Shown: one piece after another, positions 1-64,000 of the stretch
Layout: each line of letters begins with the position of its first letter
How positions within the stretch are numbered: the stretch's first letter is position 1
Assembly (NCBI GenBank): GCA_963790305.1
Contig: CAWBOC010000010.1
Coordinates: 128,001-192,000 of the forward strand
DNA length: 64,000 nucleotides
Source: an uncultured Gemmatimonadaceae bacterium
GTDB lineage: Bacteria; Gemmatimonadota; Gemmatimonadetes; Gemmatimonadales; Gemmatimonadaceae
Reading direction: 5' to 3'
Program-made: the position numbers and the translations under genes
Notes under the pieces: model-generated
Told to the model about the DNA's origin: nothing
The model's input: the letters and a program-made list of their open reading frames with translations, nothing else
Database searches by the model: none

Positions 1-2431
1 GCGCGGCGGCGATGGTGGCCTGTGGAGTTCGCGCGGCGATCCATCCATACTCCACCCGTCCGCGCCTGACGGTATTGCCGCTGATGGCGAGATTCTCCAC
101 CGCCGCTCGCCCGCGCAGGTCGAAGCGCTGGAGGTTTCCCCGAATCGTGCCTGCCGCCGCAACGCTCCCGGCGAGCGAGTCGCGACGCACACTCGGAACC
201 GAGTCGACTTTGAGCGTGGGCGCTGGAGTGCCCATTGCCGCCCGCTCGACTTCGGTCGCGCGCGCCACGAGCGCCGAATCCTCCCGCGCCTGCTTGATCG
301 CCTTCATTCGGCGACCGGGGCGAGGGGCGACAATGGCCGTGTCCTGTCCCGGCAGCCATCGCGCCAGTCCGGAGATCGAATCCACTGTGACGCGGTACGA
401 GAGCTCGCCGGTGCGCTCGGCGACCAGCCCGAGCGTGCCGCGAATGTCCGCTCGCGCGAATGAGGTGTTCACAGTGACCGGCTGCACCGTCGCCATGCCG
501 TCAGCGATGGTCACGCGTACCCGGGCCGAGTCGAACGACACGCTATCAATGGCCGAGCCGCGAAGATCGGCAGCGATCGTCGCGCGCATCGTGCGCAGAT
601 CGCTCCCCGCCCCGCGAATGCTCGCGACGCCACTGAGCGAGGTCCGCGGCAAGGCGGTGGCGACCGTCTGCAGGTTGAAAACGGTGAGCGTTGCCTGCGC
701 GTCGTAGCTTGGCGTTCCCTGCATGTCGAGCCGCGCCACGGTCAGCAGCTTCCCGCCGTCAGGGAGCCGCAGATCTGCCCGGACCGACAGATCATTCAGG
801 CTGCCACGGGCGCGAATGGGTCCGACGGCACTGCCCTGTAGCCCCAACCCGGGTGCGAATCGGCCGACGGTCACCAGCGACAGCGGCCGTGCGCGCAAAT
901 CGACATCCATCCACGTCGTTCCGCGCATCGCCACGACCCCACGCCCGGTGAGGTGTGACCGCGCGCCGCGGTCGACGTGCTCGAGATCCATGGTCGCCGT
1001 TAGGCGCGTCGTCGTGGAGCCGTCGAGCATGGCCGTGCCCGTCACGATCCCACCGATCGGGAGATTGGGGACCGCGATGCGGGCCAGATCCACCTGCACC
1101 GGCGCGAGTCGCAGGCGCAGTCCGCGCGCACGCACTTCGCCTTCACCGAAGCCGACCAGACCACGGGCAACCACGCGGCTGCGCCCATTGACGGCATCGT
1201 CGAACGTGACGTCGCCGTCGACCGTCATCGCGCTCGTGGTGCCATCGAGCGACGCGCGTCCCCCGATGGTGCCGCGGCGGGGAATGTCGAGACTCGGAAC
1301 GAGCTGCTCGATGAGGCGGGTATCGAAGCTGGCGAACGTGAGGTGCGTGTCGTGAAAGCGCGCATCGGTCTCCGTGAGGGTGAGTCCGAAATCGCCCCCG
1401 ACCCGTGATGTCCCGGACCGAATGTCGGCGTTGCGGGCGACGTAGTCGCTGGGACCCTCATCGCGCATGACCATCTGGAAGTCGAGCGTACCACTGCCCT
1501 GCGATGGCAGTCGCGGATAGAGCCACCGGAGGTCGGCGAGTGCGATCGGAGCACCCTGAAGGGCGAGGCGCAGCTCCTGCGTGTCGATCCCGTATCGCCC
1601 GTCGCCGGCGATGTTCGAGCCAGGGAGTACGATCTTCACGTCATCGAAGCGCAGCGTGTCATTAATGACGTAGAACGTCCCTTCGACATCGCGAATCTCC
1701 GCGACCGGTGGCCGGAAAATGGCCGCGATTCCGCTGAGCGCGGTGACCTGGATGGCGATTCCGCTCGAGTCCGGATCTTCGAGGCGAAGCCGCGGCATCG
1801 TCGTGTTGATCTGCCGGAAGTCCATCACCTGCTGATAGCCCTTGCGTGCGCGGACGACGTGCTGGCGCGTGCCGCCCTCGAGAGCGGTGGCGATCACGCG
1901 CTCGCGAGCGGGTCCGACCAGGTCCCCGTCAGGCTTCCAGGGTGTGCGCACGATGAAGCGCCCACCGATGACTTCGACGTCGTTGAACGCAACCCAATCA
2001 CCGAAGCCTGGGCCCTCATTCGGTTTGTCGGGAGTCGTGTCTTCGGGGAAGATCGACTCGAAGTTCCAGTCTTCGTCCTCGAGCTTGTCGAAGATCACGA
2101 GCGGGCGCACGAGGCGAAGGCTGTGCAGCTGGATGCGCTTCCGCGCGAACGCAATGAGGCGATAGTCCGCGACCACGGTGTCGGCGGTCACGAATGGTCG
2201 CCCCGCGGTATCGGCGATCGAGAAGTCGGTCATCACGACGCCATCGAGCAGGTTGCCGCCAATGCCGCCGATGCGAACCTGCCCGTGCACCATTTCGCTC
2301 AGCGTTTGAAGCGTGAAGCGACGCACTCGCTCTCGGCCGAAGTCCGTCATCGTGAACAGCAGCACGCCCGCGACGGTGAGCACCGCGATCGCCCCAATGG
2401 CGAGACCGATTCCAACCAGAACGCGCTTCAT
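1..2431 (-). CDS. tamB: Translocation/assembly module TamB (AsmA-like) protein, 5' portion; runs off the window start
   Basis: Read by hand from ATG 2431: MKRVLVGIGLAIGAIAVLTVAGVLLFTMTDFGRERVRR, an N-terminal anchor followed by long beta-rich sequence. It starts 1 nt after the stop of the Omp85 gene. It is absent from the ORF track, probably because it has no stop in the window. Confidence 0.8.
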   Translation of the reverse strand, partial: MKRVLVGIGLAIGAIAVLTVAGVLLFTMTDFGRERVRRFTLQTLSEMVHGQVRIGGIGGNLLDGVVMTDFSIADTAGRPFVTADTVVADYRLIAFARKRIQLHSLRLVRPLVIFDKLEDEDWNFESIFPEDTTPDKPNEGPGFGDWVAFNDVEVIGGRFIVRTPWKPDGDLVGPARERVIATALEGGTRQHVVRARKGYQQVMDFRQINTTMPRLRLEDPDSSGIAIQVTALSGIAAIFRPPVAEIRDVEGTFYVINDTLRFDDVKIVLPGSNIAGDGRYGIDTQELRLALQGAPIALADLRWLYPRLPSQGSGTLDFQMVMRDEGPSDYVARNADIRSGTSRVGGDFGLTLTETDARFHDTHLTFASFDTRLIEQLVPSLDIPRRGTIGGRASLDGTTSAMTVDGDVTFDDAVNGRSRVVARGLVGFGEGEVRARGLRLRLAPVQVDLARIAVPNLPIGGIVTGTAMLDGSTTTRLTATMDLEHVDRGARSHLTGRGVVAMRGTTWMDVDLRARPLSLVTVGRFAPGLGLQGSAVGPIRARGSLNDLSVRADLRLPDGGKLLTVARLDMQGTPSYDAQATLTVFNLQTVATALPRTSLSGVASIRGAGSDLRTMRATIAADLRGSAIDSVSFDSARVRVTIADGMATVQPVTVNTSFARADIRGTLGLVAERTGELSYRVTVDSISGLARWLPGQDTAIVAPRPGRRMKAIKQAREDSALVARATEVERAAMGTPAPTLKVDSVPSVRRDSLAGSVAAAGTIRGNLQRFDLRGRAAVENLAISGNTVRRGRVEYGWIAARTPQATIAAA

Positions 2432-2432
2432 A

Positions 2433-4689
2433 TCAGAACGCCTGCCCAATCGAGAGGTGGAGCGTCAACCGGTCGGCCACCTGCCGCCATCCTTTTTTCT
2501 TGGCATCCTCGAGCGGATCGTAGGCCTTCGTCTGCTGGAGAGGGACGATGCGACGCACGCCATTGTCATCGATCACCTCGGTGACGATCGGAAGATTCTC
2601 GGCCAGTCGAGGCTTTACGCCGAGGTCTACACGAATGGGTCCGACCGGCGTCGTGTACCGAAACCCGAAACCGGGTGTGACCGCGCTCGTGCCGCGCGTG
2701 AGCGTTGAGACATCGCCCTCGCCGACGACGGCGGCGTCGACGAAGACCGCCATGTCGAGGGAGCGCCAGATCCCGAAGCGATACTCGACGCTGCCCTCGA
2801 GCAGGGTGCTGCCACCGACGGGGCGAGGCTCGAAGTCGCTCGAATGGGAGGGCAGTAGCTTCCTCGCAGCTGCCGCTCATCAGCTCCTCGCGCGTGCACA
2901 GCGGAGGAAGCGTGGTGGTGTCGTTGACGACCCGGGGGTTCAGCACCTTGCCCGGATCGAAGGTAAGCACGCGAGGTCCGAGCTGATTCTCGCCGTATCC
3001 CCGAACCGACTGTGATCCCCCCGCGTAGAAGCGCTTTCGGGGGTGCAGGATCAAGTTCGTGGTCGACGCCTCTCCGGTGAGCGCTTCCGACGCACTCCCG
3101 AGCGCTTTGACCCAGCCACCACGCACGCGCCAGGAGAGCACGGCGTGGCGGCCGAATGGATGGTACCGGCGATACTCCCCCGACACGCGATTGTAGCGAT
3201 AGTCGGACATGGTGAACGCCGACGCGTGCTCGACGTCGGCGCGCGCGAAATACCCGCGGCTCGGGTCGAGCGGGTCGTCGCCGCGATCCGTCAAAAGCGA
3301 CAGCGCAAGCGGCGACATCCGTTGACGCGCACGCAGCGCCACGATATCGCTCGGATCGCAAATTCCGAAGTTCTCGCAGAAATACACGTCGCTGGCTTCG
3401 ACCCGCGTCAGCTCGAACCGATACGTCAGGCTGATCGGTGCCCGCGTAGCGAGCATGCGCGTGAACGTCGCGCTCGTGCCGAATCCCTTCTCGACGAAAA
3501 TCCCCGGAGCGCTGCGGCAATGCGTAAACGCACTCAGGCCCAGTGTATTCCGGGGAGACTGGAACCACGGCTGTGTAAAGTCGGCGCTCGCCTGCCAGGT
3601 GGGCGAGAAGTACTGGTCGGCCTCCCGGTCCGCGACCGGCCGGCGCAGGACTTCCTGAAATGGGAAGCGCGCGTTCAGCGAATTGGCCAGGAGGTTCCCG
3701 ACCGCCGCGCGGAAATCGAGCCGCCTCCCACCGCCGAACCAGTTGTATCTCGTGAGGCGGCCTTCGACCTGGCCGAATTCCAGTGTACTGAATCCCGCGC
3801 TCGCGCGAATCTCGCGCAGCGGGGCCTCTTGTACCGTGATCTCGATGTGCTTCACGCTGTCGCCCTGTGGCGGGACGATGATCACCGCGCGCCGGAACAG
3901 GTTCGACTCGTACAGATTGCGCTGGCTGGTGGTGATCTCGTTCCGCTTGTAGAGACGGCCTTCCCGCAGGGTAAGCGAGTTGCGAATGGTCCGTTCGGAC
4001 ACGCGCTCATTGCCGCTGATGGAGATTTGTCCGATGGTGGTGGCCCATTTCGGCTCGACGGTCGCGCGAATGCTGGCAGACTTCGCGGCCGTATCGACCA
4101 CGATCGTGTCGACGCGCGCGTCGGCGTCTCCGTATCCCTTGTCCCAAAGAGCCGACTCGAGAAAGAAGACGCTCGAGTCGAGCGCGATGAGGTTGAGCGG
4201 ATCGCCGGCGCGCACCTTCATCGCGCTCCGCACTTCGTTGTCGTTGAGCACTTCGCCGGGACGCTCGACGCGGATCGAGCTCACGCGAGTCGGCGGCCCT
4301 TCAGTAACTCTGAACTCGACGCGTACCCCCCCTTTTTTCGGGGTAACTACGGTATCGACCTGGGCATCGCGCCATCCGCGCTTCCAGTAGAACACGCGGA
4401 TGCGAAGCATGTCGCGCCGCAGCTCGGTGCGATCGAGGTAATGCCTGTCCTTGAACAGACTCCAGTTGCTCACCCAGCAGAAGGGCGTGAGCAGCAGACT
4501 GCGGCAGCGCGTCTTTTCAGTCTCGATGCTCTCTTCGAGGTCGTCCTTGCTCACCGACTCCACGCCCGCCCACTTCAAATCCTTGACCTCGGGCGCTTCG
4601 CGCTCGTCTCGCGCCTGCGCACCCATCGGTGTTCCGCCGGTGAGGCAGACAAGCAATGCGATGAGGCTTGCCAGGGCGAGGCGAGTCAT
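2433..4689 (-). CDS. tamA: Omp85/BamA-TamA family outer-membrane protein (POTRA domains plus beta-barrel), apparent +1 frameshift near 2844
   Basis: Signal peptide MTRLALASLIALLVC, POTRA motifs (ISGNERVSERTIR), barrel loop motif RFYAGGSQSVRGY and a C-terminal GFGFRYTTPVGPIRVDLG...LHLSIGQAF. The two halves are in different frames (ORFs 2566..4719 and 2433..2753). Confidence 0.85.
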
Positions 4690-4724
4690 GGGGTCCGGAA
4701 ATGCAAGCCCTGCGCCCAAGAAAA

Positions 4725-4810
4725 TGAGGCGCTAGAGGCGCTAGAAGCGCTAAAGGCGCTGGAGGATAACCCCCAGCGCCTCTAGCGCCTCTAGCGCCTC
4801 TAGCGCCTCA
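4725..4810. repeat. Palindromic element of tandem 9-mers (GGCGCTAGA)n...(TCTAGCGCC)n
   Basis: Four units on each arm form an inverted repeat between rho and tamA. Confidence 0.9.
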
Positions 4811-4814
4811 GCCG

Positions 4815-6302
4815 TTACAGCCCCGCGAGCAGCGCGTCGTTCCCCGCCGTGCCGGCGATGCGCTTGATCAACCACTCCATCGCCGACTGCGGCGGCATCT
4901 GTTGGAGACCGCGGCGCAGCGTGTAGACGTTGTCCAGCTGATCCGGACGGAAGAGCTTCTCCTCGCGCCGCGTTCCACTCGTCGCGATGTCGATCGACGG
5001 GAAGATACGCTTCTCGGACAGTGACCGATCGAGCTTGATCTCGGAGTTGCCAGTCCCCTTGAACTCCTCGAAGATCACGTCATCCATGCGCGAGCCCGTC
5101 TCGACGAGCGCGGTGGCGATGATCGTCAGCGAACCGCCGCCGTGCTGCGGTGCCACCGAGCGCGCCGATCCGAAGAAGGCCTTCGGGCGCGCCATGGCCG
5201 TCGCGTCGAGACCCCCTGAGAGGGTGCGACCGGTGCCACGCTCCACCGTATTGTGTGCCCGCGCGAGCCGCGTCAACGAGTCGAGCACGATCACGACGTC
5301 CTTGCCATTCTCCACCAGCCGGCGCGCGTGCTCCAGTGTCATCTCCGCGACATCGACGTGTCGCTCGGCGGGCTGATCGAAGCTCGACGCGATCACCTCA
5401 CCGCGCCCCCACTCGATCATCTCGCTGACTTCCTCGGGGCGCTCATCGACCAGCAACACCAGCAGCGTCGCCGTCGGATGATTGATGGCCACACCCTCCG
5501 TGATCGCCTGCAGCAGCATCGTCTTTCCGGCACGCGCAGGCGCAACGATCAGCGCGCGTTGGCCGAACCCGATCGGCGCGATGAGGTCGATGGCGCGCCG
5601 CGTGAGCTCTGGGCCCCCCTTCGCGGGCTTGCCCGTCTCGAGGACGAGTTTGCGCTCCGGATAGGACGCGACGAGCGACGAGAATTCCGGCCGGCGCAGT
5701 GCCAACGTGGGATCGTCACCATTGATCGTCCGCACCTCGGCCACCGCCATACGTCCGCGATGGTCGCGACCGACCGTCGCGTTCACCATGTCGCCGCGGC
5801 GAAGGCCGAGCTGCCTGACGAGGTGCGGCGGCACGAAGGCATCGGCGGGGGTGGGGAGATAACTCTCCGCCGCCCGGCGAATGAAGCCGCCGTCGCGTGA
5901 CGGGTCGAACCATCCTTCCGCATCGCCCTCGGCGACAATGACCGCTGGCACCGGAGCGCCGCCGCCATGCTCGGGGCGAGGACCGCCGCGTCCGCGACCG
6001 CGTCGTCCACGCCGTCCATTCTGACCAAATCGATCACGCCCACCCTGGTGCTGCGGTTGCTGACCGGGATGTCGCGTCGGAGGGGGACCGCCCGGCGTGG
6101 GGACGTTCTCACTCGACGGAATGCTAGGCGGCGCGGTCGGAGCGGGCGTGCCATTGTCGCGCTCCGGCGTATCGCCGTCCGGTAGCGCTGACGCGTCGTC
6201 ACGGTAGGGATTCACTTCCATGTCATTGGCCTCGAAGGTGGGACGAGGCTGCGCTGGGCGCGGGCCGCGCCCACGACGGGGCGGGCGTCTGCGTTCGTTC
6301 AT
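4815..6302 (-). CDS. rho: Transcription termination factor Rho with a low-complexity N-terminal extension
   Basis: DLIAPIGFGQRALIVAPARAGKT, LLVDERPEEV, DSLTRLARAHN and FEEFKGTGNSE. Start taken at MNERRRPPRR (ATG 6302). Confidence 0.95.
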   Translation of the reverse strand: MNERRRPPRRGRGPRPAQPRPTFEANDMEVNPYRDDASALPDGDTPERDNGTPAPTAPPSIPSSENVPTPGGPPPTRHPGQQPQHQGGRDRFGQNGRRGRRGRGRGGPRPEHGGGAPVPAVIVAEGDAEGWFDPSRDGGFIRRAAESYLPTPADAFVPPHLVRQLGLRRGDMVNATVGRDHRGRMAVAEVRTINGDDPTLALRRPEFSSLVASYPERKLVLETGKPAKGGPELTRRAIDLIAPIGFGQRALIVAPARAGKTMLLQAITEGVAINHPTATLLVLLVDERPEEVSEMIEWGRGEVIASSFDQPAERHVDVAEMTLEHARRLVENGKDVVIVLDSLTRLARAHNTVERGTGRTLSGGLDATAMARPKAFFGSARSVAPQHGGGSLTIIATALVETGSRMDDVIFEEFKGTGNSEIKLDRSLSEKRIFPSIDIATSGTRREEKLFRPDQLDNVYTLRRGLQQMPPQSAMEWLIKRIAGTAGNDALLAGL

Positions 6303-6688
6303 GCAACCATGTGTGTCGTGGTGAATTCTCGGTGGACACGTCCATGCGGATCGTGTCCCGTACTTCCTATGGAGCTTGTCGTGAGCGCGCCGCTGCACGC
6401 GGCTGTTCCAGTCGCTCTGGTGCATGGCCGTCATGGCGACGCACCGGTCCTGCTTCCGTGCTGTTGTCGACGACGTCGCGGAACCACGGACAACTCACGC
6501 GCTTCCGGCGCTTGCTCAGCGCAACCCGAGCGGCTCCGCGCCTGCCGTGCGGCGCTGCTCGTCCACTTTGGGATGGCCGACGCGCACCGGCGGGTCAGCC
6601 ACCACCAACTTCACTTCCCAGGTCGATTTACGCAACTGCCAGCTTCCGGGCCCTCTCCAGGGGCGAGAAGTGTGCCCAAGGCACCCCC

Positions 6689-6928
6689 TCATTCCTCCTT
6701 CTCCCTCAACGCGTCGAGCTTTCGGGAAGACGCAATCACGCGCCTGGCGAGATCGACGATACGTCTCACCGAGTCTCGCTGCTCCTCGTTGAGAGTGGCG
6801 TCGAGCTCCAGGAGCTGCGATTCCGCCAGCAGCGCGGCGAGTGGGTTGTTCATCTCGTGCTGCACTCGGCCTACCGCGTTCGATAGCTCCATCACCCGGC
6901 TGGTCTCGCTCAGCTTGTGCTCGCTCAC
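6689..6928 (-). CDS. Stand-alone histidine-kinase dimerisation/phospho-acceptor (HisKA/DHp) protein, 79 aa
   Basis: H-box VQHEMNNPLAALL followed by a second helix. No ATPase or sensor domain. Confidence 0.75.
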   Translation of the reverse strand: MSEHKLSETSRVMELSNAVGRVQHEMNNPLAALLAESQLLELDATLNEEQRDSVRRIVDLARRVIASSRKLDALREKEE

Positions 6929-7040
6929 GCGTCAGGCTCCGGCCGCTTTCGGTCAAGGTCCCCGCACAATGACGACGCATCGTCGCATTCGTCAGTCGAG
7001 GGTGACCTCGGCTGGTGCTTCTGCATAACTTACGCCTTCC

Positions 7041-7628
7041 ATGACACGCGCCGACGTTCACACCGAGATCACCGCCGCCGTCGATGCCTATCGGGAGGAC
7101 GCGAACATCGCCCACCTCCTCGAGCGCATCGAGGACGTCGCGCGTACGGCCGATCCCGACACGCTCGCGTCAGCGGTCGAGCCGTTCCGGGCAATGCCCG
7201 AGGTCGCGGGCCCGGCATATGAGCACATCGTCGCCGCCAAGCCTGACGACGCGCATGCACTGGTGATTCTCGCCAACGCCTACTGGCTCGCGGGCCGCGG
7301 GCCGGAGCACGTCGCGGAGCTCGCCTCCCGCGCCATCGCGGCCGATCCGACGCATCGCGGTGCCTGGCACCTCTGGGCACTGACCGAGAGCGATCTTCGC
7401 TCTCGTGTGAGCCGCTGGCACCAGGTCGCCGAGCGCTTTCCGGGTGACCAGCTCGCTCGCGCGAACCTGGCCGACAACGCGGCCGCACTTGCCTCGACCG
7501 CTCACGATCGTGAGGCACTCGACCTGGCGATTGAGACCTATGGTGGACTGCTGGCCCTGGCCGAGCGGGAGGAGGAGCGTCAGGCGTTGGGGCGCGCGAT
7601 CGAGACTCTGCGAGGATGGCGGTTGTGA
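7041..7628 (+). CDS. Helical TPR-like hypothetical protein
   Basis: TPR-like segments PDDAHALVILANAYWLAG and RAIAADPTHRGAWHLWA. Confidence 0.7.
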   Translation: MTRADVHTEITAAVDAYREDANIAHLLERIEDVARTADPDTLASAVEPFRAMPEVAGPAYEHIVAAKPDDAHALVILANAYWLAGRGPEHVAELASRAIAADPTHRGAWHLWALTESDLRSRVSRWHQVAERFPGDQLARANLADNAAALASTAHDREALDLAIETYGGLLALAEREEERQALGRAIETLRGWRL

Positions 7629-7690
7629 ATGCGGAAGGCGGAATATCGTTGACGGTCAAGAACCTTCCGCATTCCGTATTCCGCTTTCTA
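7626..7690. repeat. Palindromic heptamer element (GCGGAAT family)
   Basis: gaatgcggaaggcggaat ... ccttccgcattccgtattccgc, lying between convergent genes. Confidence 0.75.
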
Positions 7691-7695
7691 CTTAG

Positions 7696-8091
7696 CTACG
7701 CGCTCGCGTCTCTCACTCGCGGCGCCATTTTCGCCAGCTCACCGGTGAGCTCCTGCAGCTCGAACGGTTTGTGAAGCGCCTTGCAGCCGCACGCCTCGAT
7801 GAGCTCGAGCGCGCGCTCACTGGTGTCACCAGTGGTGAAGAGCGTGCGATAGCGCAGGTGCGGCTGGATCGATGCGGCGAGCTCGAACAGCACGTCCCCA
7901 CGCAGGTCGGGGATGCGGAGATCGAGCACGAGGAAGTCGAAGTGTTCAGCGCGGAGGAGCGTGTGGGCCTGCTCGCCAGCCTCGACGGCAATGACGTCAT
8001 AGCCGGCGCGCCCGAGGGCGATCGTCAGCGCACGACAGATCGTCGGTTCATCATCGACCACGAGTACACGCAACCGTTCATTGAACCGCAT
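7696..8091 (-). CDS. Single-domain response regulator (receiver only)
   Basis: RVLVVDDE, LVLDLRIPD (phospho-Asp), FTTG and HKPF. Start MRFNERL overlaps the end of the AraC gene. Confidence 0.9.
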   Translation of the reverse strand: MRFNERLRVLVVDDEPTICRALTIALGRAGYDVIAVEAGEQAHTLLRAEHFDFLVLDLRIPDLRGDVLFELAASIQPHLRYRTLFTTGDTSERALELIEACGCKALHKPFELQELTGELAKMAPRVRDASA

Positions 8092-8875
8092 TCGTTCGCT
8101 CTCCTCGCCGTGCCAGCCGCGCCGTGAGCAGCGCGACGAACTCGTCTGGTGGTACACTTTGCCGCAACGTGGTCGGCGTGAGCCCCGTGGCTGCTCGAAC
8201 CTGCCGTGCGAACAGCCGAGCCGATCCGTAGCCGAGCCGCTCGACCACCTCGTCCAGCGAGCGTCCCGGGTCCTGCATGTAGAAGTACGCGCGCAACAGT
8301 CGCGCGCCCAGCACCAGCATCCTTGCCGAAGCCACTCCGGCGCGTTCGAGCCACCGGTCCAGCGCCCTGCGGTTCATCGCCGCGGCCTTGGCGAGATCGT
8401 TCACATCCCTGAACTGCTGCGGTACCCGAAAGAGCCGCTCGACGGCTCGCGCAAGCTCGGCGGGGACAGTCGCGAGCGGTCGCGCGAGCAATGCGAGCAC
8501 CGCATCACTCATCGCGTACGCCGGCTGCCGCTCCAGGAGATCGCGGAAGCGGCGCGGCTCGTCGTCGAAGTTCCGGAGGACGACGTGCCGCACGCCCAGC
8601 TTTGCCAGCTCGACCGTCGCCCCGAGCGTTTCCGGAGCGAGGATCGTGTAGATCACTACTGGGAGCGAAGGGAAGTCCCGGATCAGACTCCGGAGCTCGT
8701 CCAGTCGCACCGTTCCCTCGGCCCGTGGATCGGCAACGAGCAGATCCACCGGCTTGCGTCGCACTTCGTCCTCGAGCTCATCCCACCGATCGACGGTGAT
8801 GACGTGGTGCTCGCGGCCGAGGACGATTCGCAGGTGGGACAGCAGAAGGGGAGGGAGACGGACGACGACGTTCAC
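8078..8875 (-). CDS. AraC-family regulator with an atypical receiver-like N-terminal domain
   Basis: C-terminal double HTH (VNDLAKAAAMNRRALDR; SLDEVVERLGYGSARLFARQVRAATGLTPTTLR). N-terminal VDLLVADP...PVVIYT resembles a receiver fold. Confidence 0.85.
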   Translation of the reverse strand: MNVVVRLPPLLLSHLRIVLGREHHVITVDRWDELEDEVRRKPVDLLVADPRAEGTVRLDELRSLIRDFPSLPVVIYTILAPETLGATVELAKLGVRHVVLRNFDDEPRRFRDLLERQPAYAMSDAVLALLARPLATVPAELARAVERLFRVPQQFRDVNDLAKAAAMNRRALDRWLERAGVASARMLVLGARLLRAYFYMQDPGRSLDEVVERLGYGSARLFARQVRAATGLTPTTLRQSVPPDEFVALLTARLARRGERTNAVQ

Positions 8876-8901
8876 GCCATCGGATTACGTGTCCTAAAAG
8901 T

Positions 8902-8984
8902 GCACATCGATGTCTCAAGATGTGCGTTTACCGATGGACGCGTAACCGTACCTTGCGTGACAGTTGCAACCCCCCAGTTACAAC
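8902..8984. promoter_or_regulatory. Candidate operator sites in the divergent AraC/peptide intergenic region
   Basis: Inverted repeat GCACATC-N10-GATGTGC (8902-8925) and direct repeat CAGTTGCAAC/CAGTTACAAC (8961-8970, 8975-8984). Confidence 0.45.
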
Positions 8985-9004
8985 TCTTCCCGCGAGGTCA
9001 GATC

Positions 9005-9139
9005 ATGTCCCGCCGCCGCCTCTCTCTCCTGGTGCTCTCCCTCCTGACGTTCGCTGTCGCTGCCTGCGCTGACGTGACTGCGCCGGAACCGAGCAGTGAT
9101 TGCGCGATCACCTCAGGCTCCGCCGGCAAAACCTGCTGA
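9005..9139 (+). CDS. Small exported lipopeptide precursor, 44 aa (MSRRRLSLLVLSLLTFAVAA-CADVTAPEPSSDCAITSGSAGKTC)
   Basis: GAGGT RBS upstream, a basic n-region, a hydrophobic h-region, lipobox VAA-C21, and its own intrinsic terminator. In the ORF track it appears only as the tail of the spurious 8081..9139 ORF. Confidence 0.8.
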   Translation: MSRRRLSLLVLSLLTFAVAACADVTAPEPSSDCAITSGSAGKTC

Positions 9140-9160
9140 CATTAGTTCGTTCCAATCTTC

Positions 9161-9193
9161 AGGCCGCGGACTGCCATCCGCGGCCTTTTTTTT
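9161..9193 (+). terminator. Rho-independent terminator of the lipopeptide gene
   Basis: 10-bp stem AGGCCGCGGA/TCCGCGGCCT with a 6-nt loop and a T8 run. Confidence 0.9.
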
Positions 9194-9198
9194 CAGGG

Positions 9199-10440
9199 CT
9201 ATCCAGCGACTCCGGCCAGCTCGCGCATGCTACGAACCGCGGTTGCCACGCGTTCCACTTCGGGCGTGGGCTCGGGAGCATTCGCGATGATAACCACTCC
9301 CGCCTGGTCGAGCGACTGAAGACTTTGCTCGGCGCGGAAGAGTGCCTGGTTCATCCCGTGGCGCTCCGCCAATTCAACGGCGCGCAGTAACGCAGCTCGC
9401 GCGGCCGAGACGTTGCCGAACATTCGGTAACCCTCGCCAACATAACAGTAGTAGTGACACGCCAGCGTCGCCGGTAACGTCGCGTCCGCAAGCTCACGGC
9501 GATACTGCTCGAATACCGGCTCCCGCCCGTCGACGGCAGCGCATTCCAAGAGGTTGATCGTCGCCACCCAGCGCGTATGCTGCTCCTGAGCAGTGGCAGC
9601 GAGGATCAGATAGGCATCACGCGCGGCGTCGCGCAGTCCCAGCTCGAAGAACGCGGCGGCAATGTCACCCAGCACGCGGTCGCGCGAGGCGGCGTCCGTG
9701 TATCCTTCGAGAGCCTGGTATCCCAGCGTGACAGCGAGGTCGTATTGTCCACGCCGGAACGCGATGTCTGCACGGTCGTGCAGGGCGATCGAGCGGATCT
9801 CGCCACACCGGTTGGCATCTGCCTCGCGGATCGTATCATCGAGAAGCGTTTGCGCGTACGGCAGATTGCCACGCTCGATCGCAATCTTCGCCTCGTTGAC
9901 TCGCGCTCGCAGCACGTTCACGATGTCGCTCGCCATCGCGGCCGCGCACCCCGCACGCGCATACGCCGCCGTCGCTTCATCCCATTCAGCGAGGGTACGG
10001 AGACACGCACCGAGCTGCATGTTCGCGGCGATCACGATGTCGGCTTCCTCGACCGGATGCGCGTGCGCGATCACCGTTTCATGGACGTCGGCCGCCAGCT
10101 CCCAGCGTCCCTCGAACTGGAGCGCCCGACCATAGGCGAGGAGCCGCGGTGCAATCAATGGCACGCGGACCGTTCGTGAGGTTTCCATCGCGTCCACGAT
10201 GCTGGCGAGGATAGACCGTGTCGCCGAACCAAGATCAATGGCTTCGATGGCCTCGCGCACCGCCCGCAGGCCCCACGCGTCGGCCGCGACCACGCTCGGC
10301 CCTTCGACGAGCCATGCATCGAAGAGACGCAACGTGACCAAACCGGCGCTCGTCAGGCGCCAGTCCGCGCTGCCTTCCTCGGCGCGCGCAAGCGCTTCGA
10401 AGAACGGCAGGTGCTGGAGATTGGGCTCGCTCATGGTCAT
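9199..10440 (-). CDS. Tetratricopeptide-repeat (TPR) protein without an obvious DNA-binding domain
   Basis: Repeated TPR-like helices: LLAYGRALQFEGRWELAADVH, QLGACLRTLAEWDEATAAY, ADIAFRRGQYDLAVTLGYQAL and VLGDIAAAFFELGLRDAARDAY. Confidence 0.8.
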   Translation of the reverse strand: MTMSEPNLQHLPFFEALARAEEGSADWRLTSAGLVTLRLFDAWLVEGPSVVAADAWGLRAVREAIEAIDLGSATRSILASIVDAMETSRTVRVPLIAPRLLAYGRALQFEGRWELAADVHETVIAHAHPVEEADIVIAANMQLGACLRTLAEWDEATAAYARAGCAAAMASDIVNVLRARVNEAKIAIERGNLPYAQTLLDDTIREADANRCGEIRSIALHDRADIAFRRGQYDLAVTLGYQALEGYTDAASRDRVLGDIAAAFFELGLRDAARDAYLILAATAQEQHTRWVATINLLECAAVDGREPVFEQYRRELADATLPATLACHYYCYVGEGYRMFGNVSAARAALLRAVELAERHGMNQALFRAEQSLQSLDQAGVVIIANAPEPTPEVERVATAVRSMRELAGVAG

Positions 10441-10734
10441 TCCGAATCCTTATCGACGTGATCGGACTTTCTGCCATTATGCGCTATGAAATTGACGAGG
10501 GTCATAGGGCGCCGCAACGACACTTTTGAGACACGGAGCGCATGAATCCAGACACTTGTACCGCCAACACCACTGATTCAGAGGCGCGATCTACGCAGAA
10601 TATCGACGGTGACCAGAAAGACGACGCATCCAACTCCCTCCTGTACGGGTTATCTTTCGTTCGCCACCCCGCACACGCATCGCCGGCTCGATCGTCCTTA
10701 GGACAGCGCGACCTACCACCCCTCAAGGCGCACC

Positions 10735-11778
10735 ATGTCCACTTCCGCAGCTTTCGGCGTCCCCGCCGCTCAGACCGCGTCGCCCCTGCGCGGCTGGCAG
10801 ACCACCACCGCACCCTATCGAGCGAGCAGCACCGCTCGGGCCGCGGTTCAGCTCTGCACCACGATCCTGCCACTCGGCGCGCTGGTCGCGCTCATGTACG
10901 CGATGCTCAATGTCTCGTACTGGATAACGCTCGCGCTGGCCGTTCCGGCCGCCGGCTTTCTGGTACGCACGTTCATCATCATGCACGACTGCGGGCACGG
11001 GTCGTTCGTGCCCTCGCGACGCGCCAACGAAGTCATCGGGTTCATCACCGGCGCGATCACGCTCACGCCGTTCGCACAGTGGCGGCGCGACCACGCGCTG
11101 CACCACGCCTCGTCGGGGGACCTTGACCGACGGGGGCATGGCAATGTGCTGACGCTGACCGTCGAGGAGTACCTGGCAAGATCACGGTGGGGACGCCTGA
11201 AGTACCGCCTGTATCGCAACCCGATCACGCTGTTCATCCTCGGGCCGATTTTCCTCCTCTTCGTCCGGCACCTGCCCGCGGCGGGGATCGCGCTGACGAC
11301 GAAAACGAAGATCGAATCCCGCGCCACTACCGCGGCCATCGTGACGATGGTCGTCGGATTCGCACTCGCGATTGGATGGAAGGCCGTGCTCCTCGTCTAC
11401 GGACCGATCATCCTCATCGCCGGCGCGACCGGGAACTGGCTCTTCTACGTACAGCACCAGTTCGAAGATGCGTATTGGGAGGCGCACGAGGGATGGGATT
11501 ACGCCGAGGCCGCGATCAAGGGCGCGTCCTATTACCGGCTGCCGCGCGTCCTCGAGTGGATGACCGGGCGCATCGGGCTGCACCACGTCCATCACCTCGA
11601 CCCGAAGATCCCCAACTATCATCTGCGGCGTTGCCATGATGAGAACGGGGTGCTTCAGGCGGTGACCGTGCTCACGATTCGCGAAAGCATCCGGACGGCG
11701 TCGTTGAAGCTGTGGGACCCCGAGCATCGCCGCATGGTCGGTTTCCGCGCGCTGCGATCGCGCCGCGCGGCCGCGTAG
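10735..11778 (+). CDS. Membrane fatty-acid (acyl-lipid) desaturase, Bacillus Des-like
   Basis: Three His boxes (HDCGH, HALHH, HHVHH) plus WLFYVQHQFE and KIPNYHL. Confidence 0.92.
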   Translation: MSTSAAFGVPAAQTASPLRGWQTTTAPYRASSTARAAVQLCTTILPLGALVALMYAMLNVSYWITLALAVPAAGFLVRTFIIMHDCGHGSFVPSRRANEVIGFITGAITLTPFAQWRRDHALHHASSGDLDRRGHGNVLTLTVEEYLARSRWGRLKYRLYRNPITLFILGPIFLLFVRHLPAAGIALTTKTKIESRATTAAIVTMVVGFALAIGWKAVLLVYGPIILIAGATGNWLFYVQHQFEDAYWEAHEGWDYAEAAIKGASYYRLPRVLEWMTGRIGLHHVHHLDPKIPNYHLRRCHDENGVLQAVTVLTIRESIRTASLKLWDPEHRRMVGFRALRSRRAAA

Positions 11779-11812
11779 TCGAGCGCCTCAGGCGCTGCTC
11801 ATTGAATGCACG

Positions 11813-11848
11813 GAAGCGCGCCACGTACCCGAGTACGTGGCGCGCTTC
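11813..11848. terminator. Hairpin between convergent genes
   Basis: Perfect 16-bp stem GAAGCGCGCCACGTAC / GTACGTGGCGCGCTTC with a 4-nt loop. Confidence 0.65.
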
Positions 11849-11866
11849 GTTGTGCCCGGACAATCG

Positions 11867-12040
11867 TTAGGTCGTACCCGAGGCGTCGGGCGATGCCTTC
11901 CCGGCGGGCGCTGGTGCCGGCACCGGCGGCGTGGCGCCGTTCGGTGACGCGTTCTTCAGCTCTTCCGCCTCACGACGTTCGCGATCGCGCTGGGCAAAGG
12001 CGCCGAACCCGCCCTTTTTCGTTTCTTTCGGATCGAGCAT
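11867..12040 (-). CDS. Small charged, Pro-rich protein, 57 aa (MLDPKETKKGGFGAFAQRDRERREAEE...)
   Basis: GGGGAG RBS before ATG 12040, a sigma70-like promoter upstream and a hairpin downstream. Confidence 0.6.
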   Translation of the reverse strand: MLDPKETKKGGFGAFAQRDRERREAEELKNASPNGATPPVPAPAPAGKASPDASGTT

Positions 12041-12173
12041 GATACGCTCCCCGGTCGTGCGCCGAGCTCGCGTGCCCCGACGATAGCCGTGTCTGGAGAG
12101 GACGCGATGACCGATCCCGATGGTGGCCCGCTCCTCTGGCGAGCGAGCACACCCCGACCTCCGCGCATGGCGT

Positions 12174-12224
12174 ATATTAACGTGTGGTATTACTATTGTC
12201 AAACGTAATCACGGGCGTTATTAT
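12174..12224. promoter_or_regulatory. Divergent sigma70-type promoters with overlapping -35 boxes
   Basis: Plus strand: TTGTCA(12196)-N17-TATTAT(12219). Minus strand: TTGACA(12202)-N17-TAATAT(12179). The region is an AT-rich island. Confidence 0.75.
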
Positions 12225-12247
12225 TAACCTTCAGTCGGAGCGAGGGC

Positions 12248-12478
12248 GTGATCCGTTTTCACCTGGCGTCGGTCCTGAAGAAAAAAGGGTGGACCCCGTA
12301 CCGCCTCTCGCAGGAGACGGGACTCACGGTTCCCACCGCGTATCGGCTGGCCGATCCGAAGCTCGAGTTCGGTCGCTTTACCGCCGATACACTCGATCGC
12401 TTGTGCGAGGCCCTCGACGTCCAGCCTGGCGATCTGCTCGAGTACGTGCCGACCAGGAGCCGCAAGCGCCGCAGCTGA
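12248..12478 (+). CDS. XRE/Cro-family helix-turn-helix regulator
   Basis: LKKKGWTPYRLSQETGLTVPTAYRL and TLDRLCEALDVQPGDLLEY; GGAG/GAGG RBS. Confidence 0.9.
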   Translation: MIRFHLASVLKKKGWTPYRLSQETGLTVPTAYRLADPKLEFGRFTADTLDRLCEALDVQPGDLLEYVPTRSRKRRS

Positions 12479-12554
12479 GCCGCGCGCAGTCCGCTCCCGA
12501 TGAGCCGCGTCGGCGGAACCGTCCGCTACGCCTTCGATCCTCGCAGGAGGTCCC

Positions 12555-13112
12555 ATGAAAGCCAATAGAGCCCCCAGAACCGGCAACGCGCCGTTGAAGA
12601 GCACTACATCGAACGGCAGGAGCGCCCAGCCAACGCCGGCCGAGGAAGGGCCGTATCGCGCCGAGCCCCGCCGTGCGAATGCGCGCCGCGGTGAGAGCAG
12701 CATTCTCGAGACCGCAGCCGAGCGCGGCACGTTCCGCACGCTGGCCGGCGCGATTCGAAGCGCTGGGCTCGTCGACCTCATGAGCGGAAAGGGTCCCTTC
12801 ACCCTCTTCGCGCCGACGGACGAGGCGTTCGCACGCATGCCACAGTCGGAGCGCGAGACACTGCTCAACGACAAGGCGTCGCTCGCCGAGGTGCTGACAT
12901 ATCACCTCGTGCGTGAGCGTGTGAAGGCGCCGACGGTGGGCACCCCGCGCACGGCCACGACCGTCAACGGCGGCAAGATCACGATCACCGTGAAGAACCG
13001 CGGCTTCAGGCGGCGCGGCTTCAAGGTCAATGAAGCGAAGATCGTGAAGACCGAGATTCTCGCGTCGAACGGCGTGATTCACGCGATCGACAGCGTGCTG
13101 ACCCCGCGCTAA
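12555..13112 (+). CDS. Fasciclin (FAS1) domain protein
   Basis: GPFTLFAPTDEAF, VLTYHLV and ASNGVIHAIDSVL. Confidence 0.92.
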   Translation: MKANRAPRTGNAPLKSTTSNGRSAQPTPAEEGPYRAEPRRANARRGESSILETAAERGTFRTLAGAIRSAGLVDLMSGKGPFTLFAPTDEAFARMPQSERETLLNDKASLAEVLTYHLVRERVKAPTVGTPRTATTVNGGKITITVKNRGFRRRGFKVNEAKIVKTEILASNGVIHAIDSVLTPR

Positions 13113-13116
13113 CGAA

Positions 13117-14196
13117 TCACGGTGCGGACGGCGCCCGGCCGTCCGCACCGGCGTTCGCCGCCAGCACGCGTGGCGACGCAACCGTACGCGCATCACCGTC
13201 CGACACATAGCGACGCCCCGGCTTTTCCAGCCAGTCCAGCGTGCGCTCCAGCGAGTTCCCCACGATCTGCACGCGTTCCAGCTTCAACGCATTGAACGCA
13301 GGATCGAATGGACTCGGCACCGGTCCGCCGGCCACGAGGAGCACCGCGGTGTGGTCATAGGCAACGGTGCGCTGCGAGCGCCCGTCCGTCCACGACCCCT
13401 TCGCGGCCAGCGCCTCATTCTTCGGCCACAGGCCTAACGGCAGCGCCAGCGTGCGGACCCGGTACCCCGGTACCGCCGAGTCGACGGCCAGCGCAAGGCG
13501 CGCAATCTGCTCCTGGACGACGGCATCGTCGTACTTCGACAGCTGCGCGTGCCAGAGCGTGTGGTTGCACAGCTCGAAGCCGCGCTCGGCGAGAAACTTG
13601 AGCTTCGCATGACGCCAGGCTGTTTTCTGCCCCTCGATGTTCCGATCGCCGAAGAACGCGCGCCCAGCCTCGGCGCCCGAGAGCATACAGAACGTCGCCT
13701 TGCTCTCCCAATCGGGGTGTGCCTTCTGAAAATCCAGCCAGATCCCGACCGCGCTCGTCGAATCGATCACGAGCTCGCCGTTGCGTTCGATGTAGCGAAA
13801 CTGTGAGGGCGACGCGTCGTCGAAGGTGAACACCACCGGAGAGAGGCCCCGCGGGAGATCGATGCGCCGGTCGACCAGCTCAGCCACGGTGATCGGGCGG
13901 TAGCCACGTTCGTAGAGGAGCTCCAGGTCGCGGCGGAAGCGCGTGTGCTCGCGCTCCCAGCGGCCTTCAGTGGCGCCGATGAGATGGTATTCGAGGATGG
14001 GGATCCGCCCCAGCTCATTCGGCACCCGGTTTCGCGACGCCGAGTCGAGGGCAACCATCGCACGGGCTGCCGCCATCTCATTGGATGGCGCATCCGGCGC
14101 GTCGTTCGGGCGGGCTTCTGTTCTGCTGCATCCCGATGCGAAGAGGGCAATCGGGAGAACGGCGGCAAGCCGCCGGTACGACGAATATGGATTCAT
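13117..14196 (-). CDS. Polysaccharide deacetylase family lipoprotein
   Basis: Lipobox FASG-C, IPILEYH, VVFTFDDA and ELCNHTLWH. Confidence 0.85.
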   Translation of the reverse strand: MNPYSSYRRLAAVLPIALFASGCSRTEARPNDAPDAPSNEMAAARAMVALDSASRNRVPNELGRIPILEYHLIGATEGRWEREHTRFRRDLELLYERGYRPITVAELVDRRIDLPRGLSPVVFTFDDASPSQFRYIERNGELVIDSTSAVGIWLDFQKAHPDWESKATFCMLSGAEAGRAFFGDRNIEGQKTAWRHAKLKFLAERGFELCNHTLWHAQLSKYDDAVVQEQIARLALAVDSAVPGYRVRTLALPLGLWPKNEALAAKGSWTDGRSQRTVAYDHTAVLLVAGGPVPSPFDPAFNALKLERVQIVGNSLERTLDWLEKPGRRYVSDGDARTVASPRVLAANAGADGRAPSAP

Positions 14197-14197
14197 G

Positions 14198-14233
14198 GAG
14201 GCGCTGAAGGCGCTAGAGGCGCTGAAGGCGCTG
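14198..14233. repeat. Single arm of the GGCGCT(A/G)(G/A)A 9-mer repeat
   Basis: gaggcgctgaaggcgctagaggcgctgaaggcgct directly upstream of the deacetylase start. Confidence 0.85.
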
Positions 14234-14362
14234 GTCGTGATGGAAAGCACATCCGCGGTTGGTTCCCGCCGAATCGGAAACCTGCGGCCGGCGCCGGTGG
14301 TACTATTGATGGAAGCGGCTCGTCTGACACTCGTCCTCGCGCCGCGACCCTGATCCACTCTG

Positions 14363-16507
14363 ATGACGTTCATCGCCTCTTTTCAGCAACGCGTTCGGAC
14401 GTTCCGCGAGCGCTGGCGTAGTGACCCGGCGCACCCACCACGGGAGTGGATGCGCGAGCAGTGGCAACCGCTCGCGGTCATGGGTGTGCTCGTGCTCACC
14501 GTGCTCGCCTTCGATGCATGGCTGGCGAGCTGCGGCTTCGCGGGATGCCCCTCTTCGGCGGACATTCGGCGCTTCCGTCCGGTCGAGGGAAGCGAGGCCA
14601 AGGATCGATCCGGCCAGCCGTTGGGGCGGCTCACCTCAGTTCGCCGGATCAACGTCCCACTCGCCGATGTGCCTCGCCACGTTCAGCAGGCGTTCGTCGC
14701 CACCGAGGACCGACGCTTCTACGAGCACAACGGGCTCGACTGGCGCGCGGTCATGCGCGCCGTCGGCCGCAACGTGACGTCGTTGGGACTGCGCGAAGGG
14801 TTCAGCACCATCACAATGCAAGTCGCGCGGAACACCTTCACGTCGCGCATCATCAGCGAGCGTTCGCTGCGCAAGAAGCTGCTCGAGCTGCGGTTCGCGC
14901 GGCTCATCGAGCACAACCTCACCAAGCCGCAGATCCTCGAGCTCTATCTCAACGTCATCTACCTCGGGAACGGGACGTACGGGGTGGAGGCGGCAAGCCG
15001 GGATCTCTTCGGCAAGAGTGTGAAGAAGGTGACGCTCGCGGAGGCGGCGGTGTTGGCGGCGCTGCCGAAGGGCCCGTCGTCATACACGCCGAGGAAGGCG
15101 CCTGAGCGCGCGAAACGCCGGCGCGATCTGGTGCTCACGCTGATGGCGCGGGAAGGCTACATCGACTCGATAGCGGCCCGCCGCGCCGCCGCGCAGCCGA
15201 TACGCGTCGCAAAGCAGGAGTGGCGGCCCACTGGCACCGACTCCTACGCGCTCGATGCCATCCGAAGCGCGGTCGATTCGCTGCTGGGAAGCGAGGCGCT
15301 GGAATCCGGCGATGTCACCGTGTACACGACGATCGACGCCAACGCGCAGAAGGCTGCCGAGCGCGCCGTCGCCAAGCGCGCGGCGTACATCCAGGACCGC
15401 GAGCACGCCTGGTACGGGCGGACGAACGGCGTCGTACAGGGTGCGATGATCGCACTGGATCCGCGCACCGGTGATGTCCGCGCCATCGTCGGCGGCCGAC
15501 GGTACGAGCGGGGCGGCTTCAACCGCGCCCTCTCCGCGCGCCGCCAGCCCGGCTCCGCGTTCAAGCCATTCGTGTACGCCGCGGCGCTCGCTGCGGGGCT
15601 CTCCCCCGCGACGATGGTGGACGATGACCCGGTCGAGATCGTCGGCGACGATGGTCGCATCTGGACACCGGCCAATCACGGCGACGAGTACAACGGGCGC
15701 ATCACGCTTCGCCGCGCGCTCATGCGATCGGCGAACGCGGCGACGGTGCGCGTGAGCCGCGCCGTCGGCGAGCAGCGCGTCGTCTCGGCCGCCCGCAAGA
15801 ACGGCATTACGAGCCAGCTCGATCCTGTGCCATCGATCGCGTTAGGTGCGCTGGAGGTCACGCCGCTCGAGTTGGCGCTCTCCTATGCGCCGTTCGGCAA
15901 CGGAGGGTATCGCGTGAAGCCGCGGCTCATCCAGCGCATCGAGTCCTCGGATGGACGCGTGCTCTGGAAAACGGATGCCCTACGCGATCTGGTGATGGAC
16001 CCCCAGGACGCCTACATGATGACGTCGATGCTGCGCTCTGTCGTCGACCACGGTACCGCGTACGCCGTGCGTGAGTGGGGCGCGCGTGGTCCAATCGCCG
16101 GCAAGACGGGCACGACGAATGACGGTGCCGATGTCTGGTTCGTCGGCTACACCCCGACCGTGGCAGCGGCGTTCTGGTTCGGTCACGACCAGCGCGTGTC
16201 GCTCTCGGGCGACATGAGCGGCGGCAGCGCTGCCGCGCCCGCGTGGGCCGAGTTCTTCATCAATGGATGGCGGGAGCGAGGCGAGGGTGGCGAATGGGAG
16301 CCGCCGCCGGGAATGGTGTCGCGGCAAATCGATGCGTTCACGGGCGAGCTGGCGGGGCAGTGGTGTCCCGCTACGCAAACGGAGTGGTTCAAGCCCGGCA
16401 TGGAGCCCACCGAGTACTGCCGCGAGCATCCCGAGCCGGAAGAGACGTGGGCGGAGGACGTTGGCGAACGAATCGCGACGACGTTCAAGAAGATCTTTCG
16501 CTTCTAA
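14363..16507 (+). CDS. Class A penicillin-binding protein (PBP1A family)
   Basis: EDRRFYEHNG, GFSTITMQ, SAFK (SxxK), SAN (SxN) and KTGT. Confidence 0.95.
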   Translation: MTFIASFQQRVRTFRERWRSDPAHPPREWMREQWQPLAVMGVLVLTVLAFDAWLASCGFAGCPSSADIRRFRPVEGSEAKDRSGQPLGRLTSVRRINVPLADVPRHVQQAFVATEDRRFYEHNGLDWRAVMRAVGRNVTSLGLREGFSTITMQVARNTFTSRIISERSLRKKLLELRFARLIEHNLTKPQILELYLNVIYLGNGTYGVEAASRDLFGKSVKKVTLAEAAVLAALPKGPSSYTPRKAPERAKRRRDLVLTLMAREGYIDSIAARRAAAQPIRVAKQEWRPTGTDSYALDAIRSAVDSLLGSEALESGDVTVYTTIDANAQKAAERAVAKRAAYIQDREHAWYGRTNGVVQGAMIALDPRTGDVRAIVGGRRYERGGFNRALSARRQPGSAFKPFVYAAALAAGLSPATMVDDDPVEIVGDDGRIWTPANHGDEYNGRITLRRALMRSANAATVRVSRAVGEQRVVSAARKNGITSQLDPVPSIALGALEVTPLELALSYAPFGNGGYRVKPRLIQRIESSDGRVLWKTDALRDLVMDPQDAYMMTSMLRSVVDHGTAYAVREWGARGPIAGKTGTTNDGADVWFVGYTPTVAAAFWFGHDQRVSLSGDMSGGSAAAPAWAEFFINGWRERGEGGEWEPPPGMVSRQIDAFTGELAGQWCPATQTEWFKPGMEPTEYCREHPEPEETWAEDVGERIATTFKKIFRF

Positions 16508-16624
16508 CGAGGGGTCAGGAGTCAGGGGTCAGGGATCAGGGGGTGTCAGGGGAAGGTTCGAGGAGAAGGGCTTTGCACTGTCCTGAAACCTTCCCCGTGA
16601 CACCCCCTGATCCCTGACCCCTCG
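16508..16624. repeat. Long palindromic element with GGGGTCA/GGGATCA heptamers
   Basis: Arms ggggtcagggatcagggggtgtcaggggaaggtt and aaccttccccgtgacaccccctgatccctgacccc, between convergent genes. Confidence 0.85.
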
Positions 16625-16625
16625 T

Positions 16626-17876
16626 TCAAACGACTCCTATCCGTTCAGTGGCGCTGAACCCGGGGAAGAGGGCCGACGCATCCACCGCGCCCAGATGTGA
16701 CCTAACGACTTCGCCGAACACTGAACGGAAATCCGTCGTGAGCGCCAGGTCGCGGCCCTCGTAGAGCTGTTCGCGCGCGAGCCCGGGCCACCGGCCGTAG
16801 ACCTTCCCGCCCTTCACCGAGCCGCCGAGTACGAACATCGCTCCGGCGTGCCCATGGTCCGTTCCCCCATTTCCATTCTGCCGCGCCATGCGACCGAATT
16901 CGGTCATCGTCAGGATCAGCACGTCCGCCATGCGATCGCCAAGATCGGAGGTCAAGGCGGCGACGGCGCCTGCGAAATCACCCAAACGGTTCGCGAGCTG
17001 GCCCGTCGCCCCGCCCTGATTCACGTGAGTATCCCAGCCGCCTACGTCGGCGAACGCGATCTCGAGACCGACGTCCGCCTTGATGAGCTGCGCGATTTGC
17101 AGCAGGCGCTGCCCGAACTGCGAGCGCGGATACACCGCCCCGTTCTCCGGGCGATAGCGTTGCGGGTTCGCCGCACGCAGCATCTTCACGGCATCGAAGG
17201 TCTCCGCACCGGCGCCATGGATAATGTCGGCGCGTCCGGTACGGTACAGCGCTTCGAGACGCTCGGCGTCAGAGCCGGCTGCGCGAATCGTGAAGTCATT
17301 CAGCGACGACATCGCGATCACGGGCGCGGGGCCGGCGAGAATGCGTGGAGTTTGTTCCGTCATCGTCACGGCCCGGAACGGCGCCACGGCCTTCGCGTCG
17401 CACTCGGCGCACGTTCCCCGGGCTGCCAGGTACCGGTTGAGCCACCCGTCCGGCGTGTTCTTCAGATCCGGGGTCCCGCTCTCCATGTAATCCTGCGCGT
17501 CGAAATGCGAGCGCGTGGCGCTGGGACTACCGACGGCGTGGATGGGTGCGAGCATACCGCGCTGATATAGCGGCTGCAGTGGTGCCAGCGCGGGGTGCAG
17601 GCCGAAGAATCCGTCGAGGTCGAGCGCCGCCTCCGCTCGCGCGCCGGGTCGCGGAATCGCGATCGTCGGCCGTAGCGCGTAATACTCGGCGTCGCCATGC
17701 GGGACGACCATGTTGAGCGCGTCAGCCGCGCCGCGCTGGAAGAGCACCACGAGGATCTTTCCCCGCGCAGCCCCGCGCAGCTCGGTGGCGAACGCGGTAC
17801 GTCGGAGAAAGGTCGGATTGAGCCCGAGGGTGACGAGCGCGAAGGCGCCAGACCGGAGGAAGACTCTACGTTGCAT
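16626..17876 (-). CDS. DUF1501 domain protein with a Tat-like signal
   Basis: MQRRVFLR, LVVLFQRGAADALN, RSHFDAQDYMESG, GGWDTH, TEFGR and GTDHGH. Confidence 0.9.
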   Translation of the reverse strand: MQRRVFLRSGAFALVTLGLNPTFLRRTAFATELRGAARGKILVVLFQRGAADALNMVVPHGDAEYYALRPTIAIPRPGARAEAALDLDGFFGLHPALAPLQPLYQRGMLAPIHAVGSPSATRSHFDAQDYMESGTPDLKNTPDGWLNRYLAARGTCAECDAKAVAPFRAVTMTEQTPRILAGPAPVIAMSSLNDFTIRAAGSDAERLEALYRTGRADIIHGAGAETFDAVKMLRAANPQRYRPENGAVYPRSQFGQRLLQIAQLIKADVGLEIAFADVGGWDTHVNQGGATGQLANRLGDFAGAVAALTSDLGDRMADVLILTMTEFGRMARQNGNGGTDHGHAGAMFVLGGSVKGGKVYGRWPGLAREQLYEGRDLALTTDFRSVFGEVVRSHLGAVDASALFPGFSATERIGVV

Positions 17877-17906
17877 AAGAAGGCGAATGCGGAATGCGGA
17901 TTGTTG

Positions 17907-19685
17907 TTAACGCCGTTGGAATTCTGGCGCGCCTAACGCGAGGCCGATGATCTCCTTCAGACCATCGAGGTTCACCGGTCGGGAGAGCGGATCGCGGCGA
18001 TTCCGCCCTGCCGGTGCCATCTCCTCCTCCACGAGCGTTGGATCGGGGGCGAGCTCGGTCGTCGCGAGCGGGTTTTCCCCCCGCTCGAGGATTCCGCGGG
18101 ACTCGACACTTGCTTCGCCGCCGAGAAATCCCGCAATTACCCCGTCGACCTGCGCGGCGCGCGGAACGGAGGACAGCTCAGCGTATCGCGGCCATCGCTC
18201 CGGGCGCGCGCTCGGAATTGCGCCGCCCGCCATCGCCAGGCCGAAGTTGATTCGATTGAGGATGGCGCCAGTGTTGATCCAGGCGTCGCCCCGCTCCGGC
18301 CACCCGTTCGGAGCCTGGTGCAGAAACAGCGGCTGCCCAAGTCGCGCGACCACCTGGGCGGACCGGGCCGTCATGTCAGGAGTGGCGTTCATCACGCGCA
18401 GTGCACTCACGACGAGCTCGAATGGCGACTTCACCTTCGCGCGATACGCAGCCGACGCAAAGAACTCCTGCGATGTCACGATCGTGCGCACCACCTCGCG
18501 AATGTCGCCCTGAGTTCGCCGGAACGTCTCCGCCGCGCGATCCACGAGCGAGGCCGGGGGATCATCACTCACGAATCGCCGCGCAAGCTTGGTGGCAATG
18601 AAGCGCGCGGTGGACGGGTGCGCTGTCAGGATATCGAGGACCGTCTCGCCATCCTCCATCCCGTGCCCCGCGCCGATTCGCTGTCCCAGGATCACCTTCT
18701 CGCCGGCATCGTGCATGGCCGACCGGAAAATGAATCCCCCGCTCCGGCGCGGCTGCTCCAGCGTCCACCCCGTGAACGCACGCGCCACGTTGATGATGTC
18801 CTGCTGCGTGTAACCGCCGTCGACGCCAAGGGTGTGGAGCTCGAGGAGCTCACGGGCGTAGTTCTCGTTGAGGCCACGGCGGCGATCAGCGGGAATGCGG
18901 ACTGCGGATTGCGGATTGCGGATTGTGCGACGACGTCTCGCAGGCTGGCGATCGCATTCCGTATTCCGCATTCCGCATTCGAGGCTAGGTCTTCCCTCTT
19001 CGACGGAGCTTTGCCAGTTGTCGAGGTAAAACAGCATTGCCGGACTCTTCGCGACCGCGCCGAGGAGGTCTCGGAACCTTCCGAGCGCGTGCGGTCGGAT
19101 GGCTTCACGCTCGTATGCCGCGATGAAGTACCGCTCCGGTCCCTTGCCGGCGAAAACGGTAAAGTGATTCTCCCAGAAGTCGACCATCACCTCTTCGAGC
19201 TGGCGCTCGCTCGCAACCGCGCGCGCTACCTTGGCGATCTGCATCTCGGCTAAAACGCGGCGGGATTCCTGGCCGGCGCGCCGGAGCTCGAGCGAGTCGT
19301 CGCGCGACATGTCGGTGCGGCGCATCTGCGCCCGCACGACCTGCGGCGGTGGGTACCGTTCGAGCAGCTCCCGCGACGACAGCGAGAGCGTTGGCAGATC
19401 ACGAACGATGCGCTCCACCGCCGTGTCGCGGATGCGCGAGGGCTGAAGCTGGAGCGCGATCCACTGATCGACCCCGATCGCTCGCACGCGGTCGACATCG
19501 CCGGGCCGTGCGCCGAACGCAAGCCGGTTCAACGTGTGTCGGACCTGCTGGTCGGCGGTCTGCTCGCGCGGCTCGGTCGCAATCGCGGGCTCCGGGGCGC
19601 GGACGCCGTCGGACGACCCCGCTGGGGCACAAGCGATCCCGACTCCAGCAATGAGACCAAGCAGCCCACGTCGTACAGAAGTCAT
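17907..19685 (-). CDS. DUF1800 domain lipoprotein
   Basis: Lipobox GIA-C, LNRLAFGARPGD, MVDFWENHF, NENYARELLELHTLGV and KVKSPFE. Forms the usual pair with DUF1501. Confidence 0.9.
   Translation of the reverse strand: MTSVRRGLLGLIAGVGIACAPAGSSDGVRAPEPAIATEPREQTADQQVRHTLNRLAFGARPGDVDRVRAIGVDQWIALQLQPSRIRDTAVERIVRDLPTLSLSSRELLERYPPPQVVRAQMRRTDMSRDDSLELRRAGQESRRVLAEMQIAKVARAVASERQLEEVMVDFWENHFTVFAGKGPERYFIAAYEREAIRPHALGRFRDLLGAVAKSPAMLFYLDNWQSSVEEGRPSLECGMRNTECDRQPARRRRTIRNPQSAVRIPADRRRGLNENYARELLELHTLGVDGGYTQQDIINVARAFTGWTLEQPRRSGGFIFRSAMHDAGEKVILGQRIGAGHGMEDGETVLDILTAHPSTARFIATKLARRFVSDDPPASLVDRAAETFRRTQGDIREVVRTIVTSQEFFASAAYRAKVKSPFELVVSALRVMNATPDMTARSAQVVARLGQPLFLHQAPNGWPERGDAWINTGAILNRINFGLAMAGGAIPSARPERWPRYAELSSVPRAAQVDGVIAGFLGGEASVESRGILERGENPLATTELAPDPTLVEEEMAPAGRNRRDPLSRPVNLDGLKEIIGLALGAPEFQRR
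18892..18980. repeat. GCGGA(A/T)T heptamer palindrome inserted in frame in DUF1800
   Basis: Encodes ECGMRNTECDRQPARRRRTIRNPQSAVRIP just before the NENYARE motif. Confidence 0.85.
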
Positions 19686-19695
19686 CGTCGGATAC

Positions 19696-19739
19696 CCTCG
19701 AGCACCTTGAGCACCTCGAGCACCTTGAGCACCTCGAGC
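19696..19739. repeat. Tandem 9-mer (GAGCACCT(C/T))n
   Basis: cctcgagcaccttgagcacctcgagcaccttgagcacctcgagc upstream of the DUF1800 start. Confidence 0.85.
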
Positions 19740-19822
19740 CTGCAGTTCAATAGACGCCCGGCTCGATGGTTCGTTAATCGACCTCCGATGGCCCTCGATT
19801 TGCGCCCAGCCGCACGTGGAGG

Positions 19823-20902
19823 ATGCCAATGACCCGACATATCATACCGCTTTTGGTGCTCGCCGCGGCCTGCTCGGTGGAGAAGGCCGATCGCGACGCG
19901 ACCGACACGACCGCCACGCCGCCGCCGGCGGATACCGTACCACGCGCCGATACCGCGCGCGGTGTCGTGTTCGACACCACCCCGGCGATGGCCGCGACAG
20001 ACTCCGGCAACGTGCTCATGGGGCCCGAGGAGATACGACGCGGCGGAGTAGTGGTGGCCGTGGCGCAGGGGCTCACGATCGAAAGCCCGCGATGCGCATG
20101 GAAGGGCGCCCCGCTTCCGTGCTACCGGACTCCCGCCGGCGTACGCGCGCTCGTACCGCTGCCCGCCGATGAGCCCGGCGGCCGGTACGCTTTGGTCATC
20201 GAACGACCAGCCAGCCGCATTACCCGGGAGGTGACGGTCGCGGAGTCCAACTTCGAACAGGAGCTCATTTTCCTGGACGACTCGATTCACGCGCTCCTCA
20301 AGCGGGGGCGAGACATCGCGCGCGATGCGCGTGCCGTTCGCCGCGTACTCGAGACGGAAACCCCGGAGCAGCATTGGTCGGGCGCGTGGCGAATGCCCCT
20401 CGAGGGTGGGAAGTCATCGAAGTATGGCGTCGAGCGGTTCTACTATCGCGCGTCCGATTCCACGCGGGTGGTCCGGCTCGAGCCGTCGGCCCGTGCCCGC
20501 GGATCATTCGGCGCCGACACGGTGTCTGCCGCGCAGGACGTGCCGGCCTGGCGTCACGCCGGCGTCGATATCGCCGCTGCCCGTGGAACGAGCGTTCGCG
20601 CACCACAGGCTGGCGCCGTCGCCGAAGTTGGAGATTACGTACTGACCGGCAGGACCCTCATATTGGACCATGGTCAGGGAGTGCACTCCGCGTATTTCCA
20701 CCTCGATACTGTCCTCGTCCGTGAAGGCGATGTGGTGCGAAGGGGCGCGACGCTCGCGCGCGTGGGCGCCTCGGGGCTCGCCACCGGCCCGCACCTGCAC
20801 TATGGGATCTACCTTCACGGGAAGGACGTGGATCCGGCGGTCTGGCACGCGATCGCGGCCAGCACGCTCGATCCAGGCGCCGCTCGCACCGCGCCTCGTT
20901 AG
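19823..20902 (+). CDS. M23 family metallopeptidase lipoprotein
   Basis: Lipobox AAA-C, HAGVD (HxxxD) and ATGPHLHY (HxH). Confidence 0.9.
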   Translation: MPMTRHIIPLLVLAAACSVEKADRDATDTTATPPPADTVPRADTARGVVFDTTPAMAATDSGNVLMGPEEIRRGGVVVAVAQGLTIESPRCAWKGAPLPCYRTPAGVRALVPLPADEPGGRYALVIERPASRITREVTVAESNFEQELIFLDDSIHALLKRGRDIARDARAVRRVLETETPEQHWSGAWRMPLEGGKSSKYGVERFYYRASDSTRVVRLEPSARARGSFGADTVSAAQDVPAWRHAGVDIAAARGTSVRAPQAGAVAEVGDYVLTGRTLILDHGQGVHSAYFHLDTVLVREGDVVRRGATLARVGASGLATGPHLHYGIYLHGKDVDPAVWHAIAASTLDPGAARTAPR

Positions 20903-20926
20903 GGTCTGTGTCGACCGGGGGCGCTC

Positions 20927-22135
20927 GTGAAGCGCCACCCGGTCGCTGTCGTTCTCCTCACCGTCTTCGTCGACCTCCTCGGGTTCGGCATCGTTCTGCC
21001 GATCCTGCCCTTCTACGCACAGCGGTACGGCGCATCGCCAGTGCAGATCGGGGCGATCATCGCCGCGTTCTCGCTGATGCAGTTCCTTTTCACCCCGGTG
21101 TGGGGCCGCGTCTCCGACCGCGTGGGCCGCCGTCCCGTCATTCTCGTCTCACTCTTCGGCTCGGTCGCGAGCTACCTGCTCTTTGCCCGCGCCGAGAGTG
21201 TCCTTGCGCTGCTGGGGTCTCGCATGCTCGCTGGCGTCGCGGGGGCCAATCTCGCCGCCGCGCAGGCATACATCGCCGACGTCACCACTCCCGAGACGCG
21301 CGCACGCGGCATGGGTTGGATCAGTGCCGCCTTCGGGCTCGGGTACATGCTCGGCCCCCCAATCGCCGCGGTCGTCAGCGTCCGGTGGGGCGTGCACGCG
21401 CCGGGCTACGTCGCGGCGGCGCTCGCCTTCATCAACCTCGTGCTCGCGCGCCTGTGGCTGCCCGAGGCAGTTCCAACCGCCGACAAGTCGCTCATGCACC
21501 GCACGTTCGACCCGCGCCTGTTGCACCGCGTGCTCAAACGACCGGTGCTGGGCGGCGTGACGCTTTCCATGACGGCCGTTGCGCTGGCGACCTCCGGCGT
21601 GACGGCGATGCTCGCACTCTACCTGCAGGCGCGCTTCGCGTTCGACGCGACTCATACCGCGTGGGTATTCTCGCTGATCGGACTGACCTCGTCGGCGATC
21701 CAGCTCGGTCTCGTTCATACCCTCGTCACGCGGTTCGGCGAGAGGCGGATCTCCATCACCGGGATCGCGCTGCTGGCCGTTTCGCTCCTCGCGATCGCCC
21801 TGGCCCCAACGCCTGGGATCCTCCGAGTCGTGATGGTGCTCTACGCCGTCGGCTTCGCTCTCACGGGTCCGAGCGCTCTGAGCCTGGTCTCACGGGCGGC
21901 CAGTGAGGGCGAACAGGGTATGGTCATCGGCGTTGTCCAGTCGCTGGGGGCCCTGGCGCGGGTCGTCGGCCCGATGGCGGCTGGCGTCGCCCTGGGGCGC
22001 CTGGGCGCCGGCGCCCCCATGGTGGCCGGCAGTATCGTATGCGCGTTGGCGAGCGTCTATATGTGGCATCATCTCCGTCCCAAATCCCGCGCCGGCGAAG
22101 TGGCCGGACCCGCCGCTCTCCCTGTTGGGGACTGA
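20927..22135 (+). CDS. MFS transporter, TetA/DHA1-like
   Basis: VFVDLLGFGIVLPILP, motif A GRVSDRVGRRPV and about 12 hydrophobic segments. Confidence 0.92.
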   Translation: MKRHPVAVVLLTVFVDLLGFGIVLPILPFYAQRYGASPVQIGAIIAAFSLMQFLFTPVWGRVSDRVGRRPVILVSLFGSVASYLLFARAESVLALLGSRMLAGVAGANLAAAQAYIADVTTPETRARGMGWISAAFGLGYMLGPPIAAVVSVRWGVHAPGYVAAALAFINLVLARLWLPEAVPTADKSLMHRTFDPRLLHRVLKRPVLGGVTLSMTAVALATSGVTAMLALYLQARFAFDATHTAWVFSLIGLTSSAIQLGLVHTLVTRFGERRISITGIALLAVSLLAIALAPTPGILRVVMVLYAVGFALTGPSALSLVSRAASEGEQGMVIGVVQSLGALARVVGPMAAGVALGRLGAGAPMVAGSIVCALASVYMWHHLRPKSRAGEVAGPAALPVGD

Positions 22136-22171
22136 AGGACGACGCAGTCCTTTCCGCTCCGAGGCATCGTT

Positions 22172-25100
22172 ATCCGCATCGACGACCTGACGAAGCTGCC
22201 GCTTCGTAGCGCGTTCATCGAGCAGCTCACGGCCGCGCTCGAGATCGCGTCGGCCACAGGCCAGCCGGTGTCGCTGCTCGTCATCGACATCGATCTCTTC
22301 AAGCTGGTGAACGATACCTACGGTCACCTGCAGGGAGATCGTGTGCTCGTCGAGATCGCGGAGCTGCTGCGGCAGAACCTGCGCGCCGACGACCTGGCCG
22401 CTCGTTATGCGGGGGATGAGCTCGTCGCTCTCCTGCCGAATACGCCGGCCGACCGCGCTCGCGAGGTCGCCGAGCGACTGTGTGCCGCCGTGCGCGGACA
22501 TGCCTTCCAGGTGCGGGACCGCGACGAGCGTCTGTCCACCAGTATCTCGATTGGCGTCGCGACCTCTCCGGAGAACGGTGTCGACCCGGACGCGCTGTTC
22601 GCGGCCGCTGACCGCGCGCTCTATCAGGTGAAGCGACAAGGGCGCGACGGTGTCGCCGTCGCGACCGCCGGTGCAGCCGACAGCGGTCATCTGCCCCTCG
22701 GAATTGAGCGGTTCGTGGGTCGCGTGAACGAGCTGCGTCAACTCGTGAGACTGCTCGACAATGCGAAGGCGGGGCGTCCGGCCATCGTCGCCATCGCGGG
22801 CGAGGCGGGCATCGGCAAAACGACGTTGCTGCGCCAGCTCGAGCCCGAGGTCCGACTGCGGTCGGGCTCGCTTGTCATCGGACGAGGGCGCGAGGCCGAC
22901 GTTCAGCCGCCCTATGCTCCGTGGGCGGAAGTACTGTCGGCCATTCGCCGAACCACGCCGCAAACCGATCGAACGTGGCACGAGCTCCCGCATCTCGTGC
23001 CCGCACTCGCCGCGAGCGACCGGCCGGCGCCGGGCTCGCGCGTCGGCAGCAAGTACATGCTGCTCGAGGAGATCTCTGAGTACGTGCGAACGGCGGCGCG
23101 CGACCGCCTGCTCGTCATCGTGCTCGATGACGTCCAATGGGCGGATTCAGCCTCGTGGGACATGCTCGAGTTCCTCGTCGGACAGCTCGGATCCGAGCAC
23201 CTGCTCATCTGCCTGACGATTCGTGCCGAGGAGATGCAGGGGGAAACTCTCGAACGTCGCCGCCGACTCTCGCGCAATGAGCGCTTTCGCGAGCTCACCC
23301 TGTCTCGCCTCGCGCGTGACGAGCTCAAGCAGTGGCTTCAGGCCGCCTTTCATCGACAGGAGATCGGCCGCGAGCTGCTCGCGTTCCTGTACCACCACAC
23401 CGAGGGTAATCCACTCTTCGTCGTTCAGGTGCTGCGTACCCTGGTCGAGGAAGGTTCGATCTGGCACGATCGCGACCATTGGGAGTGGCGCCCCGTGTCG
23501 GAGCTCCGGCTCCCGGTCGCGATCACCGACCTCATCTCGCGGCGTCTCTCGCGCCTTTCTGCGAAAGCACAGGCCGTCCTGACGACCGTGGCCGTCATCG
23601 GCCGCGAGTTCGATCTCGACCTCGCCATCGAGGCGAAAGCGGGCACCGAGGCGGAGCTGCTCGACGTGATCGATGAGGGAATGCGGGCCTCGGTGCTTCA
23701 GCCTACCGCGGCGCGGGGAGGCGATCGATACGCGTTCGCCCACGTCCTCATGGCCGAGGTCCTCACCGAGTCCGTGAACGCCCGCCGCCTGCGGCGGATG
23801 CACGAGCAGGTCGCTCAGGCCATGGAGCGTCTGACGCCTGACGCCATTGCCGAAATCGCGACGCATTACGACCGCGGTGGGGTTGGAACCAAGGCGTACG
23901 AGTATGCCATGCTCGCCGCCGAGCGTGCGCGACTCGTGTACGCCCACCAGGAAAGTGCCGACTTCTTGCGCATCGCCGAGCGTAACTCGAGCTCTGCCGC
24001 CCAGCTGGCCGAGGTTCGTGTGCGGCGGGCCGAGGTCGCTGAGTCGGTGGGTCGTTATGAAGAAGCCGAAGAGATGTGTGATCTGGCCATCGAGTGGTTC
24101 ACCGGACAGGGAGAGAGCCGGCGCGCGATCTCGCTGCGCCGGATGCGAGAACGGGTGCGGGCACTGCTTGGCCAGCCGAACGCGAGGACGCTCGAGCACT
24201 GCCTCGCCCTCGATGCAGAAGCTCTGGCGCACGGCTTCGACGACGAGCGCGTTTCGCTCCTCACCATGATCTCGCAGACGTACGGCCGCCTCGGCGACCG
24301 CGTCGAGGCGGAGCGCGTTGCCGTTGAGTGTGTTCGCATCGCCCAACAACTCGGGGATCCGCTGCGACTGGCGGAGTCGCTCAACCGCCTCGGGATCACG
24401 CTGGCGCAGGACGAGCCGGCCCGCGCCATCGAGCACTACGAGCGTGCGCTGGCCCTCTTCGAGCGCGCCGGAGACCTCGTGGGACAGGCGCGATGCCGCA
24501 ACAACATGGGCATCGTGTACTCGAGCCTCGGCAAGTGGCAGCGCGCGACGGACGAGCTCACCGCATCGATGTCGCTGGCGCGGAGCGCGGGCACGCCCGA
24601 GCAGACAGGGACCGCCGGGATCAACCTTGGCGTCGCCCATCTGAAATGCGGCGATTTCGAGCGTGCGCGCGAGCTGTTCGGTGAGGCGCTCGCGATCTTC
24701 GCGGCGCAGAAGAGCACCGAGCGACAGCTGTACGCGCTGTACAACCTCGCGCACCTCGATCGCGAGCGTGGCGAACATGCGTCGGCGCGCGAGCTGTACG
24801 ACGTGGTGCTCGGCATCGCACGAGGGATCGGCCAATCCGATGTCGAGCTGGGCGCACTCGCCGGCGAAGGGCTGGTGCTGCTGCGCATGGGATTGGTCGA
24901 CGATGCCCGCGTCTCGCTCAATGACGTGGAAGCGCGGATGCAGGCGCGGCCCGACTGGTTCCAGGGACGCGAGCTTGCGGAGGCGCTTCGTGTCCGCCTC
25001 GCAGCGCTCGAGTCCATGACCGGTGCAGTGTCAATGTTCTATCGCGCGCTCGCGCTCGCCGAGACGACCGACTTCTATGGCGCGGCGTGGCTCATCGCAG

Positions 25101-25234
25101 AATGCGCCGACATCCTCGATGCACACGACCGCGCGCTGCTGCGCAGCTCCGTGAATCGTTTCGCCCCGCAGGTGAAGAGCCAGGGCTATCACGGGATGAG
25201 CCGTCGATATACCGAACTGCTCTCTCGGGAATAA
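22172..25234 (+). CDS. GGDEF + AAA (STAND-like) ATPase + TPR multidomain signalling protein; start uncertain
   Basis: DDLTKLPLR (22181), DIDLFKLVNDTYGHLQGD, RYAGDEL, Walker A GEAGIGKT, LDDVQWAD, TEGNPLF and C-terminal TPRs. The first canonical start (22268) lies inside the GGDEF domain. Confidence 0.85.
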   Translation: MRIDDLTKLPLRSAFIEQLTAALEIASATGQPVSLLVIDIDLFKLVNDTYGHLQGDRVLVEIAELLRQNLRADDLAARYAGDELVALLPNTPADRAREVAERLCAAVRGHAFQVRDRDERLSTSISIGVATSPENGVDPDALFAAADRALYQVKRQGRDGVAVATAGAADSGHLPLGIERFVGRVNELRQLVRLLDNAKAGRPAIVAIAGEAGIGKTTLLRQLEPEVRLRSGSLVIGRGREADVQPPYAPWAEVLSAIRRTTPQTDRTWHELPHLVPALAASDRPAPGSRVGSKYMLLEEISEYVRTAARDRLLVIVLDDVQWADSASWDMLEFLVGQLGSEHLLICLTIRAEEMQGETLERRRRLSRNERFRELTLSRLARDELKQWLQAAFHRQEIGRELLAFLYHHTEGNPLFVVQVLRTLVEEGSIWHDRDHWEWRPVSELRLPVAITDLISRRLSRLSAKAQAVLTTVAVIGREFDLDLAIEAKAGTEAELLDVIDEGMRASVLQPTAARGGDRYAFAHVLMAEVLTESVNARRLRRMHEQVAQAMERLTPDAIAEIATHYDRGGVGTKAYEYAMLAAERARLVYAHQESADFLRIAERNSSSAAQLAEVRVRRAEVAESVGRYEEAEEMCDLAIEWFTGQGESRRAISLRRMRERVRALLGQPNARTLEHCLALDAEALAHGFDDERVSLLTMISQTYGRLGDRVEAERVAVECVRIAQQLGDPLRLAESLNRLGITLAQDEPARAIEHYERALALFERAGDLVGQARCRNNMGIVYSSLGKWQRATDELTASMSLARSAGTPEQTGTAGINLGVAHLKCGDFERARELFGEALAIFAAQKSTERQLYALYNLAHLDRERGEHASARELYDVVLGIARGIGQSDVELGALAGEGLVLLRMGLVDDARVSLNDVEARMQARPDWFQGRELAEALRVRLAALESMTGAVSMFYRALALAETTDFYGAAWLIAECADILDAHDRALLRSSVNRFAPQVKSQGYHGMSRRYTELLSRE

Positions 25235-25361
25235 CGACCGCGTCTCGCCGGACAGCGTGACCGAATTGCGCCTGCGACAGATGGCGGCGCTATTTCGTGA
25301 AAATCCCCTAACGACACTTCTGGCTTGGAGTTGTGCGCACTGCGAAGTGGCGGTGCCATCG

Positions 25362-25377
25362 TGGTATGCGCCCTGCT
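25362..25377 (+). promoter_or_regulatory. Candidate sigma54 (-24/-12) promoter
   Basis: TGGTATG-CGCC-CTGCT fits GG-N10-GC, about 55 nt before ATG 25433. Confidence 0.5.
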
Positions 25378-25432
25378 TTTCCCAGGGCCACAGGTAGTAG
25401 TCCCCCCGGACTCTCTTTCGGAAAAGGTTCGC

Positions 25433-26080
25433 ATGCTTGCTCGCCATATTCGCTGGAGCACGTTGATCGCCCTGGTGGCCATTACGGCTGCCTGTGCCGA
25501 CGACTCCGTGTCACCGCTGTCTCCGAAGACGGATCGGCTGCCGGGCGGAGCCCCGAACATGCTGATCGTCATCAATCAGATGGCTGCCGACGAGCGCTCC
25601 GGTGAATTCACGGTCGATCAGGGCGGCGGCTATTTCCGCATGGGCAAGCACGGAATCGTGTTCCCGCGCAACGCCATCTGCGATCCGGCGCGGTCGGAGT
25701 ATGGACCGCACGCGTGGGACAACGAGTGCCCGGTTCTGCGTGAGCCGATCCGGATTCGCGCCGAGCTTCGCACGCAGGATGGTCGCGAGTGGGTCGACTT
25801 CACGCCCGAGCTTCGCTTCCGCCCGTCGCGCAATCCGTACGAGTGGGTGTGGATCTACATGCTCGTTGGCAGCGCGCAGTTCAACGAGTCGCTGAACATT
25901 CTCTGGTCACCGGCGATTGGTATCCCGGGCATCGACGAGTCGCTGCAGGATCCGACGCAGCGCACGTACGTGGCGGGTGGGTACGCGTACCGTCGCATCA
26001 AGCACTTCAGTGGGTACAACGTGACGTCCGGACGCGCGGTGTCCGACAATGCCGCACGAGAGGTTTCGCCGGACCAGTAA
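25433..26080 (+). CDS. Hypothetical lipoprotein with a C-terminal HFS motif (possibly ZU5-like)
   Basis: Lipobox TAA-C, VDQGGG...GIVFPRNAI and RIKHFSGY near the C-terminus. Confidence 0.7.
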   Translation: MLARHIRWSTLIALVAITAACADDSVSPLSPKTDRLPGGAPNMLIVINQMAADERSGEFTVDQGGGYFRMGKHGIVFPRNAICDPARSEYGPHAWDNECPVLREPIRIRAELRTQDGREWVDFTPELRFRPSRNPYEWVWIYMLVGSAQFNESLNILWSPAIGIPGIDESLQDPTQRTYVAGGYAYRRIKHFSGYNVTSGRAVSDNAAREVSPDQ

Positions 26081-26111
26081 CCAATGGGTGGTGGGGTGGG
26101 GTGGTGGGGAT

Positions 26112-26140
26112 GCGGGGCGTGGCCGACGGTCACGCCCCGC
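26112..26140. terminator. Hairpin at the junction of convergent genes
   Basis: GCGGGGCGTG GCC GAC GGT CACGCCCCGC. Confidence 0.5.
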
Positions 26141-26825
26141 TTATCATGTAGCCCACACCGCGCACGGTACGAATCAGCGGCTGCGCCTTGTCGTCGCCGA
26201 GCTTCTTGCGCAGGTAGTTGATGTACACGTCGACGACGTTCGTCGCGGGGTCTACCTCGTACTTCCACACGTGTTCGGCGATGAGCGATCGCGATACGGC
26301 CTGGCCGGCGTTGCGGACGAGAAACTCGAGCAGCGCATATTCCTTCTGCGTCAGGTCGATCTCGCGTCCGCTTCGCTCGACACGTCTGGTGAGGGGATCA
26401 ATGGTCACGTCGCCCGCACGAAGGGTGTGATCCGCCGCGAGGGACGCACGTCGCAGAAGCGCTTTCACGCGGGCAATGAGCTCGGTGAGGTCGAATGGCT
26501 TCGGCAGATAGTCGTCGGCGCCCGCTTCCAGCCCGCTCACCTTGTCCGAGACCGTGCCGCGCGCGGTGAGCATGAGAATCGGAGATCGAAATCCCTTCTC
26601 CCGCAGCTCGCGCGTCACAGAGACGCCGTCGCGATCGGGCAGACCGACATCGACGAGCACCACCTCTGGACGTTGCGAGAGCGCAAGCTGAAGCCCACTC
26701 TGTCCATCCGATGCGCTCTTCACCGAAAAGCCGGCGCCCCCGAGGACGCGCTCGACGGCGGACCGCACGTCGGGATCGTCCTCGATCAAGAGGATCGTGT
26801 GCGCCTGAGTACCGGAATCGCTCAT
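26130..26825 (-). CDS. OmpR/PhoB-family response regulator (no adjacent kinase)
   Basis: LLIEDD, LVDVGLPD, GADDYLPKPF, LTQKEYALL, NVVDVYINYLRKKL and IRTVRGVGY. Confidence 0.95.
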   Translation of the reverse strand: MSDSGTQAHTILLIEDDPDVRSAVERVLGGAGFSVKSASDGQSGLQLALSQRPEVVLVDVGLPDRDGVSVTRELREKGFRSPILMLTARGTVSDKVSGLEAGADDYLPKPFDLTELIARVKALLRRASLAADHTLRAGDVTIDPLTRRVERSGREIDLTQKEYALLEFLVRNAGQAVSRSLIAEHVWKYEVDPATNVVDVYINYLRKKLGDDKAQPLIRTVRGVGYMISGA

Positions 26826-26869
26826 AGTCGGAGAAACATGACCGCGTCTGCTCGGCGAGGCAACGTGCA

Positions 26870-26945
26870 GAGGTCGTCGAGGTTGTCGAGGAGATCGAGG
26901 TGAAGCGACGACCCTCGATCACCTCGACAACCTGAACGACCTGTT
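26870..26945. repeat. Imperfect palindrome of GAGGTCGTC-type 9-mers
   Basis: gaggtcgtcgaggttgtcgaggagatcgagg ... cctcgatcacctcgacaacctgaacgacct. Confidence 0.8.
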
Positions 26946-26998
26946 GTTCCAACGTTATGCACTTTTAACGAATCGGAAGGCAGACTATTCTTCCGCCC

Positions 26999-27445
26999 AT
27001 GCTCCGCGACCGTTTGCTGCGTGGTGTGTGGATCGGACTTGTGGCAGCGGCGGCGACCGCGGGGGCACTGGTCGGCTTCGGCTGGGTGCGAGGCTCGCCG
27101 GTGCAGCCGCTGAACACGATCGCCCACGTGCTGGTTGGAAGCCGCGCCTTCTACGTCCGCGAGGCGCATCCTCTGGTGACACCGGTGGGGATTCTCGTGC
27201 ACGCCCTCTCGCTGATCCTCTGGGGGATGCTGTTCTCACTGGCAGTGGGGCGGCGACGCGGCGCGTGGCTATGGGTGGGCGCGGTCCTGTTCGCCGTGGC
27301 GGTCGCCGCCATCGATTTCCTGGTTCTTCCGGCTCGCCTCTCACCAGGGTTCGAGGCAGTGGTCACGCGCGGCGAGATCATCGTCATCTACGCCCTCATG
27401 GCAGCCGCGATGGGGATCACGGCGGGAAGCCTCCGCGAGAGCTAG
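26999..27445 (+). CDS. Hypothetical integral membrane protein
   Basis: Four hydrophobic segments in 148 aa. Confidence 0.7.
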   Translation: MLRDRLLRGVWIGLVAAAATAGALVGFGWVRGSPVQPLNTIAHVLVGSRAFYVREAHPLVTPVGILVHALSLILWGMLFSLAVGRRRGAWLWVGAVLFAVAVAAIDFLVLPARLSPGFEAVVTRGEIIVIYALMAAAMGITAGSLRES

Positions 27446-27647
27446 GCGAACGCCCCTCGTCATTTCCTCCATTGTCTCCCCCTCGCGACATTGTGTCCGA
27501 CGTCCCACGCTCGGTCACACTCGCGTCACGCGTCACGGTGCCCGGAACTTTCCATGGCGCATTGTGTTGCACCATAGGGCAACGACGCACGCGGGACGGC
27601 CTCGCTCTTGCCAGTAGCGTGTGTGAGTTGCTCGTGACGTGGTGTGC

Positions 27648-28214
27648 ATGACGCACTCGGTGAAGGTTCTCATGGAGGGGAAGATGGATGTCCTCGTAAT
27701 GCTCGAGGATGGCCCCGACGAGTCGCCGGTGCTTGCGCGGGTGGATTCCGTTCCGGCCATGGTCTCGACTGACCATCGTGCCCGGGAGGTCGTGACGCTG
27801 TACGGCACGCCCAAGGCGGAGTACCTCACGCTCGCACTCGCCGCGGCGGTGGAAAGCCACCGCACGGCTGGCTATGGGTCGGGTGCTTTCCGACACCTCG
27901 GCGTTTGGTCCGAGCGCGGTGCCGTGGGGGATGCGGCGTGGCGCGACGAGATCACCGGCGAGCTGCTGACCCGCGACGTGGACATTCCGTTCGCGGTGTT
28001 GAGCGAGACAGCGATTCGGCTCAAGGAGACGTGTGGCCCGATGATCGGTCGACTCGTCGCCGGATTGGGGATGCCGGATTGGCCAGAGGGAACGTGGCGA
28101 GCCATCAGCTTCCGGCTCGACGCGATGGTGGACCCGGCCGCGTTCGAGGCGGACGAGATCCTGGAAGTGCTTCGCGAAGCGGATGGCCTTACCTACGAGT
28201 ACGAGGGAGACTGA
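27648..28214 (+). CDS. Hypothetical acidic cytoplasmic protein; start uncertain
   Basis: Coding-like composition, followed by a terminator. Confidence 0.6.
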   Translation: MTHSVKVLMEGKMDVLVMLEDGPDESPVLARVDSVPAMVSTDHRAREVVTLYGTPKAEYLTLALAAAVESHRTAGYGSGAFRHLGVWSERGAVGDAAWRDEITGELLTRDVDIPFAVLSETAIRLKETCGPMIGRLVAGLGMPDWPEGTWRAISFRLDAMVDPAAFEADEILEVLREADGLTYEYEGD

Positions 28215-28254
28215 TCGATCACTCTGATTCGTCCGACCATGCGCGGCAACGCGA

Positions 28255-28290
28255 AAAGGGCCATCTCAGTTCTGGGATGGCCCTTTGTTT
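28255..28290 (+). terminator. Rho-independent terminator
   Basis: AAAGGGCCATCTCAG..TGGGATGGCCCTTT followed by GTTT. Confidence 0.75.
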
Positions 28291-28367
28291 GGGGGTCGGG
28301 GATCGGGGATCCCTGACCCTCACTCCTACCCCTTGACTGACCTCCACCCGCCTCGCACGCTCAGAGC

Positions 28368-28626
28368 ATGCCCCGTCCCACGTCCCGGAACTCCCCCAAT
28401 CGATCGTCAGGCAGCGAGCGGCTCTTCTCTGACGCGGCTGGGCGGTTGTGGAGCGCGGCCTTTTCCACGACCAGGCAGGACGCGCTCGTCTTCTCCTGCC
28501 TGAGTGACGCGCGCGCGCCCACGCGCGCTCTCGCCGCACCGCCACGGTTCCGCCTGTCCGACGCCACCGACGACGACCTTCGACAGAATGCTCTCGGAGG
28601 CACCGGAGGTCGGACGCCTGATGTAA
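28368..28626 (+). CDS. Small hypothetical protein, apparent +1 frameshift near 28587
   Basis: RLFSDAAGRLWSAA...LVFSCLSD...DATDDDLRQ. Removing one A from cagaatg gives MLSEAPEVGRLM-stop. Confidence 0.55.
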
Positions 28627-28649
28627 GTCGGCATTATTTCCCTGAACGT

Positions 28650-28748
28650 CCGAAGACGTCGGGGTTCAGACGTAGGGAGTCAGGTATCGGGAACCGTTGC
28701 GGTTCACTGACATCTGATCCCCGACGTCTGACTTCTGACGTCTTCAGA
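28650..28748. repeat. Imperfect palindrome with (C/T)CTGAC(G/T/A)T-like heptamers
   Basis: gaagacgtcggggttcagacgt ... ctgacatctgatccccgacgtctgacttctgacgtcttc. Confidence 0.6.
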
Positions 28749-28767
28749 CGTTGCCCCGGGTTTTGAC

Positions 28768-28796
28768 TTGCCCTCCCTCGTGCCCCGGGGTACCAT
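28768..28796 (+). promoter_or_regulatory. Candidate sigma70 promoter of the EF-G paralog
   Basis: TTGCCC-N17-TACCAT. Confidence 0.45.
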
Positions 28797-28841
28797 AGCC
28801 GACAGGGAGTCTCGGTAACGCGGCGAACGAGGAATGCGCCT

Positions 28842-30950
28842 ATGAGGGAATACAGCAGCTCGGAAATTCGGAACGTCGCGGTCGTTGGACATGGAGCGAG
28901 CGGGAAGACGAGCCTCGTCGACGCGCTCGCTTTCGTTTCCGGGGCAAGCAAGCGTCACGGTTCAGTGCGCGACGGCACCGCGCTCACCGACTACTCGCCC
29001 GAGGAGGTCGACCGCAAATACTCCATCAACCTCGGCATCGCGCACGCCGAGTGGATGGATACGAAGGTCAACCTGATCGACACGCCCGGCTATCTCGACT
29101 TCCAGGGCGACGCGGTGTCGGGCCTCGCTGCCGCGGACGGGGCGCTCTGTGTCGTGAGTGCCACCGCCGGCGTCGAAGTCGGAACCGAGAAGATGTTTCG
29201 AGAGGCGGTCGACCGGGGCGATCCGGCGCTCTTCGTCATCACCATGCTCGACAAGGAGCATGCGAGCTTCGAGCGGACCTATCAGGACATCAAGTCGCGA
29301 CTCACGGGCAAGGTCATCCCCGTCGAGATTCCCATCGGCGAGGGTCCGAAGTTCCGCGGCGTGATCAACCTCTTCGCGAAGAAAGCATACGTTTACAAGC
29401 AGGGCGCGAAGAGCGCGGAGTACGACGAGGTGGACATTCCCGAGGAGGAGCAGGGTCGGTTCGATCATTACTACCAGGAGCTGATCGAAGCGATCTCGGC
29501 GACCGATGACACGCTCCTCGAGCACTATCTCGAGGGCAACGAGATCGGGCGCGACGAGGCGATTCAAGGAATGAAAGAGGCGATGAAGCGCATGGACCTC
29601 TTTCCTCTGTTCTGCGTCTCGGCGGACAGCATGATCGGAGTGCGCGCGCTCCTCACGGAGATGGTTCAGCTGATGCCGTCGGCGTACGAAATGGAGGAGA
29701 TTCACGCGTTCAAGGGGGCGGAAGGCGACAAGACGGTCGAGATCCACGCCAAGGATGACCGTCCGTTCGCTGCGCTCGTGTTCAAGACCATGAGCGAGCC
29801 TCACGTGGGCGACGTGTCCTTCTTCCGAATCTTTCAGGGCGTGGTCGTGAACGGGCAGGAGGTCTACAACGCGACGCGTAACGGGGTGGAGAAGCTGAAT
29901 CACCTGTGCGTGGCGCAGGGGCGCGATCGTGCCGAAGTCACCAAGCTGCACGCCGGCGACATCGGCTGCGTGGCGAAGCTGCGCAACACGCATACGAACG
30001 ACACGCTCTCGACGAAGGACCATCCGGTGCGCCTGCCGCAGATCCAGCTGCCCGAGCCGCTCGTCGCGATGGCGGTACACGCGACTGCGCGCGGCGACGA
30101 GGAGAAGCTCCAGGCCGGGCTTCATCGCCTGCACGACGAGGACCCGACGTTCGAGACGCGATACAACGCCGAGACGCACGAGACTGTGATCTCGGGCATG
30201 GGCGAGCGGCATCTCGAGGTGGCGATGTCGAAGCTCAAGCGAAAGTACGGGGTGACGGGGGAGATGTCGAAGCCCAAGGTGCCGTACCGTGAGACGTTGA
30301 TGGGGAAGGGAGAGGGGCAGGGTCGCCACAAGAAGCAGACGGGGGGGCGTGGGCAGTTCGGAGACTGCTGGGTGCGCATCGCGCCGCAGCCACGGGGCAA
30401 AGGCTACGAGTTCGTCGATGAGATCGTCGGCGGCTCCATCCCGCGAAACTTCATTCCGGCGGTCGACCGGGGAATTCAGGAGGCGGCCGTCCGGGGAGTC
30501 CTGGCGGGATATCCAATGGTGGATTTCCGCGTGGAGCTCTTCGATGGCTCGTACCACTCGGTGGACTCGAACGAGATGTCGTTCAAGATGGCCGGCATTC
30601 TGGCGTTCAAGACCGTCGCGCCGAAGTGCCGGCCCGTTCTTCTCGAGCCGCTCGATGAGGTGGAAGTCATGACGCCCGATACCTACATGGGTGACATCCT
30701 CGGTGACCTCTCCTCGCGCCGCGGCCACATCCTGGGCTCTGAGCCGTTAGGCGACGGGCGCGGCACTCGCATTCGGGCGATCGTGCCGCAGTCGGCGCTC
30801 CACCTGTACGCGACCGACCTGCATTCGATGACCCACGGGCGCGCAACGTTCACGCGGCGGTTCAAGGGCTACGAGCAGATGCCGCCCGACGTCGCGCAAC
30901 GGGTGATCGCCGAGTCCTCGAAGGAAACCAGGGAGATGCAGGAAGTCTGA
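28842..30950 (+). CDS. fusA: Elongation factor G paralog (EF-G2 type)
   Basis: IRNVAVVGHGASGKTSL, LIDTPGY, HKKQTGGRGQFG and DGSYHSVDSNEMSF. Not in an rpsL-rpsG operon. Confidence 0.92.
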   Translation: MREYSSSEIRNVAVVGHGASGKTSLVDALAFVSGASKRHGSVRDGTALTDYSPEEVDRKYSINLGIAHAEWMDTKVNLIDTPGYLDFQGDAVSGLAAADGALCVVSATAGVEVGTEKMFREAVDRGDPALFVITMLDKEHASFERTYQDIKSRLTGKVIPVEIPIGEGPKFRGVINLFAKKAYVYKQGAKSAEYDEVDIPEEEQGRFDHYYQELIEAISATDDTLLEHYLEGNEIGRDEAIQGMKEAMKRMDLFPLFCVSADSMIGVRALLTEMVQLMPSAYEMEEIHAFKGAEGDKTVEIHAKDDRPFAALVFKTMSEPHVGDVSFFRIFQGVVVNGQEVYNATRNGVEKLNHLCVAQGRDRAEVTKLHAGDIGCVAKLRNTHTNDTLSTKDHPVRLPQIQLPEPLVAMAVHATARGDEEKLQAGLHRLHDEDPTFETRYNAETHETVISGMGERHLEVAMSKLKRKYGVTGEMSKPKVPYRETLMGKGEGQGRHKKQTGGRGQFGDCWVRIAPQPRGKGYEFVDEIVGGSIPRNFIPAVDRGIQEAAVRGVLAGYPMVDFRVELFDGSYHSVDSNEMSFKMAGILAFKTVAPKCRPVLLEPLDEVEVMTPDTYMGDILGDLSSRRGHILGSEPLGDGRGTRIRAIVPQSALHLYATDLHSMTHGRATFTRRFKGYEQMPPDVAQRVIAESSKETREMQEV

Positions 30951-31025
30951 GGCGCTAGAGGCGCCAGAGGCGCTAAAGGCGCTAGAGGGTGCAGCGCCTC
31001 TGGCGCCTTTAGCGCCTCTAGCGCC
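30948..31025. repeat. Palindromic GGCGCTAGA 9-mer element
   Basis: Same family as 4725-4810; begins at the EF-G stop codon. Confidence 0.9.
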
Positions 31026-31050
31026 GTCTTTTCCAAAAACGGAGGTCTTC

Positions 31051-34000
31051 ATGAGTTCTCGAATGTTTGCCCTGCTGTGCCTCTTCGCTCCGGTCGCGCT
31101 CGGTGCCCAGACGACCGGCACCGTCCAGGGCACCGTCACGGACGCGGGCAACGGACAACCACTTGCCAGCGCGCAGGTGAGGATCGAGGGCACCGCGATG
31201 GGTGCGCTCTCGGATGCGTCCGGGCGCTATACCATTCCGAGCGCCCCTACGGGGCGCCGGGTCGTGATCGCGCGCCGCATCGGGTATGCGGAGGCGAGAC
31301 GGGAAGTCGACGTTTCGTCCGCCGCGTCCGCGACGGCGGACTTTTCCATGACCGCCAGCGCGACGACGCTGGGTGAAGTCGTCGTCACCGGGACCGCCGC
31401 TCCGACCGAGCGGCGCGCCATCGGGACGAGCATCGCCAGCGTCGACAGCACGGCGATCAGCAAGTCGAATGCGGTCACCATCGATCAGGCATTACAAGGA
31501 AAGATCGCCGGTGCGCAGATCGTACAGAACTCCGGGACGCCGGGTGGGGGAGGCGTGACCGTGCGCCTGCGCGGGACGAGCTCCTTCATCTCCGGCTCGG
31601 ACCCGCTGTATATCGTCGACGGCGTCATCATCGACAACAGCTCATCGACGCTGCGTGATCTCGGCTCCCGCGGCAACGTGCAGAATCGACTGGCCGACCT
31701 GAACCCCGCTGATATCGAGCGCATCGAGGTGATCCGCGGCGCGGCCGCGGCGGCCCTCTACGGCTCCCGCGCCAACAATGGCGTCGTTCAGATCTTCACC
31801 AAGCGTGGCACCGCGGGACGTTCGCGCATCAGCCTGCACAGCCGCGTCGCGCAGAGCGAGCTTCCGACCAAGCTGCGCATCAACGACTATCCCTTCGACA
31901 TTCAAGGGAACCCGGTAACCCGCGTCGATGCGCAGGACCTGATCTTTCGTGACGCCCTCACGATCGAGAACAATCTCAGCGTCGATGGCGGGAACGAGCA
32001 GACCCGCTACTACGTCAACGGCACGTGGACCGAGGAGGACGGGATTCAACGTGGCGAGGCGTCCAGTCGCCGCGGAGCGCGCGTGAACATCACGCAGCAG
32101 GTTCGGCCGCGCCTGACGCTCGACCTCGGCGCGAACTTCGTGAATACCCACAACGATTTCCTCGTCAACGGCGAGGGGACGGGCGTGTTGACGGCATTTC
32201 TGTTCAACCCGACCACCTATGATCCGCGCCCGGTCTCCGGGGTGTATCCGTTTGGCCCTGTGCTGAATCCAAATCCACTCCTCGCGATTGCTCGGTTCAA
32301 GCACCCGCAGGACATCAACCGGTTCATCGGCAGCGCGCAGGCGCGATGGAACCCGCTCGACCGGCTGACGGTGAGCTACACGTTTGGGTACGACGGCTAC
32401 TCCCTCGAGCAGAGTGAGTTTTTCCCGCGTGGCGCCTTCCCGCCCCCTGCCACCGCGCAGACCGGACTGGCATCGAACGGCATCAACAACTCGCGCATTC
32501 TCAACCAGGATGCCGTCGCCAACTATCTGTTCGACTGGAATGACTTCCAGCTCACGACGAGCGGCGGCGTCAACTACACGCATCAGCGCATTCGCAATAC
32601 GCTCGCGACGTCCACGAACCTGATTCCGGTCGTCGAAGTCGTGAGCGGGGGCGCGACTCCCGCGGCGACGCAAAGCATCGTCGAGCTCAAGACGTTCGGG
32701 TTCTACGCGCAGGAGCAGATCGGATGGCGCGACCGCCTGTTCCTCACCGGCGCCGTTCGCTGGGACGCCTCGTCCACGTTCGGTCCCGACGAGCGGTGGC
32801 AGGTGTTCCCCAAGGCCTCGCTGTCGTACGTGGTCTCGGAGGATGACTGGTTCCGCGGCCTCGTCTCCGAGGGCACGGTGAGCTCACTGCGCCTTCGCAC
32901 CGCGTTAGGCTACGCCGGGAATCAGCCGTCGGTGCTGAACGCGTACTCCCGCTTCGACGACTACGTCGCCGCCACGTTCGACAGCAAGCCCGGCGTCGTG
33001 AATAGCGTGACTCTCGGCAACGCCAGCCTCAAGCCCGAGCGGCAGCGGGAATGGGAGGTCGGTGCGGACATGGGCCTCTTGAACGATCGCATCTCGCTCG
33101 AGGTGACGTACTACGACAAGCTGGTGAGCGATCTCCTGTTCTTCCGGCCAGTCGCCACGAGCACGGGCTACTCTCGGCAGTTCTCCGCGATTGGCGCGAT
33201 GAGCAACAAGGGGTGGGAGGTGTTGGCCCGGACGATCAACATGGATCAGCCGAACTTTCGCTGGGACATGACGGCGGTCTATACGCGGAACCGCAATCTC
33301 GTCGAGCGACTCGACATCCCCAGCTTCCAGTCGGCGACGGGCTATCCGAACCGCATTCGTCAGGGCGATCCGGTCGGCATCTTCTATGGTGTGTACGCCG
33401 TGCGCAATTGCCAGACGGGTGCTTTCCTCCTCGACTCGCTCGGCCGCTTGCGGCCCAGCACCAGCCTCCCGGCCGACGTCGCGCAGCGCCGCGCGATGGC
33501 CGGCGGCAACTGCGCCGATTCGGCGAACAGGGTGCTTGGCGATCCGAATCCCGACTGGGTCGGCTCGCTGCTCAACGAGTTCCAGGTCGGCAAAGCGCTC
33601 CGCATGCGCGTGCTGCTCGATGGCAGCTTCGGCAACGACGTCATGAACCTGTCGCGCCGCATTCGCGATTTGGGCACGGCCCTCAACAGCCCGGAAAACG
33701 AAACCGAGTTTCTGCCCTACGGCGATCCGCGCAAGCTGCCCCCGGGCTACTTCGCGCGCCGCCTCGGCATCTTCAGCGAGTACGTGGAAGACGGCTCGTT
33801 CGTGAAGCTTCGGGAGGTCTCCGCGACCTACACGTTCACGCAGCCCGTTGTGACGCGCTACTTCTCCGATGGGATCGAGCTCACACTGAGCGGACGCAAC
33901 CTCTACACGTGGTCGGACTACTCCGGGTACGATCCAGAAGGGAACCTGTTCGGGCAGAACGCTCCAGGGCTCACGACGACCGCGGCGGATCGTGGCTTCG

Positions 34001-34059
34001 ACTTCGCCGGGGTCCCCATTCCTCGCACCTGGTCCGCGAGCCTGCGGTTCACCTACTGA
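31051..34059 (+). CDS. SusC/RagA-family TonB-dependent outer-membrane receptor
   Basis: Carboxypeptidase-like N-domain, DPLYIVDGV, LNPADIERIEVIRGAAAAALYGSRANNGVVQIFTK, LKPER and YVEDGSFVKLRE. Confidence 0.95.
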   Translation: MSSRMFALLCLFAPVALGAQTTGTVQGTVTDAGNGQPLASAQVRIEGTAMGALSDASGRYTIPSAPTGRRVVIARRIGYAEARREVDVSSAASATADFSMTASATTLGEVVVTGTAAPTERRAIGTSIASVDSTAISKSNAVTIDQALQGKIAGAQIVQNSGTPGGGGVTVRLRGTSSFISGSDPLYIVDGVIIDNSSSTLRDLGSRGNVQNRLADLNPADIERIEVIRGAAAAALYGSRANNGVVQIFTKRGTAGRSRISLHSRVAQSELPTKLRINDYPFDIQGNPVTRVDAQDLIFRDALTIENNLSVDGGNEQTRYYVNGTWTEEDGIQRGEASSRRGARVNITQQVRPRLTLDLGANFVNTHNDFLVNGEGTGVLTAFLFNPTTYDPRPVSGVYPFGPVLNPNPLLAIARFKHPQDINRFIGSAQARWNPLDRLTVSYTFGYDGYSLEQSEFFPRGAFPPPATAQTGLASNGINNSRILNQDAVANYLFDWNDFQLTTSGGVNYTHQRIRNTLATSTNLIPVVEVVSGGATPAATQSIVELKTFGFYAQEQIGWRDRLFLTGAVRWDASSTFGPDERWQVFPKASLSYVVSEDDWFRGLVSEGTVSSLRLRTALGYAGNQPSVLNAYSRFDDYVAATFDSKPGVVNSVTLGNASLKPERQREWEVGADMGLLNDRISLEVTYYDKLVSDLLFFRPVATSTGYSRQFSAIGAMSNKGWEVLARTINMDQPNFRWDMTAVYTRNRNLVERLDIPSFQSATGYPNRIRQGDPVGIFYGVYAVRNCQTGAFLLDSLGRLRPSTSLPADVAQRRAMAGGNCADSANRVLGDPNPDWVGSLLNEFQVGKALRMRVLLDGSFGNDVMNLSRRIRDLGTALNSPENETEFLPYGDPRKLPPGYFARRLGIFSEYVEDGSFVKLREVSATYTFTQPVVTRYFSDGIELTLSGRNLYTWSDYSGYDPEGNLFGQNAPGLTTTAADRGFDFAGVPIPRTWSASLRFTY

Positions 34060-34070
34060 GCGGAGACGAC

Positions 34071-35402
34071 ATGCGACAGTATTTCGCGAAGGCGCTGCTC
34101 GCGAGCTCCCTCGGGCTCGTAGCATGCGACCTCGACACGACCAATCCGAACTCACCGACGCAGGAGACGGTCGTCGCCGACGCCGAAGGGCTCATGGCGT
34201 TAGGCGTCGGCCTGCAGCTCCGGTTCGGAAACTCGACCGGCAGCTTCATCTACTCGGCTGGGCTGCTGACGACGGAGCTCGGCGCGATCTTGACGGCGTT
34301 CTCCACGATCTCGGACGCCGAGGGCGGAACGGTTCCTCCCGGAGCAGCGATCACGGGGGATGTCTGGAGCTTGAGCTACCGCACCGTCAAGACGGCGAAC
34401 GACATCATCTTCAACGCGCCCAACGTCGTGATGCCGCGAGGCACGCGAAGCGGCCTTCTCGGCCTGGCGTACCTGTTCAAGGCCGGCGCGCTCGGTGAGC
34501 TGCTGCAGGGATATGAAGAGCTCCCCATCGATACGTACAACAACCCGACACCGGAGTTCGTCGACCGCGCGACCGCGCTCGCGTACGTGCTCGCGCTGCT
34601 CGACTCGGCGCAGCTCGCCTATCGGGATACGGTACCGAGTGCGCAGTTCACGTCGCAGGTGCTGGCGACCGGCCTCGACATTCCGAACACGATTCTCGCC
34701 TATAAGGCGCGCTATCGGCGGCTGGCCGGGAACTGGGCGGGCGCGCTCGCTGCCGCTGACTCGGTGAGCCGCACGGTGTTCTCGCGCCTCCCGTTCTCGG
34801 CGCAGGCAGTGAATCCGCTGTTCAACGTCGCCACGGGCTCGTCGGGGGTGTTGCCGCGCGATGCCTATCGAGCAGACCCGCTCGAGGTGCAGCGCACCGC
34901 GTTCTTTGTGCGGGATACGGCGATCACGGGACGCATCGGCACCCCGCTCGATGCGTGGGTGGTGTTCGCGGCGAACACATCGTCGATTCCTGCGTACTAT
35001 CCCGATGAAGTGTTGCTCATCAAGGCGGAAGCGCTCGTCAGGCTTTCGCGCTTGACTGAGGCGCAGGCGGTGGTCGACTCGGTTCGCACCGACTGTCCGG
35101 GTGCTGGCCGCGTCACGGCGGATCCCGGTCCCTGCCTCGCGCCGCTGGCCGGTGTCCTCACCGCTCCGCAGCTCATCACGGAGATCTACCGCAATCGCCG
35201 CTATGAGCTGTTCGCCACCGGACTGCGCTGGGAAGATCTGCGACGCCTGGGGCAAGTGGGCGCGACGTCGATCGCGAAGCGGTGCTGGTTGCCGTACCCG
35301 GTAGGGGAACGGAACGCGAATCCCGCGAACGTTCCTCCCGATCCCGAAGGCACCGAGCCACCGGCGGACAACGACGAGTGCGCGTCACTCGTGCAGCCAT
35401 GA
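34071..35402 (+). CDS. SusD/RagB-family lipoprotein
   Basis: Lipobox LVA-C, EVLLIKAEAL, RRYELFATGLRWEDLRR and LPYPVGERNANP. Confidence 0.9.
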   Translation: MRQYFAKALLASSLGLVACDLDTTNPNSPTQETVVADAEGLMALGVGLQLRFGNSTGSFIYSAGLLTTELGAILTAFSTISDAEGGTVPPGAAITGDVWSLSYRTVKTANDIIFNAPNVVMPRGTRSGLLGLAYLFKAGALGELLQGYEELPIDTYNNPTPEFVDRATALAYVLALLDSAQLAYRDTVPSAQFTSQVLATGLDIPNTILAYKARYRRLAGNWAGALAAADSVSRTVFSRLPFSAQAVNPLFNVATGSSGVLPRDAYRADPLEVQRTAFFVRDTAITGRIGTPLDAWVVFAANTSSIPAYYPDEVLLIKAEALVRLSRLTEAQAVVDSVRTDCPGAGRVTADPGPCLAPLAGVLTAPQLITEIYRNRRYELFATGLRWEDLRRLGQVGATSIAKRCWLPYPVGERNANPANVPPDPEGTEPPADNDECASLVQP

Positions 35403-35473
35403 CATTCCATCAACGCGGTGTCCGTCGCAGCGATGAACGCGTGCACCGCTTACCGACGATTCGAGGATTGGTG

Positions 35474-36229
35474 ATGCGATTTCGCTCTTTCGCGCTGCTG
35501 AGCGTCGTGGTCGCGCTCACAGCCTGCGGGACCGATGAAGTAGGCCCGACCGGTGTGGTGCCGACGCAGCCCACTGGTCGCTTCAGGTTCGTTCACGCGA
35601 TCTCCGATCCGCCGCGCGCGAGTGCCGTCAACGTCACCGTCGATGGCGTCCCGGTGGCGGTGAGCATCGTGTATGCGGGAACCGCGACGACCACGGCGTT
35701 GCCGAATCCTGGCGTGGCTCCCGCGCCGCCGACGCTGTATTACCCGGCCTACGCCGGCAATCGGCAGTTTGCGGTTCGGCGCACGGCGGACACGACCGTC
35801 CATCTGCTGGATGCGGCGGTTCCGATTGCCGCCGACGCCGATCACACGGTCCTCGCGGTCGGGTCGGCGACGATCTCGGCGCTGGTGTTGACCGACAACA
35901 ACGCGGCGCCGGCGGCGGGGAATGTGAAGGTGCGCGCCGTCAACGCCGCGACGGTGGCGGGGAACGTGGACGTCTACGTCACCGCGCCCGGCGCAGACAT
36001 CGCGGCGATCGCCCCGACCTTCGCCGGTGTGGCGCCTCGCACTGCTTCGGGATATCTCGAGCGTGCCGCGGGCGCGATTCAGGTTCGCTTTACCACCGCG
36101 GGAACGAAGACGGTGATCCGGGATGTCTCGCTCGGAACCCTTGCTGCCGGTACGATCCGTACCGTGGTGCTGCTCGAGGCGGCGGCCGGCGGGACGCCGC
36201 TGACGTCATCGGTGCTCACCGACCGCTAG
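35474..36229 (+). CDS. DUF4397-like lipoprotein
   Basis: Lipobox LTA-C and two repeats, RFRFVHA..AVNVTVDG and KVRAVNAA..VDVYV. Confidence 0.8.
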   Translation: MRFRSFALLSVVVALTACGTDEVGPTGVVPTQPTGRFRFVHAISDPPRASAVNVTVDGVPVAVSIVYAGTATTTALPNPGVAPAPPTLYYPAYAGNRQFAVRRTADTTVHLLDAAVPIAADADHTVLAVGSATISALVLTDNNAAPAAGNVKVRAVNAATVAGNVDVYVTAPGADIAAIAPTFAGVAPRTASGYLERAAGAIQVRFTTAGTKTVIRDVSLGTLAAGTIRTVVLLEAAAGGTPLTSSVLTDR

Positions 36230-36288
36230 GACGCCGGCGTGTAACGACCCTCGCCGTCGCCGGTTAGCCCGGGAAAAACCTAACGAGG

Positions 36289-36324
36289 ACCAGCGGAGCG
36301 TGACGTATGTCACGCTCCGCTGGT
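36289..36324. promoter_or_regulatory. Perfect 16-bp-stem palindrome (terminator or protein-binding site)
   Basis: ACCAGCGGAGCGTGAC-GTAT-GTCACGCTCCGCTGGT; the core is GTGA-N6-TCAC. Confidence 0.6.
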
Positions 36325-36368
36325 ACGCATCCGTACGCAGTCCGCTATCGTACACGGCGGCACGCGAA

Positions 36369-36384
36369 GGGTATGCTCGTTGCG
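36369..36384 (+). promoter_or_regulatory. Candidate sigma54 promoter
   Basis: GGTATG-CTCG-TTGC (GG-N10-GC). Confidence 0.45.
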
Positions 36385-36517
36385 CACGGACCGTCCCTCA
36401 CAATCGAACGCGCAGAACTGGTAGACGGCATGACAGCGGTCACTCGTTCCCGGTGACGACGGCTGCTCCGCGCCGCCTAACAGTCACTGCTGTCACCATT
36501 CTCGTGAGGATTCCACC

Positions 36518-37132
36518 ATGAGATCGCGCGCTCTACTCCCGGTCTTCGCGGCAGCAATGGTTCTCGTCGCCTGCGACGATCGGCCGACCGGACCAGGGAA
36601 CGACCTCGCCGATGACGCGGCACTCCGCAGCACCAACACCCAGTCGTTCGGTCCGCTGGTTCTGCCGGCGACCGGTACGCTCGCCGATGGCGGCTCGTTC
36701 GTCGGTGAAGTCGAGATTCGTCGGATCGACGTCGACCATGTGACTGGAGTCTTCACGATCCGCGGTCTGCTGCAAGGCAAGGCGACGACGGCCAATGGCA
36801 AGCAGAAGAACATCAGGCAGGAGTTCAGCACGCCGACGACGATCAGCTCGGGCGTCGCCGCGGCGCTGGGGGTGCAGGACGTCCAGCTCCAGCAGGCCAT
36901 TGCCTGCGATGTGCTCAACCTCGACCTCGGGCCGTTGCATCTCGATGTGCTCGGGCTCGTCGTGGACCTCGCGCCCGTGGTGCTCGACATTACGGCCGTC
37001 CCCGGACCGGGCAACTTGTTAGGCAACCTGCTGTGCGCAGTGGTGAGCTTGCTCGACTTCCCGGCGCTCCTGGGCGTGATCGGCCAGATTCTCGACGCGA
37101 TCAACCAGATTCTGGGCGGACTGGGGGGCTGA
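36518..37132 (+). CDS. Hypothetical lipoprotein with a Leu/Gly-rich C-terminal domain and a Cys pair
   Basis: Lipobox LVA-C and CDVLNLDLGPLHLDVLGLVVDL...GNLLGNLLCAVV. Confidence 0.8.
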   Translation: MRSRALLPVFAAAMVLVACDDRPTGPGNDLADDAALRSTNTQSFGPLVLPATGTLADGGSFVGEVEIRRIDVDHVTGVFTIRGLLQGKATTANGKQKNIRQEFSTPTTISSGVAAALGVQDVQLQQAIACDVLNLDLGPLHLDVLGLVVDLAPVVLDITAVPGPGNLLGNLLCAVVSLLDFPALLGVIGQILDAINQILGGLGG

Positions 37133-37142
37133 TAGTGCTGCA

Positions 37143-37228
37143 GAGGTGATCGAGGGTGTCGAGGTCGTCGAGGTGATCCAGGGGAACTGCTGTCACCTTG
37201 ATTACCTCGACAGCCTCGACGACCTCGG
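37143..37228. repeat. Palindrome of GAGGTCGTC-type 9-mers
   Basis: gaggtgatcgagggtgtcgaggtcgtcgaggtgatc ... gattacctcgacagcctcgacgacctcg, between convergent genes. Confidence 0.8.
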
Positions 37229-38263
37229 CTACCTCCGCAACACATCCCAGATCCGCTCGTCCTCCTGCCCCAGCACCCACACCGAGAATCCGCGAAGCTT
37301 TTTCTCCTGCGCCAGGGCCAGCTTTGCGCGGAAGCTCCGCTCGTCCTCGAGAAAGAGCCATTCGAACGTGCCGCCGTTCTCGAACGAGCCGTACGTGACG
37401 GCCTGGGTGGAATCCCACATCAGGCGCGCGCCGTAGCGCGCTGCCATTCCCGAGCCCCACGTCCACGTCACCGTCTCCGCCCACGAGCGCGCGCGCTCCG
37501 GGAGGGTATTGTCCTCCCGCGTGAAGAAATGCAGTCCCTGAGACGGAATACCTAACGACACCTTGTTCGCCGGGACCGAGCGGAGCACGTAGTCCACCAC
37601 CGATCGCATCCAGGGGATTCCAGCCTGTGGCCCCGGCGTCGTGCGGCGCGTGTGCTGGCTGTAGGTCATGATCGTCACGAAGTCGCCGAGTCGTCCCAGC
37701 GCGGCGAGGTCATACGCTGCGCGCCAGCTGTCGAACAGGAACCGGTGATAGCTGAGGGGCCCGGCAAGCTCGGTGGGGCGGTGGACCACGGCGATGCTGA
37801 TCGTGCAGCCGGCGGCCCGCAGCGCACGCGCCGCCTCGCCGTACCAGGTCGTCAGCCGGTCGCGATCATCAATGTGCACATTCTCGATGTCGAACTGCCA
37901 ACCCCAGTAGCGATGCTGTCGGCACTCGTCGGCCATCGCCCGCGTGGCGCGATGGCGAGCGGTCGTGTCCGCCAGCAGTCGGCGTAGCGACGGCTGATGG
38001 AAGCTCTCGTTCACGAGTAGCGGCATCACCTTCACGTTGCGCTCCCGCGCCAGCTCGAGCACCCGGCGGTCGACGCTTCCCCACAGAATCCCGAGGCTGT
38101 CCACCCGATACCCGCCGACGCCGAGGACGTCAATGCGGTCGGCGTGCTTGACGAAGGCGTCATAGCTGTCCTCGCGATCGACATAATAGAAAAGGCGCTC
38201 GAGTGCCGGCTGCGCCTGGAGCGTGATGGGGATCAGAAGGGCGAGGTGGAGCAGAGAACGCAT
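37229..38263 (-). CDS. Glycoside hydrolase family 18 protein (YaaH/YdhD-like), secreted
   Basis: GWQFDIEN, YDLAALGRLGDFVTIMTY, KVSLGIP and KLRGFSVWVLGQED. Confidence 0.88.
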   Translation of the reverse strand: MRSLLHLALLIPITLQAQPALERLFYYVDREDSYDAFVKHADRIDVLGVGGYRVDSLGILWGSVDRRVLELARERNVKVMPLLVNESFHQPSLRRLLADTTARHRATRAMADECRQHRYWGWQFDIENVHIDDRDRLTTWYGEAARALRAAGCTISIAVVHRPTELAGPLSYHRFLFDSWRAAYDLAALGRLGDFVTIMTYSQHTRRTTPGPQAGIPWMRSVVDYVLRSVPANKVSLGIPSQGLHFFTREDNTLPERARSWAETVTWTWGSGMAARYGARLMWDSTQAVTYGSFENGGTFEWLFLEDERSFRAKLALAQEKKLRGFSVWVLGQEDERIWDVLRR

Positions 38264-38424
38264 CGGGATATCCTCGGAGGGGGGTCGCCAGGTGACCAAT
38301 GCTAGCGGTCGGGCGGTCCGGGAGTAAGGATGTGACAGTGGTGCGCCGATTGCGGAGGGGCTGTTCTGCCGCACCCTACATAGTGAAAGCGACCTGGACC
38401 CGTCCTGTCGTATCGGAGGCGAGG

Positions 38425-41408
38425 ATGTCGGCTGTGCGACGCATTCACCGCGCGTCAGTACTGCTCAGCGCGGTGTTGTTTCTCTCCTGCAAGGACACTC
38501 CGACCACTAACCAGCAGCTGACGCGCGTCCCTGCGGCACTCGACATCGTCGCGGGAGACGGGCAGCAGGGTGTTGTCGGAGCCGAGCTCGCCAATCCGCT
38601 CGTCGTGCGGGTCGAGGACGCGAACGGCCTCCCGATCGTCGGTCAGCTGGTCAATTTTCGCGTAACGTCGGGCGGGGGCAGCGTCTTCGCCAGTGCTGGG
38701 CTCACCAACGCCCTCGGAATCGTGCAAGATCGGTGGACGCTCGGGACGTCGACCGCCGAGAGCCAGCGAGTCGAAGCGCGCGCCGTCGATCCGAATACCG
38801 GAGCGGCGATCGTGTTCGCGACCTTCAATGCCACTCCGCTTCCAGGGCCGGCGCACGCGGTGACGAAGACGGGCGGCGACGCGCAGACGGGGGCGCTTGG
38901 CGCGGCGCTGGCGGACTCGCTGGCGGTGCGAGTCGCAGATTCGTACGGGAACCCGGTGCCTGGAGTGACGGTCGTCTGGGCGGCGAGCGCCGGCAACGGC
39001 GCGGTGAGCCCCGCGACCTCGCAGACGAACGCCCAGGGAATCGCCAAGGCGCAATGGACGCTCGGGGCGCGCATGGACGTTCCGCATTCGGTTACGGCGA
39101 CACTCGCGACGCTCGCACCGGCCACCTTCAGCGTTACCGCCACGCTTCCATTGACCGCGACCATCGTAAAGGTGGCTGGCGATGGCACCACCGCGACTGT
39201 AGGCACCGCGATGGCGGAATCGCTCGCGGTGCGAGTGCAGTTGGCAGGGGGCCAGGTTGTCGCCGGTGCACAAGTGTCCTGGAATATCGCGAGCGGCGGT
39301 GGAAGCATTGCCCCCGCCAGTTCGGTGACACAAGCCGACGGCGTGACTCGGGCACGGCTCACTTTGGGCACGGGTGCAGGCGCGAATGTCGTGACGGCGG
39401 CTGCTTCGGGAGTCACGCCCGCGACCTTCACGGTGACAGGAAGCCCAGACGTCCCAGCCTCGCTGACAAAGATCAGCGGAGATGGGCAGACGGGCACCGT
39501 TGCTCAGCCCCTGTCGGCTCCGCTGGTCGTGCACGTGACCGACCGCTTCGGGAATAGCGTGCCTAACGCGACGGTCACGTGGACGGTGAGCGCCGGCGGA
39601 GGCAGTGTCGGGAACACCTCCGTGACCAATGCGGAAGGGCGCGCCACCATGCAATGGACCCTCGGCGGCTCCAGCGGAACTCAGCGCGTTAGGGCTTCGA
39701 TCGGGTCCGGGGCGGTTGAGTTTACGGCGACTGCGAATTCCGGCTCACTCGCGTCGGTGCGCGTTTCGCCTGACAGTCTTCGATTCGGCTCGCTCAACTC
39801 TTCGTCGAGGCTCACGGCGCGCGCGTTCGACCAGTTCGGCAACGAGCTGTCGGGTGTGACGTTCACGTGGTTCGGGCCGAATGGCGCCGTCGCCACGGTC
39901 GATGGCAGCGGGCTCGTGACGTCGAGAGGAAACGGGTCCACCTGGATTGGGGCCCGGAGTGGCTCGCTTGCCGATAGCACCCTCGTCACGGTGCGACAGG
40001 TGACATACCTCGTGCACGTGTCGCCACCTTCGGCCGGCGTCGTTGTCGGCGATACCACACGGTACGTGGGTACGCCAGTGGACACGGTCGGTCACCGCAT
40101 CCCCGATGCGACGATTTCCTGGACGACATCCAACGGAACCATCGCGACGGTCGATGGCACGGGGCTCGTTCGCGGCGTAACCGCCGGTGAAGCGTGGGTC
40201 GTTGCGCAAAGCGAGGGCGTGCGGGACAGTGCCCGCGTGATCGTTCTCGGGGCGCTGGTGGCGGAGCGTGTGTCAGCCGGATATTGGCACAACTGTGTCC
40301 TCGACAATGGGAATCGCGCGTTCTGTTGGGGAACGAACGCGTACGGACAACTCGGCAAGGGTACCACCGATGGAGAGGTTCATACGCCAGCGTTGGTCAT
40401 TGGCAATCACAACTTCGCGAGCATTGATGCGTCGGCACAGACGACATGCGCTCTGGAGGGAAGCACGCCGTATTGCTGGGGCAACACGGTCAACCCAGTC
40501 CCGGGTCTGCAACGCTCTGCAACTCCGATCGCGAGAGGCGAAGTTGCATTCACGCAGGTTACGCAGGGATTTTCCCACGCATGCGGCCTGACAGCGAGCG
40601 GGAAAGCCTACTGCTGGGGCGAGAATGATCGCGGCCAACTTGGCACCGATACCACGCGCAACGACTCCATCCCACAAGCGGTCGTCGGCAACCACACCTT
40701 TGCTTCGATTAGTGCCGGTGGACGACATACGTGCGCATTGACGCCTACGGGAGAGGCGTATTGCTGGGGCAACAATGACTATGGTGAGCTTGGAATCGGA
40801 TCCCGGGACGAATTTGGAGAACGGTGTTCTGTAACGTACCCATGTCGGAAACGGCCGACACTGGTGGCGGGGGGACTCGTGTTCTCTTCGATCAGCGCCG
40901 GAGAGATCCACACTTGCGCGATTCGAAGCGCGGACCGTGCGTTGTACTGCTGGGGACTGAACGACTATGGCCAACTCGGAACCGGCCCCGTCGTCGTCAA
41001 TTGCAGTAATCGCTTTGGCGGTACGTTCGCGTGTGAGGCATTCTCCGGTGGCAGTCGGCGACGGCCGAGCGTACGCGTCGGTGTCGGCGGGGTACTATCA
41101 GACCTGTGCGATAGCTGCCGACAATACGGGATTGTGTTGGGGACGAAACGAAGCCGGCCAACTCGGGCGGACGACCACAGAACAATGTACCGACGTGTCC
41201 GGGACGTTTACGCCCTGCGGTGTGACGCCGGGCGTCGTGAGTGGGGGATTGGTTTTCCGGGAGATTAGCTCCGGATATCTCCACGGCTGCGGCGTAACGG
41301 TCGCGCGCGAGATCTACTGTTGGGGCGATAACCAGTACGGCCAGCTTGGGACAGGGACGCGAACGCCGGGAGGGGTGACTCCTCGGCGCGTGGGTTTGGC
41401 GCCAGTAG
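38425..41408 (+). CDS. Large surface lipoprotein with bacterial Ig-like repeats and RCC1/BLIP-II repeats; apparent frameshift near 41042 and probably near 41393
   Basis: Lipobox FLS-C, repeated GDGQ.G..G..L..PL.VRV.D..GNPV, Big_2 VATVDGSGLVT and repeated YCWG.N.YGQLG. The last repeats are in the frame of ORF 40967. A TAG at 41406-41408 precedes a terminator. Confidence 0.8.
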
Positions 41409-41423
41409 CGCGGGCTGCACGCG

Positions 41424-41451
41424 AACGGGGCGCTCGAGAGAGCGCCCCGTT
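41424..41451. terminator. Bidirectional terminator-like hairpin
   Basis: AACGGGGCGCTC-GAGA-GAGCGCCCCGTT between the RCC1 gene and kamA. Confidence 0.75.
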
Positions 41452-41458
41452 TCACATC

Positions 41459-42634
41459 TCACCCCGCCCGCGCCGACCGTTTCGCCGCCGGCCGCTTCGA
41501 TCGCTTGGGTTTCTTCCCGATCTGAATCGGCACGATGTCCGGCGGCGCCTCGGCGGCGATACCGCAGCCATCGACCGGCACCGGAATCCGCGGCTGCTTG
41601 TAGACGTACCGCTCGCCCGCGTAGTTCCGGAAGACCACCTCGTCGTCATTGATCTCCTCGACGTACTCGGGGAGCAACGGCACTTTGCCGCCGCCTCCTG
41701 GCGCGTCGATCACGAAGTGCGGCACCGCCAGCCCCGACGTCCATCCACGGAGTGCCTGGACGATCTCCAGACCCTTTTGCACCTGCGTCCGGAAATGCTC
41801 GCCCCCCGCCACCTGATCGGCCATATAGAGGTAATAGGGGCGGACCCGCGCCTTGAGGAGCTTCTGCATCAGCTCCTTCATGATCGCCGGGTCGTCGTTC
41901 ACCCCGCGGAGCAGTACCGTCTGGCAGCCTAACGGGACACCGGCCTCGGCCAGGCGCCCCAGTGCGGCCACCGCCGCCGGCGTCAGCTCCGAGGGATGGT
42001 TGAAGTGCGTGTTCATGTACACGGGGTGGTACTTCTTCACCATCTCACAGAACTCGGGTGTGATGCGCTCCGGAAGGTGAGAGGTTATTCGACTCCCGAT
42101 GCGGATGATCTCGACGTGCGGGATCGCCCGGAGATTCTGGAAGAGATACTCCAGCCGCCGGTCGCTCAGCATCATCGGGTCGCCGCCGGACATGATGACG
42201 TCGCGAATCTCGGGATGATTCCGGATGTACTCGAAGGCCGACTCGTATTGGTTGAGCGGGATCTTCTCCGGGTCACCCACCTTCCGCCGCCTCGTGCAGA
42301 ACCGGCAATAGCTCGCGCAGATCGGGCTGACGAGGAACAGCGCCCGATCCGGATAGCGATGCGTAATGTTCGGGACCGGCGAGTCGCCGTCCTCATCGAG
42401 TGAGTCGATCATTCCATCCTGGATGTCGAGCTCCTCGACGGTCGGCACGTACTGCTGCCACATTGGATCGCCGACTTCCTTGATCTGCTCGAGCACAGCC
42501 GGCGTCAGTCGCATCTGGAAGTTGTCGAACGCCGGCTTCAAGGCCTCGACGTCGATCACGTCATGGCCGAATCGCTCCGCCAGCTTTTCGAGACTGTCGA
42601 CTCCTTCCCGCAAGACTTGCTGCCATTCACTCAT
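41459..42634 (-). CDS. kamA: KamA-family radical SAM aminomutase (lysine 2,3-aminomutase-like)
   Basis: HRYPDR, CASYCRFCTRRR, SGGDP, HFNHP, QTVLLRGVND and IDAPGGGGKVP (PLP lysine). Confidence 0.92.
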   Translation of the reverse strand: MSEWQQVLREGVDSLEKLAERFGHDVIDVEALKPAFDNFQMRLTPAVLEQIKEVGDPMWQQYVPTVEELDIQDGMIDSLDEDGDSPVPNITHRYPDRALFLVSPICASYCRFCTRRRKVGDPEKIPLNQYESAFEYIRNHPEIRDVIMSGGDPMMLSDRRLEYLFQNLRAIPHVEIIRIGSRITSHLPERITPEFCEMVKKYHPVYMNTHFNHPSELTPAAVAALGRLAEAGVPLGCQTVLLRGVNDDPAIMKELMQKLLKARVRPYYLYMADQVAGGEHFRTQVQKGLEIVQALRGWTSGLAVPHFVIDAPGGGGKVPLLPEYVEEINDDEVVFRNYAGERYVYKQPRIPVPVDGCGIAAEAPPDIVPIQIGKKPKRSKRPAAKRSARAG

Positions 42635-43371
42635 CGCGCATTTGCTCCCCGCCTGTCGGCGAGTGGGTGGAACCGTTTGACGAAAATGATCCGATCATCA
42701 CCGGGCGCGTAGAAGTCGCGCACGCGTGCGGCCTCGGTATAACCGCGCCGCTCGTAGAAGCCGCGGGTCGCGCCGTAGTCGGATCGGGACGATGTTTCGG
42801 CGATCAACATCCGGGCATGCTGTCCCACGAGCCTTCGCTCGACCTCTTCGAGGAGGATGGTTCCAATGCCGGCGCCCTGGAGTGCCGTGTCGACGGCGAT
42901 CCAATAGAGATCCCAGGTGCGGTCGGTGGCGGGCGTCGGACCCCAGCAGGCGTATCCGACGAGGACCTCTTCCGGGGTGAAGGCGCCGAGGAAGAGGTAA
43001 TCCGAATGCGGAGTTCGGAATGCGGATGGGACGGCGACGTCCTCCGCATTCCGCATTCCGCGTTCTGCGATGCTTTCATCAAACAGCTCGAGCGCGATGC
43101 CAATCTCGGCCGCGCTGAAGACCTTCGAGCCGCGTAAGATTTCGGCGATCCGTGGACGTGCGGCGGCAGAGAGCTCGCCGAGGATGATTCCGGTTCCGCG
43201 GGAATCGATCAGCTCTCCGGCGCCGTCGGATCGTCGCCGCGGCGCGAATTCCTCCCTGGAGAGCGGGAGCGAGGTGGACGCGTCCGTCGCCACTGGCGGC
43301 CGACTCGTCATTCCTCCGCTCGGAGGCTCGGACTCGATCGCGCCTTCTGTGGCGCGCGTCACAAGCGTCAT
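42631..43371 (-). CDS. GNAT N-acetyltransferase
   Basis: GYACWGPTP, WDLYWIAVD, QGAGIGT, AETSS and TRGFYERRGY. Confidence 0.88.
   Translation of the reverse strand: MTLVTRATEGAIESEPPSGGMTSRPPVATDASTSLPLSREEFAPRRRSDGAGELIDSRGTGIILGELSAAARPRIAEILRGSKVFSAAEIGIALELFDESIAERGMRNAEDVAVPSAFRTPHSDYLFLGAFTPEEVLVGYACWGPTPATDRTWDLYWIAVDTALQGAGIGTILLEEVERRLVGQHARMLIAETSSRSDYGATRGFYERRGYTEAARVRDFYAPGDDRIIFVKRFHPLADRRGANAR
43004..43065. repeat. GCGGAAT heptamer palindrome inserted in frame in the GNAT
   Basis: Encodes ERGMRNAEDVAVPSAFRTPHS. Confidence 0.85.
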
Positions 43372-44432
43372 CAGCGAACTCCAGCCGCGAACAGCTCGAG
43401 CGCGGCGGGGTCGGTCGGCACCACCACACCGGAGAGCCGCGCCGAGAGCGCCCAGCGATTCTGCTCGAGCTGCCGCTGGCGCCGCGCTCCCGCCTCGCAG
43501 ATCGCCGAGACGAGCGCGGGGAAATCCATTCCAGCGACGCGCGCCATTCTCGCAAGCCCGGCATCGGGGGCAATGTCGGGATTCGCGTTCACCTCGAGAA
43601 TCCATGGGCGGCCCTGAGCGTCGATACGCATGTCGACGCGGCCGTATCCCTCGCCACCAACCGCCTTCCACGCATCGAGCGCCAGCCGCTTGAGCTCGGC
43701 GGTGAGCTCCGGCGAGATCTTCGCCGGACATACTGGCGCCGCGCCGAGATCCTCGTCGCTTCCCACTTCCCACTTCGAGCGATAGGAGACGATGCGCCAT
43801 TTCCCCTTGGGCATGGCATCGAATTCGATCTCGGCCACCGGGAGCACTATTCCATCGACGATGCCCACGTTGACCTCACGGCCATCGACGAACCGCTGAA
43901 CGAGGACCTCACTCCACCGCTCGTGCATCGCATCGACGCGTGCCGCCAGCGCCCGCATGTTCCGCACGACGGAGCGCTGCTCCACGCCCACCGACGCATC
44001 CTCGGCGGCCGGCTTGCAGATCGCGGGGAAGCCGACGGTCGGCAACGTGGAGCCGGGCGTCACGACCGCCCACCGCGGCACCGGAAGCTCCGCGCGCTCG
44101 AGGAGCGCGTTCACCACGTGCTTGCGAAGGCAGAACGCGGTCGTCCAGCTCGAGCTTCCCGTATAAGGAATGCTGAGAACCTCGAGCACGGAGATCACCG
44201 CGGGCTCGTACGCCGCGATGCCATCAATGCACTCGCAGAGGTTGAAGGCGAGGTCGAACTTGCCGCGGCGCATGCGCTCTACCCAGCGACCGTCGAGCGC
44301 CACCGGAACGCGCACGACCTGGTTCCCCTCGTCGACGAGCGATTTCTCGATCGCTTCGACCGTCTCGAGGATCAGCAGGTCCGCGGCCTGTCCGAGCGCC
44401 GACATTCCATCGAATAACAGGGCAATCTTCAT
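43371..44432 (-). CDS. D-Ala-D-Ala-ligase-like ATP-grasp enzyme (B)
   Basis: AFNLCE, IPYTGS, KPAAEDASVGV, GYGRVDMR and ILEVNANPDI. Confidence 0.88.
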   Translation of the reverse strand: MKIALLFDGMSALGQAADLLILETVEAIEKSLVDEGNQVVRVPVALDGRWVERMRRGKFDLAFNLCECIDGIAAYEPAVISVLEVLSIPYTGSSSWTTAFCLRKHVVNALLERAELPVPRWAVVTPGSTLPTVGFPAICKPAAEDASVGVEQRSVVRNMRALAARVDAMHERWSEVLVQRFVDGREVNVGIVDGIVLPVAEIEFDAMPKGKWRIVSYRSKWEVGSDEDLGAAPVCPAKISPELTAELKRLALDAWKAVGGEGYGRVDMRIDAQGRPWILEVNANPDIAPDAGLARMARVAGMDFPALVSAICEAGARRQRQLEQNRWALSARLSGVVVPTDPAALELFAAGVR

Positions 44433-45742
44433 TACCGACCTCCTCGACGAATGCGGAACGCGGAATGCGGAGGGCGGTTGCCGTTATTCAGGTTCCGCAT
44501 TCCGCCTTCCGCATTCTCCAGCACAACACCCTCTCTTTCCGCCGCGGCCCGCAGGCATGCCTGGATGAGCTCGTCGTAGCTCATCCCCGCCACCCGCGCG
44601 GCCTTCGGAAAGCACGAGTTGTCCGCCGGGTTCGGCAAAATCCCCGGAAGGGGATTCACCTCCACGACGTTCGGCTCCCCGGCCACGTCCAGCCGCACAT
44701 CGATCCGCGACCAGTCCCGACAGCCGAGCACCTGATAGGCGCGGAGAGCAACCTGTTCGATCTCGCTCGTCAGGGCCCCGTCGATCCGCGCGGGACACTC
44801 GAACATCTCGAGTGGATTCTCCGGACGGTCCCAGAGCCACTTCGCTTCAAAGCCATAGACCGGTACTGCGCCATCAGGCAGCGCGTCGAAATTGATTCCG
44901 ACGATGGGTAGCACTCTCGCCGCGTTTCCGTTGCCGAGGATCGCGCAGGTGAACTCCGCGCCAGGCAGATACTCTTCGACCAGCACCGGCTGCTCATACC
45001 GCTCGAGGAGGAAGAGCACCTGCGCCCTCAGCTCGTCCGTCGTGCGGCAGAAATTCTTTTCCGTGATCCCCTTCGAGCTTCCCTCGTGGACCGGCTTCAC
45101 GAAAACCGGCGAGCGAGGGTCCACGAGCGAGGAAGTCCTCTTCTTCCCGTTCCCCGATCGCTTTCCGCCGAGAAACGATTCCAGCTCCCCCACGTCACGG
45201 ATGAGAACGAAGGGCGCCGTCCGCACGCCGTGATACGAAAGCCATTCCTTCGTGCGCGCCTTGTCGAGGCAGAGCGAGAGCGAGAACGGATCGCTCCCGG
45301 AGTAGGGAATTCCGAAGAACTCGCAGATCGCGGGCACGTGGGCCTCGCGATTCACTCCTCTCGACCCCTCGGCGATGTTGAAGACGAGGTCGGGCCGCTC
45401 TCGCCTCAACCGCTCGGGGAAATCGTGGTTCGCCTCGAGGCGAATAACCTCGCCACATGCGGAAAGTGCGCGCTCGACGGCGGCGATCGTCTCTTCGCTA
45501 TCCCACTCGGCGTATTCATCGTCGGCGGCGAGCTCGAGGGTTTCGAGAGCGCTCGCGGAACGGGGGTCGGTCATCTCGCCCGCGCGGCTCTCGTTCACCG
45601 CGAGGGAGCTGGAGGTCCGGGACGCGATGTCCCGGCGACTACTGGGAGGGTCGTCCTCGGGACGCGACGGCGTCGCATCCTCCATCGAGAGTGGTGCGCT
45701 CGGGTCTGGCTTCAGATTGTAGGCGAAACCGATTCGCGTCAT
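44432..45742 (-). CDS. D-Ala-D-Ala-ligase-like ATP-grasp enzyme (A)
   Basis: AEWDSEETI, VFNIAEG, IPYSGSDP, VKPVHEGSSKGI, SRIDVRLD and EVNPLPGI. Confidence 0.88.
   Translation of the reverse strand: MTRIGFAYNLKPDPSAPLSMEDATPSRPEDDPPSSRRDIASRTSSSLAVNESRAGEMTDPRSASALETLELAADDEYAEWDSEETIAAVERALSACGEVIRLEANHDFPERLRRERPDLVFNIAEGSRGVNREAHVPAICEFFGIPYSGSDPFSLSLCLDKARTKEWLSYHGVRTAPFVLIRDVGELESFLGGKRSGNGKKRTSSLVDPRSPVFVKPVHEGSSKGITEKNFCRTTDELRAQVLFLLERYEQPVLVEEYLPGAEFTCAILGNGNAARVLPIVGINFDALPDGAVPVYGFEAKWLWDRPENPLEMFECPARIDGALTSEIEQVALRAYQVLGCRDWSRIDVRLDVAGEPNVVEVNPLPGILPNPADNSCFPKAARVAGMSYDELIQACLRAAAEREGVVLENAEGGMRNLNNGNRPPHSAFRIRRGGR
44449..44516. repeat. GCGGAAT heptamer palindrome forming the C-terminal tail of ATP-grasp A
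   Basis: Encodes ENAEGGMRNLNNGNRPPHSAFRI. Confidence 0.8.
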
Positions 45743-45894
45743 CCGGTCCGGGCCTGCTCGTGTTCCTTCTTTGGAACCGATCGCCTCATCGTGCGGCGAC
45801 TACGGGCTTCCGTTCGACCAACTCGCGACTTGGTGCGCTACCTCACTCACGTCAGACGAAGCAAAGCAAACGCGATGCCAATTGGATGGCGCGC

Positions 45895-45957
45895 AAGATA
45901 AAATCCGTGGGAAGGAGAAGCAATGATTTTTTGGGCGGGAGAGAAAATTTTTTTTTC
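45895..45957 (-). promoter_or_regulatory. Sigma70-type promoter with UP-element-like A-tracts for the ATP-grasp/GNAT/kamA operon
   Basis: Minus strand TTGCTT(45923)-N17-TATCTT(45900), preceded by A9 and A6 tracts. Confidence 0.65.
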
Positions 45958-46038
45958 GATCGATGAGGACTGAAGACGGAGGAGTGAGGAATTCCATCAG
46001 AAGCGGAGCGACTGAGAAAATTTCCTCCCCCTCGGTCC

Positions 46039-46788
46039 TCAGACTTTATGAAACCTCACTCTCGCCGCCTCTCGTCGATCCTCGGCGTCGTAGATCTCGA
46101 AGTCCGAGAAGAAGGCGGGCGCCTCCGTTTGCAGGAGACGAATCAGCGCCACGGCGCAGCGGCGAATCTCCAGCTCCGCGCCCTCGCCCGCACGGAGCTC
46201 CAGCATCGTCCGCCACGCGCGAGTATTCCCCGTGACGACGATTTTCGTCTCGGTCGCGTTCGGAAGAAGGCTTCGCGCTGCCTCGCGCGCCATTTTCCGA
46301 CGGTGGACCTTGTCCGCGATCCAGCCGTATCGCTCCATGAGACGATCGACCGTTTCGACATAGGCCCGCTGCGCCTCGTCGATCTGCCGCTTCCACGACG
46401 CCTCGAGCGGTTCATCGCCGATGATCGCCGGCGGAACGACGAAGTGCGCCTCCGACTCGTCGACGTACCGCTGCGAGAGCTGAGAGTAGGCGAAGCCGGC
46501 GCGGTGGCGGACGAGCTCGTGGGTGAGCGACCGGCTCACGCCCTCGAGGAGGATCGAGTAGTTCGCGTGCTCGAGAACGCTGCCGTGGCCCTGCCGCTTG
46601 ATGTTCTCGAGATAGTCCTGCGTCGAGCGGCGCGCGGGGTTCCGCTGGCTCATGTAGCAGAGGCGACCGGCAAACTCGGCCAGACGCTCTCCTCCACTCG
46701 CGTCACCGAGCCATTCGACAGGAAGGTGGCTCGGCTCCGTGAACTGCGGACGCGAGATGAGCGTGAGTCGGGGTTCTAGAAAAAGCAA
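46039..46788 (-). CDS. thyX: FAD-dependent thymidylate synthase; start uncertain (TTG 46788 chosen)
   Basis: GHGSVLEH, SRSLTHELVRHRAGFAYSQLSQRY and AREAARSLLPNATET. Confidence 0.93.
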   Translation of the reverse strand: MLFLEPRLTLISRPQFTEPSHLPVEWLGDASGGERLAEFAGRLCYMSQRNPARRSTQDYLENIKRQGHGSVLEHANYSILLEGVSRSLTHELVRHRAGFAYSQLSQRYVDESEAHFVVPPAIIGDEPLEASWKRQIDEAQRAYVETVDRLMERYGWIADKVHRRKMAREAARSLLPNATETKIVVTGNTRAWRTMLELRAGEGAELEIRRCAVALIRLLQTEAPAFFSDFEIYDAEDRREAARVRFHKV

Positions 46789-46849
46789 AGGGAGTCGAGG
46801 GTGTCGAGGGTGTCGGAGGGTTTCAAGGACTCGCGCGAGGAAGCTACAC

Positions 46850-48460
46850 TCACACCAGCGACAATCGGAAGCGCGCGTAACCGCGCTCGCGCTCGATCGC
46901 ATCGAGGGCGTCGCGCGCGCCGGCCGAGAGGGGCGCGATCGAGGGATCGTACTTCACGTCGTCGATCGGGCGCTGGCCTTCGAGCGGCACCTTCACGCCT
47001 GGATTGAGGACGCCCTCAGGATCGAACGCCCGCTTCACGCTCGCGAAAAGCTCCACCGCTTCGCCGGTCCACGTTCGCGAGGCGATCGGCGCTCGAAGCC
47101 GACCATCGCCGTGCTCCCCGGCGAGCGTGCCACCGAGCGACGCCACGAGCGAGGTGACCTCGTCGAGCAAGCCTTCGACCTGATCGCGCCATTCCGGCAC
47201 GCGGACATCGATCAGCGGGTTGACGTGAACGTGCGCGTCACCGGCGTGGCCAAATATCACACCGCGGATCTCGCGCGACGCGAGCGCCGAGCGAACGCCA
47301 TCGACGTATGCCGGCAGTCGGTCCGGAGGAACGGCGCCGTCCTCGATGAACTGCATGGACTTGAGGTGTGGATCGAGCCGGGAGAGAATCGGGCTCGCCG
47401 CGTGCCGCAGCGCCCACAGCTCTCGCTCGGTCATTTCGTCCAGCGCCACGCGCACCACCGTCGCCCCCGCTCGTTCGCACGCATCAGCGATCGAGTGGCT
47501 CCGCGCATTCGCCTCGGACGGTGTCGGCTCCTCGACTTCCACGAGTAGCGCGGCCTCCGTCTCCAGCGGAACCAGGCGCGCACCGCCGAGCGCCGCCACG
47601 TCGAGGAAGGTGCGATCGAGAAGCTCCGCCGCGCTCGCTCTTCCCTCGCGGCTCGCCCGCGCTCCATCGACCGCGCTCTCCAACGATGGAAACGCGGCGA
47701 GCACGCTGGCCGTCGCTCCCGGAATGGCATCGAGTCCGAGCTCGAGGGCGGTGATGAGGCAGAGCGTTCCCTCAGAGCCGAGGATCACGTCGAGCAGGTC
47801 ATCCGATCGCAGGAACTCGGCGATCGCGTAGCCGGACGATTCCTTCCTCAGCGCGGGGCGCTTCAGGAGAGCGGGCGAGATACGGCGTGCGCGCGGAGCG
47901 ACCGACGAGAGAAAACGCTCGAGCCCTGTGGGCATCGGAGTCGGCTGCTCTCCTCGCCGGACGACGACCCGAGCTCCATCCGAGAACACACACTCGGCAG
48001 CGATCACCCAGTCGCGGGTCGCGCCGTATCGCAGCGTCCGAGCGCCGGCGGCGTTCGTCGCCGCCATTCCGCCCACCGTGCAGAACGCGCCACTCGACGG
48101 GTCGACGGGAAACCGGAGCCCGTGCATTCGCGCTGCGACATCGACGGCGCCACGCAGCGCGCCTGGTCCAGTCCAGACGCGACGACGCGACACATCGACG
48201 TCGCCGATCGCGTTCAAGCGGCTGAGGTCGACGATGATCCCGCGGCCTACCGCGCCGCCTGCCATCCCGCTGCCAGATCCCCGCGCGATCAGCGCCGTTC
48301 CGTGCGCGCTGGCCCACCGCACGAGCTGCGAGACGTCATCCGCATCCGCGGGAACGGCGACGCCGGCGGGAACAGCGCGCGCGATCCCGGCGCCCTCGGC
48401 GTAGACGGCTCTCGCGAGGAGGTCGTCGCGATAGAGGCCGCGGAAGGACGGAGGGGCCAA
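46850..48460 (-). CDS. FAD-binding oxidoreductase (GlcD/D-lactate dehydrogenase family); start uncertain
   Basis: RGSGSGMAGGA, PVDPSS..CTVGGM, GSEGTL, FGHAGDAHVH, LAGEHGDG and FDPEGVLNPG. Confidence 0.9.
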   Translation of the reverse strand: MAPPSFRGLYRDDLLARAVYAEGAGIARAVPAGVAVPADADDVSQLVRWASAHGTALIARGSGSGMAGGAVGRGIIVDLSRLNAIGDVDVSRRRVWTGPGALRGAVDVAARMHGLRFPVDPSSGAFCTVGGMAATNAAGARTLRYGATRDWVIAAECVFSDGARVVVRRGEQPTPMPTGLERFLSSVAPRARRISPALLKRPALRKESSGYAIAEFLRSDDLLDVILGSEGTLCLITALELGLDAIPGATASVLAAFPSLESAVDGARASREGRASAAELLDRTFLDVAALGGARLVPLETEAALLVEVEEPTPSEANARSHSIADACERAGATVVRVALDEMTERELWALRHAASPILSRLDPHLKSMQFIEDGAVPPDRLPAYVDGVRSALASREIRGVIFGHAGDAHVHVNPLIDVRVPEWRDQVEGLLDEVTSLVASLGGTLAGEHGDGRLRAPIASRTWTGEAVELFASVKRAFDPEGVLNPGVKVPLEGQRPIDDVKYDPSIAPLSAGARDALDAIERERGYARFRLSLV

Positions 48461-48461
48461 T

Positions 48462-48599
48462 TGAGAAAATGACGAGTGAGGAGTGGGGAGTGGGGAGTGG
48501 GGAGTGAGGAAATCTATGAACTCGGGCGCGGGCCGGACCAGTTCATCGAATTCCTCACTCCCCACTCCCCACTCCCCACTCCTCACTCGTCATTTCTCA
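48462..48599. repeat. Near-perfect hairpin of about 137 bp built from GGGGAGT/ACTCCCC heptamers
   Basis: tgagaaaatgacgagtgaggagtggggagtggggagtggggagtgaggaa ... ttcctcactccccactccccactccccactcctcactcgtcatttctca. Confidence 0.92.
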
Positions 48600-50784
48600 C
48601 CGAGCCGGACCGAACAACGACTCCAGGTCCGTGGCTCTCGCGATCGCCATCACGGTGTCCATCACCGCGGTCGCCTTCGTAGAGTCCCCGGTGCGATAGA
48701 GACCTTCGGCGAGATACGCGCCGGTGATGAGATAGGCCATCGGCATGTTGGAGGACGCGCGGTCCACCCATTTCCCTCGCGAGATCGCGGCATCCTGCGC
48801 CCGAAAGACGGTATCCCATAACGCGCGTGTGCGCGCGACGTCCATCCATCCCATTGGCGACCGGAGGTACCCGTCTTCAGGACGCACCGCGCGCGGCATC
48901 ACCTTGTATGCAAGCCCCTGCGCCACGACATAGGGTGAAAGTCCGAGTGGTCCCGCGATCACCGGAGTCGCGAGATAGAGCGGACGCTCGGGGAAGGAAT
49001 CGCGGATGAAGCGAAGGATCATCAGCTGATCGCGGGTGAGATAGCCGGGCTCGATACGCGCGACGAGACTGTCCTTCCGGAAGATCTGTGGCTCGCGGAT
49101 CTGAACGTACGGCGGAATTTGATCCGCTTCCGCAATCGTCAATGCAAGCGGAGGCCCCGGTTTCCGCGGTGCCATCCCCCGATATATCGCCGGTCCTTCG
49201 CTTTCATCATAGTCGTAGAGCGGGCGACGGAGGATCTGCCGCACGTACCAGTCAGTCTGGAGCAGGGACGTCACCGCGACGGTGACGTCCTGCCGGATTC
49301 CCTCGACGTCCTGGGCGTACCAGAGCGGGAACGTGTCGTTGTCGCCGTTGGTGATGAGGACGCCATACGGTTCCACCGAGTTCAAAAGGTCGCGCGCCCA
49401 TTCGCGCGTGAACGTTTCCCCCCGGCGTGACGCGTCGTCGTGGTTGCCAACGAACGGGATGAATGCAAGAAGAAGAACGGGCGAGGCGGCGAGAAGGGCG
49501 CGTCGCGCTCGTGCGCCGCCGCCGACGAAGGACTGGAGCCCATCGGCCAGCTCGCGCCACAGTGTGAGGAGCCCTACTCCTGCCCACACGCCCCACGCCG
49601 AGAAGCTCCAGAGGTAGAAGTAGTCGCGATCGCGTACCTCGCGCCTCGTGAAGTCATCCACTCCGAGTCGCTCGCCCTGCGTCCACCCGAGCTTGAAGTT
49701 CATGTAGTAGATCAGCACCAGCGTCACAGTGAGCATGAGCGGACCGAAATACCAAAAGGTCGTTCGGTCACGCCGCCAGTGCACCCAACCGCCGTAGAGC
49801 CCGAGGGCAAGGAAGATGAACGCGAGTACGCGCTGGAGTCGGGCGCTGTCGCGATCGGCGTCCCGCAGCCACTGCCACCGGAAGTACTCCCACCACATGC
49901 CGATCTGTGCAGTGATCGGCGCCTGCCGCTCGGAGAGCGGCGGCTTCTGGTACTGGTCGCGATTGAAGTTGGGAAGAAATCGATCGACCGTCTCACTGCT
50001 GAAAAGACACGACGCCTCGAGCTGCTCCAGGCACCCCGTGGGCTCGCCGGTGTTGAGCGGCGGGTGGTAGGCCGAGCGAATGGGCTGGGTCGCGAAGGGC
50101 GTCATGCCGAAGATCAACGCTACGATCGCAACGAGGATCAGCTTCCACCGCATGAGGGTCGCCGGTCGCCGCACCAGCACGGCGACCGCGACCGCCGGGG
50201 CCGCGAGAAACCCGGCCATGTGATTCGCGTATCCCAGACCGAGGAGATAGGCGATGAGAATGAGAATCCGGTCTGCGCGGAAACCGTCGGGGGAATCGAG
50301 CCAGCGGAGCGTGAGCCACGAGATGACCACCAGGCCGAGCAGCGAAATCGTGTAGACTTTCTCGTTCACGACCGACTGATGCCAGACCGTGAACGCCGTC
50401 GCACCGATCAGCGTCGCCAGTGCCGCGCCGAGGAGTCGCTGCCAGCGCTCCTCGATCCACGTTCGGAGAATTCGCTCGGTTACGAGAAACCACAGCCCGG
50501 CGGAAAGCGCGCTGGTAATCGCGGCGAGCAGGTTCACCCGCTCCGCGATCGTTGGCGCGATGGGCAGCAGGGTGAAGACGCGACCGACCAGAATGAAGAG
50601 CGGATTCCCCGGCGGAATGCGGCAGGCTCATCCGGTAGGCCGCGGCGATGTACTCGCTCGTGTCCCACATGGCGGTCGTGGGCGCGAGCGTGAGAACGTA
50701 GAGTGCCAGGACGGCAACCGAGGCAATCGCCGCGGCGAGGTAGGGCGGCTTCGCCATCGAGACCGGAAGAGAGGCTGACGTCAT
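48597..50784 (-). CDS. DUF2723 / TMEM260-like GT-C membrane glycosyltransferase, apparent +1 frameshift near 50617
   Basis: TLAPTTAMWDTSEYIAAA, HPPG (restored by removing one base), NEKVY, REVRDRDYFY and TNGDNDTFPLWY. Confidence 0.85.
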
Positions 50785-51668
50785 AGGCCGAGGTCGTTCA
50801 CTCGTGGCGGGTCGACCGCGTAATCATAGAAGCCCTTACCGGACTTCCTCCCGTACATGCCGGCGAGGACCATCCGCTTGAGCAGCGGCGGGGGCGCATA
50901 ACGAGTCTCGCGGTACTCGTCGAACATGATCTCGGCGATCTTGTAGGTCGTGTCGAGCCCGACGAAATCCAGCAGCGTGAAGGGTCCCATTGGATGGCCC
51001 GTTCCGAGCTGCATCCCCTTGTCGATGTCCTCGACGGAGGCGACTCCACGCTCCAGCTGGGTAATCGCGTCGAGCAGATAGGGGACGAGCAGGAGGTTCA
51101 CCACGAAACCGGAGTTGTCCTTCGCGCGGATCGGCTCCTTGCCGAGTCGCCGGGCGAAGTCGTATGCGGCGTCGAAGGTCGGCATGCTGGTCGTGACCGT
51201 CCGCACGACCTCCACGAGCTTCATCACCGGCACGGGATTGAAGAAGTGGAGGCCGACCATGCGATCGGGGCGGGTCGTGGCGGCGGCCATCGCGGCGATC
51301 GTGAGGCTCGACGTGTTCGAGGCGAAGATCGTGTGCGCCGGGCACAGCGCATCGAGCTCCTTCCAGATCGCATTCTTCACCTCGAGGTCCTCGACGACCG
51401 CCTCAATGACGATGTCGCAGTCGCGCAGGTCGGCCACACTGGTCGTGAACGAGAGGCGGCCGAGTGTCTGGTCGCGTTGCTCGGGAGTGAGCTTGCCGCG
51501 CTCGACGACCTTCGCCAGCGATTTCTCGATATTGGCACGCGCTCGCTGACAGAGTGGGTCCGATACCTCGCGCACCCTGGTGGTGAACCCTGATTGCGCG
51601 GCGACCTGCGCGATGCCGCTGCCCATGAGCCCGCCGCCGAGGACGCCAACGGTAGAGATGGATGCCAT
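50781..51668 (-). CDS. hbd: 3-hydroxybutyryl-CoA dehydrogenase
   Basis: GVLGGGLMGSGIAQ, FASNTSS, GLHFFNP, HPMGP and GRKSGKGFY. Confidence 0.93.
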   Translation of the reverse strand: MASISTVGVLGGGLMGSGIAQVAAQSGFTTRVREVSDPLCQRARANIEKSLAKVVERGKLTPEQRDQTLGRLSFTTSVADLRDCDIVIEAVVEDLEVKNAIWKELDALCPAHTIFASNTSSLTIAAMAAATTRPDRMVGLHFFNPVPVMKLVEVVRTVTTSMPTFDAAYDFARRLGKEPIRAKDNSGFVVNLLLVPYLLDAITQLERGVASVEDIDKGMQLGTGHPMGPFTLLDFVGLDTTYKIAEIMFDEYRETRYAPPPLLKRMVLAGMYGRKSGKGFYDYAVDPPRVNDLGL

Positions 51669-51764
51669 TAATAAGGAAAGAGTGGCGTTGGTCGGTAACG
51701 TCGTCGGAAAGGTATGGGGGCGCCTGGGCCTGGGCCAGCGCGGACGAGAGGTGCTCGAGCACCC

Positions 51765-52583
51765 TTATCGAAGCAGCCCTCGCGTCGCGCGATCCACCAA
51801 TGCCTCGATAGCGGTACCGATCGGGCGGGGTTGCGCCGGTTGTTGTGATTCCAGACGATCGAGCACCTGCTCCAGCGCGAGCTGCGCTCGCGCGGCCACG
51901 CCACGATGGCTTCGCGCGACACCGTAGCCAGCTACGGCGCCGAGGATCGCTGGTGCGATCGCCGCGAGAGGGAAGAAGCCGAGGGCGAGGAGCGTTCCCC
52001 CCGCCGCGACTCCAACCGCGGTCGATGCTCCAGCCCCAGCGAGCCGGCCCGTTCGCACGTTCGACAGATCCGCTTCGAGCCTCACGAGTGAGCGCTGGTT
52101 GTCCACCGGCACGGCGGTCGCGGCGACCTCGTGCGCCCGCGCGAGCACGTAGCGCTTGCCTCCCATGTCCATGCCGCGGCGAAGCTGAGTCCAGAATCCC
52201 TTGTGCTCCTCCCAGATGATTCGCTCGGGGAAGCGGCGCTTGATGGCCAGGCACTCCTCGCGCTGCATCCAGGTATCGAGCGACGCCAGCACCTCGGCGG
52301 GAGCTCCGGTGACCACCCGCGTCGCGATGACGCGGGCGACTCCCGCGAAGCGCGCGACTGCTCCGGTCTCCTCCGGCACCGCGACGCGCGTTCGTTCCTC
52401 GGCCAGCGCCTGACGCATGTGGTGCGGAGCCAGACCGACTTCCTTCGCGATGTCGAGCAGGCGATCCTCGGAGATGTACTCGCCCGGGTCGAGCTCACCC
52501 GCCTGCAGCTCCGCAGCGCGCGCGAGCACACGCTCGAGCGCCGATCGATCGAGCCGCGCGGGAAGATCGCGGCCGTCGGCCAT
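51765..52583 (-). CDS. Hypothetical membrane protein
   Basis: LERVLARAAELQ...LLDIAKEVGL at the N-terminus and a hydrophobic hairpin near the C-terminus. Confidence 0.7.
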   Translation of the reverse strand: MADGRDLPARLDRSALERVLARAAELQAGELDPGEYISEDRLLDIAKEVGLAPHHMRQALAEERTRVAVPEETGAVARFAGVARVIATRVVTGAPAEVLASLDTWMQREECLAIKRRFPERIIWEEHKGFWTQLRRGMDMGGKRYVLARAHEVAATAVPVDNQRSLVRLEADLSNVRTGRLAGAGASTAVGVAAGGTLLALGFFPLAAIAPAILGAVAGYGVARSHRGVAARAQLALEQVLDRLESQQPAQPRPIGTAIEALVDRATRGLLR

Positions 52584-52586
52584 CGA

Positions 52587-53696
52587 TCAGATGCCTCCGA
52601 GGATCACCGCGAGCTGACGGTTGATCGCTTCGCGGATGCCTTCAGGAAGAGGAAACGCGCTCGTGAGAGCAGCGTTGAGGTCTCCCGTGGTGGCCGCGGC
52701 CGCTTCGCGGAGGTAGTAGCGCGCGTAGCCCGGTGCGAGATCGGGCGCGATGCGCTCGAGCAGCAGGTAGCCGGCTCGGACCGCGGCGGCACTGATGAAC
52801 GCATTGGTCACGCCGCTCCGGCGGTCGTTCGGCGTCGTGTTGTCGGTGACCGCCGTCGTCGCCATGCCGTACACCGCCTCGTGGGCGAAGACGTAGAGGG
52901 CGTCGCCAGCCGCATCGCGCGATTCCGGCATCGTGCCCACGATGAGGTTGCTGCGCTTCTCGAACGTGAACGAGCGCCCCTCGCCATTGACCGGCAGCGA
53001 GAGGATCCACTCGCCCCCCTGCTGCTGCGTGTTGTTCAGGAAGGGTTGGAATCGCGCGTTGTAGGTCTCCGTCCACAGCGACTGGATGCGCTCGCGAACG
53101 GGGGCAAGATCCGTTTGCCGCTGGGTCCACCATGACCGGTAGAAGCGCTCGTTCTCGTCGTTGAGGGAGAGCGCGAACAGCCGCAGCCAGTCCCGATCGG
53201 CGGCGGTGGAGAACGTCTGCGCGAACGTCGCGATGATCTCCTGCGCGAGCCGATCGCCGGCGCGCCCTGGATCACCCTCGGCGCGGAGAAAGAGATCGAT
53301 CGCCTGACGCAAGTCCTCCCAGCTCCCGAAGCGCATCGCCAGGAACTGCGCGTTGAGAAGAGCGCGGTTGGTTTCGTATCGCGCACGCAGGCGATCGCGG
53401 TTCACGTCGAGCGACGTCTGCACATTGCTACGTGACTTGCTCTCGGCAATGCGCGAAGCGTAGCCGCGCTTGAACATCGGGACGCGCCCGGTGTCGGGGG
53501 AGATGAGCGCGAATCCGTGTAGCCAAAGATCAATGTGCGCGCGCGTACTCACCGGCCACGTCACGCCGGTCTGCCCGGCCACCGCGGGTGTCGGCGCCGG
53601 CAGGGGCTCACCGGGACCTGACGAAGCGCAGGCAGCGAGTGTGAGCGCCGTGAACGCCTGAAAGATGCGCGAGTATCGCGTCGTCATGGTATGCAT
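52587..53696 (-). CDS. Hypothetical lipoprotein
   Basis: Lipobox LAA-C; YVFAHEAVY resembles a degenerate HExxH. Confidence 0.7.
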   Translation of the reverse strand: MHTMTTRYSRIFQAFTALTLAACASSGPGEPLPAPTPAVAGQTGVTWPVSTRAHIDLWLHGFALISPDTGRVPMFKRGYASRIAESKSRSNVQTSLDVNRDRLRARYETNRALLNAQFLAMRFGSWEDLRQAIDLFLRAEGDPGRAGDRLAQEIIATFAQTFSTAADRDWLRLFALSLNDENERFYRSWWTQRQTDLAPVRERIQSLWTETYNARFQPFLNNTQQQGGEWILSLPVNGEGRSFTFEKRSNLIVGTMPESRDAAGDALYVFAHEAVYGMATTAVTDNTTPNDRRSGVTNAFISAAAVRAGYLLLERIAPDLAPGYARYYLREAAAATTGDLNAALTSAFPLPEGIREAINRQLAVILGGI

Positions 53697-53722
53697 GGCG
53701 ATTGGCCCCTGGCCCACCTGCT

Positions 53723-54925
53723 TTAGTCGAGCGATTCGACGATGACCGCGATTCCCTGTCCACCGCCGATGCAGGCGGTTCCCAGTCCGAATCGCTTGCC
53801 TTGAGCACGGAGTGCATGCAGAAGGTGCGCCGTGATACGCGCGCCGGAAGCGGCCAGGGGATGGCTGATCGCGATCGCACCGCCGTGAACGTTCAGCTTC
53901 TCCCGCGGGAGCTTGAGCTCGGCCTCGACCGCGCATGCCTGCGGTGCGAACGCCTCGTTCACCTCAATGAGGTCCATGTCGTCGAGCGACAGCTTCGCCG
54001 CGCGCAGCGCGTTCTTCGTGGCCGGTACCGGTCCAATTCCCATGATCTTTGGGTCGACGCCAGCAACCCCCCAGGCGACGAGACGGCCCAGCGGCTTCTT
54101 GCCCGTACGCTTGGCATACTCCTGACTCGAGATCACGAGCGCGCCAGCGCCATCGCCAATTCCCGACGCATTGCCAGCGGTGACGAGCCCGTCGGCGCGG
54201 AAATACGGCTTGAGCTTGCTCAGCGCTTCCATGGTGGTATCGGGACGCATGTGCTCGTCCCGTGCGAACTGCGTGACCTGACCCTTCCTGTCCTTCACCG
54301 CGACCGAGACGACCTCGTCGGCGAACACGCCCCCATCCCAGGCCTGCTTCGCCAGCACCTGAGAGCGAAGCGCGAACTCGTCGACGCACGTGCGCTCGAG
54401 CTTGTACTGCACGGCGAGATTCTCGGCGGTCTCGGCCATCGAGAGGCCGGCGACCGGATCCTTGAGCGACTCCCAGAGCGAATCCTCGAGCGCCGGCGCC
54501 TTGCCGAGAGGCGTGCCCCATCGAAGGCCGCGCGCAATGTGAGGTGCCTGCGACATCGATTCCCCACCGCCGACGAGACAGACCTCGGCTTCGCCGAGCA
54601 TGATTTCCTGCGCGCCGTTGACGATCGCCTGGAATCCGGATCCGCAGAGTCGGTTCACGGTGAGAGCCGGTGTCTCGATCGGACACCCCGCTTTGAGACC
54701 GACGTGGCGCGCGAAGTAGATCGTGTCGACCGTCGTCTGGAGGACGTTCCCGAAGATGGAGTGCTGAATCTCGCTCGGAGCCACCCCGGCCCGATCGAGC
54801 GCCGCCTTCGCCGCCTCGACGGTGAGATCGACCGCGGTGAAATCCTTGAGCGAGCCGCCGAACGTGCCAAATGGCGTACGGACCGCGGACAAGAAGACAA
54901 TGTCGCGGTTGGAGGACTGAGTCAT
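53723..54925 (-). CDS. Acetyl-CoA C-acyltransferase (thiolase)
   Basis: VRTPFG, TVNRLCGSG, EVNEAFA, HGGAIAISHPLAASG and CIGGGQG. Confidence 0.95.
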   Translation of the reverse strand: MTQSSNRDIVFLSAVRTPFGTFGGSLKDFTAVDLTVEAAKAALDRAGVAPSEIQHSIFGNVLQTTVDTIYFARHVGLKAGCPIETPALTVNRLCGSGFQAIVNGAQEIMLGEAEVCLVGGGESMSQAPHIARGLRWGTPLGKAPALEDSLWESLKDPVAGLSMAETAENLAVQYKLERTCVDEFALRSQVLAKQAWDGGVFADEVVSVAVKDRKGQVTQFARDEHMRPDTTMEALSKLKPYFRADGLVTAGNASGIGDGAGALVISSQEYAKRTGKKPLGRLVAWGVAGVDPKIMGIGPVPATKNALRAAKLSLDDMDLIEVNEAFAPQACAVEAELKLPREKLNVHGGAIAISHPLAASGARITAHLLHALRAQGKRFGLGTACIGGGQGIAVIVESLD

Positions 54926-54987
54926 AGGTGTGCCTGGAGAGTCATGCGTGGAAGATGGTTCCGGCGCATGGGGAGATTCAAGCGACA

Positions 54988-55071
54988 AGGGCGCTAAAGG
55001 CGCTAAGGGCGCTAGGGGCGCTAAGGGGGAAGCAGGTCAGCGCCCTTAGCGCCTCTAGCGCCCTTAGCGCC
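54988..55071. repeat. Palindromic GGCGCTA(A/G)(A/G) 9-mer element
   Basis: gggcgctaaaggcgctaagggcgctaggggcgctaaggg ... cagcgcccttagcgcctctagcgcccttagcgcc. Confidence 0.9.
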
Positions 55072-56126
55072 TACGCAGTTCGGATCCACTCCGCGATCCA
55101 GTCCCCAACCTCGCGCGTGCCGTAGTCGCCGCCCAGGTCGCGAGTCACCCTGTCCTCGACGATGGCGGCGCGGATCGCTCGCTCGACCATCAGTGCTGCC
55201 TCGGGCGAGCCGACCGTGCGAAGCATCATGCCCAGCGAGAGAATTGCCGCCATCGGATTCGCGATGTCCTTTTTCGCGAGCGTCGGCGCGCTCCCGTGTA
55301 CTGGCTCGAACATCGACACGAAGCCGGGATGACGATTCGCGCTCGGGGCGAGACCCAGCCCGCCGACAATCGCGGACGCGAGGTCGGAGAGGATGTCGCC
55401 GAAGAGATTGCCGGTGACGATGACCTGAAACTGCTCCGGATTCCGAACGAGCTCCATCGCCATCGCGTCGATGTAGCGCGTCTCGCGATGGATGTCGGGG
55501 AATTCCTCCTTGCCGATCTCGTCGAACAAGCGACGCCACAGCATATGCGCGGGGATGGCGTTCGCCTTGTCGGCCATCACCACGTGCTCGCGACCGTTCT
55601 CGCGGGCCCAGTGAAACGCGTAGCGGATGATCCGCTCCACTCCGCGCCTGGTGTTGATCTCTTCCGCGATCGTGATCTCATCCGGCAGGCCGCGCTTGAA
55701 CGCGCCGCCGATTCCCGCATACAACCCCTCGGTATTCTCGCGGAAGATCACGAGGTCAATGTCGCTCGTCGTTTTCTCCTTGAGCGGCGTGAGGCGCTCG
55801 TCGAACAGTCGGGCCGGACGCTCGTTCACGTAGAGATCGAGCTGAAAGCGCATGCCGAGGAGAATGTCGCGTGCGTGCTCGTTTCCCGGCACGCGAGGGT
55901 CGCCCAGTGCTCCGACGAGGATCGCGTCGAACTCTTCGCCGAGGCGCCGCATCTCCGTTGGAGAGATCGTTTCGCCGGTCGCGAGGTAGTGGTCGGCGCC
56001 GTAGGGCAGCATTTCGAGCTCGATTCCCGGCCGATAGATCGGCTCGATGATGTCGAGCACCTTCAGCGCCTCGTTGATGACTTCCGGGCCTATCCCATCT
56101 CCCGCGATGACGGCCAGCTTCGGCAT
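55071..56126 (-). CDS. Isocitrate/isopropylmalate dehydrogenase family (LeuB/tartrate dehydrogenase-like)
   Basis: IAGDGIGPEV, FRENTEGLY, NLFGDILSDL and FEPVHGSAP. Confidence 0.92.
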   Translation of the reverse strand: MPKLAVIAGDGIGPEVINEALKVLDIIEPIYRPGIELEMLPYGADHYLATGETISPTEMRRLGEEFDAILVGALGDPRVPGNEHARDILLGMRFQLDLYVNERPARLFDERLTPLKEKTTSDIDLVIFRENTEGLYAGIGGAFKRGLPDEITIAEEINTRRGVERIIRYAFHWARENGREHVVMADKANAIPAHMLWRRLFDEIGKEEFPDIHRETRYIDAMAMELVRNPEQFQVIVTGNLFGDILSDLASAIVGGLGLAPSANRHPGFVSMFEPVHGSAPTLAKKDIANPMAAILSLGMMLRTVGSPEAALMVERAIRAAIVEDRVTRDLGGDYGTREVGDWIAEWIRTA

Positions 56127-56154
56127 GGTCGGTGGGCTCGAGAAGGATCGCGCG

Positions 56155-56724
56155 TCAGCGCGGCGGATTCGCTGCTGGGGGAAGGGTGAAAGGCGAGAGC
56201 GTATCCGCCCGGACGGTCGTCGTGTCGAATACGACCGAGCGAGGGTGTGACAGGCTGAAGACGTAGGCGGCCACGTCATACATCTGCGACTCGGAGAGAC
56301 GCCCGTCGAACAATGGCATTCCGATCGGCGATGCTTTCGGGACGGCCACGCCTTCGCGGATCACCCGAAGAATCGATCGAAACGATCCATCACCGTGGAG
56401 CCAGGCGCCGTCGCGCAGATCGGGTCCGAGGCTCGCCATCCCTGCGCCGTATTGTCCGTGGCAGGTGAAGCAGGTGCCGCGCCGGTTGAAGATGGTATCG
56501 CCTGCCGCGCTGTCGGAAGCGAGGACGAGCCTGACATCGCTCACCTCGGCGGACGCAGACGCGGTATCGGTGGTATCGCTCGGCACGGCGATCGAGTCGC
56601 GTAGGCCGGCAGAGTCGGAGCTCGATGGCGGCGCGAGCGCCGTGTCCGCCGGCGTCTCACGCGGAGCGTCCCCGCACGCTGTCAACGCAGCGAAGAGGGA
56701 TGTGACGGCGACGGAAAGCCTCAC
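56155..56724 (-). CDS. c-type cytochrome lipoprotein
   Basis: Lipobox LTA-C, CFTCH, GPDLRDGAWLHG and the axial Met in GMP. Confidence 0.88.
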   Translation of the reverse strand: MRLSVAVTSLFAALTACGDAPRETPADTALAPPSSSDSAGLRDSIAVPSDTTDTASASAEVSDVRLVLASDSAAGDTIFNRRGTCFTCHGQYGAGMASLGPDLRDGAWLHGDGSFRSILRVIREGVAVPKASPIGMPLFDGRLSESQMYDVAAYVFSLSHPRSVVFDTTTVRADTLSPFTLPPAANPPR

Positions 56725-57497
56725 GCGGACGCGACTGCGCGTCCGCACGTCGTACAGAACTTCCACCCGAGCTCGAGCTCCGTGCTGCACGCCGGACACC
56801 GCTGCACGGCAAGGTTTTGTCCGCAATGCGGACAGAACGTCACCCGCCGTCCTTGCGGGAGCGTACCGCCGCAATACCGGCATCCTCCTGCCGCGACGAC
56901 GCCCGACACTGCCGCACCGCGCCCGACGCCCGTTGGGCGATCGCTCGTCGCTGGCGTCGCATAGTACTCCGCGGGTGGCGGCGTCGGCGCGCGTGGTGGC
57001 GGCGGTGGGGATGCCATGGCGCCCATGCCCATGCTGGGCTGTGGCGCCGCGCTTGGTGCCGGACGTGGTGGCGGGGGCGCGGCCGGTCGTGGCGGCGGGG
57101 GTGGCGGGGCGGCGCTCACCGTTCGCACATTGTCGGGCTTCGCCTCGCCCGATGCCATCTGCTCGTAGCGGCGCGCCGCCTCCGGCGATAACGACACACG
57201 TGCCGCGGCGAACTCGCGAAAGAGCGCGGTGTTGGGGTTCGGGCTGGCGAGCTCGCGCTTCACCGCATCCTGCATGCTCGCGTCACCCATGAGGTAGCCG
57301 CGCTCACCGGCGAGCAGTCGCAGTAGCGCGAGCTCGTAGTCCTGGTTGGTCTCGATCTCCAGCTCGCGCCGATTGTGACGATAGGGCACGATGTTCTGGT
57401 AGAGCTCCGACACTTCGAACGGTCGATTCATGTACTCCGGATACTCGGCGCGAATTCGCTGCACGAGCCGCTGGAGTATGCGGTCGAGATCATCCAT
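56721..57497 (-). CDS. Double zinc-ribbon domain protein with a Pro-rich linker
   Basis: CRYC, CPHC, CPAC and CTTC. Confidence 0.85.
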   Translation of the reverse strand: MDDLDRILQRLVQRIRAEYPEYMNRPFEVSELYQNIVPYRHNRRELEIETNQDYELALLRLLAGERGYLMGDASMQDAVKRELASPNPNTALFREFAAARVSLSPEAARRYEQMASGEAKPDNVRTVSAAPPPPPPRPAAPPPPRPAPSAAPQPSMGMGAMASPPPPPRAPTPPPAEYYATPATSDRPTGVGRGAAVSGVVAAGGCRYCGGTLPQGRRVTFCPHCGQNLAVQRCPACSTELELGWKFCTTCGRAVASA

Positions 57498-57526
57498 TGA
57501 GTGCTGGGATCGGGGACGGACCAATC

Positions 57527-57631
57527 GCGAGCTGCGAGCTTGCGAGCTGCGATATTATAACCCCCGGGAATCTCCGTTGCACCAATCGGAGCGTCCCGGG
57601 GGCTTTGGTTCGCAGCTCACAGTTCGAAGCT
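57527..57631. repeat. Imperfect palindrome of GCGAGCT heptamers
   Basis: gcgagctgcgagcttgcgagctgcga ... tcgcagctcacagttcgaagct. Confidence 0.6.
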
Positions 57632-57632
57632 T

Positions 57633-57821
57633 TTAGTTCCGTCCTCGCTCCGCGGCTTCTACCTTCGCGTCCACGTCGTTGCTCAGCTTCCCGCGATTCG
57701 AGCCGCCAACGGTGGCGACGACGCGGCGCACTACGTTGTCCCGATGCGACTTCGCATCCTGGAACCCGTAGAAATAGCCTACGACTATGCCGACAATGAA
57801 CAGCAGAACTAGCTTTTTCAT
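57633..57821 (-). CDS. Small single-pass membrane protein
   Basis: MKKLVLLFIVGIVVGYFYGF; GAGGA RBS. Confidence 0.75.
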   Translation of the reverse strand: MKKLVLLFIVGIVVGYFYGFQDAKSHRDNVVRRVVATVGGSNRGKLSNDVDAKVEAAERGRN

Positions 57822-57867
57822 GACAGTCCTCGGGCGTCAGTCCCTCTCATGTCAGACTGGCCGAGGC

Positions 57868-58473
57868 TCAGCGGGGTAACGCGCGATGTGATGTAAAGCG
57901 CGTAGGCAGGGGATCGGGCTCGAGTGCGATGCGCCCCGCAGTCCGCTGTGCGGCGAGCCAGTGGTCGAACCCGGATGGGATGGCGCCGTGGGAGATGGAA
58001 AGCTCCCGCGCCGCCTTCGTCGCGAGCTCGTTCGCGTACTCGTTCTGCGGATGGCCGGCGTGCCCTCGCACCCATCGCCAATGCACGGCGTGCCCGTTCA
58101 CGACGTCGATGGCTTCCTGCCACAGCTCCTTGTTTTCAACCGGACCTGTCTTGCGGCGCCAGCCCCGCGCTGCCCACTGGTGGACCCAGTCGGTCATTCC
58201 ATCAATCAGATAGCGCGAGTCGCTGGTGAAAACGACACGAAAGGTGTTCCCCTTCTTCGAGAGCGCGCGGAACGCCTCGATCACGCTGCGCAACGCCATT
58301 CGATTGTTTGTCGTCGCGTTCTCCGAGATCCAGTAGTCGCGCCGGACGAGCCCATCCCCTCGCGCGATCTCGATCAATCCGCCCGCTCCACCCGGGTTCT
58401 CTCCCTCTCGACCATTCCCCAGGCACGACTCGTCCGCGTACACGGCGACGAGAGGGGCATCGACTTCGCGCAC
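57868..58473 (-). CDS. rnhA: Ribonuclease HI
   Basis: VYADESCLGN, TTNNRMAL, SDSRY, VENKELW and WVRGHAGHPQNEYAN. Confidence 0.9.
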   Translation of the reverse strand: MREVDAPLVAVYADESCLGNGREGENPGGAGGLIEIARGDGLVRRDYWISENATTNNRMALRSVIEAFRALSKKGNTFRVVFTSDSRYLIDGMTDWVHQWAARGWRRKTGPVENKELWQEAIDVVNGHAVHWRWVRGHAGHPQNEYANELATKAARELSISHGAIPSGFDHWLAAQRTAGRIALEPDPLPTRFTSHRALPR

Positions 58474-58477
58474 ACGC

Positions 58478-58699
58478 TTAGCGGGCACGGATGACGTGTA
58501 TCGCTTCGAGCTCGTCGAGCGCCAGCTCGATCGGCTCGCCAGTGGTCGGGTGACGCGCGCGAATGATCTCGCGGCCGCCGCGGAGAATGAGCTCCTGGGG
58601 CACCACGACGTACTCCGTCCCGCGTCGATACGCTGCGACGCGCTCACCCACTCGCACCGCGCGCTCGAGCGCCTCGTATTGGTCGTGAGTCAGTTGCAC
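58478..58699 (-). CDS. Small protein with a possible minimal WYL/SH3-like fold
   Basis: LERAVRVGERV...YVVVPQEL...IRARHP...LALDEL pattern. Confidence 0.6.
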   Translation of the reverse strand: MQLTHDQYEALERAVRVGERVAAYRRGTEYVVVPQELILRGGREIIRARHPTTGEPIELALDELEAIHVIRAR

Positions 58700-58700
58700 C

Positions 58701-59852
58701 TCAGCGCCCCTCGTTGCACCAATGGAGTATCAGTGCTTCCAGAACATCGGTCGCACGCTCGATTTCGGCGGTGTCGATCCATTCCTCCGCCGCGTGGGCG
58801 AGCGCGATGTCACCCGGCCCGAAGCATATCGCGGGAATCCCCGCTTCGTTGAGCAGGGCAGCATCGGTCCACGCCGTCATTCCGCCAACGGTCACGCGTT
58901 CGCTGCGCTGGATCAATGCCGTCGAAAGCGCGCTGACAATCGGTGCGTTCGACGCAACCTCCGAGGGCGACTGGGAGAGCACGACCCGCGCCTCCGCCGC
59001 CAGCGTTGCACGGCGCCCGCGAGCGCGCGCAATCGCAGCGAGGACTTCCGCCAAAGGCTCCTCTGCCTGCTCGCTCGGAAGCGTTCGACGCTCGACGCGA
59101 ATCACGCACTGGTCCGGATACGTCGACCAGCCTGTTCCGCCTTCGATCGTGGAGATGTGGAGGGAGGGGCGGCCGAGGAGAGCGTGACGACGCGTGGGTA
59201 GTGCGTCACGTTCGAGTGCCGCGAGCTCCTCGAGCACGAGCCCGGCATCGAGTATGGCATCCACACCGACCTCGTACCGACTGCCATGGGCCGCTCGGCC
59301 ATGCACCTCGATCTCGATCCAGGCAAACCCTTTGTGCGCGGGCATGATCGCGAGCCTGGTCGGCTCACCGACGATGGCGGCATCGGCGCGCACGCCGCGA
59401 CGGAGAAGCTCGCGCGTCCCCATGCTGGTGTGCTCTTCATCGGCGACCGCGGCGACGATGACCTCTCCACTTATTCCTCGTGCTGCTGCGCGCGCGGCAG
59501 CCGCACACATTGCGGCGAGACCGCCCTTCATGTCGGCCGCGCCCCGTCCGTACAACCTTCCACCTCGCTCCTCGCCGCTGAACGGCGCGTGGGTCATTCC
59601 CTCGATGCCGACGACATCGAGGTGCCCATTCAACATGAGCGAACGACCGACGCCACGCCCCGCGCGTGCGACGACGTTTGGCCGGCCAGGCGCCGCATCA
59701 TGAATCTCGGGTGAAAACCCCCACGCTTCGAGCGTCTGCGCCAGCGCCGAAGCCGCCGCTCGCTCTCCGGCGCCATCGGGCGCGAGCGCGGGGTTGCGTG
59801 AATCGATGCGAACGAGTTGACGCGCCAGCGCCAGCGGATCGGCACGAGTCAC
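58701..59852 (-). CDS. M20 ArgE/DapE-family deacylase
   Basis: LNGHLDVV, GRGAADMKGG, ADEE, IVGEPT, GRAAH and AHAAEE. Confidence 0.92.
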   Translation of the reverse strand: MTRADPLALARQLVRIDSRNPALAPDGAGERAAASALAQTLEAWGFSPEIHDAAPGRPNVVARAGRGVGRSLMLNGHLDVVGIEGMTHAPFSGEERGGRLYGRGAADMKGGLAAMCAAAARAAARGISGEVIVAAVADEEHTSMGTRELLRRGVRADAAIVGEPTRLAIMPAHKGFAWIEIEVHGRAAHGSRYEVGVDAILDAGLVLEELAALERDALPTRRHALLGRPSLHISTIEGGTGWSTYPDQCVIRVERRTLPSEQAEEPLAEVLAAIARARGRRATLAAEARVVLSQSPSEVASNAPIVSALSTALIQRSERVTVGGMTAWTDAALLNEAGIPAICFGPGDIALAHAAEEWIDTAEIERATDVLEALILHWCNEGR

Positions 59853-60810
59853 GCCGGTGCCCCTTGCGCACGGCGCTCAACACGCACGCCCTCGCGATCG
59901 ACGCCGAAGGGGACCAGCGTCGCCACTCGTGCCATGGCGTCACGCACCGCGTCTTCTCGTCCCTCACGCGCGATGGCGAGGACGCATCCCCCCCGGAGGC
60001 GCCAAGCGCCTTCCCCCCGATCGCGCCTGCCCCGCACGCCGCGTCGAGCGTACGCTCAATCGAGGGCGTCGTTATGCGCGGGTGCAGTGCCCGTTGATGC
60101 GTCCAGTGCTCCCCGACGAGCTCACCGAGCTCGTCCAGCGACCCCGCCGCGATGGCGTCCGCCATTTCACGCGCGAGCCCGGCCATCCGCGCCAGCGCAC
60201 CCACCACGTGAGCGACGCGCTGGTGGTAGGCGTCGAGCACGGCGGTGATCGTCGCACCGGAGATTCGAGACTCCCCGGTGTACGCGACGATGCATCGTCG
60301 CTCGAGCTCCGCGGCGATGGTATCCCCCAATGGAAGCGCACGGACGTCGACGCGGTCGGCAAAGGTGAGTCCGAGTACGCCGCCGAATGCGGCCGCGTAG
60401 TGATCCTGCCAGCCGCCAGCAACGCCAAGCTCGTCTACTTCCACGCCCCGACTGCGTCGAGCGAGCGTCTCTCGGTCCAGGACCTCCTCCCGCCAGGCAG
60501 CGATCGCCGCCTGAAGCGCGACGCCAACCGCCGAGGAGCCGCCGAGGCCGGCGCCGGGCGGGAAACTCGTCGTCAGCGCAATGCCTACGCCCTCGAGACG
60601 CGCCCGCCGCATTGCGGCGCTCGTTAGGTCGTCGAGCGGCACGGTCGGCGCGGCACTCTCGCGCAACGTCACGATGGCGTGGCGAGTGATCGCCATATTG
60701 CACACGAATCCACCCATCTCCTCGCCATAGGGTGGCACGTCCGTCCAGCCTCCGCCGAAGTCGAGGCGAGCTGGTGCGCGTGCGACGACCGTGTCCAGCG
60801 CGATTCGCAT
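59849..60810 (-). CDS. GHMP kinase (HddA/fucokinase-like sugar kinase), apparent 1-nt deletion at the C7 run 59988-59994
   Basis: APARLDFGGGWTD, PPGAGLGGSS, GGWQD and GGKALGASGG(G)C. The C-terminus continues in ORF 59849..60037. Confidence 0.85.
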
Positions 60811-60944
60811 GAGAGGAGGGTAGGGAGAATCAGGAAGGTACCGCGCCACGGCGGCGGCGCCAATCACGTGCGTCTTGCGGGTATCGCCTTCGTGCGCTAC
60901 ATGCGGGCGATGAAATTGGCTGGCCCTCCGCTCGCCGCGAGCTC

Positions 60945-61742
60945 GTGACGACAGCGCTCCTTCCCCTTTCATTCGACACGCGCGCGCGACTGGCCGGAAG
61001 CCCGCTCGTCGTCATGCTCGATGTCGACGGCACGCTCGCTCCGATCGTCGAGATGTTCGACCGGGCGACGGTGCCTCTCGAAACACAGCGAGCGGTGGCG
61101 GCGCTGGCGGGACGTCCGGACGTGCACGTCGCGCTCGTGTCAGGACGGAGCGCCTCCGTCGCGCGCCGCATGGTCGGCGTGAGCAACCTGTGGGTCGCGG
61201 GCAATCACGGCTTTGAAATCGAAGGCCCGAATGGCGAGGATCTGGCCGATCCCGGCGTCTACCGATTCCGGACGGTGATTGCGACGGCGGTCGAACGTCT
61301 CGAGCCACTGGTGGGCGCGATGCATGGCGTGATCATCGAGAACAAGGCGATCACGCTCTCAGTGCATTGGCGGCTCGCCGACCCGGCGATCGCGCCAGCG
61401 CTCCGCGACGCCGTCGAACAGGTATCGCACCCCCTTGGGCTTCGCATCACGGAAGGGAAGCGCATCTTCGAGGTCCGTCCGCCGGCGCTCATCGACAAGG
61501 GAACGGCGGTGTTGGCGCTTGCGGAGCGCCTGACGAGCGGGCACGACGGTGCCGCGATCGTGTTCGCGGGCGACGACGTGACTGACGAGGATGCCATTCG
61601 TGCGCTTCGTGAGCATCACCCGCGGAGCGTCACCGTCCGCATCCTCGGGGAGGAGAGCTCGCCCACGGAGGCGGAGTTCTCGCTCCGTGACCCGCACGCG
61701 ATGCGGCAGTTTCTCGAGGAGCTCGTACGGCTACGGGGCTAA
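60945..61742 (+). CDS. otsB: Trehalose-6-phosphate phosphatase (HAD IIB)
   Basis: LDVDGTLAPI, VSGR, GNHGFE, SVHWR, EVRP..DKG and GDDVTDED. Confidence 0.92.
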   Translation: MTTALLPLSFDTRARLAGSPLVVMLDVDGTLAPIVEMFDRATVPLETQRAVAALAGRPDVHVALVSGRSASVARRMVGVSNLWVAGNHGFEIEGPNGEDLADPGVYRFRTVIATAVERLEPLVGAMHGVIIENKAITLSVHWRLADPAIAPALRDAVEQVSHPLGLRITEGKRIFEVRPPALIDKGTAVLALAERLTSGHDGAAIVFAGDDVTDEDAIRALREHHPRSVTVRILGEESSPTEAEFSLRDPHAMRQFLEELVRLRG

Positions 61743-61745
61743 CGC

Positions 61746-61777
61746 GACGAAGCGCGCTCGAGGAGCGCGCTTCGTCG
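61746..61777. terminator. Hairpin between convergent genes
   Basis: CGACGAAGCGCGCTC..GAGCGCGCTTCGTCG. Confidence 0.65.
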
Positions 61778-62410
61778 TTACCGTTTCTTCTTCGCCTTGG
61801 CCGCGCCCTTCCTGGCTGCGGGCGCCTTCGATCGGACCGCGCTTCGTGGGGCGGCCACTTTCTTTGCGGGTCTTGCCGCTGCCTTGGTGGGTTTCGCGGC
61901 TTTGGCGGCAGGTTTGGGCGCAGTCGCCACGACGGGCGCTGCGTGCTTCTTTCCATCAGCGTCGGGACGCGCCGGTTCCTGACGAGGCAGTTCAGTGCGA
62001 ACGACCTCGGTCGGCCGCGGCTGCGTGGGGCGGGCCGGGACGGAGGCACGGCGCGGCCCCTGCGACTCTTCGACCTCGCGAATCAGCTTGTCCGCTTCAT
62101 CTTGCGTCATCTGGCCGCGGCGCACCATGTACTGGACCAGATCTCGCGCGCTTTCGAGCGCGAAGCCCGTGAGGCCGGCGGCGGCGCCAATGACATCCTT
62201 CATGGCCGCGGCGATCTTGCTGCCAGCCTCGAGCGAGATCTCCTGGGCGCGTGCAGCCATTTCGGCGACAGTATCGCGCACGTCGGCGCCGCGATGGCCT
62301 GGCCGACGGGGAGGCGTTACGGTCGCCGTTCCAGAGGGCGTAGCGGTGGCGGTGGTTGCTTCGGCAGGCTTGATGTCGCTGCCCGGTGCCTTATCGACCA
62401 TGTTGAGCAA
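61778..62410 (-). CDS. Phasin-like protein with an Ala/Lys/Pro-rich histone-like tail
   Basis: ARDLVQYMVRRGQMTQDEADKLI and a KPAAKAAKP...AAKAKKKR tail. Confidence 0.6.
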   Translation of the reverse strand: MLNMVDKAPGSDIKPAEATTATATPSGTATVTPPRRPGHRGADVRDTVAEMAARAQEISLEAGSKIAAAMKDVIGAAAGLTGFALESARDLVQYMVRRGQMTQDEADKLIREVEESQGPRRASVPARPTQPRPTEVVRTELPRQEPARPDADGKKHAAPVVATAPKPAAKAAKPTKAAARPAKKVAAPRSAVRSKAPAARKGAAKAKKKR

Positions 62411-62592
62411 TCTCGATTGTGGGCGCTGAGCCCCTCATTGAACGAGGCGAGCGACTGCGCTACCTTCGCGCGCGTTCTGCCCCGTGTACGTCGGTAAGTA
62501 TATGATTTTTCGTGTCATATGCAAGGTGGTACAGGCCCGTACCATGAAAGACGAATGCAGGCGCTTTAGCAACACAACCACGACATTTATAT

Positions 62593-63717
62593 GTGAGTAT
62601 AACGCCACAAGTGCTTGACGGCGTCCGAATTCTCGATCTAACGCGTGTCCTCGCTGGGCCCGTCTGCACCATGATGCTCGGCGACCTCGGAGCCGACGTC
62701 ATCAAGGTCGAGCGGCCGGACGGAGGCGACGAGACGCGCGGCTGGGGACCCCCCTTCGACGACCGCGGAGAAAGCGCCTACTTCCTCAGCGTCAACCGAA
62801 ACAAGCTGGGCCTCGCGGCCGACTTCGATATCCCCGGCGATCGCGATCTCGTCCACCGGCTGGTCGCTGAGGCGGACGTGGTCGTCGAGAACTTTCGCCC
62901 TGGGACGCTCGAGCGCCGGTCTCTCGGACACAAGCGGATCCGCGGCAAGCACCCCGCGCTCATCTGGTGCACGATCACCGGATTCGGACCGGACAGCGAG
63001 CGCCCGGGATACGACTACGTCGTGCAGGCCGAGCGAGGCTGGATGGCCATCACCGGCGAGAGCGAGGGTCCGCCGATGAAGGTGGGTGTCGCCCTCGCCG
63101 ACGTCATCGCGGGAAAGGATGCCGCCATCGCGATCCTCGGCGCGCTCGTCTCGCGAGGGATGACCGGGTTGGGCCGCCACGTTTCGATCTCACTCGCCCG
63201 CAGCGCGGCGGCGGCACTGGTGAATGTCGCCCAGAATTCGCTCATCACCGGGGAGGACGCATCGCGCTGGGGAAATGCCCACCCGAACCTCGTTCCCTAT
63301 GAGCTGTTCGAGGCTGCGGACCGCCCCATCGTCATCGCCTGTGGAAGTGACGCGCAGTGGACAGCCTGCGTGCGCGCGCTCGATCTCTCCGCACTCGCCG
63401 CGGACCCGACGCTCTCGACGAATGCGGGGCGTCTCGCACAGCGACAGCGAGTCGTCAAGGAAATCTCTGGTCGCGTACGTCAGCTCACTGCCGGCGACTG
63501 GGTGCGACGACTCGATGCGGCGGGCGTCCCAAACGGAGTGGTGAAGTCCGTCCTCGAGACGTTGCGCGAAGAGCCATCGTCTCCATTGACCGGCGTCGCT
63601 CCCAGTATTCCGGGCTCCATCCGACTACCCCCGCCGCGCCTCGACGAGCATGGAGCCCTCGTGCGGGAGAAGGGTTGGGGGGCGTTCGGACAAGTAAAGG
63701 CGCTGGAAAAGCGCTGA
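62593..63717 (+). CDS. Family III CoA transferase (CaiB/BaiF)
   Basis: ILDLTRVLAGP, LGADVIKVE, VNRNK, ENFRPG and PGYD. Confidence 0.93.
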   Translation: MSITPQVLDGVRILDLTRVLAGPVCTMMLGDLGADVIKVERPDGGDETRGWGPPFDDRGESAYFLSVNRNKLGLAADFDIPGDRDLVHRLVAEADVVVENFRPGTLERRSLGHKRIRGKHPALIWCTITGFGPDSERPGYDYVVQAERGWMAITGESEGPPMKVGVALADVIAGKDAAIAILGALVSRGMTGLGRHVSISLARSAAAALVNVAQNSLITGEDASRWGNAHPNLVPYELFEAADRPIVIACGSDAQWTACVRALDLSALAADPTLSTNAGRLAQRQRVVKEISGRVRQLTAGDWVRRLDAAGVPNGVVKSVLETLREEPSSPLTGVAPSIPGSIRLPPPRLDEHGALVREKGWGAFGQVKALEKR

Positions 63718-63797
63718 GGGCGCTGAAGAAGCGCCGCGGTCTTCATTACGGCTCTTCCATCGCCTCCTAGCGCCCTCAGCGCTTTTCCAGCTCTTAC
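63692..63797. repeat. Palindromic GCGCT-core 9-mer element overlapping the CoA transferase stop
   Basis: gctggaaaagcgctgagggcgct ... agcgccctcagcgcttttccagc. Confidence 0.75.
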
Positions 63798-63805
63798 TTT
63801 TTCTC

Positions 63806-64000
63806 ATGCGCTACATCGGAAACAAAACTCGCCTGCTCAGCTTCATCACCTCGGCGATCGATCGCCTGGGGATTCGGAGCGGGACGGCGCATGATGCGTT
63901 CGCGGGCACGTCGGCGGTTGGGCGTGCGCTGAAGGAGCGCGGCTGGCGCGTGGCATCCAGCGACCTCATGACGTACTCGTACGTCTTTCAGCGAGCGTAC
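63806..64000 (+). CDS. DNA adenine methyltransferase (D12/Dam class, FokI/NlaIII-like N-terminus), 5' part only
   Basis: Read by hand: MRYIGNKTRLL...AHDAFAGTSAVG...SSDLMTYSY, containing the SAM-binding motif DxFxG. Confidence 0.85.
   Translation, partial: MRYIGNKTRLLSFITSAIDRLGIRSGTAHDAFAGTSAVGRALKERGWRVASSDLMTYSYVFQRAY

Follow-up and report, generated by a model that had tools for sequence, protein, structure and literature searches.

The Rap-Phr cassettes of Bacillus, plasmids and phages, especially the anti-activator set RapF-ComA-PhrF and the Rap of pLS20, are the closest known systems to the locus described here. Common to both are an HTH-less cytoplasmic TPR protein of superhelical fold, ~360-410 residues long, an adjoining small gene for an exported pro-peptide, a partner of response-regulator type encoded alongside, and cassettes that multiply in single genomes while each has a peptide of its own; the model of the TPR protein of our locus (TPR413) matches the Rap of pLS20 end to end. 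The differences concern parts, arrangement and host. TPR413 shows no specific sequence homology to Rap, its gene and the peptide gene converge whereas in Rap-Phr the peptide gene follows the TPR gene on one strand, a lipobox signal and in most cases a disulfide loop mark the pro-peptide, a pseudo-receiver/AraC regulator (AraC265) serves as the partner, and the host has two membranes and belongs to the Gemmatimonadota rather than the Bacillota.

Other described systems resemble the locus in particular features. NprR-NprX, PlcR-PapR and AimR-AimP have a TPR sensor, appear among the structural matches listed below and follow the autoinduction logic that we propose here, but their sensors carry their own HTH of the XRE type, whereas here sensing and DNA binding would be split between TPR413 and the AraC-type AraC265. 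The PrgX/TraA systems of Enterococcus likewise draw their pheromones from lipoprotein precursors; their signal is the cleaved signal peptide, whereas the conserved cassette-specific part here is the C-terminus of the mature lipopeptide. SicA-InvF and IpgC-MxiE pair a TPR chaperone with an AraC-family activator in a diderm cell and are coupled to a secreted TPR partner, but theirs are small chaperones binding type III substrates (type III TPR chaperones have three repeats and ~160 residues), in contrast to a 413-residue superhelix with a Sec/lipoprotein-type 44-mer as the presumed substrate. Finally, a TPR-like sensor domain controlling a transcription factor is also seen in MalT, as its domain III, and in ECF sigma factors extended by TPRs at their C-terminus. 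Our literature search agrees with the initial annotation of this DNA in finding no such system described for the Gemmatimonadota lineage.

Organization of the locus

All six genes of the initial annotation are found, position included (Table 1). The core of the cassette consists of the TPR413, pep44 and AraC265 genes: the AraC265 gene is divergent from pep44 and the TPR413 gene convergent with it, the terminator hairpin sitting between the two convergent genes.

Table 1. Features of the locus, in positions of the window (the whole 64,000-nucleotide stretch of DNA analysed)
Feature	Position	Strand	Description	Basis
HisKA79	6689..6928	-	79 aa, HisKA-only	Pfam HisKA 2.3e-8, 34.4 bits, over cut-off
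TPR195	7041..7628	+	195 aa, small TPR-like	sub-threshold TPR_16 alone, 7.2e-4
REC	7696..8091	-	131 aa from ATG, single-domain receiver	Response_reg 1e-15
AraC265	8078..8875	-	265 aa, pseudo-receiver + AraC-type DNA-binding regulator	HTH_18 2.9e-12, residues 161-239
Operator, candidate AraC265 binding site	8890..8920	+	direct repeat TGTCCTAAAA-N11-TGTCTCAAGA, 21-bp period	
Putative pep44 promoter	8927..8954	+		reading of conserved alignment columns
Shine-Dalgarno GAGG of pep44	8994..8997	+		sequence; column conserved in alignment of 44 intergenic regions
pep44	9005..9139	+	44-aa lipoprotein-type pre-peptide, lipobox VAAC	
pep44 intrinsic terminator	9161..9194	+	GC-rich hairpin + T8	terminator scan
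TPR413	9199..10440	-	413 aa, cytoplasmic TPR superhelix	TPR_12 4.4e-8

In the AraC265 model (pLDDT 86.7), the N-terminal half has the (beta-alpha)5 fold of a receiver, with Foldseek matches to FixJ, PorX, RcsB and NarL, and its D49-P50 is invariant. Because this fold keeps D49 and lacks the acidic pair and the lysine, the label of pseudo-receiver given to it earlier is correct. The start of REC overlaps the end of the AraC265 gene by 14 nt; with DD, D57, T87 and K108 invariant or near-invariant among 11 orthologues, REC has the marks of a canonical single-domain receiver, and it is detected in 40 of 46 loci.

A full sensor kinase is missing from the locus, as had been noted: none of the 65 HATPase_c matches in the genome falls there, the nearest on the contig lying 29 kb and 76 kb away. 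HisKA79 consists of a DHp (HisKA) domain alone; its H-box reads HEMNNPL, and it has no ATPase domain. HisKA79 (detected in 29/46 loci) and TPR195 (36/46) are not detected in the three second-family loci examined. The two genes had been listed among the members of the locus; they are present, but are accessories, seen mainly in the source family. The ESM Atlas clusters nearest to TPR195 are Gemmatimonadota-only and without a common Pfam family, and the protein itself appears to be specific to Gemmatimonadota.

Conservation and duplication of the cassette

TPR413 homologues occur in 131 of 301 sampled Gemmatimonadota genomes. A convergent lipobox ORF follows directly after the TPR gene in 20 of 20 loci and, in the wider set of loci with enough flank, in 58 of 58. 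TPR homologues are thus linked to small exported lipobox ORFs in every locus of this set and in 15 of 17 paralogues, and the order of TPR, peptide, AraC and receiver genes is conserved in two families. Missing linkage and unconserved gene order had both been named beforehand as potential refutations; neither is observed. The AraC gene lies at most 800 bp from the TPR gene, on the same strand, in 49 of 54 loci.

In multi-copy genomes, the same 15 of 17 paralogous TPR genes have a peptide gene of their own, and a separate AraC gene accompanies nearly every one; the peptides of one genome differ between cassettes and retain the C-terminal core. The TPR and AraC trees have nine supported groupings in common, and whole cassettes therefore duplicate together. 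In five distant loci the TPR gene and its peptide gene stand together while no AraC gene adjoins them, which points to this pair as the core of the system.

Within the genus, TPR413 and the peptide (71-85% and 66-76% identity) diverge faster than AraC and REC (88-96% and 88-98%). The check for peptide/receptor co-variation that the initial annotation had suggested comes out negative: in this crude test, mature-peptide distance correlates with TPR distance (Pearson r 0.641) without excess over AraC distance (0.639), and we find no TPR columns that separate Cys-loop from Cys-less peptides.

Nearly every one of the best 150 representative proteins has TPR413 standing alone, and TPR413 is always paired with a peptide gene, which sets it apart from MalT and the TPR-extended sigma factors. 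The likeness to the latter is a natural fusion: in two metagenome contigs the same TPR domain is placed behind an ECF sigma factor, the lipobox peptide and AraC gene still following. Such a fusion fits a domain that may control a transcription factor by contact.

Fold of the TPR protein

How close is TPR413 to the RRNPP receptors? Its AlphaFold model (pLDDT 91, 21 helices, about nine repeats) aligns with the Rap of pLS20 over 320 residues (Z 24.7; model 24-363 vs chain 7-362) and with NprR at Z 23.3. An unbiased fold search over 48,161 chains places MalT domain III at rank 2 (Z 23.9, rmsd 3.6, 302 residues aligned) and the Rap of phi105 at rank 3, and also lists AimR (Z 19.8), RapH, NprR, RapI and PlcR (Z 15.0). 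The top structural matches are tied between APPBP2, APC/C subunits, MalT domain III, Rap, NprR and AimR. The profile search finds no HTH family, and sequence comparison yields no RRNPP-specific homology, NprR scoring E 0.011-0.013 vs 2.4e-9 for LGN, as expected of generic TPR similarity. The earlier description of TPR413 as Rap-like is borne out in size and architecture, but has to be tempered by the tie with unrelated TPR proteins, eukaryotic ones among them, and the lack of specific RRNPP homology. Residues 141-210 give a faint NCBIfam match to LcrH/SycD (E 0.01, far below the cut-off).

The peptide gene and its candidate operator

Both strands of the 4.3-Mb genome together contain 426 lipobox-like ORFs, yet such an ORF occupies precisely this position in every checkable related locus; the pep44 ORF is more than a chance occurrence. 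Nine genus-level copies show 137 synonymous vs 58 non-synonymous codon differences, and 147 of the 207 differences in codons 1-21 fall at third codon positions. The ORF, with GAGG 7 nt 5' of its ATG, encodes a signal peptide with the lipobox up to Cys21, a TAP linker and a variable C-terminal Cys-Cys loop carrying a G-S/T-G-like core. Among 40 peptides compared, R4, A20, C21 and P27 are invariant; the conserved C-terminal core has the form hydrophobic-x-hydrophobic-G-S/P-G/H, is usually found within the Cys-Cys loop and sits on a spacer of variable length, the mature peptides having ~20-40 residues. A T-A/G-P linker is present in 11 of the 426 lipobox-like ORFs.

A hairpin 3' of the peptide is visible in most related loci and scores as a terminator in 17 of 53 distinct sequences (T-run of at least 4, folding energy of -10 or lower); the terminator scan of the locus itself gives one site vs a mean of 2.4 in shuffles. 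Among relatives, RNA-library contigs extend over AraC, REC and the peptide ORF, with strand, ends and level not readable from them. The putative peptide promoter has a -35-like TTTACC (8927-8932) and a -10-like TACCTT (8949-8954) at a spacing of 16 nt; these are weak hexamers with 7/12 matches, and the consensus promoter scan does not call them.

The suggestion of a peptide gene driven by the AraC regulator is strengthened by a direct repeat that abuts this promoter, is conserved and genome-unique, and is most likely bound by AraC265; we regard it as a candidate operator. In 43 of 44 loci the period is exactly 21 bp, and where one half-site varies the other varies with it. The strict site occurs once in the source genome and once per genome in eight of ten matching relatives (reversed-pattern control, 0); the repeat is also present in three second-family loci, and one genome has a second copy upstream of the TPR gene itself. 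Because genome-wide site searches find the operator to be unique to the cassette, no output regulon is identified.

Discussion

What could such a cassette be for? We tentatively favor, at a probability of about 0.4, an autoinducing peptide/TPR/AraC cassette that is Rap-Phr-like in its working, built from other parts and outside the Rap-Phr family. The sequence supports the first steps: AraC265, most likely bound at 8890-8920, would activate the adjoining pep44 promoter, and the pre-peptide carries a lipobox and is exported. A C-terminal fragment with the conserved core would then be set free and re-enter the cell, where cytoplasmic TPR413, which has no DNA-binding domain, would bind it and contact the pseudo-receiver of AraC265 and perhaps the co-transcribed REC, closing the autoinduction loop. 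In the source family, REC, HisKA79 and TPR195 might form an accessory phosphoryl-transfer branch, which may carry the output. This reading is supported by the linkage and joint duplication of the genes, the operator, the fold of TPR413, the sigma-factor fusion, the faster divergence of TPR413 and the peptide, the RNA contigs, and the three OppA-type binding proteins that the genome encodes. Against it stand the co-variation test, the generic nature of the sequence similarity to RRNPP receptors, the tied structural matches, the weak promoter hexamers and the operator confined to the cassette. Also against it, a lipobox points to a product anchored by lipid, in a cell with two membranes; release of the peptide, its passage through the outer membrane, import and disulfide reduction are all assumed, and no protease or importer gene lies within the cassette.

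Another possibility, which we consider less likely, is that the peptide is an output and not a signal. AraC265 would turn on a small envelope lipoprotein with a periplasmic or surface job of its own, such as envelope-enzyme modulation, adhesion, antagonism or metal binding, and TPR413 would be a co-regulator sensing another cue and acting on AraC265. Re-import across two membranes then becomes unnecessary, the sole conserved operator in the genome makes the peptide gene the one clear target, a lipobox with the T-A/G-P linker is ordinary for lipoproteins here, and the test shows no excess co-variation of peptide and TPR. The persistence of the TPR-peptide pair in the five AraC-less loci is left unexplained, however, as is the private TPR and private AraC of almost every paralogous peptide, and a short mature product with a conserved core on a variable spacer is more ligand-like than a folded protein.

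It is more doubtful still that the pre-peptide is captured by TPR413 while still in the cytoplasm, in the manner of type III TPR chaperones, with free TPR413 co-activating or inhibiting AraC265 and reporting Sec/lipoprotein export flux without extracellular signalling. In favor of this, SicA-InvF and IpgC-MxiE likewise pair a TPR protein and an AraC-family activator, TPR413 has the faint LcrH/SycD match, all protein partners would be cytoplasmic and no re-import would be needed. Against it, TPR413 is not a three-repeat chaperone, conservation of the ligand lies in its C-terminal core, which would be made last before export, the Cys-Cys loop implies that the peptide functions once oxidized, outside the cytoplasm, and no output is apparent beyond the peptide gene. 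That the genes merely adjoin one another without working together, and that the small ORF is no real gene, is very unlikely, given the 58/58 linkage, the co-duplication of whole cassettes, the codon-position signature, the invariant lipobox residues and the conserved operator between divergent genes, even with fewer terminator sites than in shuffles and a promoter missed by the consensus scan.

The autoinducing cassette, if it works as we propose, would give a phylum of soil bacteria a peptide communication circuit of the sort that has until now been known only in Gram-positive bacteria.

Organization of the locus

The six open reading frames listed in the initial annotation are all present at the positions collected below, between the rho and fatty-acid desaturase genes, and the source names of close homologues agree with the origin of the window in a Gemmatimonadaceae genome. 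The TPR, AraC and receiver genes share the minus strand, and the final 14 nt of the AraC gene are at the same time the beginning of the receiver gene. The absence of a full sensor kinase from the locus is borne out by the rest of the genome, where none of the 65 HATPase_c matches lies within 29 kb. Screening for anti-phage defence at the locus with PADLOC returned a generic receiver match only.

Features of the locus and of related loci (window coordinates unless another sequence is named)
Feature	Coordinates	Strand	Description
rho gene	4815-6434	-	one border of the six-ORF stretch
HisKA79	6689-6928	-	stand-alone HisKA protein, 79 aa
TPR195	7041-7628	+	small TPR-like protein, 195 aa
REC	7696-8091	-	single-domain receiver, 131 aa
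AraC265	8078-8875	-	pseudo-receiver/AraC regulator
Operator	8890-8920		direct repeat TGTCCTAAAA-N11-TGTCTCAAGA
pep44	9005-9139	+	GAGG 7 nt before ATG, basic n-region, hydrophobic core, lipobox VAAC
TPR413	9199-10440	-	TPR protein, 413 aa
C-terminal helix of TPR413	9199-9276	-	residues 388-413, consensus ...REMRELAGVAG
Fatty-acid desaturase gene	10735-11778	+	other border of the six-ORF stretch
Intergenic tandem repeat	~4720-4790		
Intergenic tandem repeat	~14170-14215		
Metatranscriptome contig (example)	8746-9104		
Metatranscriptome contig (example)	8984-9152		
Operator-like repeat, locus L111	344632-344662, contig 5 of the same genome	-	TGTCCGAAAA-N11-TGTCGCAAAA
Second operator with extra AraC paralogue	L048:2627-4010		genome G011
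ECF-TPR fusion gene	L130:2501-4435	+	
TonB-dependent receptor gene	L091:1332-3857	+	
TonB-dependent receptor gene	L096:1162-3849	+	

The Rho factor, of 539 residues, carries an Arg/Gly/Pro-rich N-terminal extension of ~170 residues ahead of its RNA-binding domain, its Pfam match beginning at residue 173. The two intergenic stretches of short tandem repeats, whose approximate coordinates are taken from ORF translations, read ALEALEALEAL and EALKALEALKAL in one frame and may be copies of one small repeated element.

Conservation and duplication of the cassette

Profile search recovers the TPR family in 131 of 301 Gemmatimonadota genomes, four of them flagged as unpublished, mostly in the family of the window (44 of 69 genomes) and its sister family (73 of 125). 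Matches to the TPR protein occur in 24 of 41 related genomes, a count that includes the genome of the window, and 20 stretches around these matches were taken. With one 2.3-kb contig lacking an AraC match (L013) excluded, the order TPR-peptide-AraC is found in the window and in the 19 loci that hold both TPR and AraC genes; an ORF of 38-50 aa with a lipobox lies between the two genes in the same orientation in 20/20, or 19/19 without L028, whose genome is flagged as unpublished. A scan of one genome per species with a close-relative TPR alignment as query yielded 62 loci, partly overlapping the earlier set, and once the four ending at most 30 nt from the TPR gene are set aside, a convergent lipobox ORF is present in 58/58. 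The supposed linkage of TPR homologues to small exported peptides has therefore held in both samples, as well as in 15 of 17 paralogous TPR genes.

The neighbouring genes were counted by tblastn with the window's proteins, which may miss small or divergent genes. Where at least 1.2 kb of sequence is available beyond the TPR gene on its downstream side, 49 of 54 loci have an AraC gene within 800 bp on the same strand; where this sequence extends to at least 3.9 kb, AraC is found in 41 of 46 loci, REC in 40, TPR195 in 36, HisKA79 in 29 and rho in 27. In five distant loci the TPR-peptide pair is present and no AraC gene adjoins it. Four related loci of this distant clade (L090, L091, L096 and L098, one of which has an AraC gene) contain a long ORF with a signal sequence directly upstream of the TPR gene; the two that were scanned encode TonB-dependent receptors on the strand of the TPR gene, with a Plug domain and a sub-threshold STN match. 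Such a receptor might let the peptide cross the outer membrane, or its position could be a coincidence. A GT87 glycosyltransferase gene also occurs nearby downstream in this clade, and replaces the AraC gene in L091, L096 and L098.

Some genomes contain 2-6 matches to the TPR family. Across 16 loci of eight multi-copy genomes, which contain these 17 TPR genes, a private AraC gene accompanies nearly every one of them, and the receiver gene stands beside at most one cassette per genome. Trees of 28 cassettes, computed by careful search for the TPR protein and by quick search for AraC, have nine supported groupings in common, including G112a+G299a, G297a+G241a, G297b+G241b and G069a+G273b (letters denote cassette copies within a genome), which indicates that cassettes duplicate and are inherited whole. 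Sequence comparison thus establishes the three genes as a co-inherited and co-duplicated unit. Its parts evolve at different rates: among genus members, identity amounts to 71-85% for the TPR protein and 66-76% for the peptide, but to 88-96% for AraC and 88-98% for REC, and rho and the desaturase likewise change more slowly than the first two. This is expected of a ligand-receptor pair, though not specific to one.

The peptide gene

The 44-aa ORF combines the basic n-region, hydrophobic core and lipobox cysteine of a predicted lipoprotein precursor, and is followed by a hairpin of 10 pairs with a T8 run. The T-run of this hairpin, in the interval between the TPR and peptide genes, is on the plus strand only, so that read-through from the TPR gene would run antisense across the peptide gene and then into the AraC gene. 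Among nine genus-level copies, 147 of the 207 differences in codons 1-21 fall at third positions, and 137 of the codon differences there are synonymous and 58 non-synonymous; codons 22-28 have 79 synonymous and 22 non-synonymous codon differences, and codons 29-33 are much less constrained (48 and 55, respectively). Such differences follow the pattern expected of coding DNA, and the ORF is a real, conserved gene linked to that of the TPR protein.

R4, A20, C21 and P27 are invariant across 40 aligned peptides. The lipobox cysteine is followed by a short linker of the type x-x-P/V-T-A/G-P, then by a spacer of highly variable length, and finally by a C-terminal core of the form hydrophobic-x-hydrophobic-G-S/P/T-G/H. 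The lipobox pattern occurs in 426 ORFs genome-wide (4.3 Mb, both strands), 11 of which share the linker, eight of these being longer than 150 aa; the linker is therefore not peptide-specific. In most peptides two cysteines close the core, and several lineages are devoid of them and end in ...VVGH, ...IGPH or ...VGTG. With a conserved core on a variable spacer the peptide is not simply hypervariable: the members of the family share a C-terminal motif and differ in the tether that carries it.

The TPR protein

The family to which TPR413 belongs is large and lacks a specific name. At E 0.001, 732 of 8000 candidates scored belong to it, the named ones all being called ‘TPR repeat protein’ or hypothetical, and an exhaustive search at E 1e-30 gives 695 representative clusters, almost all of the best 150 being 400-440 residues long. 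Pfam reports only generic TPR families and no HTH family in TPR413, and there is no signal peptide, so the sequence establishes a TPR protein that is predicted to be cytoplasmic and to have no DNA-binding domain. The structural model (pLDDT 91, pTM 0.84) is all helical, with 21 helices: residues 11-87 form an N-terminal helical region, some seven helix pairs follow, and a last helix at 393-409 comes after a low-confidence linker. This conserved C-terminal helix is placed confidently on the repeat domain, and might cover a binding surface until displaced.

How close is this protein to the peptide receptors of the Rap, NprR and PlcR type, with which its comparison had been proposed? The fold agrees with the proposal and the sequence does not. 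A profile of 37 sequences against PDB sequences matches LGN/Pins at 2.4e-9 and NprR at 0.011-0.013 over ~100 residues, with no Rap among the 60 matches listed, and we found no specific sequence homology to the Rap, NprR, PlcR, PrgX or AimR receptors. By structural Z score, the best matches lie level at about 24-25, namely APPBP2 (25.4), a subunit of the APC/C (25.0), Rap of pLS20 (24.7), MalT domain III and Rap of phi3T (both 23.9) and NprR (23.3), so that the Rap-like fold is shared with unrelated TPR proteins; such scores between repeat proteins reflect shared architecture, and neither descent nor function. The alignment with Rap of pLS20 covers 320 residues, nearly end to end, starting at residue 24 of the model and residue 7 of the chain; helices 11-87 precede the repeats. 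A Foldseek-independent search of 48,161 representative chains ranked APPBP2 first, MalT domain III second and Rap of phi105 with its peptide third, with Rap of pLS20 at rank 7, AimR at 9, RapH at 14, NprR at 15, RapI at 20 and PlcR at 37. Judged from the model, the closest bacterial structures are RRNPP receptors and MalT.

We can dismiss an assignment of TPR413 to the type III class II chaperones (LcrH/SycD), as TIGR02552 matches at E 0.01 with 15.6 bits against a cut-off of 104.8, and those proteins have three repeats in about 160 residues.

In a search of proteins of 724-2065 residues no fused form of the family came up at E 1e-10, which is weak evidence. The exhaustive profile search recovered one protein of 644 aa (P0168), in which an ECF sigma factor (Sigma70_r2, r4_2) precedes a complete domain of the TPR413 family. 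The frame is unbroken in two metagenome contigs that are 96% identical, L130 and L131; in both, a convergent lipobox peptide (...TAVIAGSGT) follows the fusion gene, and in L130 a divergent pseudo-receiver/AraC gene is read next. The sequence of the fusion fits control of a transcription factor by the TPR domain through contact.

The regulator and accessory genes

AraC265 has the double HTH of the AraC C-terminal domain (HTH_18, 2.9e-12, residues 161-239), and the DNA-binding domain of AdpA superimposes on it with a TM score of 0.69, normalised by target length. The N-terminal half has no Pfam match and is modelled as a (beta-alpha)5 receiver (pLDDT 86.7), its structural matches being FixJ, PorX, RcsB, NarL and isolated receiver domains. 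Of the receiver signature residues, Asp49-Pro50 alone are retained across 14 orthologues, which have neither the acidic pair nor the lysine. The earlier reading of this domain as a pseudo-receiver is thus upheld, and its sequence suggests that it is probably not phosphorylatable in the ordinary way.

The separate receiver REC is canonical: D13, D14, D57 and K108 are invariant, and T87 nearly so, among 11 sequences. HisKA79 consists of a HisKA (DHp) domain alone, with the H-box HEMNNPL, and is separated from rho by only 255 nt; given its 79 residues, the short distance to rho and the lack of HATPase_c within 29 kb, it is not a kinase. The H-box presumably keeps the residues needed for phosphatase activity. 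REC and HisKA79 could form a phosphotransfer or phosphatase branch, and we consider this the weakest part of the scheme. The branch is mainly confined to the family of the window. TPR195 has a sub-threshold Pfam match only.

Candidate operator and promoter

The aligned intergenic regions between the peptide and AraC genes of 44 loci share a direct repeat with a period of exactly 21 bp in 43 of them. Its half-sites change in concert (TGGCAG/TGGCAG, TGGCAC/TGGCAC, TGTCCC/TGTCCC), and three second-family loci have a like repeat (TGTCGCAAAA, 21-bp period) at the corresponding position. In the window, the end of the repeat is separated by 6 nt from a conserved TTTACC, followed after 16 nt by TACCTT, likewise conserved, and after a further ~50 nt by GAGG and the ATG. 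We read TTTACC/TACCTT, which a consensus scan does not call, as a weak sigma-70-type promoter that would need an activator over its -35 flank. AraC-family activators usually bind over this flank of the target promoter, and the arrangement in 43 of 44 loci has, by its sequence, the tandem direct repeat adjoining the target -35 that typifies AraC/XylS operators. The peptide gene is established, at the level of sequence, as coding for a predicted exported lipobox mini-protein with a dedicated putative operator at its promoter. The first half-site is only 14 nt away from the AraC start codon, and an occupied operator should therefore also affect transcription of the AraC gene.

The strict repeat pattern has a single match in the genome of the window. 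A stringent pattern matches 10 of 21 genomes, eight with one site and two, the window's own and G011, with two sites each; the reversed control gives 0. The second copy in G011 lies ~90 nt before the TPR start, behind an extra pseudo-receiver/AraC paralogue, and the TPR gene of this genome seems to be under the same control as the peptide gene. In the genome of the window, a looser pattern finds a second operator-like repeat with a 21-bp period on contig 5, upstream of a gene for a ~575-aa lipoprotein with a zinc-protease-like HEYGH motif and no Pfam family found. We do not count this gene as a regulon target; under the stringent pattern, the seven other genomes of the genus each have their cassette site only. 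Being confined to the cassette, the operator points to no output regulon.

Expression

Metatranscriptome contigs from three soil runs of two studies have at least 90% likeness to REC, AraC, the intergenic region and the peptide ORF. These contigs stem from relatives, could contain DNA, are biased to conserved genes and have no readable strand or ends, and give only a hint of expression of the cassette. The TPR gene is almost without cover, which proves nothing, and each run covers only small shares of the stretch, allowing no conclusion on habitat.

Discussion

What could be the role of a cassette in which a TPR gene, a convergent peptide gene and an AraC gene are inherited together? We propose that AraC265, sitting on the repeats, would turn on the peptide gene, that the conserved C-terminal core of the peptide would be bound by TPR413, and that TPR413 would steer AraC265 through the pseudo-receiver domain, whose input would be something other than phosphorylation. 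Taken together, these steps would amount to autoinduction on the lines of RapF-ComA-PhrF, or of a PlcR/NprR receptor divided between two proteins. We hold such a peptide-signalling mechanism to be plausible, somewhat short of an even chance. To the fuller reading we give a probability of roughly one in three: a family of genetically encoded, lipoprotein-type peptide pheromones is widespread in Gemmatimonadota, a cytoplasmic Rap-like TPR receptor detects them and steers a pseudo-receiver/AraC activator in a form of quorum sensing analogous to RRNPP that evolved, or diverged beyond recognition, outside Bacillota, and cassettes duplicate into private channels.

Several observations tell against this reading, among them the missing specific sequence link to RRNPP receptors and the lack of a visible output regulon. 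Co-variation of peptide and receptor had been suggested as a check, and in a non-redundant set of 42 cassettes mature-peptide distances follow TPR distances (r 0.641) no more closely than they follow AraC distances (0.639), which makes the comparison uninformative rather than negative because peptide, TPR protein and AraC regulator all track phylogeny. With 47 Cys-loop and 6 Cys-less peptides as the two classes, mutual information with the TPR columns picks out no column that cleanly tracks the loss of cysteines. The lipobox, for its part, predicts a lipid-anchored product in a cell with two membranes, and for signalling one has to assume proteolytic release, passage through the outer membrane, an importer in the inner membrane and the reduction of a disulfide. 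Three OppA-type binding proteins are encoded in the genome; these and the TonB-dependent receptor of the distant clade would be permissive for import and no more. In view of all these points, two other explanations stay alive. The peptide may be the output itself, a small envelope lipoprotein, or TPR413 may bind the precursor before export, as in type III secretion, where TPR chaperones are paired with AraC regulators. Both account less well than signalling for the private TPR-peptide-AraC triads.

Among known systems, the cassette works most like Rap-Phr: its TPR protein is modelled as a cytoplasmic TPR superhelix within the Rap-Phr range of roughly 350-430 residues, and a small adjoining gene encodes a predicted exported pro-peptide. 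Unlike in Rap-Phr, the peptide gene is convergent and its signal is of the lipobox type. As candidate partners of the receptor, the context offers the pseudo-receiver/AraC and receiver genes next door, and an ECF-sigma fusion exists. We do not file the cassette as a member of Rap-Phr, because specific homology was not found and re-import and groove binding are only proposed here.

Passages of PMC10075063 and PMC7564271 place peptide quorum sensing with cytoplasmic TPR receptors in Bacillota and their mobile elements, and the Introduction of PMC10075063 assigns peptide signals to Bacillota. By term search, ‘gemmatimonad’ is absent from the RRNPP surveys PMC10075063 and PMC9765709, and a full-text literature search found nothing linking Gemmatimonadota with such a system. 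The cassette is a real and conserved regulatory unit that has apparently not been described.

The cassette is small and its predictions can be tested directly, as they concern an operator, a promoter, a core-bearing peptide and a receptor that is modelled with confidence. Under the rival explanations, too, it would represent conserved, undescribed regulation of a tiny lipoprotein in 131 of the 301 sampled genomes of the phylum. Gemmatimonadota are a diderm soil phylum. If the cassette is a working counterpart of these systems in a phylum with two membranes, their logic would not be tied to the Gram-positive envelope, and concrete questions would arise about the release and re-uptake of a lipid-anchored peptide. 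It would also open a first way into the study of how cells signal to one another in Gemmatimonadota, a phylum known mostly from metagenomes.

Follow-up and report, generated by a model that had tools for sequence, protein, structure and literature searches.

A 44-residue lipoprotein-type precursor in a conserved regulator–TPR cassette of Gemmatimonadota: a candidate peptide pro-signal

Introduction

Is a reading frame of 44 codons, lying between a regulator gene and a TPR gene in an uncultured Gemmatimonadaceae bacterium, a gene at all, and if so, what might its product do? The frame is situated in a 64,000-nt stretch of DNA (hereafter the window). The original prediction, made from this stretch, described the product as a lipopeptide with a terminal Cys-X10-Cys loop. 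It further proposed either a tethered or proteolytically released ligand or a RiPP-like core as the function.

PMC10075063 and PMC11343458 regard the sensing of peptide signals by cytoplasmic TPR receptors as a Bacillota trait. We found no description of the cassette reported below among the papers listed for Gemmatimonadetes small lipoproteins, peptide quorum sensing or RRNPP systems, and in the RRNPP literature we found nothing on diderm phyla; supplementary candidate tables of surveys might list non-Bacillota pairs.

Results

The frame encodes a lipoprotein-type precursor

The frame opens with an ATG at 9005, closes with a TGA at 9137-9139 and encodes MSRRRLSLLVLSLLTFAVAACADVTAPEPSSDCAITSGSAGKTC (44 aa; Table 1). 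On translation, the charged n-region MSRRR is followed by the hydrophobic h-region LSLLVLSLLTFAV and then by a V-A-A-C lipobox with Cys21, in agreement with the signal peptide and lipobox that had been noted. We observed the same layout of a charged n-region and a hydrophobic h-region in all 44 cassette ORFs that we tabulated. The 44-aa product is thus, by its motif, a predicted Sec/SPII-type lipoprotein precursor. This assignment uses the motif, its conservation and the presence in the genome of genes for Lgt (PF01790, 173 bits) and LspA, the latter encoded twice in tandem (PF01252, 129 and 114 bits). A VKOR gene is also present in the genome. As originally described, the mature product would comprise 24 residues, namely the lipid Cys, the linker ADVTAPEPSSD and C33-x10-C44 as the extreme C-terminus. 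The claim that it is too small for an enzyme also stands, the product being a genuine small lipoprotein-type precursor of 44 aa.

No family was returned for the 44-mer by Pfam at E ≤ 0.01 or by NCBIfam at E ≤ 0.1. The names 'Lpp' and 'LolB', which JGI gives to some homologues, are backed by no model match here.

Table 1. Features of the lipopeptide locus and its neighbours (positions in the window)
Feature	Position	Strand	Remarks and basis
HisKA (DHp)-only ORF with H-box, 79 aa	6689..6928	-	Pfam HisKA, E 2.3e-8
TPR-like protein, 195 aa	7041..7628	+	cassette neighbour, conserved in the window's own taxonomic family
Single-domain CheY-like response regulator	7696..8157	-	Pfam Response_reg, E 1e-15; downstream of the AraC-type gene
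Cassette regulator, 265 aa	8078..8875	-	receiver-fold N-terminal domain and AraC-type HTH; divergent from the lipopeptide gene
Two direct half-sites (putative operator)	8890..8931	+	TGTCCTAAAA... at 8890, TGTCTCAAGA... at 8911
Promoter-like hexamers	8927..8954	+	TTTACC 8927-8932, 16-nt spacer, TACCTT 8949-8954
Shine-Dalgarno GAGG	8994-8997	+	7 nt 5' of the ATG; sequence
Lipopeptide precursor gene	9005..9139	+	44 codons and TGA; translation, orthologues, pN/pS, profile search
Predicted signal peptide, codons 1-20	9005-9064	+	translation
Lipobox Cys21 codon	9065-9067	+	translation
Predicted mature 24-mer	9065-9136	+	Cys33 at 9101-9103, Cys44 at 9134-9136
Intrinsic terminator of the lipopeptide transcript	9161..9193	+	hairpin scan, fold energy, relatives
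Cassette TPR protein, 413 aa, no signal peptide	9199..10440	-	convergent with the lipopeptide gene

The RBS and the dedicated strong terminator of the original prediction were both found. The distance of the GAGG/GGAG element to the ATG is unchanged in other genera despite changed flanking bases. The terminator consists of a 10-pair stem (8 G-C pairs; 9161-9186) followed by a T run up to 9193, has an RNA fold energy of -20.8 kcal/mol, and is the only terminator-like site in 8500-9700, where shuffled sequences gave an expectation of 0.5. Compensatory changes in the stem maintain the hairpin 3' of the orthologues in relatives. A candidate hairpin in the 5' UTR (GTTGCAAC/GTTACAAC) was rejected, its pairing being weak and not preserved in relatives.

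The reading frame is under selection as a protein

Window 9005-9139 is a true gene for a tiny lipoprotein-type pre-pro-peptide. Orthologues occur in 8/8 genomes of the same genus (seven complete and one ended by a contig edge) as well as in other genera, and they retain the frame, the lipobox and the two C-terminal Cys, as had been anticipated for homologous regions. Cys21 was invariant in 12/12 sequences and at least 90% conserved in an alignment of 51 sequences, in which one row had been shifted by the aligner. The lipobox was present in 44/44 tabulated cassette ORFs and in four further ones.

The frame might instead have arisen by chance inside a conserved non-coding element, such as an sRNA or a leader. 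Within the genus, the nucleotides of the intergenic region (129 nt) and of the initial 45 nt (15 codons) of the ORF are indeed nearly invariant, and weak Rfam matches to suhB/mmgR (22 versus 41 bits) and BcKCsr7 were seen over the terminator only, all of them sub-threshold; no Rfam family reached its threshold. We consider this explanation barely credible because the substitution pattern already contradicts it: codons 16-32 (lipobox and linker) have a pS of 0.575 against a pN of 0.089 (pN/pS 0.15), with most of the variation at third positions (14 of 22 variable columns), and in other genera the nucleotides differ and the features of the protein persist. Evolution is fastest in the loop, or core (pN/pS 0.52).

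A profile search of public data returned 237 proteins of 41-48 aa at E ≤ 0.01, most of them named 'hypothetical protein', with Gemmatimonadaceae or Gemmatimonadota bacterium as the source names; the Atlas clusters were likewise most frequent in Gemmatimonadota. Therefore, gene callers do find such ORFs, contrary to the view that they would usually miss them, and the expectation that no paralogues would be called did not hold for this large family. Within its own genome the peptide has no paralogue, the two weak matches being signal peptides of long ORFs.

In the soil RNA libraries of two studies (X2 and X7) there are contigs, 90-95% alike, that span the intergenic region and the 5' part of the ORF; the X7 contig continues into the loop sequence of a genus relative. 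They give a weak hint of expression, with DNA carry-over possible. In X1, X2 and X7 the RNA-library contigs gave no cover over most of the TPR gene, to which we attach no weight.

The lipopeptide gene is the middle of a three-gene cassette

We observed that the lipopeptide gene is the middle one of a three-gene cassette conserved in two Gemmatimonadota families. Of 15 cassette-bearing loci, 14 have homologues of the AraC-type regulator and of the TPR protein on the two sides of the small ORF, and the 15th ends at a contig edge. Both flanks were also detected by single-sequence tblastn in 14 of 20 further peptide-seeded loci, and two more were cut by contig ends. When the TPR protein served as the seed, a small ORF of SPII type filled the slot in 17 of 20 loci. 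The cassette is sometimes duplicated as a unit: in G019 and G219 the paralogous cassettes each have their own three genes (tblastn), and G128 has three cassettes; no AraC match was found for the second cassette of G226. The peptide profile misses divergent cassette peptides and also catches bare signal peptides of long ORFs, and several genomes with a TPR match and without a profile match proved to have a lipopeptide ORF.

The cassette regulator carries an HTH_18 domain (Pfam, E 2.9e-12) at its C-terminus. Its AF2 model (pLDDT 88.1) has a (beta-alpha)5 domain plus helices, with FixJ, PorX and NarL as the top Foldseek matches. The invariant residues are D49-P50, Y76, D104-D105 and P107; the usual acidic pair and lysine of a receiver are missing from this domain, and therefore the parallel to a phosphorelay is loose. 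Downstream of it, the start of the CheY-like gene is uncertain, Met23 at 8091 being equally likely. The CheY-like gene is present in many cassettes and not in all; an RR153 match was found neither in the two G019 loci nor in several others.

The TPR gene ends 5 nt past the T run of the terminator, its stop codon (9199) being 59 nt from that of the lipopeptide gene (9139). The protein matches TPR_12 (Pfam, E 4.4e-8) and is modelled by AF2 (pLDDT 95.9) as an all-helical superhelix of about ten repeats; it is cytoplasmic. Its best fold matches were the LGN/Pins TPR (Z 24.7 for LGN), Rap proteins (20.3-20.9) and MalT domain III (20.8), with OGT at 20.3, and a sequence comparison with the PDB gave no match, the solved RRNPP receptors included. 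At E ≤ 1e-30 the family comprises 289 representatives; used as a single query for related loci, the TPR protein recovered two, both in Gemmatimonadaceae MAGs. Within the genus its identity is 70-85% as compared with 88-96% and 85-97% for the regulators, so it diverges faster than they do.

The HisKA-only ORF adjoins the gene of the 195-aa TPR-like protein in other genera too, with tblastn matches in L038, L039, L046, L048, L043 and L044. The other scanned neighbours were Omp85, Rho, a desaturase, a fasciclin, a deacetylase, a PBP, DUF1501/DUF1800, an M23 peptidase and an MFS transporter.

These neighbours bear on the RiPP-like core of the original prediction, that is, a precursor whose Ser/Thr/Cys-rich C-terminus would be modified enzymatically. 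Ser, Thr, Gly and Cys abound in the core, units are repeated in one subfamily, and multi-core precursors are known among RiPPs. We nevertheless regard this reading as highly improbable: Pfam scans of 16 neighbouring ORFs (about 2.6-25 kb of the window) gave no modifying-enzyme family, what is conserved alongside the peptide is a regulator and a TPR protein, and the N-terminus is taken up by a Sec/SPII signal, its lipobox invariant, rather than by a leader.

A partner switch coupled to secretion would draw on the same three genes in another way. The TPR protein would chaperone the unexported precursor and, once freed after export, would pair with the AraC-type regulator. This logic is known from type III secretion, where AraC activators work with TPR chaperones (InvF-SicA, MxiE-IpgC); there too the genes for an AraC-type regulator and for a TPR protein go together, with regulation coupled to an exported protein. 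All three proteins or precursors would meet in the cytoplasm, so no re-import would be required. The resemblance to the InvF-SicA pairing, a sub-threshold NCBIfam match of the TPR protein to LcrH/SycD chaperones (E 0.01, 15.6 bits) and the unusual nucleotide conservation of the first 15 codons and the 5' UTR also fit. However, that match is far under the cut-off of 104.8, and the TPR protein has 413 aa and about ten repeats as against about 165 aa and three repeats for the chaperone. The TPR chaperones of InvF-SicA and MxiE-IpgC are small, with three repeats, and serve substrates of type III secretion as exported partners; the examined part of the window showed no genes for such secretion. A C-terminal core that varies and is repeated would, moreover, be expected of a unit that is released more than of a region bound by a chaperone, and we think the partner switch quite improbable.

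A putative AraC-type operator precedes the peptide gene

Both promoter-like hexamers and their spacing are kept in G011 and G032 although the surrounding bases differ; a stricter consensus scan detected no promoter-like site. From these hexamers transcription would start at about 8960, giving a 5' UTR of about 45 nt. The two half-sites follow the pattern TGTC-N2-AAAA, lie 21 nt apart from start to start, and the second overlaps the -35 hexamer. They are invariant in nine genus sequences and recognisable in two other genera, and the whole genome of 4.3 Mb has just two occurrences of the tandem pattern. Repeats spaced by 20-21 nt were found 5' of the peptide gene in 5/8 cassettes tested, by a detection that misses the window's own, gapped repeat. 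We take the half-sites to be the putative binding site of the AraC-type regulator. Half-sites about 21 nt apart with the proximal one over the -35 are the layout of an AraC/XylS-type activator promoter, and therefore the neighbouring regulator probably controls the peptide gene. Most of the functional information of this locus sits in the three-gene cassette and its AraC-type operator, both of which the original prediction had missed.

The second operator-like site of the genome lies on contig C5, upstream of a gene for a 575-aa HExxH lipoprotein that has no Pfam family. This gene was not found in any of the 8 genus relatives, and in the 3 of 40 other genera where it was found it was without the site. 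We therefore rejected this site as a conserved component of the system.

The peptide core varies and is repeated in one subfamily

The Cys-X10-Cys loop does not define the family. Its spacing ranges from x7 to x11 among relatives, and it is missing from 11 of the 17 cassette peptides in the TPR-seeded loci, a 6-to-11 split that is biased because the sample was drawn largely from genomes missed by the peptide profile. The loop is a lineage-specific feature. The element common to the whole family is instead a C-terminal core resembling G-[STA]-[GN]-[NT]. Many cassette peptides without the loop have nothing else in common than this G-S-G-N-like core. In one subfamily the heptad HT[IL]GSGN is present in 1, 2, 3, 4 or 5 copies (26 sequences read of 35 matches). 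The C-A-D-x-T-A-P linker also occurs in other lipoproteins of the genome (16/471 candidates); being generic, it therefore holds no specific information.

The main rival to a signalling function is a regulated envelope lipoprotein, switched on by the AraC-type regulator with the TPR protein as co-sensor and acting physically, for example as a stress-protective peptide, a spacer, an adaptor or a surface decoration. Small regulated lipoproteins are common in other bacteria. The invariance of the lipobox in the tabulated ORFs and the generic linker, a motif of larger lipoproteins, agree with it, and the second operator-like site, which precedes another lipoprotein gene, would fit a small envelope regulon. 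What it leaves unexplained is that each duplicated cassette has its own regulator and TPR gene, that the core is hypervariable between lineages and bracketed or repeated within them, and that the seven-residue unit varies from one to five copies; the peptide also matched no named small-lipoprotein family. On balance we find this rival somewhat unlikely. It would still establish the peptides as a new family of tiny lipoproteins that has a regulator pair of its own.

Discussion

A possible signalling circuit

We favour the reading that the peptide is an exported pro-signal in a split Rap/Phr-like (RRNPP-like) circuit of a diderm phylum, and by analogy with known systems we give it a little less than an even chance (about 0.45). 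Of the functions first proposed, a tethered or proteolytically released peptide ligand is the one that the cassette context favours. The peptide gene would be transcribed from its own promoter under the control of the neighbouring regulator, and its precursor, judging from the export motif, would be exported by Sec, lipidated at Cys21 and cut by LspA, leaving a lipid-anchored peptide of 24 residues. The C-terminal core, I-T-S-G-S-A-G closed by a predicted Cys33-Cys44 disulfide, would be the working part of the signal, as context and analogy suggest. It would be displayed on or released from the envelope and sensed via the cassette TPR protein. The latter might act on the receiver-fold regulator and, where present, on the CheY-like protein, and the regulator would feed back on the peptide promoter. 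A receiver domain is the kind of domain on which some Rap proteins act.

According to PMC10075063, the signature of such systems has five points: a propeptide of 10-100 aa, its Sec tag, a receptor of 250-500 aa, TPRs in the receptor, and adjacency of the two genes; LIPO(Sec/SPII) tags are placed there at the 'relaxed' and not the 'strict' level. The cassette pair agrees with all five, with a small propeptide that has a Sec tag and, as its direct neighbour, a protein of 250-500 aa with TPRs. Four of our observations are of the kind that a signal might give: the core evolves fastest, the TPR protein diverges faster than the regulators, the C-terminal core is shared, and the heptads vary in copy number. 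The three SBP_bac_5 oligopeptide-binding proteins encoded in the genome are a further point in favour. Complex prediction for the TPR protein with the 44-aa precursor scored 0.01 against a mark of 0.32; it was run without controls and is neutral on binding.

Several observations count against the circuit. The Rap fold match is level with those of generic TPR proteins, the TPR protein is without sequence similarity to RRNPP receptors and without a DNA-binding domain, and its gene is convergent with that of the peptide, whereas a co-oriented receptor-propeptide pair is typical of RRNPP. As the lipobox is invariant, the peptide would at first be membrane-anchored in a diderm envelope; its release requires a protease, and re-entry must pass two membranes. 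In 3 of the 20 TPR-seeded loci no lipopeptide ORF was found.

Comparison with known systems

The closest parallel is Rap-Phr of Bacillus, plasmids and phages. In both, a cytoplasmic protein that consists of TPRs alone, has no HTH and measures about 380-410 aa is encoded beside an exported propeptide of some 40-45 aa, the functional unit that varies is at the C-terminus, and cassettes multiply within genomes. Rap proteins act on receiver-domain proteins, which have their counterparts here in the receiver-fold regulator and the CheY-like protein of the cassette; Rap structures are also among the best bacterial fold matches of the TPR protein. The heptad subfamily has its counterpart in the tandem unit copies of propeptides: PMC9765709 and PMC11343458 report a mature peptide in several copies and a C-terminal pheromone as common in Rap, NprR, PlcR and AimR propeptides. 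Unlike Rap-Phr, the host phylum here is diderm (Gemmatimonadota), an invariant Sec/SPII lipobox replaces the SPI signal, the core would be closed by a disulfide in the window's lineage, the gene order is convergent, and the DNA-binding partner is AraC-type and has a receiver domain that is atypical. Sequence homology between the TPR protein and Rap is not detectable.

RRNPP/RRNPPA receptors as a group occur in Bacillota and their mobile elements, whereas the relatives of the cassette are Gemmatimonadota. PlcR-PapR, NprR-NprX and Rgg-SHP have a fused HTH, whereas here the TPR and DNA-binding proteins are separate and the HTH is AraC-type; fold matches to them were weaker than to generic TPR proteins. 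The lipoprotein-type signal source proposed here has a parallel in the enterococcal sex pheromones (cCF10 from CcfA, and others), which are cut from lipoprotein precursors and sensed by a cytoplasmic RRNPP receptor. In Enterococcus a full-size lipoprotein contains the pheromone within its signal peptide, whereas our precursor has just 44 aa and its variable or repeated element is in the mature C-terminus. MgrB is a small membrane regulator that is held in place by a transmembrane helix and has a sensor kinase as its target. It shares with our peptide the size of about 45 aa, the membrane anchoring and two conserved extracytoplasmic Cys about ten residues apart; unlike there, the cassette does not encode a sensing kinase, that is, one that has a sensing domain, and the two are unrelated in sequence.

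A broader view, which we hold tentatively and at less than even odds, is that Gemmatimonadota carry Rap/Phr-type pheromone cassettes in a form adapted to diderm cells, with a lipoprotein pro-signal read by a stand-alone TPR receptor. The receptor would control an atypical receiver-AraC regulator and also, via the adjacent CheY-like and HisKA-only proteins, a short phosphorelay, and duplicated cassettes whose cores diverge would serve soil bacteria as private channels. The G-S-G-N-type unit would then be repeated for release or, as in the window, cyclised by a disulfide. If this is true, such communication would extend to diderm bacteria, in a widespread and barely cultured soil phylum, and would take a lipoprotein route for the export of the pro-signal. 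The system is directly testable, with three small genes, a defined promoter and a synthesisable peptide, and the slot between the regulator gene and the TPR gene merits annotation.

The lipopeptide gene is conserved and coding

The ORF, its ribosome-binding site, the lipobox, the Cys loop and the terminator were all found by sequence reading where the original prediction had placed them (see table). At the N-terminus a basic n-region is followed by 13 hydrophobic residues and the lipobox V-A-A-C, and the predicted mature lipopeptide has 24 residues with C33-x10-C44 at its end. The same genome encodes Lgt, a VKOR-type disulfide-forming enzyme and a tandem pair of LspA genes; the two LspA (signal peptidase II) genes lie on contig C9 (60874–61826, minus strand). 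Between 8500 and 9700 the lipopeptide's own hairpin was the one terminator-like site, against 0.5 expected. Rfam gave no family at or above threshold over 8000–10500, and no Pfam or NCBIfam model matched the lipopeptide.

Features of the lipopeptide locus (window positions)
Feature	Position	Strand	Basis or remark
HisKA (DHp)-only ORF, 79 aa, with H-box	6689–6928	−	adjoins 195-aa TPR gene in other genera
CheY-like single-domain response regulator	7696–8157	−	follows AraC-type gene
AraC-type regulator, 265 aa	8078–8875	−	HTH_18, E = 2.9e-12; upstream of lipopeptide gene, divergent
Putative half-site 1, TGTCCTAAAA...	8890	+	intergenic comparison
Putative half-site 2, TGTCTCAAGA...	8911 (21 nt from first)	+	intergenic comparison
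Promoter-like hexamers TTTACC / TACCTT	8927–8932 / 8949–8954 (16-nt spacer)	+	intergenic comparison
Shine-Dalgarno GAGG	8994–8997 (7 nt before ATG)	+	sequence
Lipopeptide ORF, product MSRRRLSLLVLSLLTFAVAACADVTAPEPSSDCAITSGSAGKTC	ATG 9005 to TGA 9137–9139	+	translation
Terminator hairpin, 10 pairs (8 G-C)	9161–9186, then T run to 9193	+	−20.8 kcal/mol fold
TPR protein, 413 aa, without signal peptide	9199–10440	−	downstream of lipopeptide gene, convergent

Among 60 relatives searched, all 8 genomes of the same genus had a clear orthologue (E from 1e-11 to 1e-17), truncated at a contig end in one of them, and other genera gave weaker matches. The overall tally of that search, 54/61 at E ≤ 1, is swollen by resemblance between signal peptides and is to be disregarded. 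The window's own genome gave no lipopeptide paralogue. The original prediction had tied the reality of the gene to preservation of its frame, lipobox and cysteines, and all of these, including both C-terminal cysteines and also the start, were kept in 12/12 extracted homologous ORFs from at least four genera.

We counted substitutions by the Nei-Gojobori method in the 8 orthologues from the genus that are complete (truncated G008 excluded). Codons 16–32, covering lipobox and linker, gave pS 0.575, pN 0.089 and pN/pS 0.15, with third positions making up 14 of the 22 variable columns, and the loop (codons 33–41) gave pN/pS 0.52. This substitution pattern contradicts a chance ORF within a non-coding element, which is scarcely credible. 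Since pS is low (0.088) in codons 1–15 and the stretch 8955–9049 (5′ UTR plus these codons) is near-invariant in nucleotides across the genus, the comparison suggests that, beyond coding, the 5′ end is also constrained at the nucleotide level, at the RNA or in translation initiation. The 5′ UTR holds a palindrome, GTTGCAAC (8963–8970), and a near-copy, GTTACAAC (8977–8984). In other genera the Shine-Dalgarno distance is unchanged, and 3′ of each orthologue stands a G+C-rich hairpin whose stems differ by compensatory changes. We concluded that the lipopeptide gene is real, conserved and coding, with expression signals.

A 12-sequence profile run against 5.8 billion proteins retrieved 237 at E ≤ 0.01 among 559 candidates of 23–84 aa. 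Nearly all matches listed were of 41–48 aa, and those named were 'hypothetical protein' of Gemmatimonadaceae MAGs or carried unsupported JGI labels (Lpp, LolB). As these homologues are called proteins in public collections, gene callers do not in general overlook the gene, contrary to what had been expected. Soil RNA libraries from two studies contain contigs that span the intergenic region and the 5′ part of the ORF; they are 90–95% alike to it and therefore derived from relatives. One continues into a genus relative's loop sequence and one bridges the divergent promoter region. These contigs, compatible with DNA carry-over, are a weak hint of expression.

Operator-like repeats precede the gene

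The 129-nt intergenic region is nearly invariant among nine genus sequences. The half-sites, both hexamers and their spacing are discernible in two relatives, G011 and G032, despite differing intervening bases. A strict sigma-70 consensus scan of 8500–9700 returned no promoter-like site. In the classic AraC/XylS activator layout, two direct repeats are separated by one helical double-turn and the proximal repeat overlaps the −35 element. From the intergenic sequence we infer that the neighbouring AraC-type regulator binds the putative half-sites. A repeat finder detected direct repeats of 10–19 nt, spaced 20–21 nt and mostly of the TGTCGCAAAA type, upstream of the peptide gene in 5/8 cassettes; it missed the window's own gapped copy and those of G011 and G032.

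With up to 3 mismatches, the tandem pattern occurs twice in the 4.3-Mb genome, once at the lipopeptide gene. The second site (tandem TGTC-N2-AAAA) lies upstream of a gene for a 575-aa HExxH lipoprotein elsewhere in the genome (C5:342801–344662; loci L065/L066). This lipoprotein carries a zinc-protease-like HEYGH motif and belongs to no Pfam family. Its gene was not found in any of the 8 genus relatives searched and occurs in 3/40 other genera without the tandem site; it may be accessory and have come under the control of the same regulator.

Regulator, peptide and TPR genes recur as a cassette

In the first locus set, an AraC-type homologue (33–96% identity) was present in 15/22 loci, one of them (L014) from unpublished genome G015, and a TPR homologue (29–85% identity) in 14/22, the absentee being cut by a contig end. 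The remaining 7 were rejected as orthologues, as they showed signal-peptide or weak matches only. Another 20 peptide-seeded loci from other genera and families had both flanking genes in 14 by single-sequence tblastn; contig ends cut two, and four had one partner only, among which L030 gains a TPR gene by profile search. Paralogous cassettes each have their own regulator and TPR gene, as in the two of genome G019 and the two of G219; the second cassette of G226 (L028) matched the TPR protein only weakly and the AraC-type regulator not at all. There are at least two cassettes in G220 and three in G128.

The peptide profile matched 77/301 sampled genomes at E ≤ 1e-4 (30/69 and 43/125 in families f1 and f2 of the phylum, 3/107 in others), some matches being bare signal peptides of long ORFs. 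The TPR profile matched 61/121 sampled phylum genomes (f1 20/28, f2 33/53, others 7/39). Tallies of both profiles and of the 60-relative search include the unpublished genomes G015, G217, G102 and G141. We also examined 20 TPR-seeded loci, drawn largely from peptide-profile-negative genomes and so biased towards divergent peptides. Between the TPR 3′ end and the regulator start, 17/20 had a small Sec/SPII ORF in the expected orientation, two from one genus (G116, G118) had a small co-directional ORF without signal peptide, and in one no ORF was found in the slot. The ORF shared by those two loci (L049, L050) is 57–78 aa long, conserved between both, ends in an Ala/Met/Ser/Gly-rich tail, and may represent another type of cassette peptide. 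The cassette is robust.

Cassette peptides vary at their C-terminal core

We tabulated 44 cassette peptides and read four more, excluding truncated L011 and L014; loci L041 and L042 duplicate L015 and L019. All have a lipobox, and most have a short (S/T/A)-x-x-T-(A/G)-P-like linker. T-(A/G)-P also stands 2–8 residues past the lipid Cys in 16/471 candidate lipoproteins of the own genome (C-A-D-P-T-A-P and C-D-D-R-P-T-G-P, for example), about nine times a rough chance estimate, the 471 coming from a loose regular expression that admits spurious small ORFs. As larger candidate lipoproteins share it, the linker is generic; in this organism the motif may serve lipoproteins at large as a linker or for sorting.

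The Cys-X10-Cys loop proved not to be universal. Where present, the Cys pair is spaced x7 to x11 (x17 in one longer protein), and it is missing from 11/17 peptides of the TPR-seeded, divergence-biased sample. The recurrent element is a C-terminal core, (V/I/Q)-G-(S/T/A)-(G/N)-(N/T). Cys-paired endings read ...ITSGSAGKTC (window), ...PVVSGTGTRKDC, ...PVTNGSSTC and ...PNNNTC, and those without the pair ...QGANN, ...QGSNN, ...VGSGN and ...QGSGT. Genome G157, from a different family of the class, has a cassette whose mature peptide reads C-TSPTGPD-(HTIGSGN)x3. Used as a query, this peptide retrieved 35 proteins at E ≤ 0.1 from 43 candidates. In the 26 of these sequences examined, there are 1, 2, 3, 4 or 5 copies of the heptad HT[IL]GSGN, and protein length changes in steps of seven residues.

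This copy-number variation resembles pro-peptides cut into repeated mature units. As described in PMC9765709, Rap, NprR, PlcR and AimR propeptides commonly hold the mature peptide in several copies, and the pheromone of RRNPPA propeptides is usually C-terminal; PMC11343458 describes extracellular proteolysis maturing tandemly duplicated Phr propeptides. The lipopeptide has a fast-evolving C-terminal core and a fixed place in the three-gene cassette, which is duplicated as a unit. An envelope lipoprotein that is regulated but plays no part in signalling would account for the invariant lipobox and the generic linker, but leaves unexplained both the repeated heptads and why each duplicate keeps a regulator and a TPR gene of its own; we consider it rather unlikely. 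A RiPP precursor, suggested by the original mention of a RiPP-like core, is very improbable, as the ORFs scanned over about 2.6–25 kb of the window include no modifying enzyme.

The partner proteins and a possible peptide-signalling circuit

The TPR protein's family is large and its members are of similar length; it has 1131 representatives at E ≤ 1e-3 and 289 at E ≤ 1e-30, and its atlas clusters are commonest in Gemmatimonadota and unnamed. Its model, from a 59-sequence alignment, is an all-helical superhelix (pLDDT 95.9, pTM 0.90), for which Foldseek ranked the peptide-binding TPR domains of LGN/Pins first (E 1.7e-7). Fold Z was 24.7 for LGN, 24.3 for Pins, 20.9 for Rap of phage phi105 with peptide (298 aligned, rmsd 5.2), 20.9 for Rap of pLS20, 20.8 for MalT domain III, 20.6 for RapI, 20.3 for RapH-Spo0F (310 aligned, rmsd 5.9), 20.3 for OGT, 18.3 for NprR and 15.5 for PlcR. 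In the model, Rap proteins are thus among the best bacterial fold matches, tied with generic TPR proteins; given this tie, and as no solved chain matched in sequence, RRNPP receptors are possible homologues.

The regulator model (pLDDT 88.1) has a (beta-alpha)5 receiver domain and helical HTH domains, with full-length response regulators FixJ, PorX, NarL and RcsB as best Foldseek matches. Among 28 cassette homologues, D49 at the phospho-acceptor position with P50, Y76 and D104-D105-x-P107 are invariant, and the receiver lacks the acidic pair after strand 1 and the lysine after strand 5; it is an atypical receiver and probably not phosphorylated. Within the genus, TPR protein identity is 70–85%, versus 88–96% and 85–97% for the two regulators.

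We propose, with a probability of about 0.45, that the C-terminal core is a signal read by the TPR protein in a split Rap/Phr-like circuit. The AraC-type regulator would drive the lipopeptide promoter; the precursor would be exported, lipidated and cleaved, and the C33–C44 pair oxidised; the TPR protein would sense the core and act on the receiver-fold regulator. This candidate mechanism is well motivated. The pair shows the five-point signature of RRNPP_detector (small propeptide, Sec tag, 250–500-aa receptor, TPRs, adjacency). As PMC10075063 describes it, the tool ranks a Sec/SPII tag as 'relaxed', and its survey dealt with Firmicutes and viruses. Against the circuit stand the tied fold match, the convergent gene order, the atypical receiver and the requirement for a releasing protease and for transit of two membranes; binding of the core is a prediction. 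Three SBP_bac_5 oligopeptide-binding proteins in the genome indicate that peptide import is possible, nothing further. Alternatively, the TPR protein might bind the unexported precursor in a secretion-coupled partner switch, modelled on InvF–SicA logic; in sequence, the sole pointer to such a switch is an LcrH/SycD match far below threshold, and we regard it as improbable.

For the proposed circuit, Rap-Phr cassettes are the closest known systems. The present cassette is not a member by homology: it has no sequence match, its taxon lies outside, and its fold Z to Rap proteins (20.3–20.9) is tied with that to generic TPR proteins. It also differs in the lipoprotein-type export signal, in a core predicted to be disulfide-closed in the window's lineage, in a separate AraC-type output protein and in a diderm host. 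Among the papers searched on Gemmatimonadota small lipoproteins, peptide quorum sensing and RRNPP, no description of the cassette was found.

Upstream, the HisKA-only ORF and a TPR-like protein of 195 aa are conserved beside the cassette in further genera of its family. The HisKA-only protein may join the receiver-fold regulator and the CheY-like protein in a short phosphotransfer chain. Read at its longest, the CheY-like ORF runs 80 nt into the 3′ end of the AraC-type gene on the same strand; an internal start at Met23 (8091; overlap 14 nt) seems as likely. Elsewhere in the window, a 988-aa protein (22268–25234, plus strand) combines GGDEF, a STAND-type AAA ATPase and a long MalT-like TPR region.
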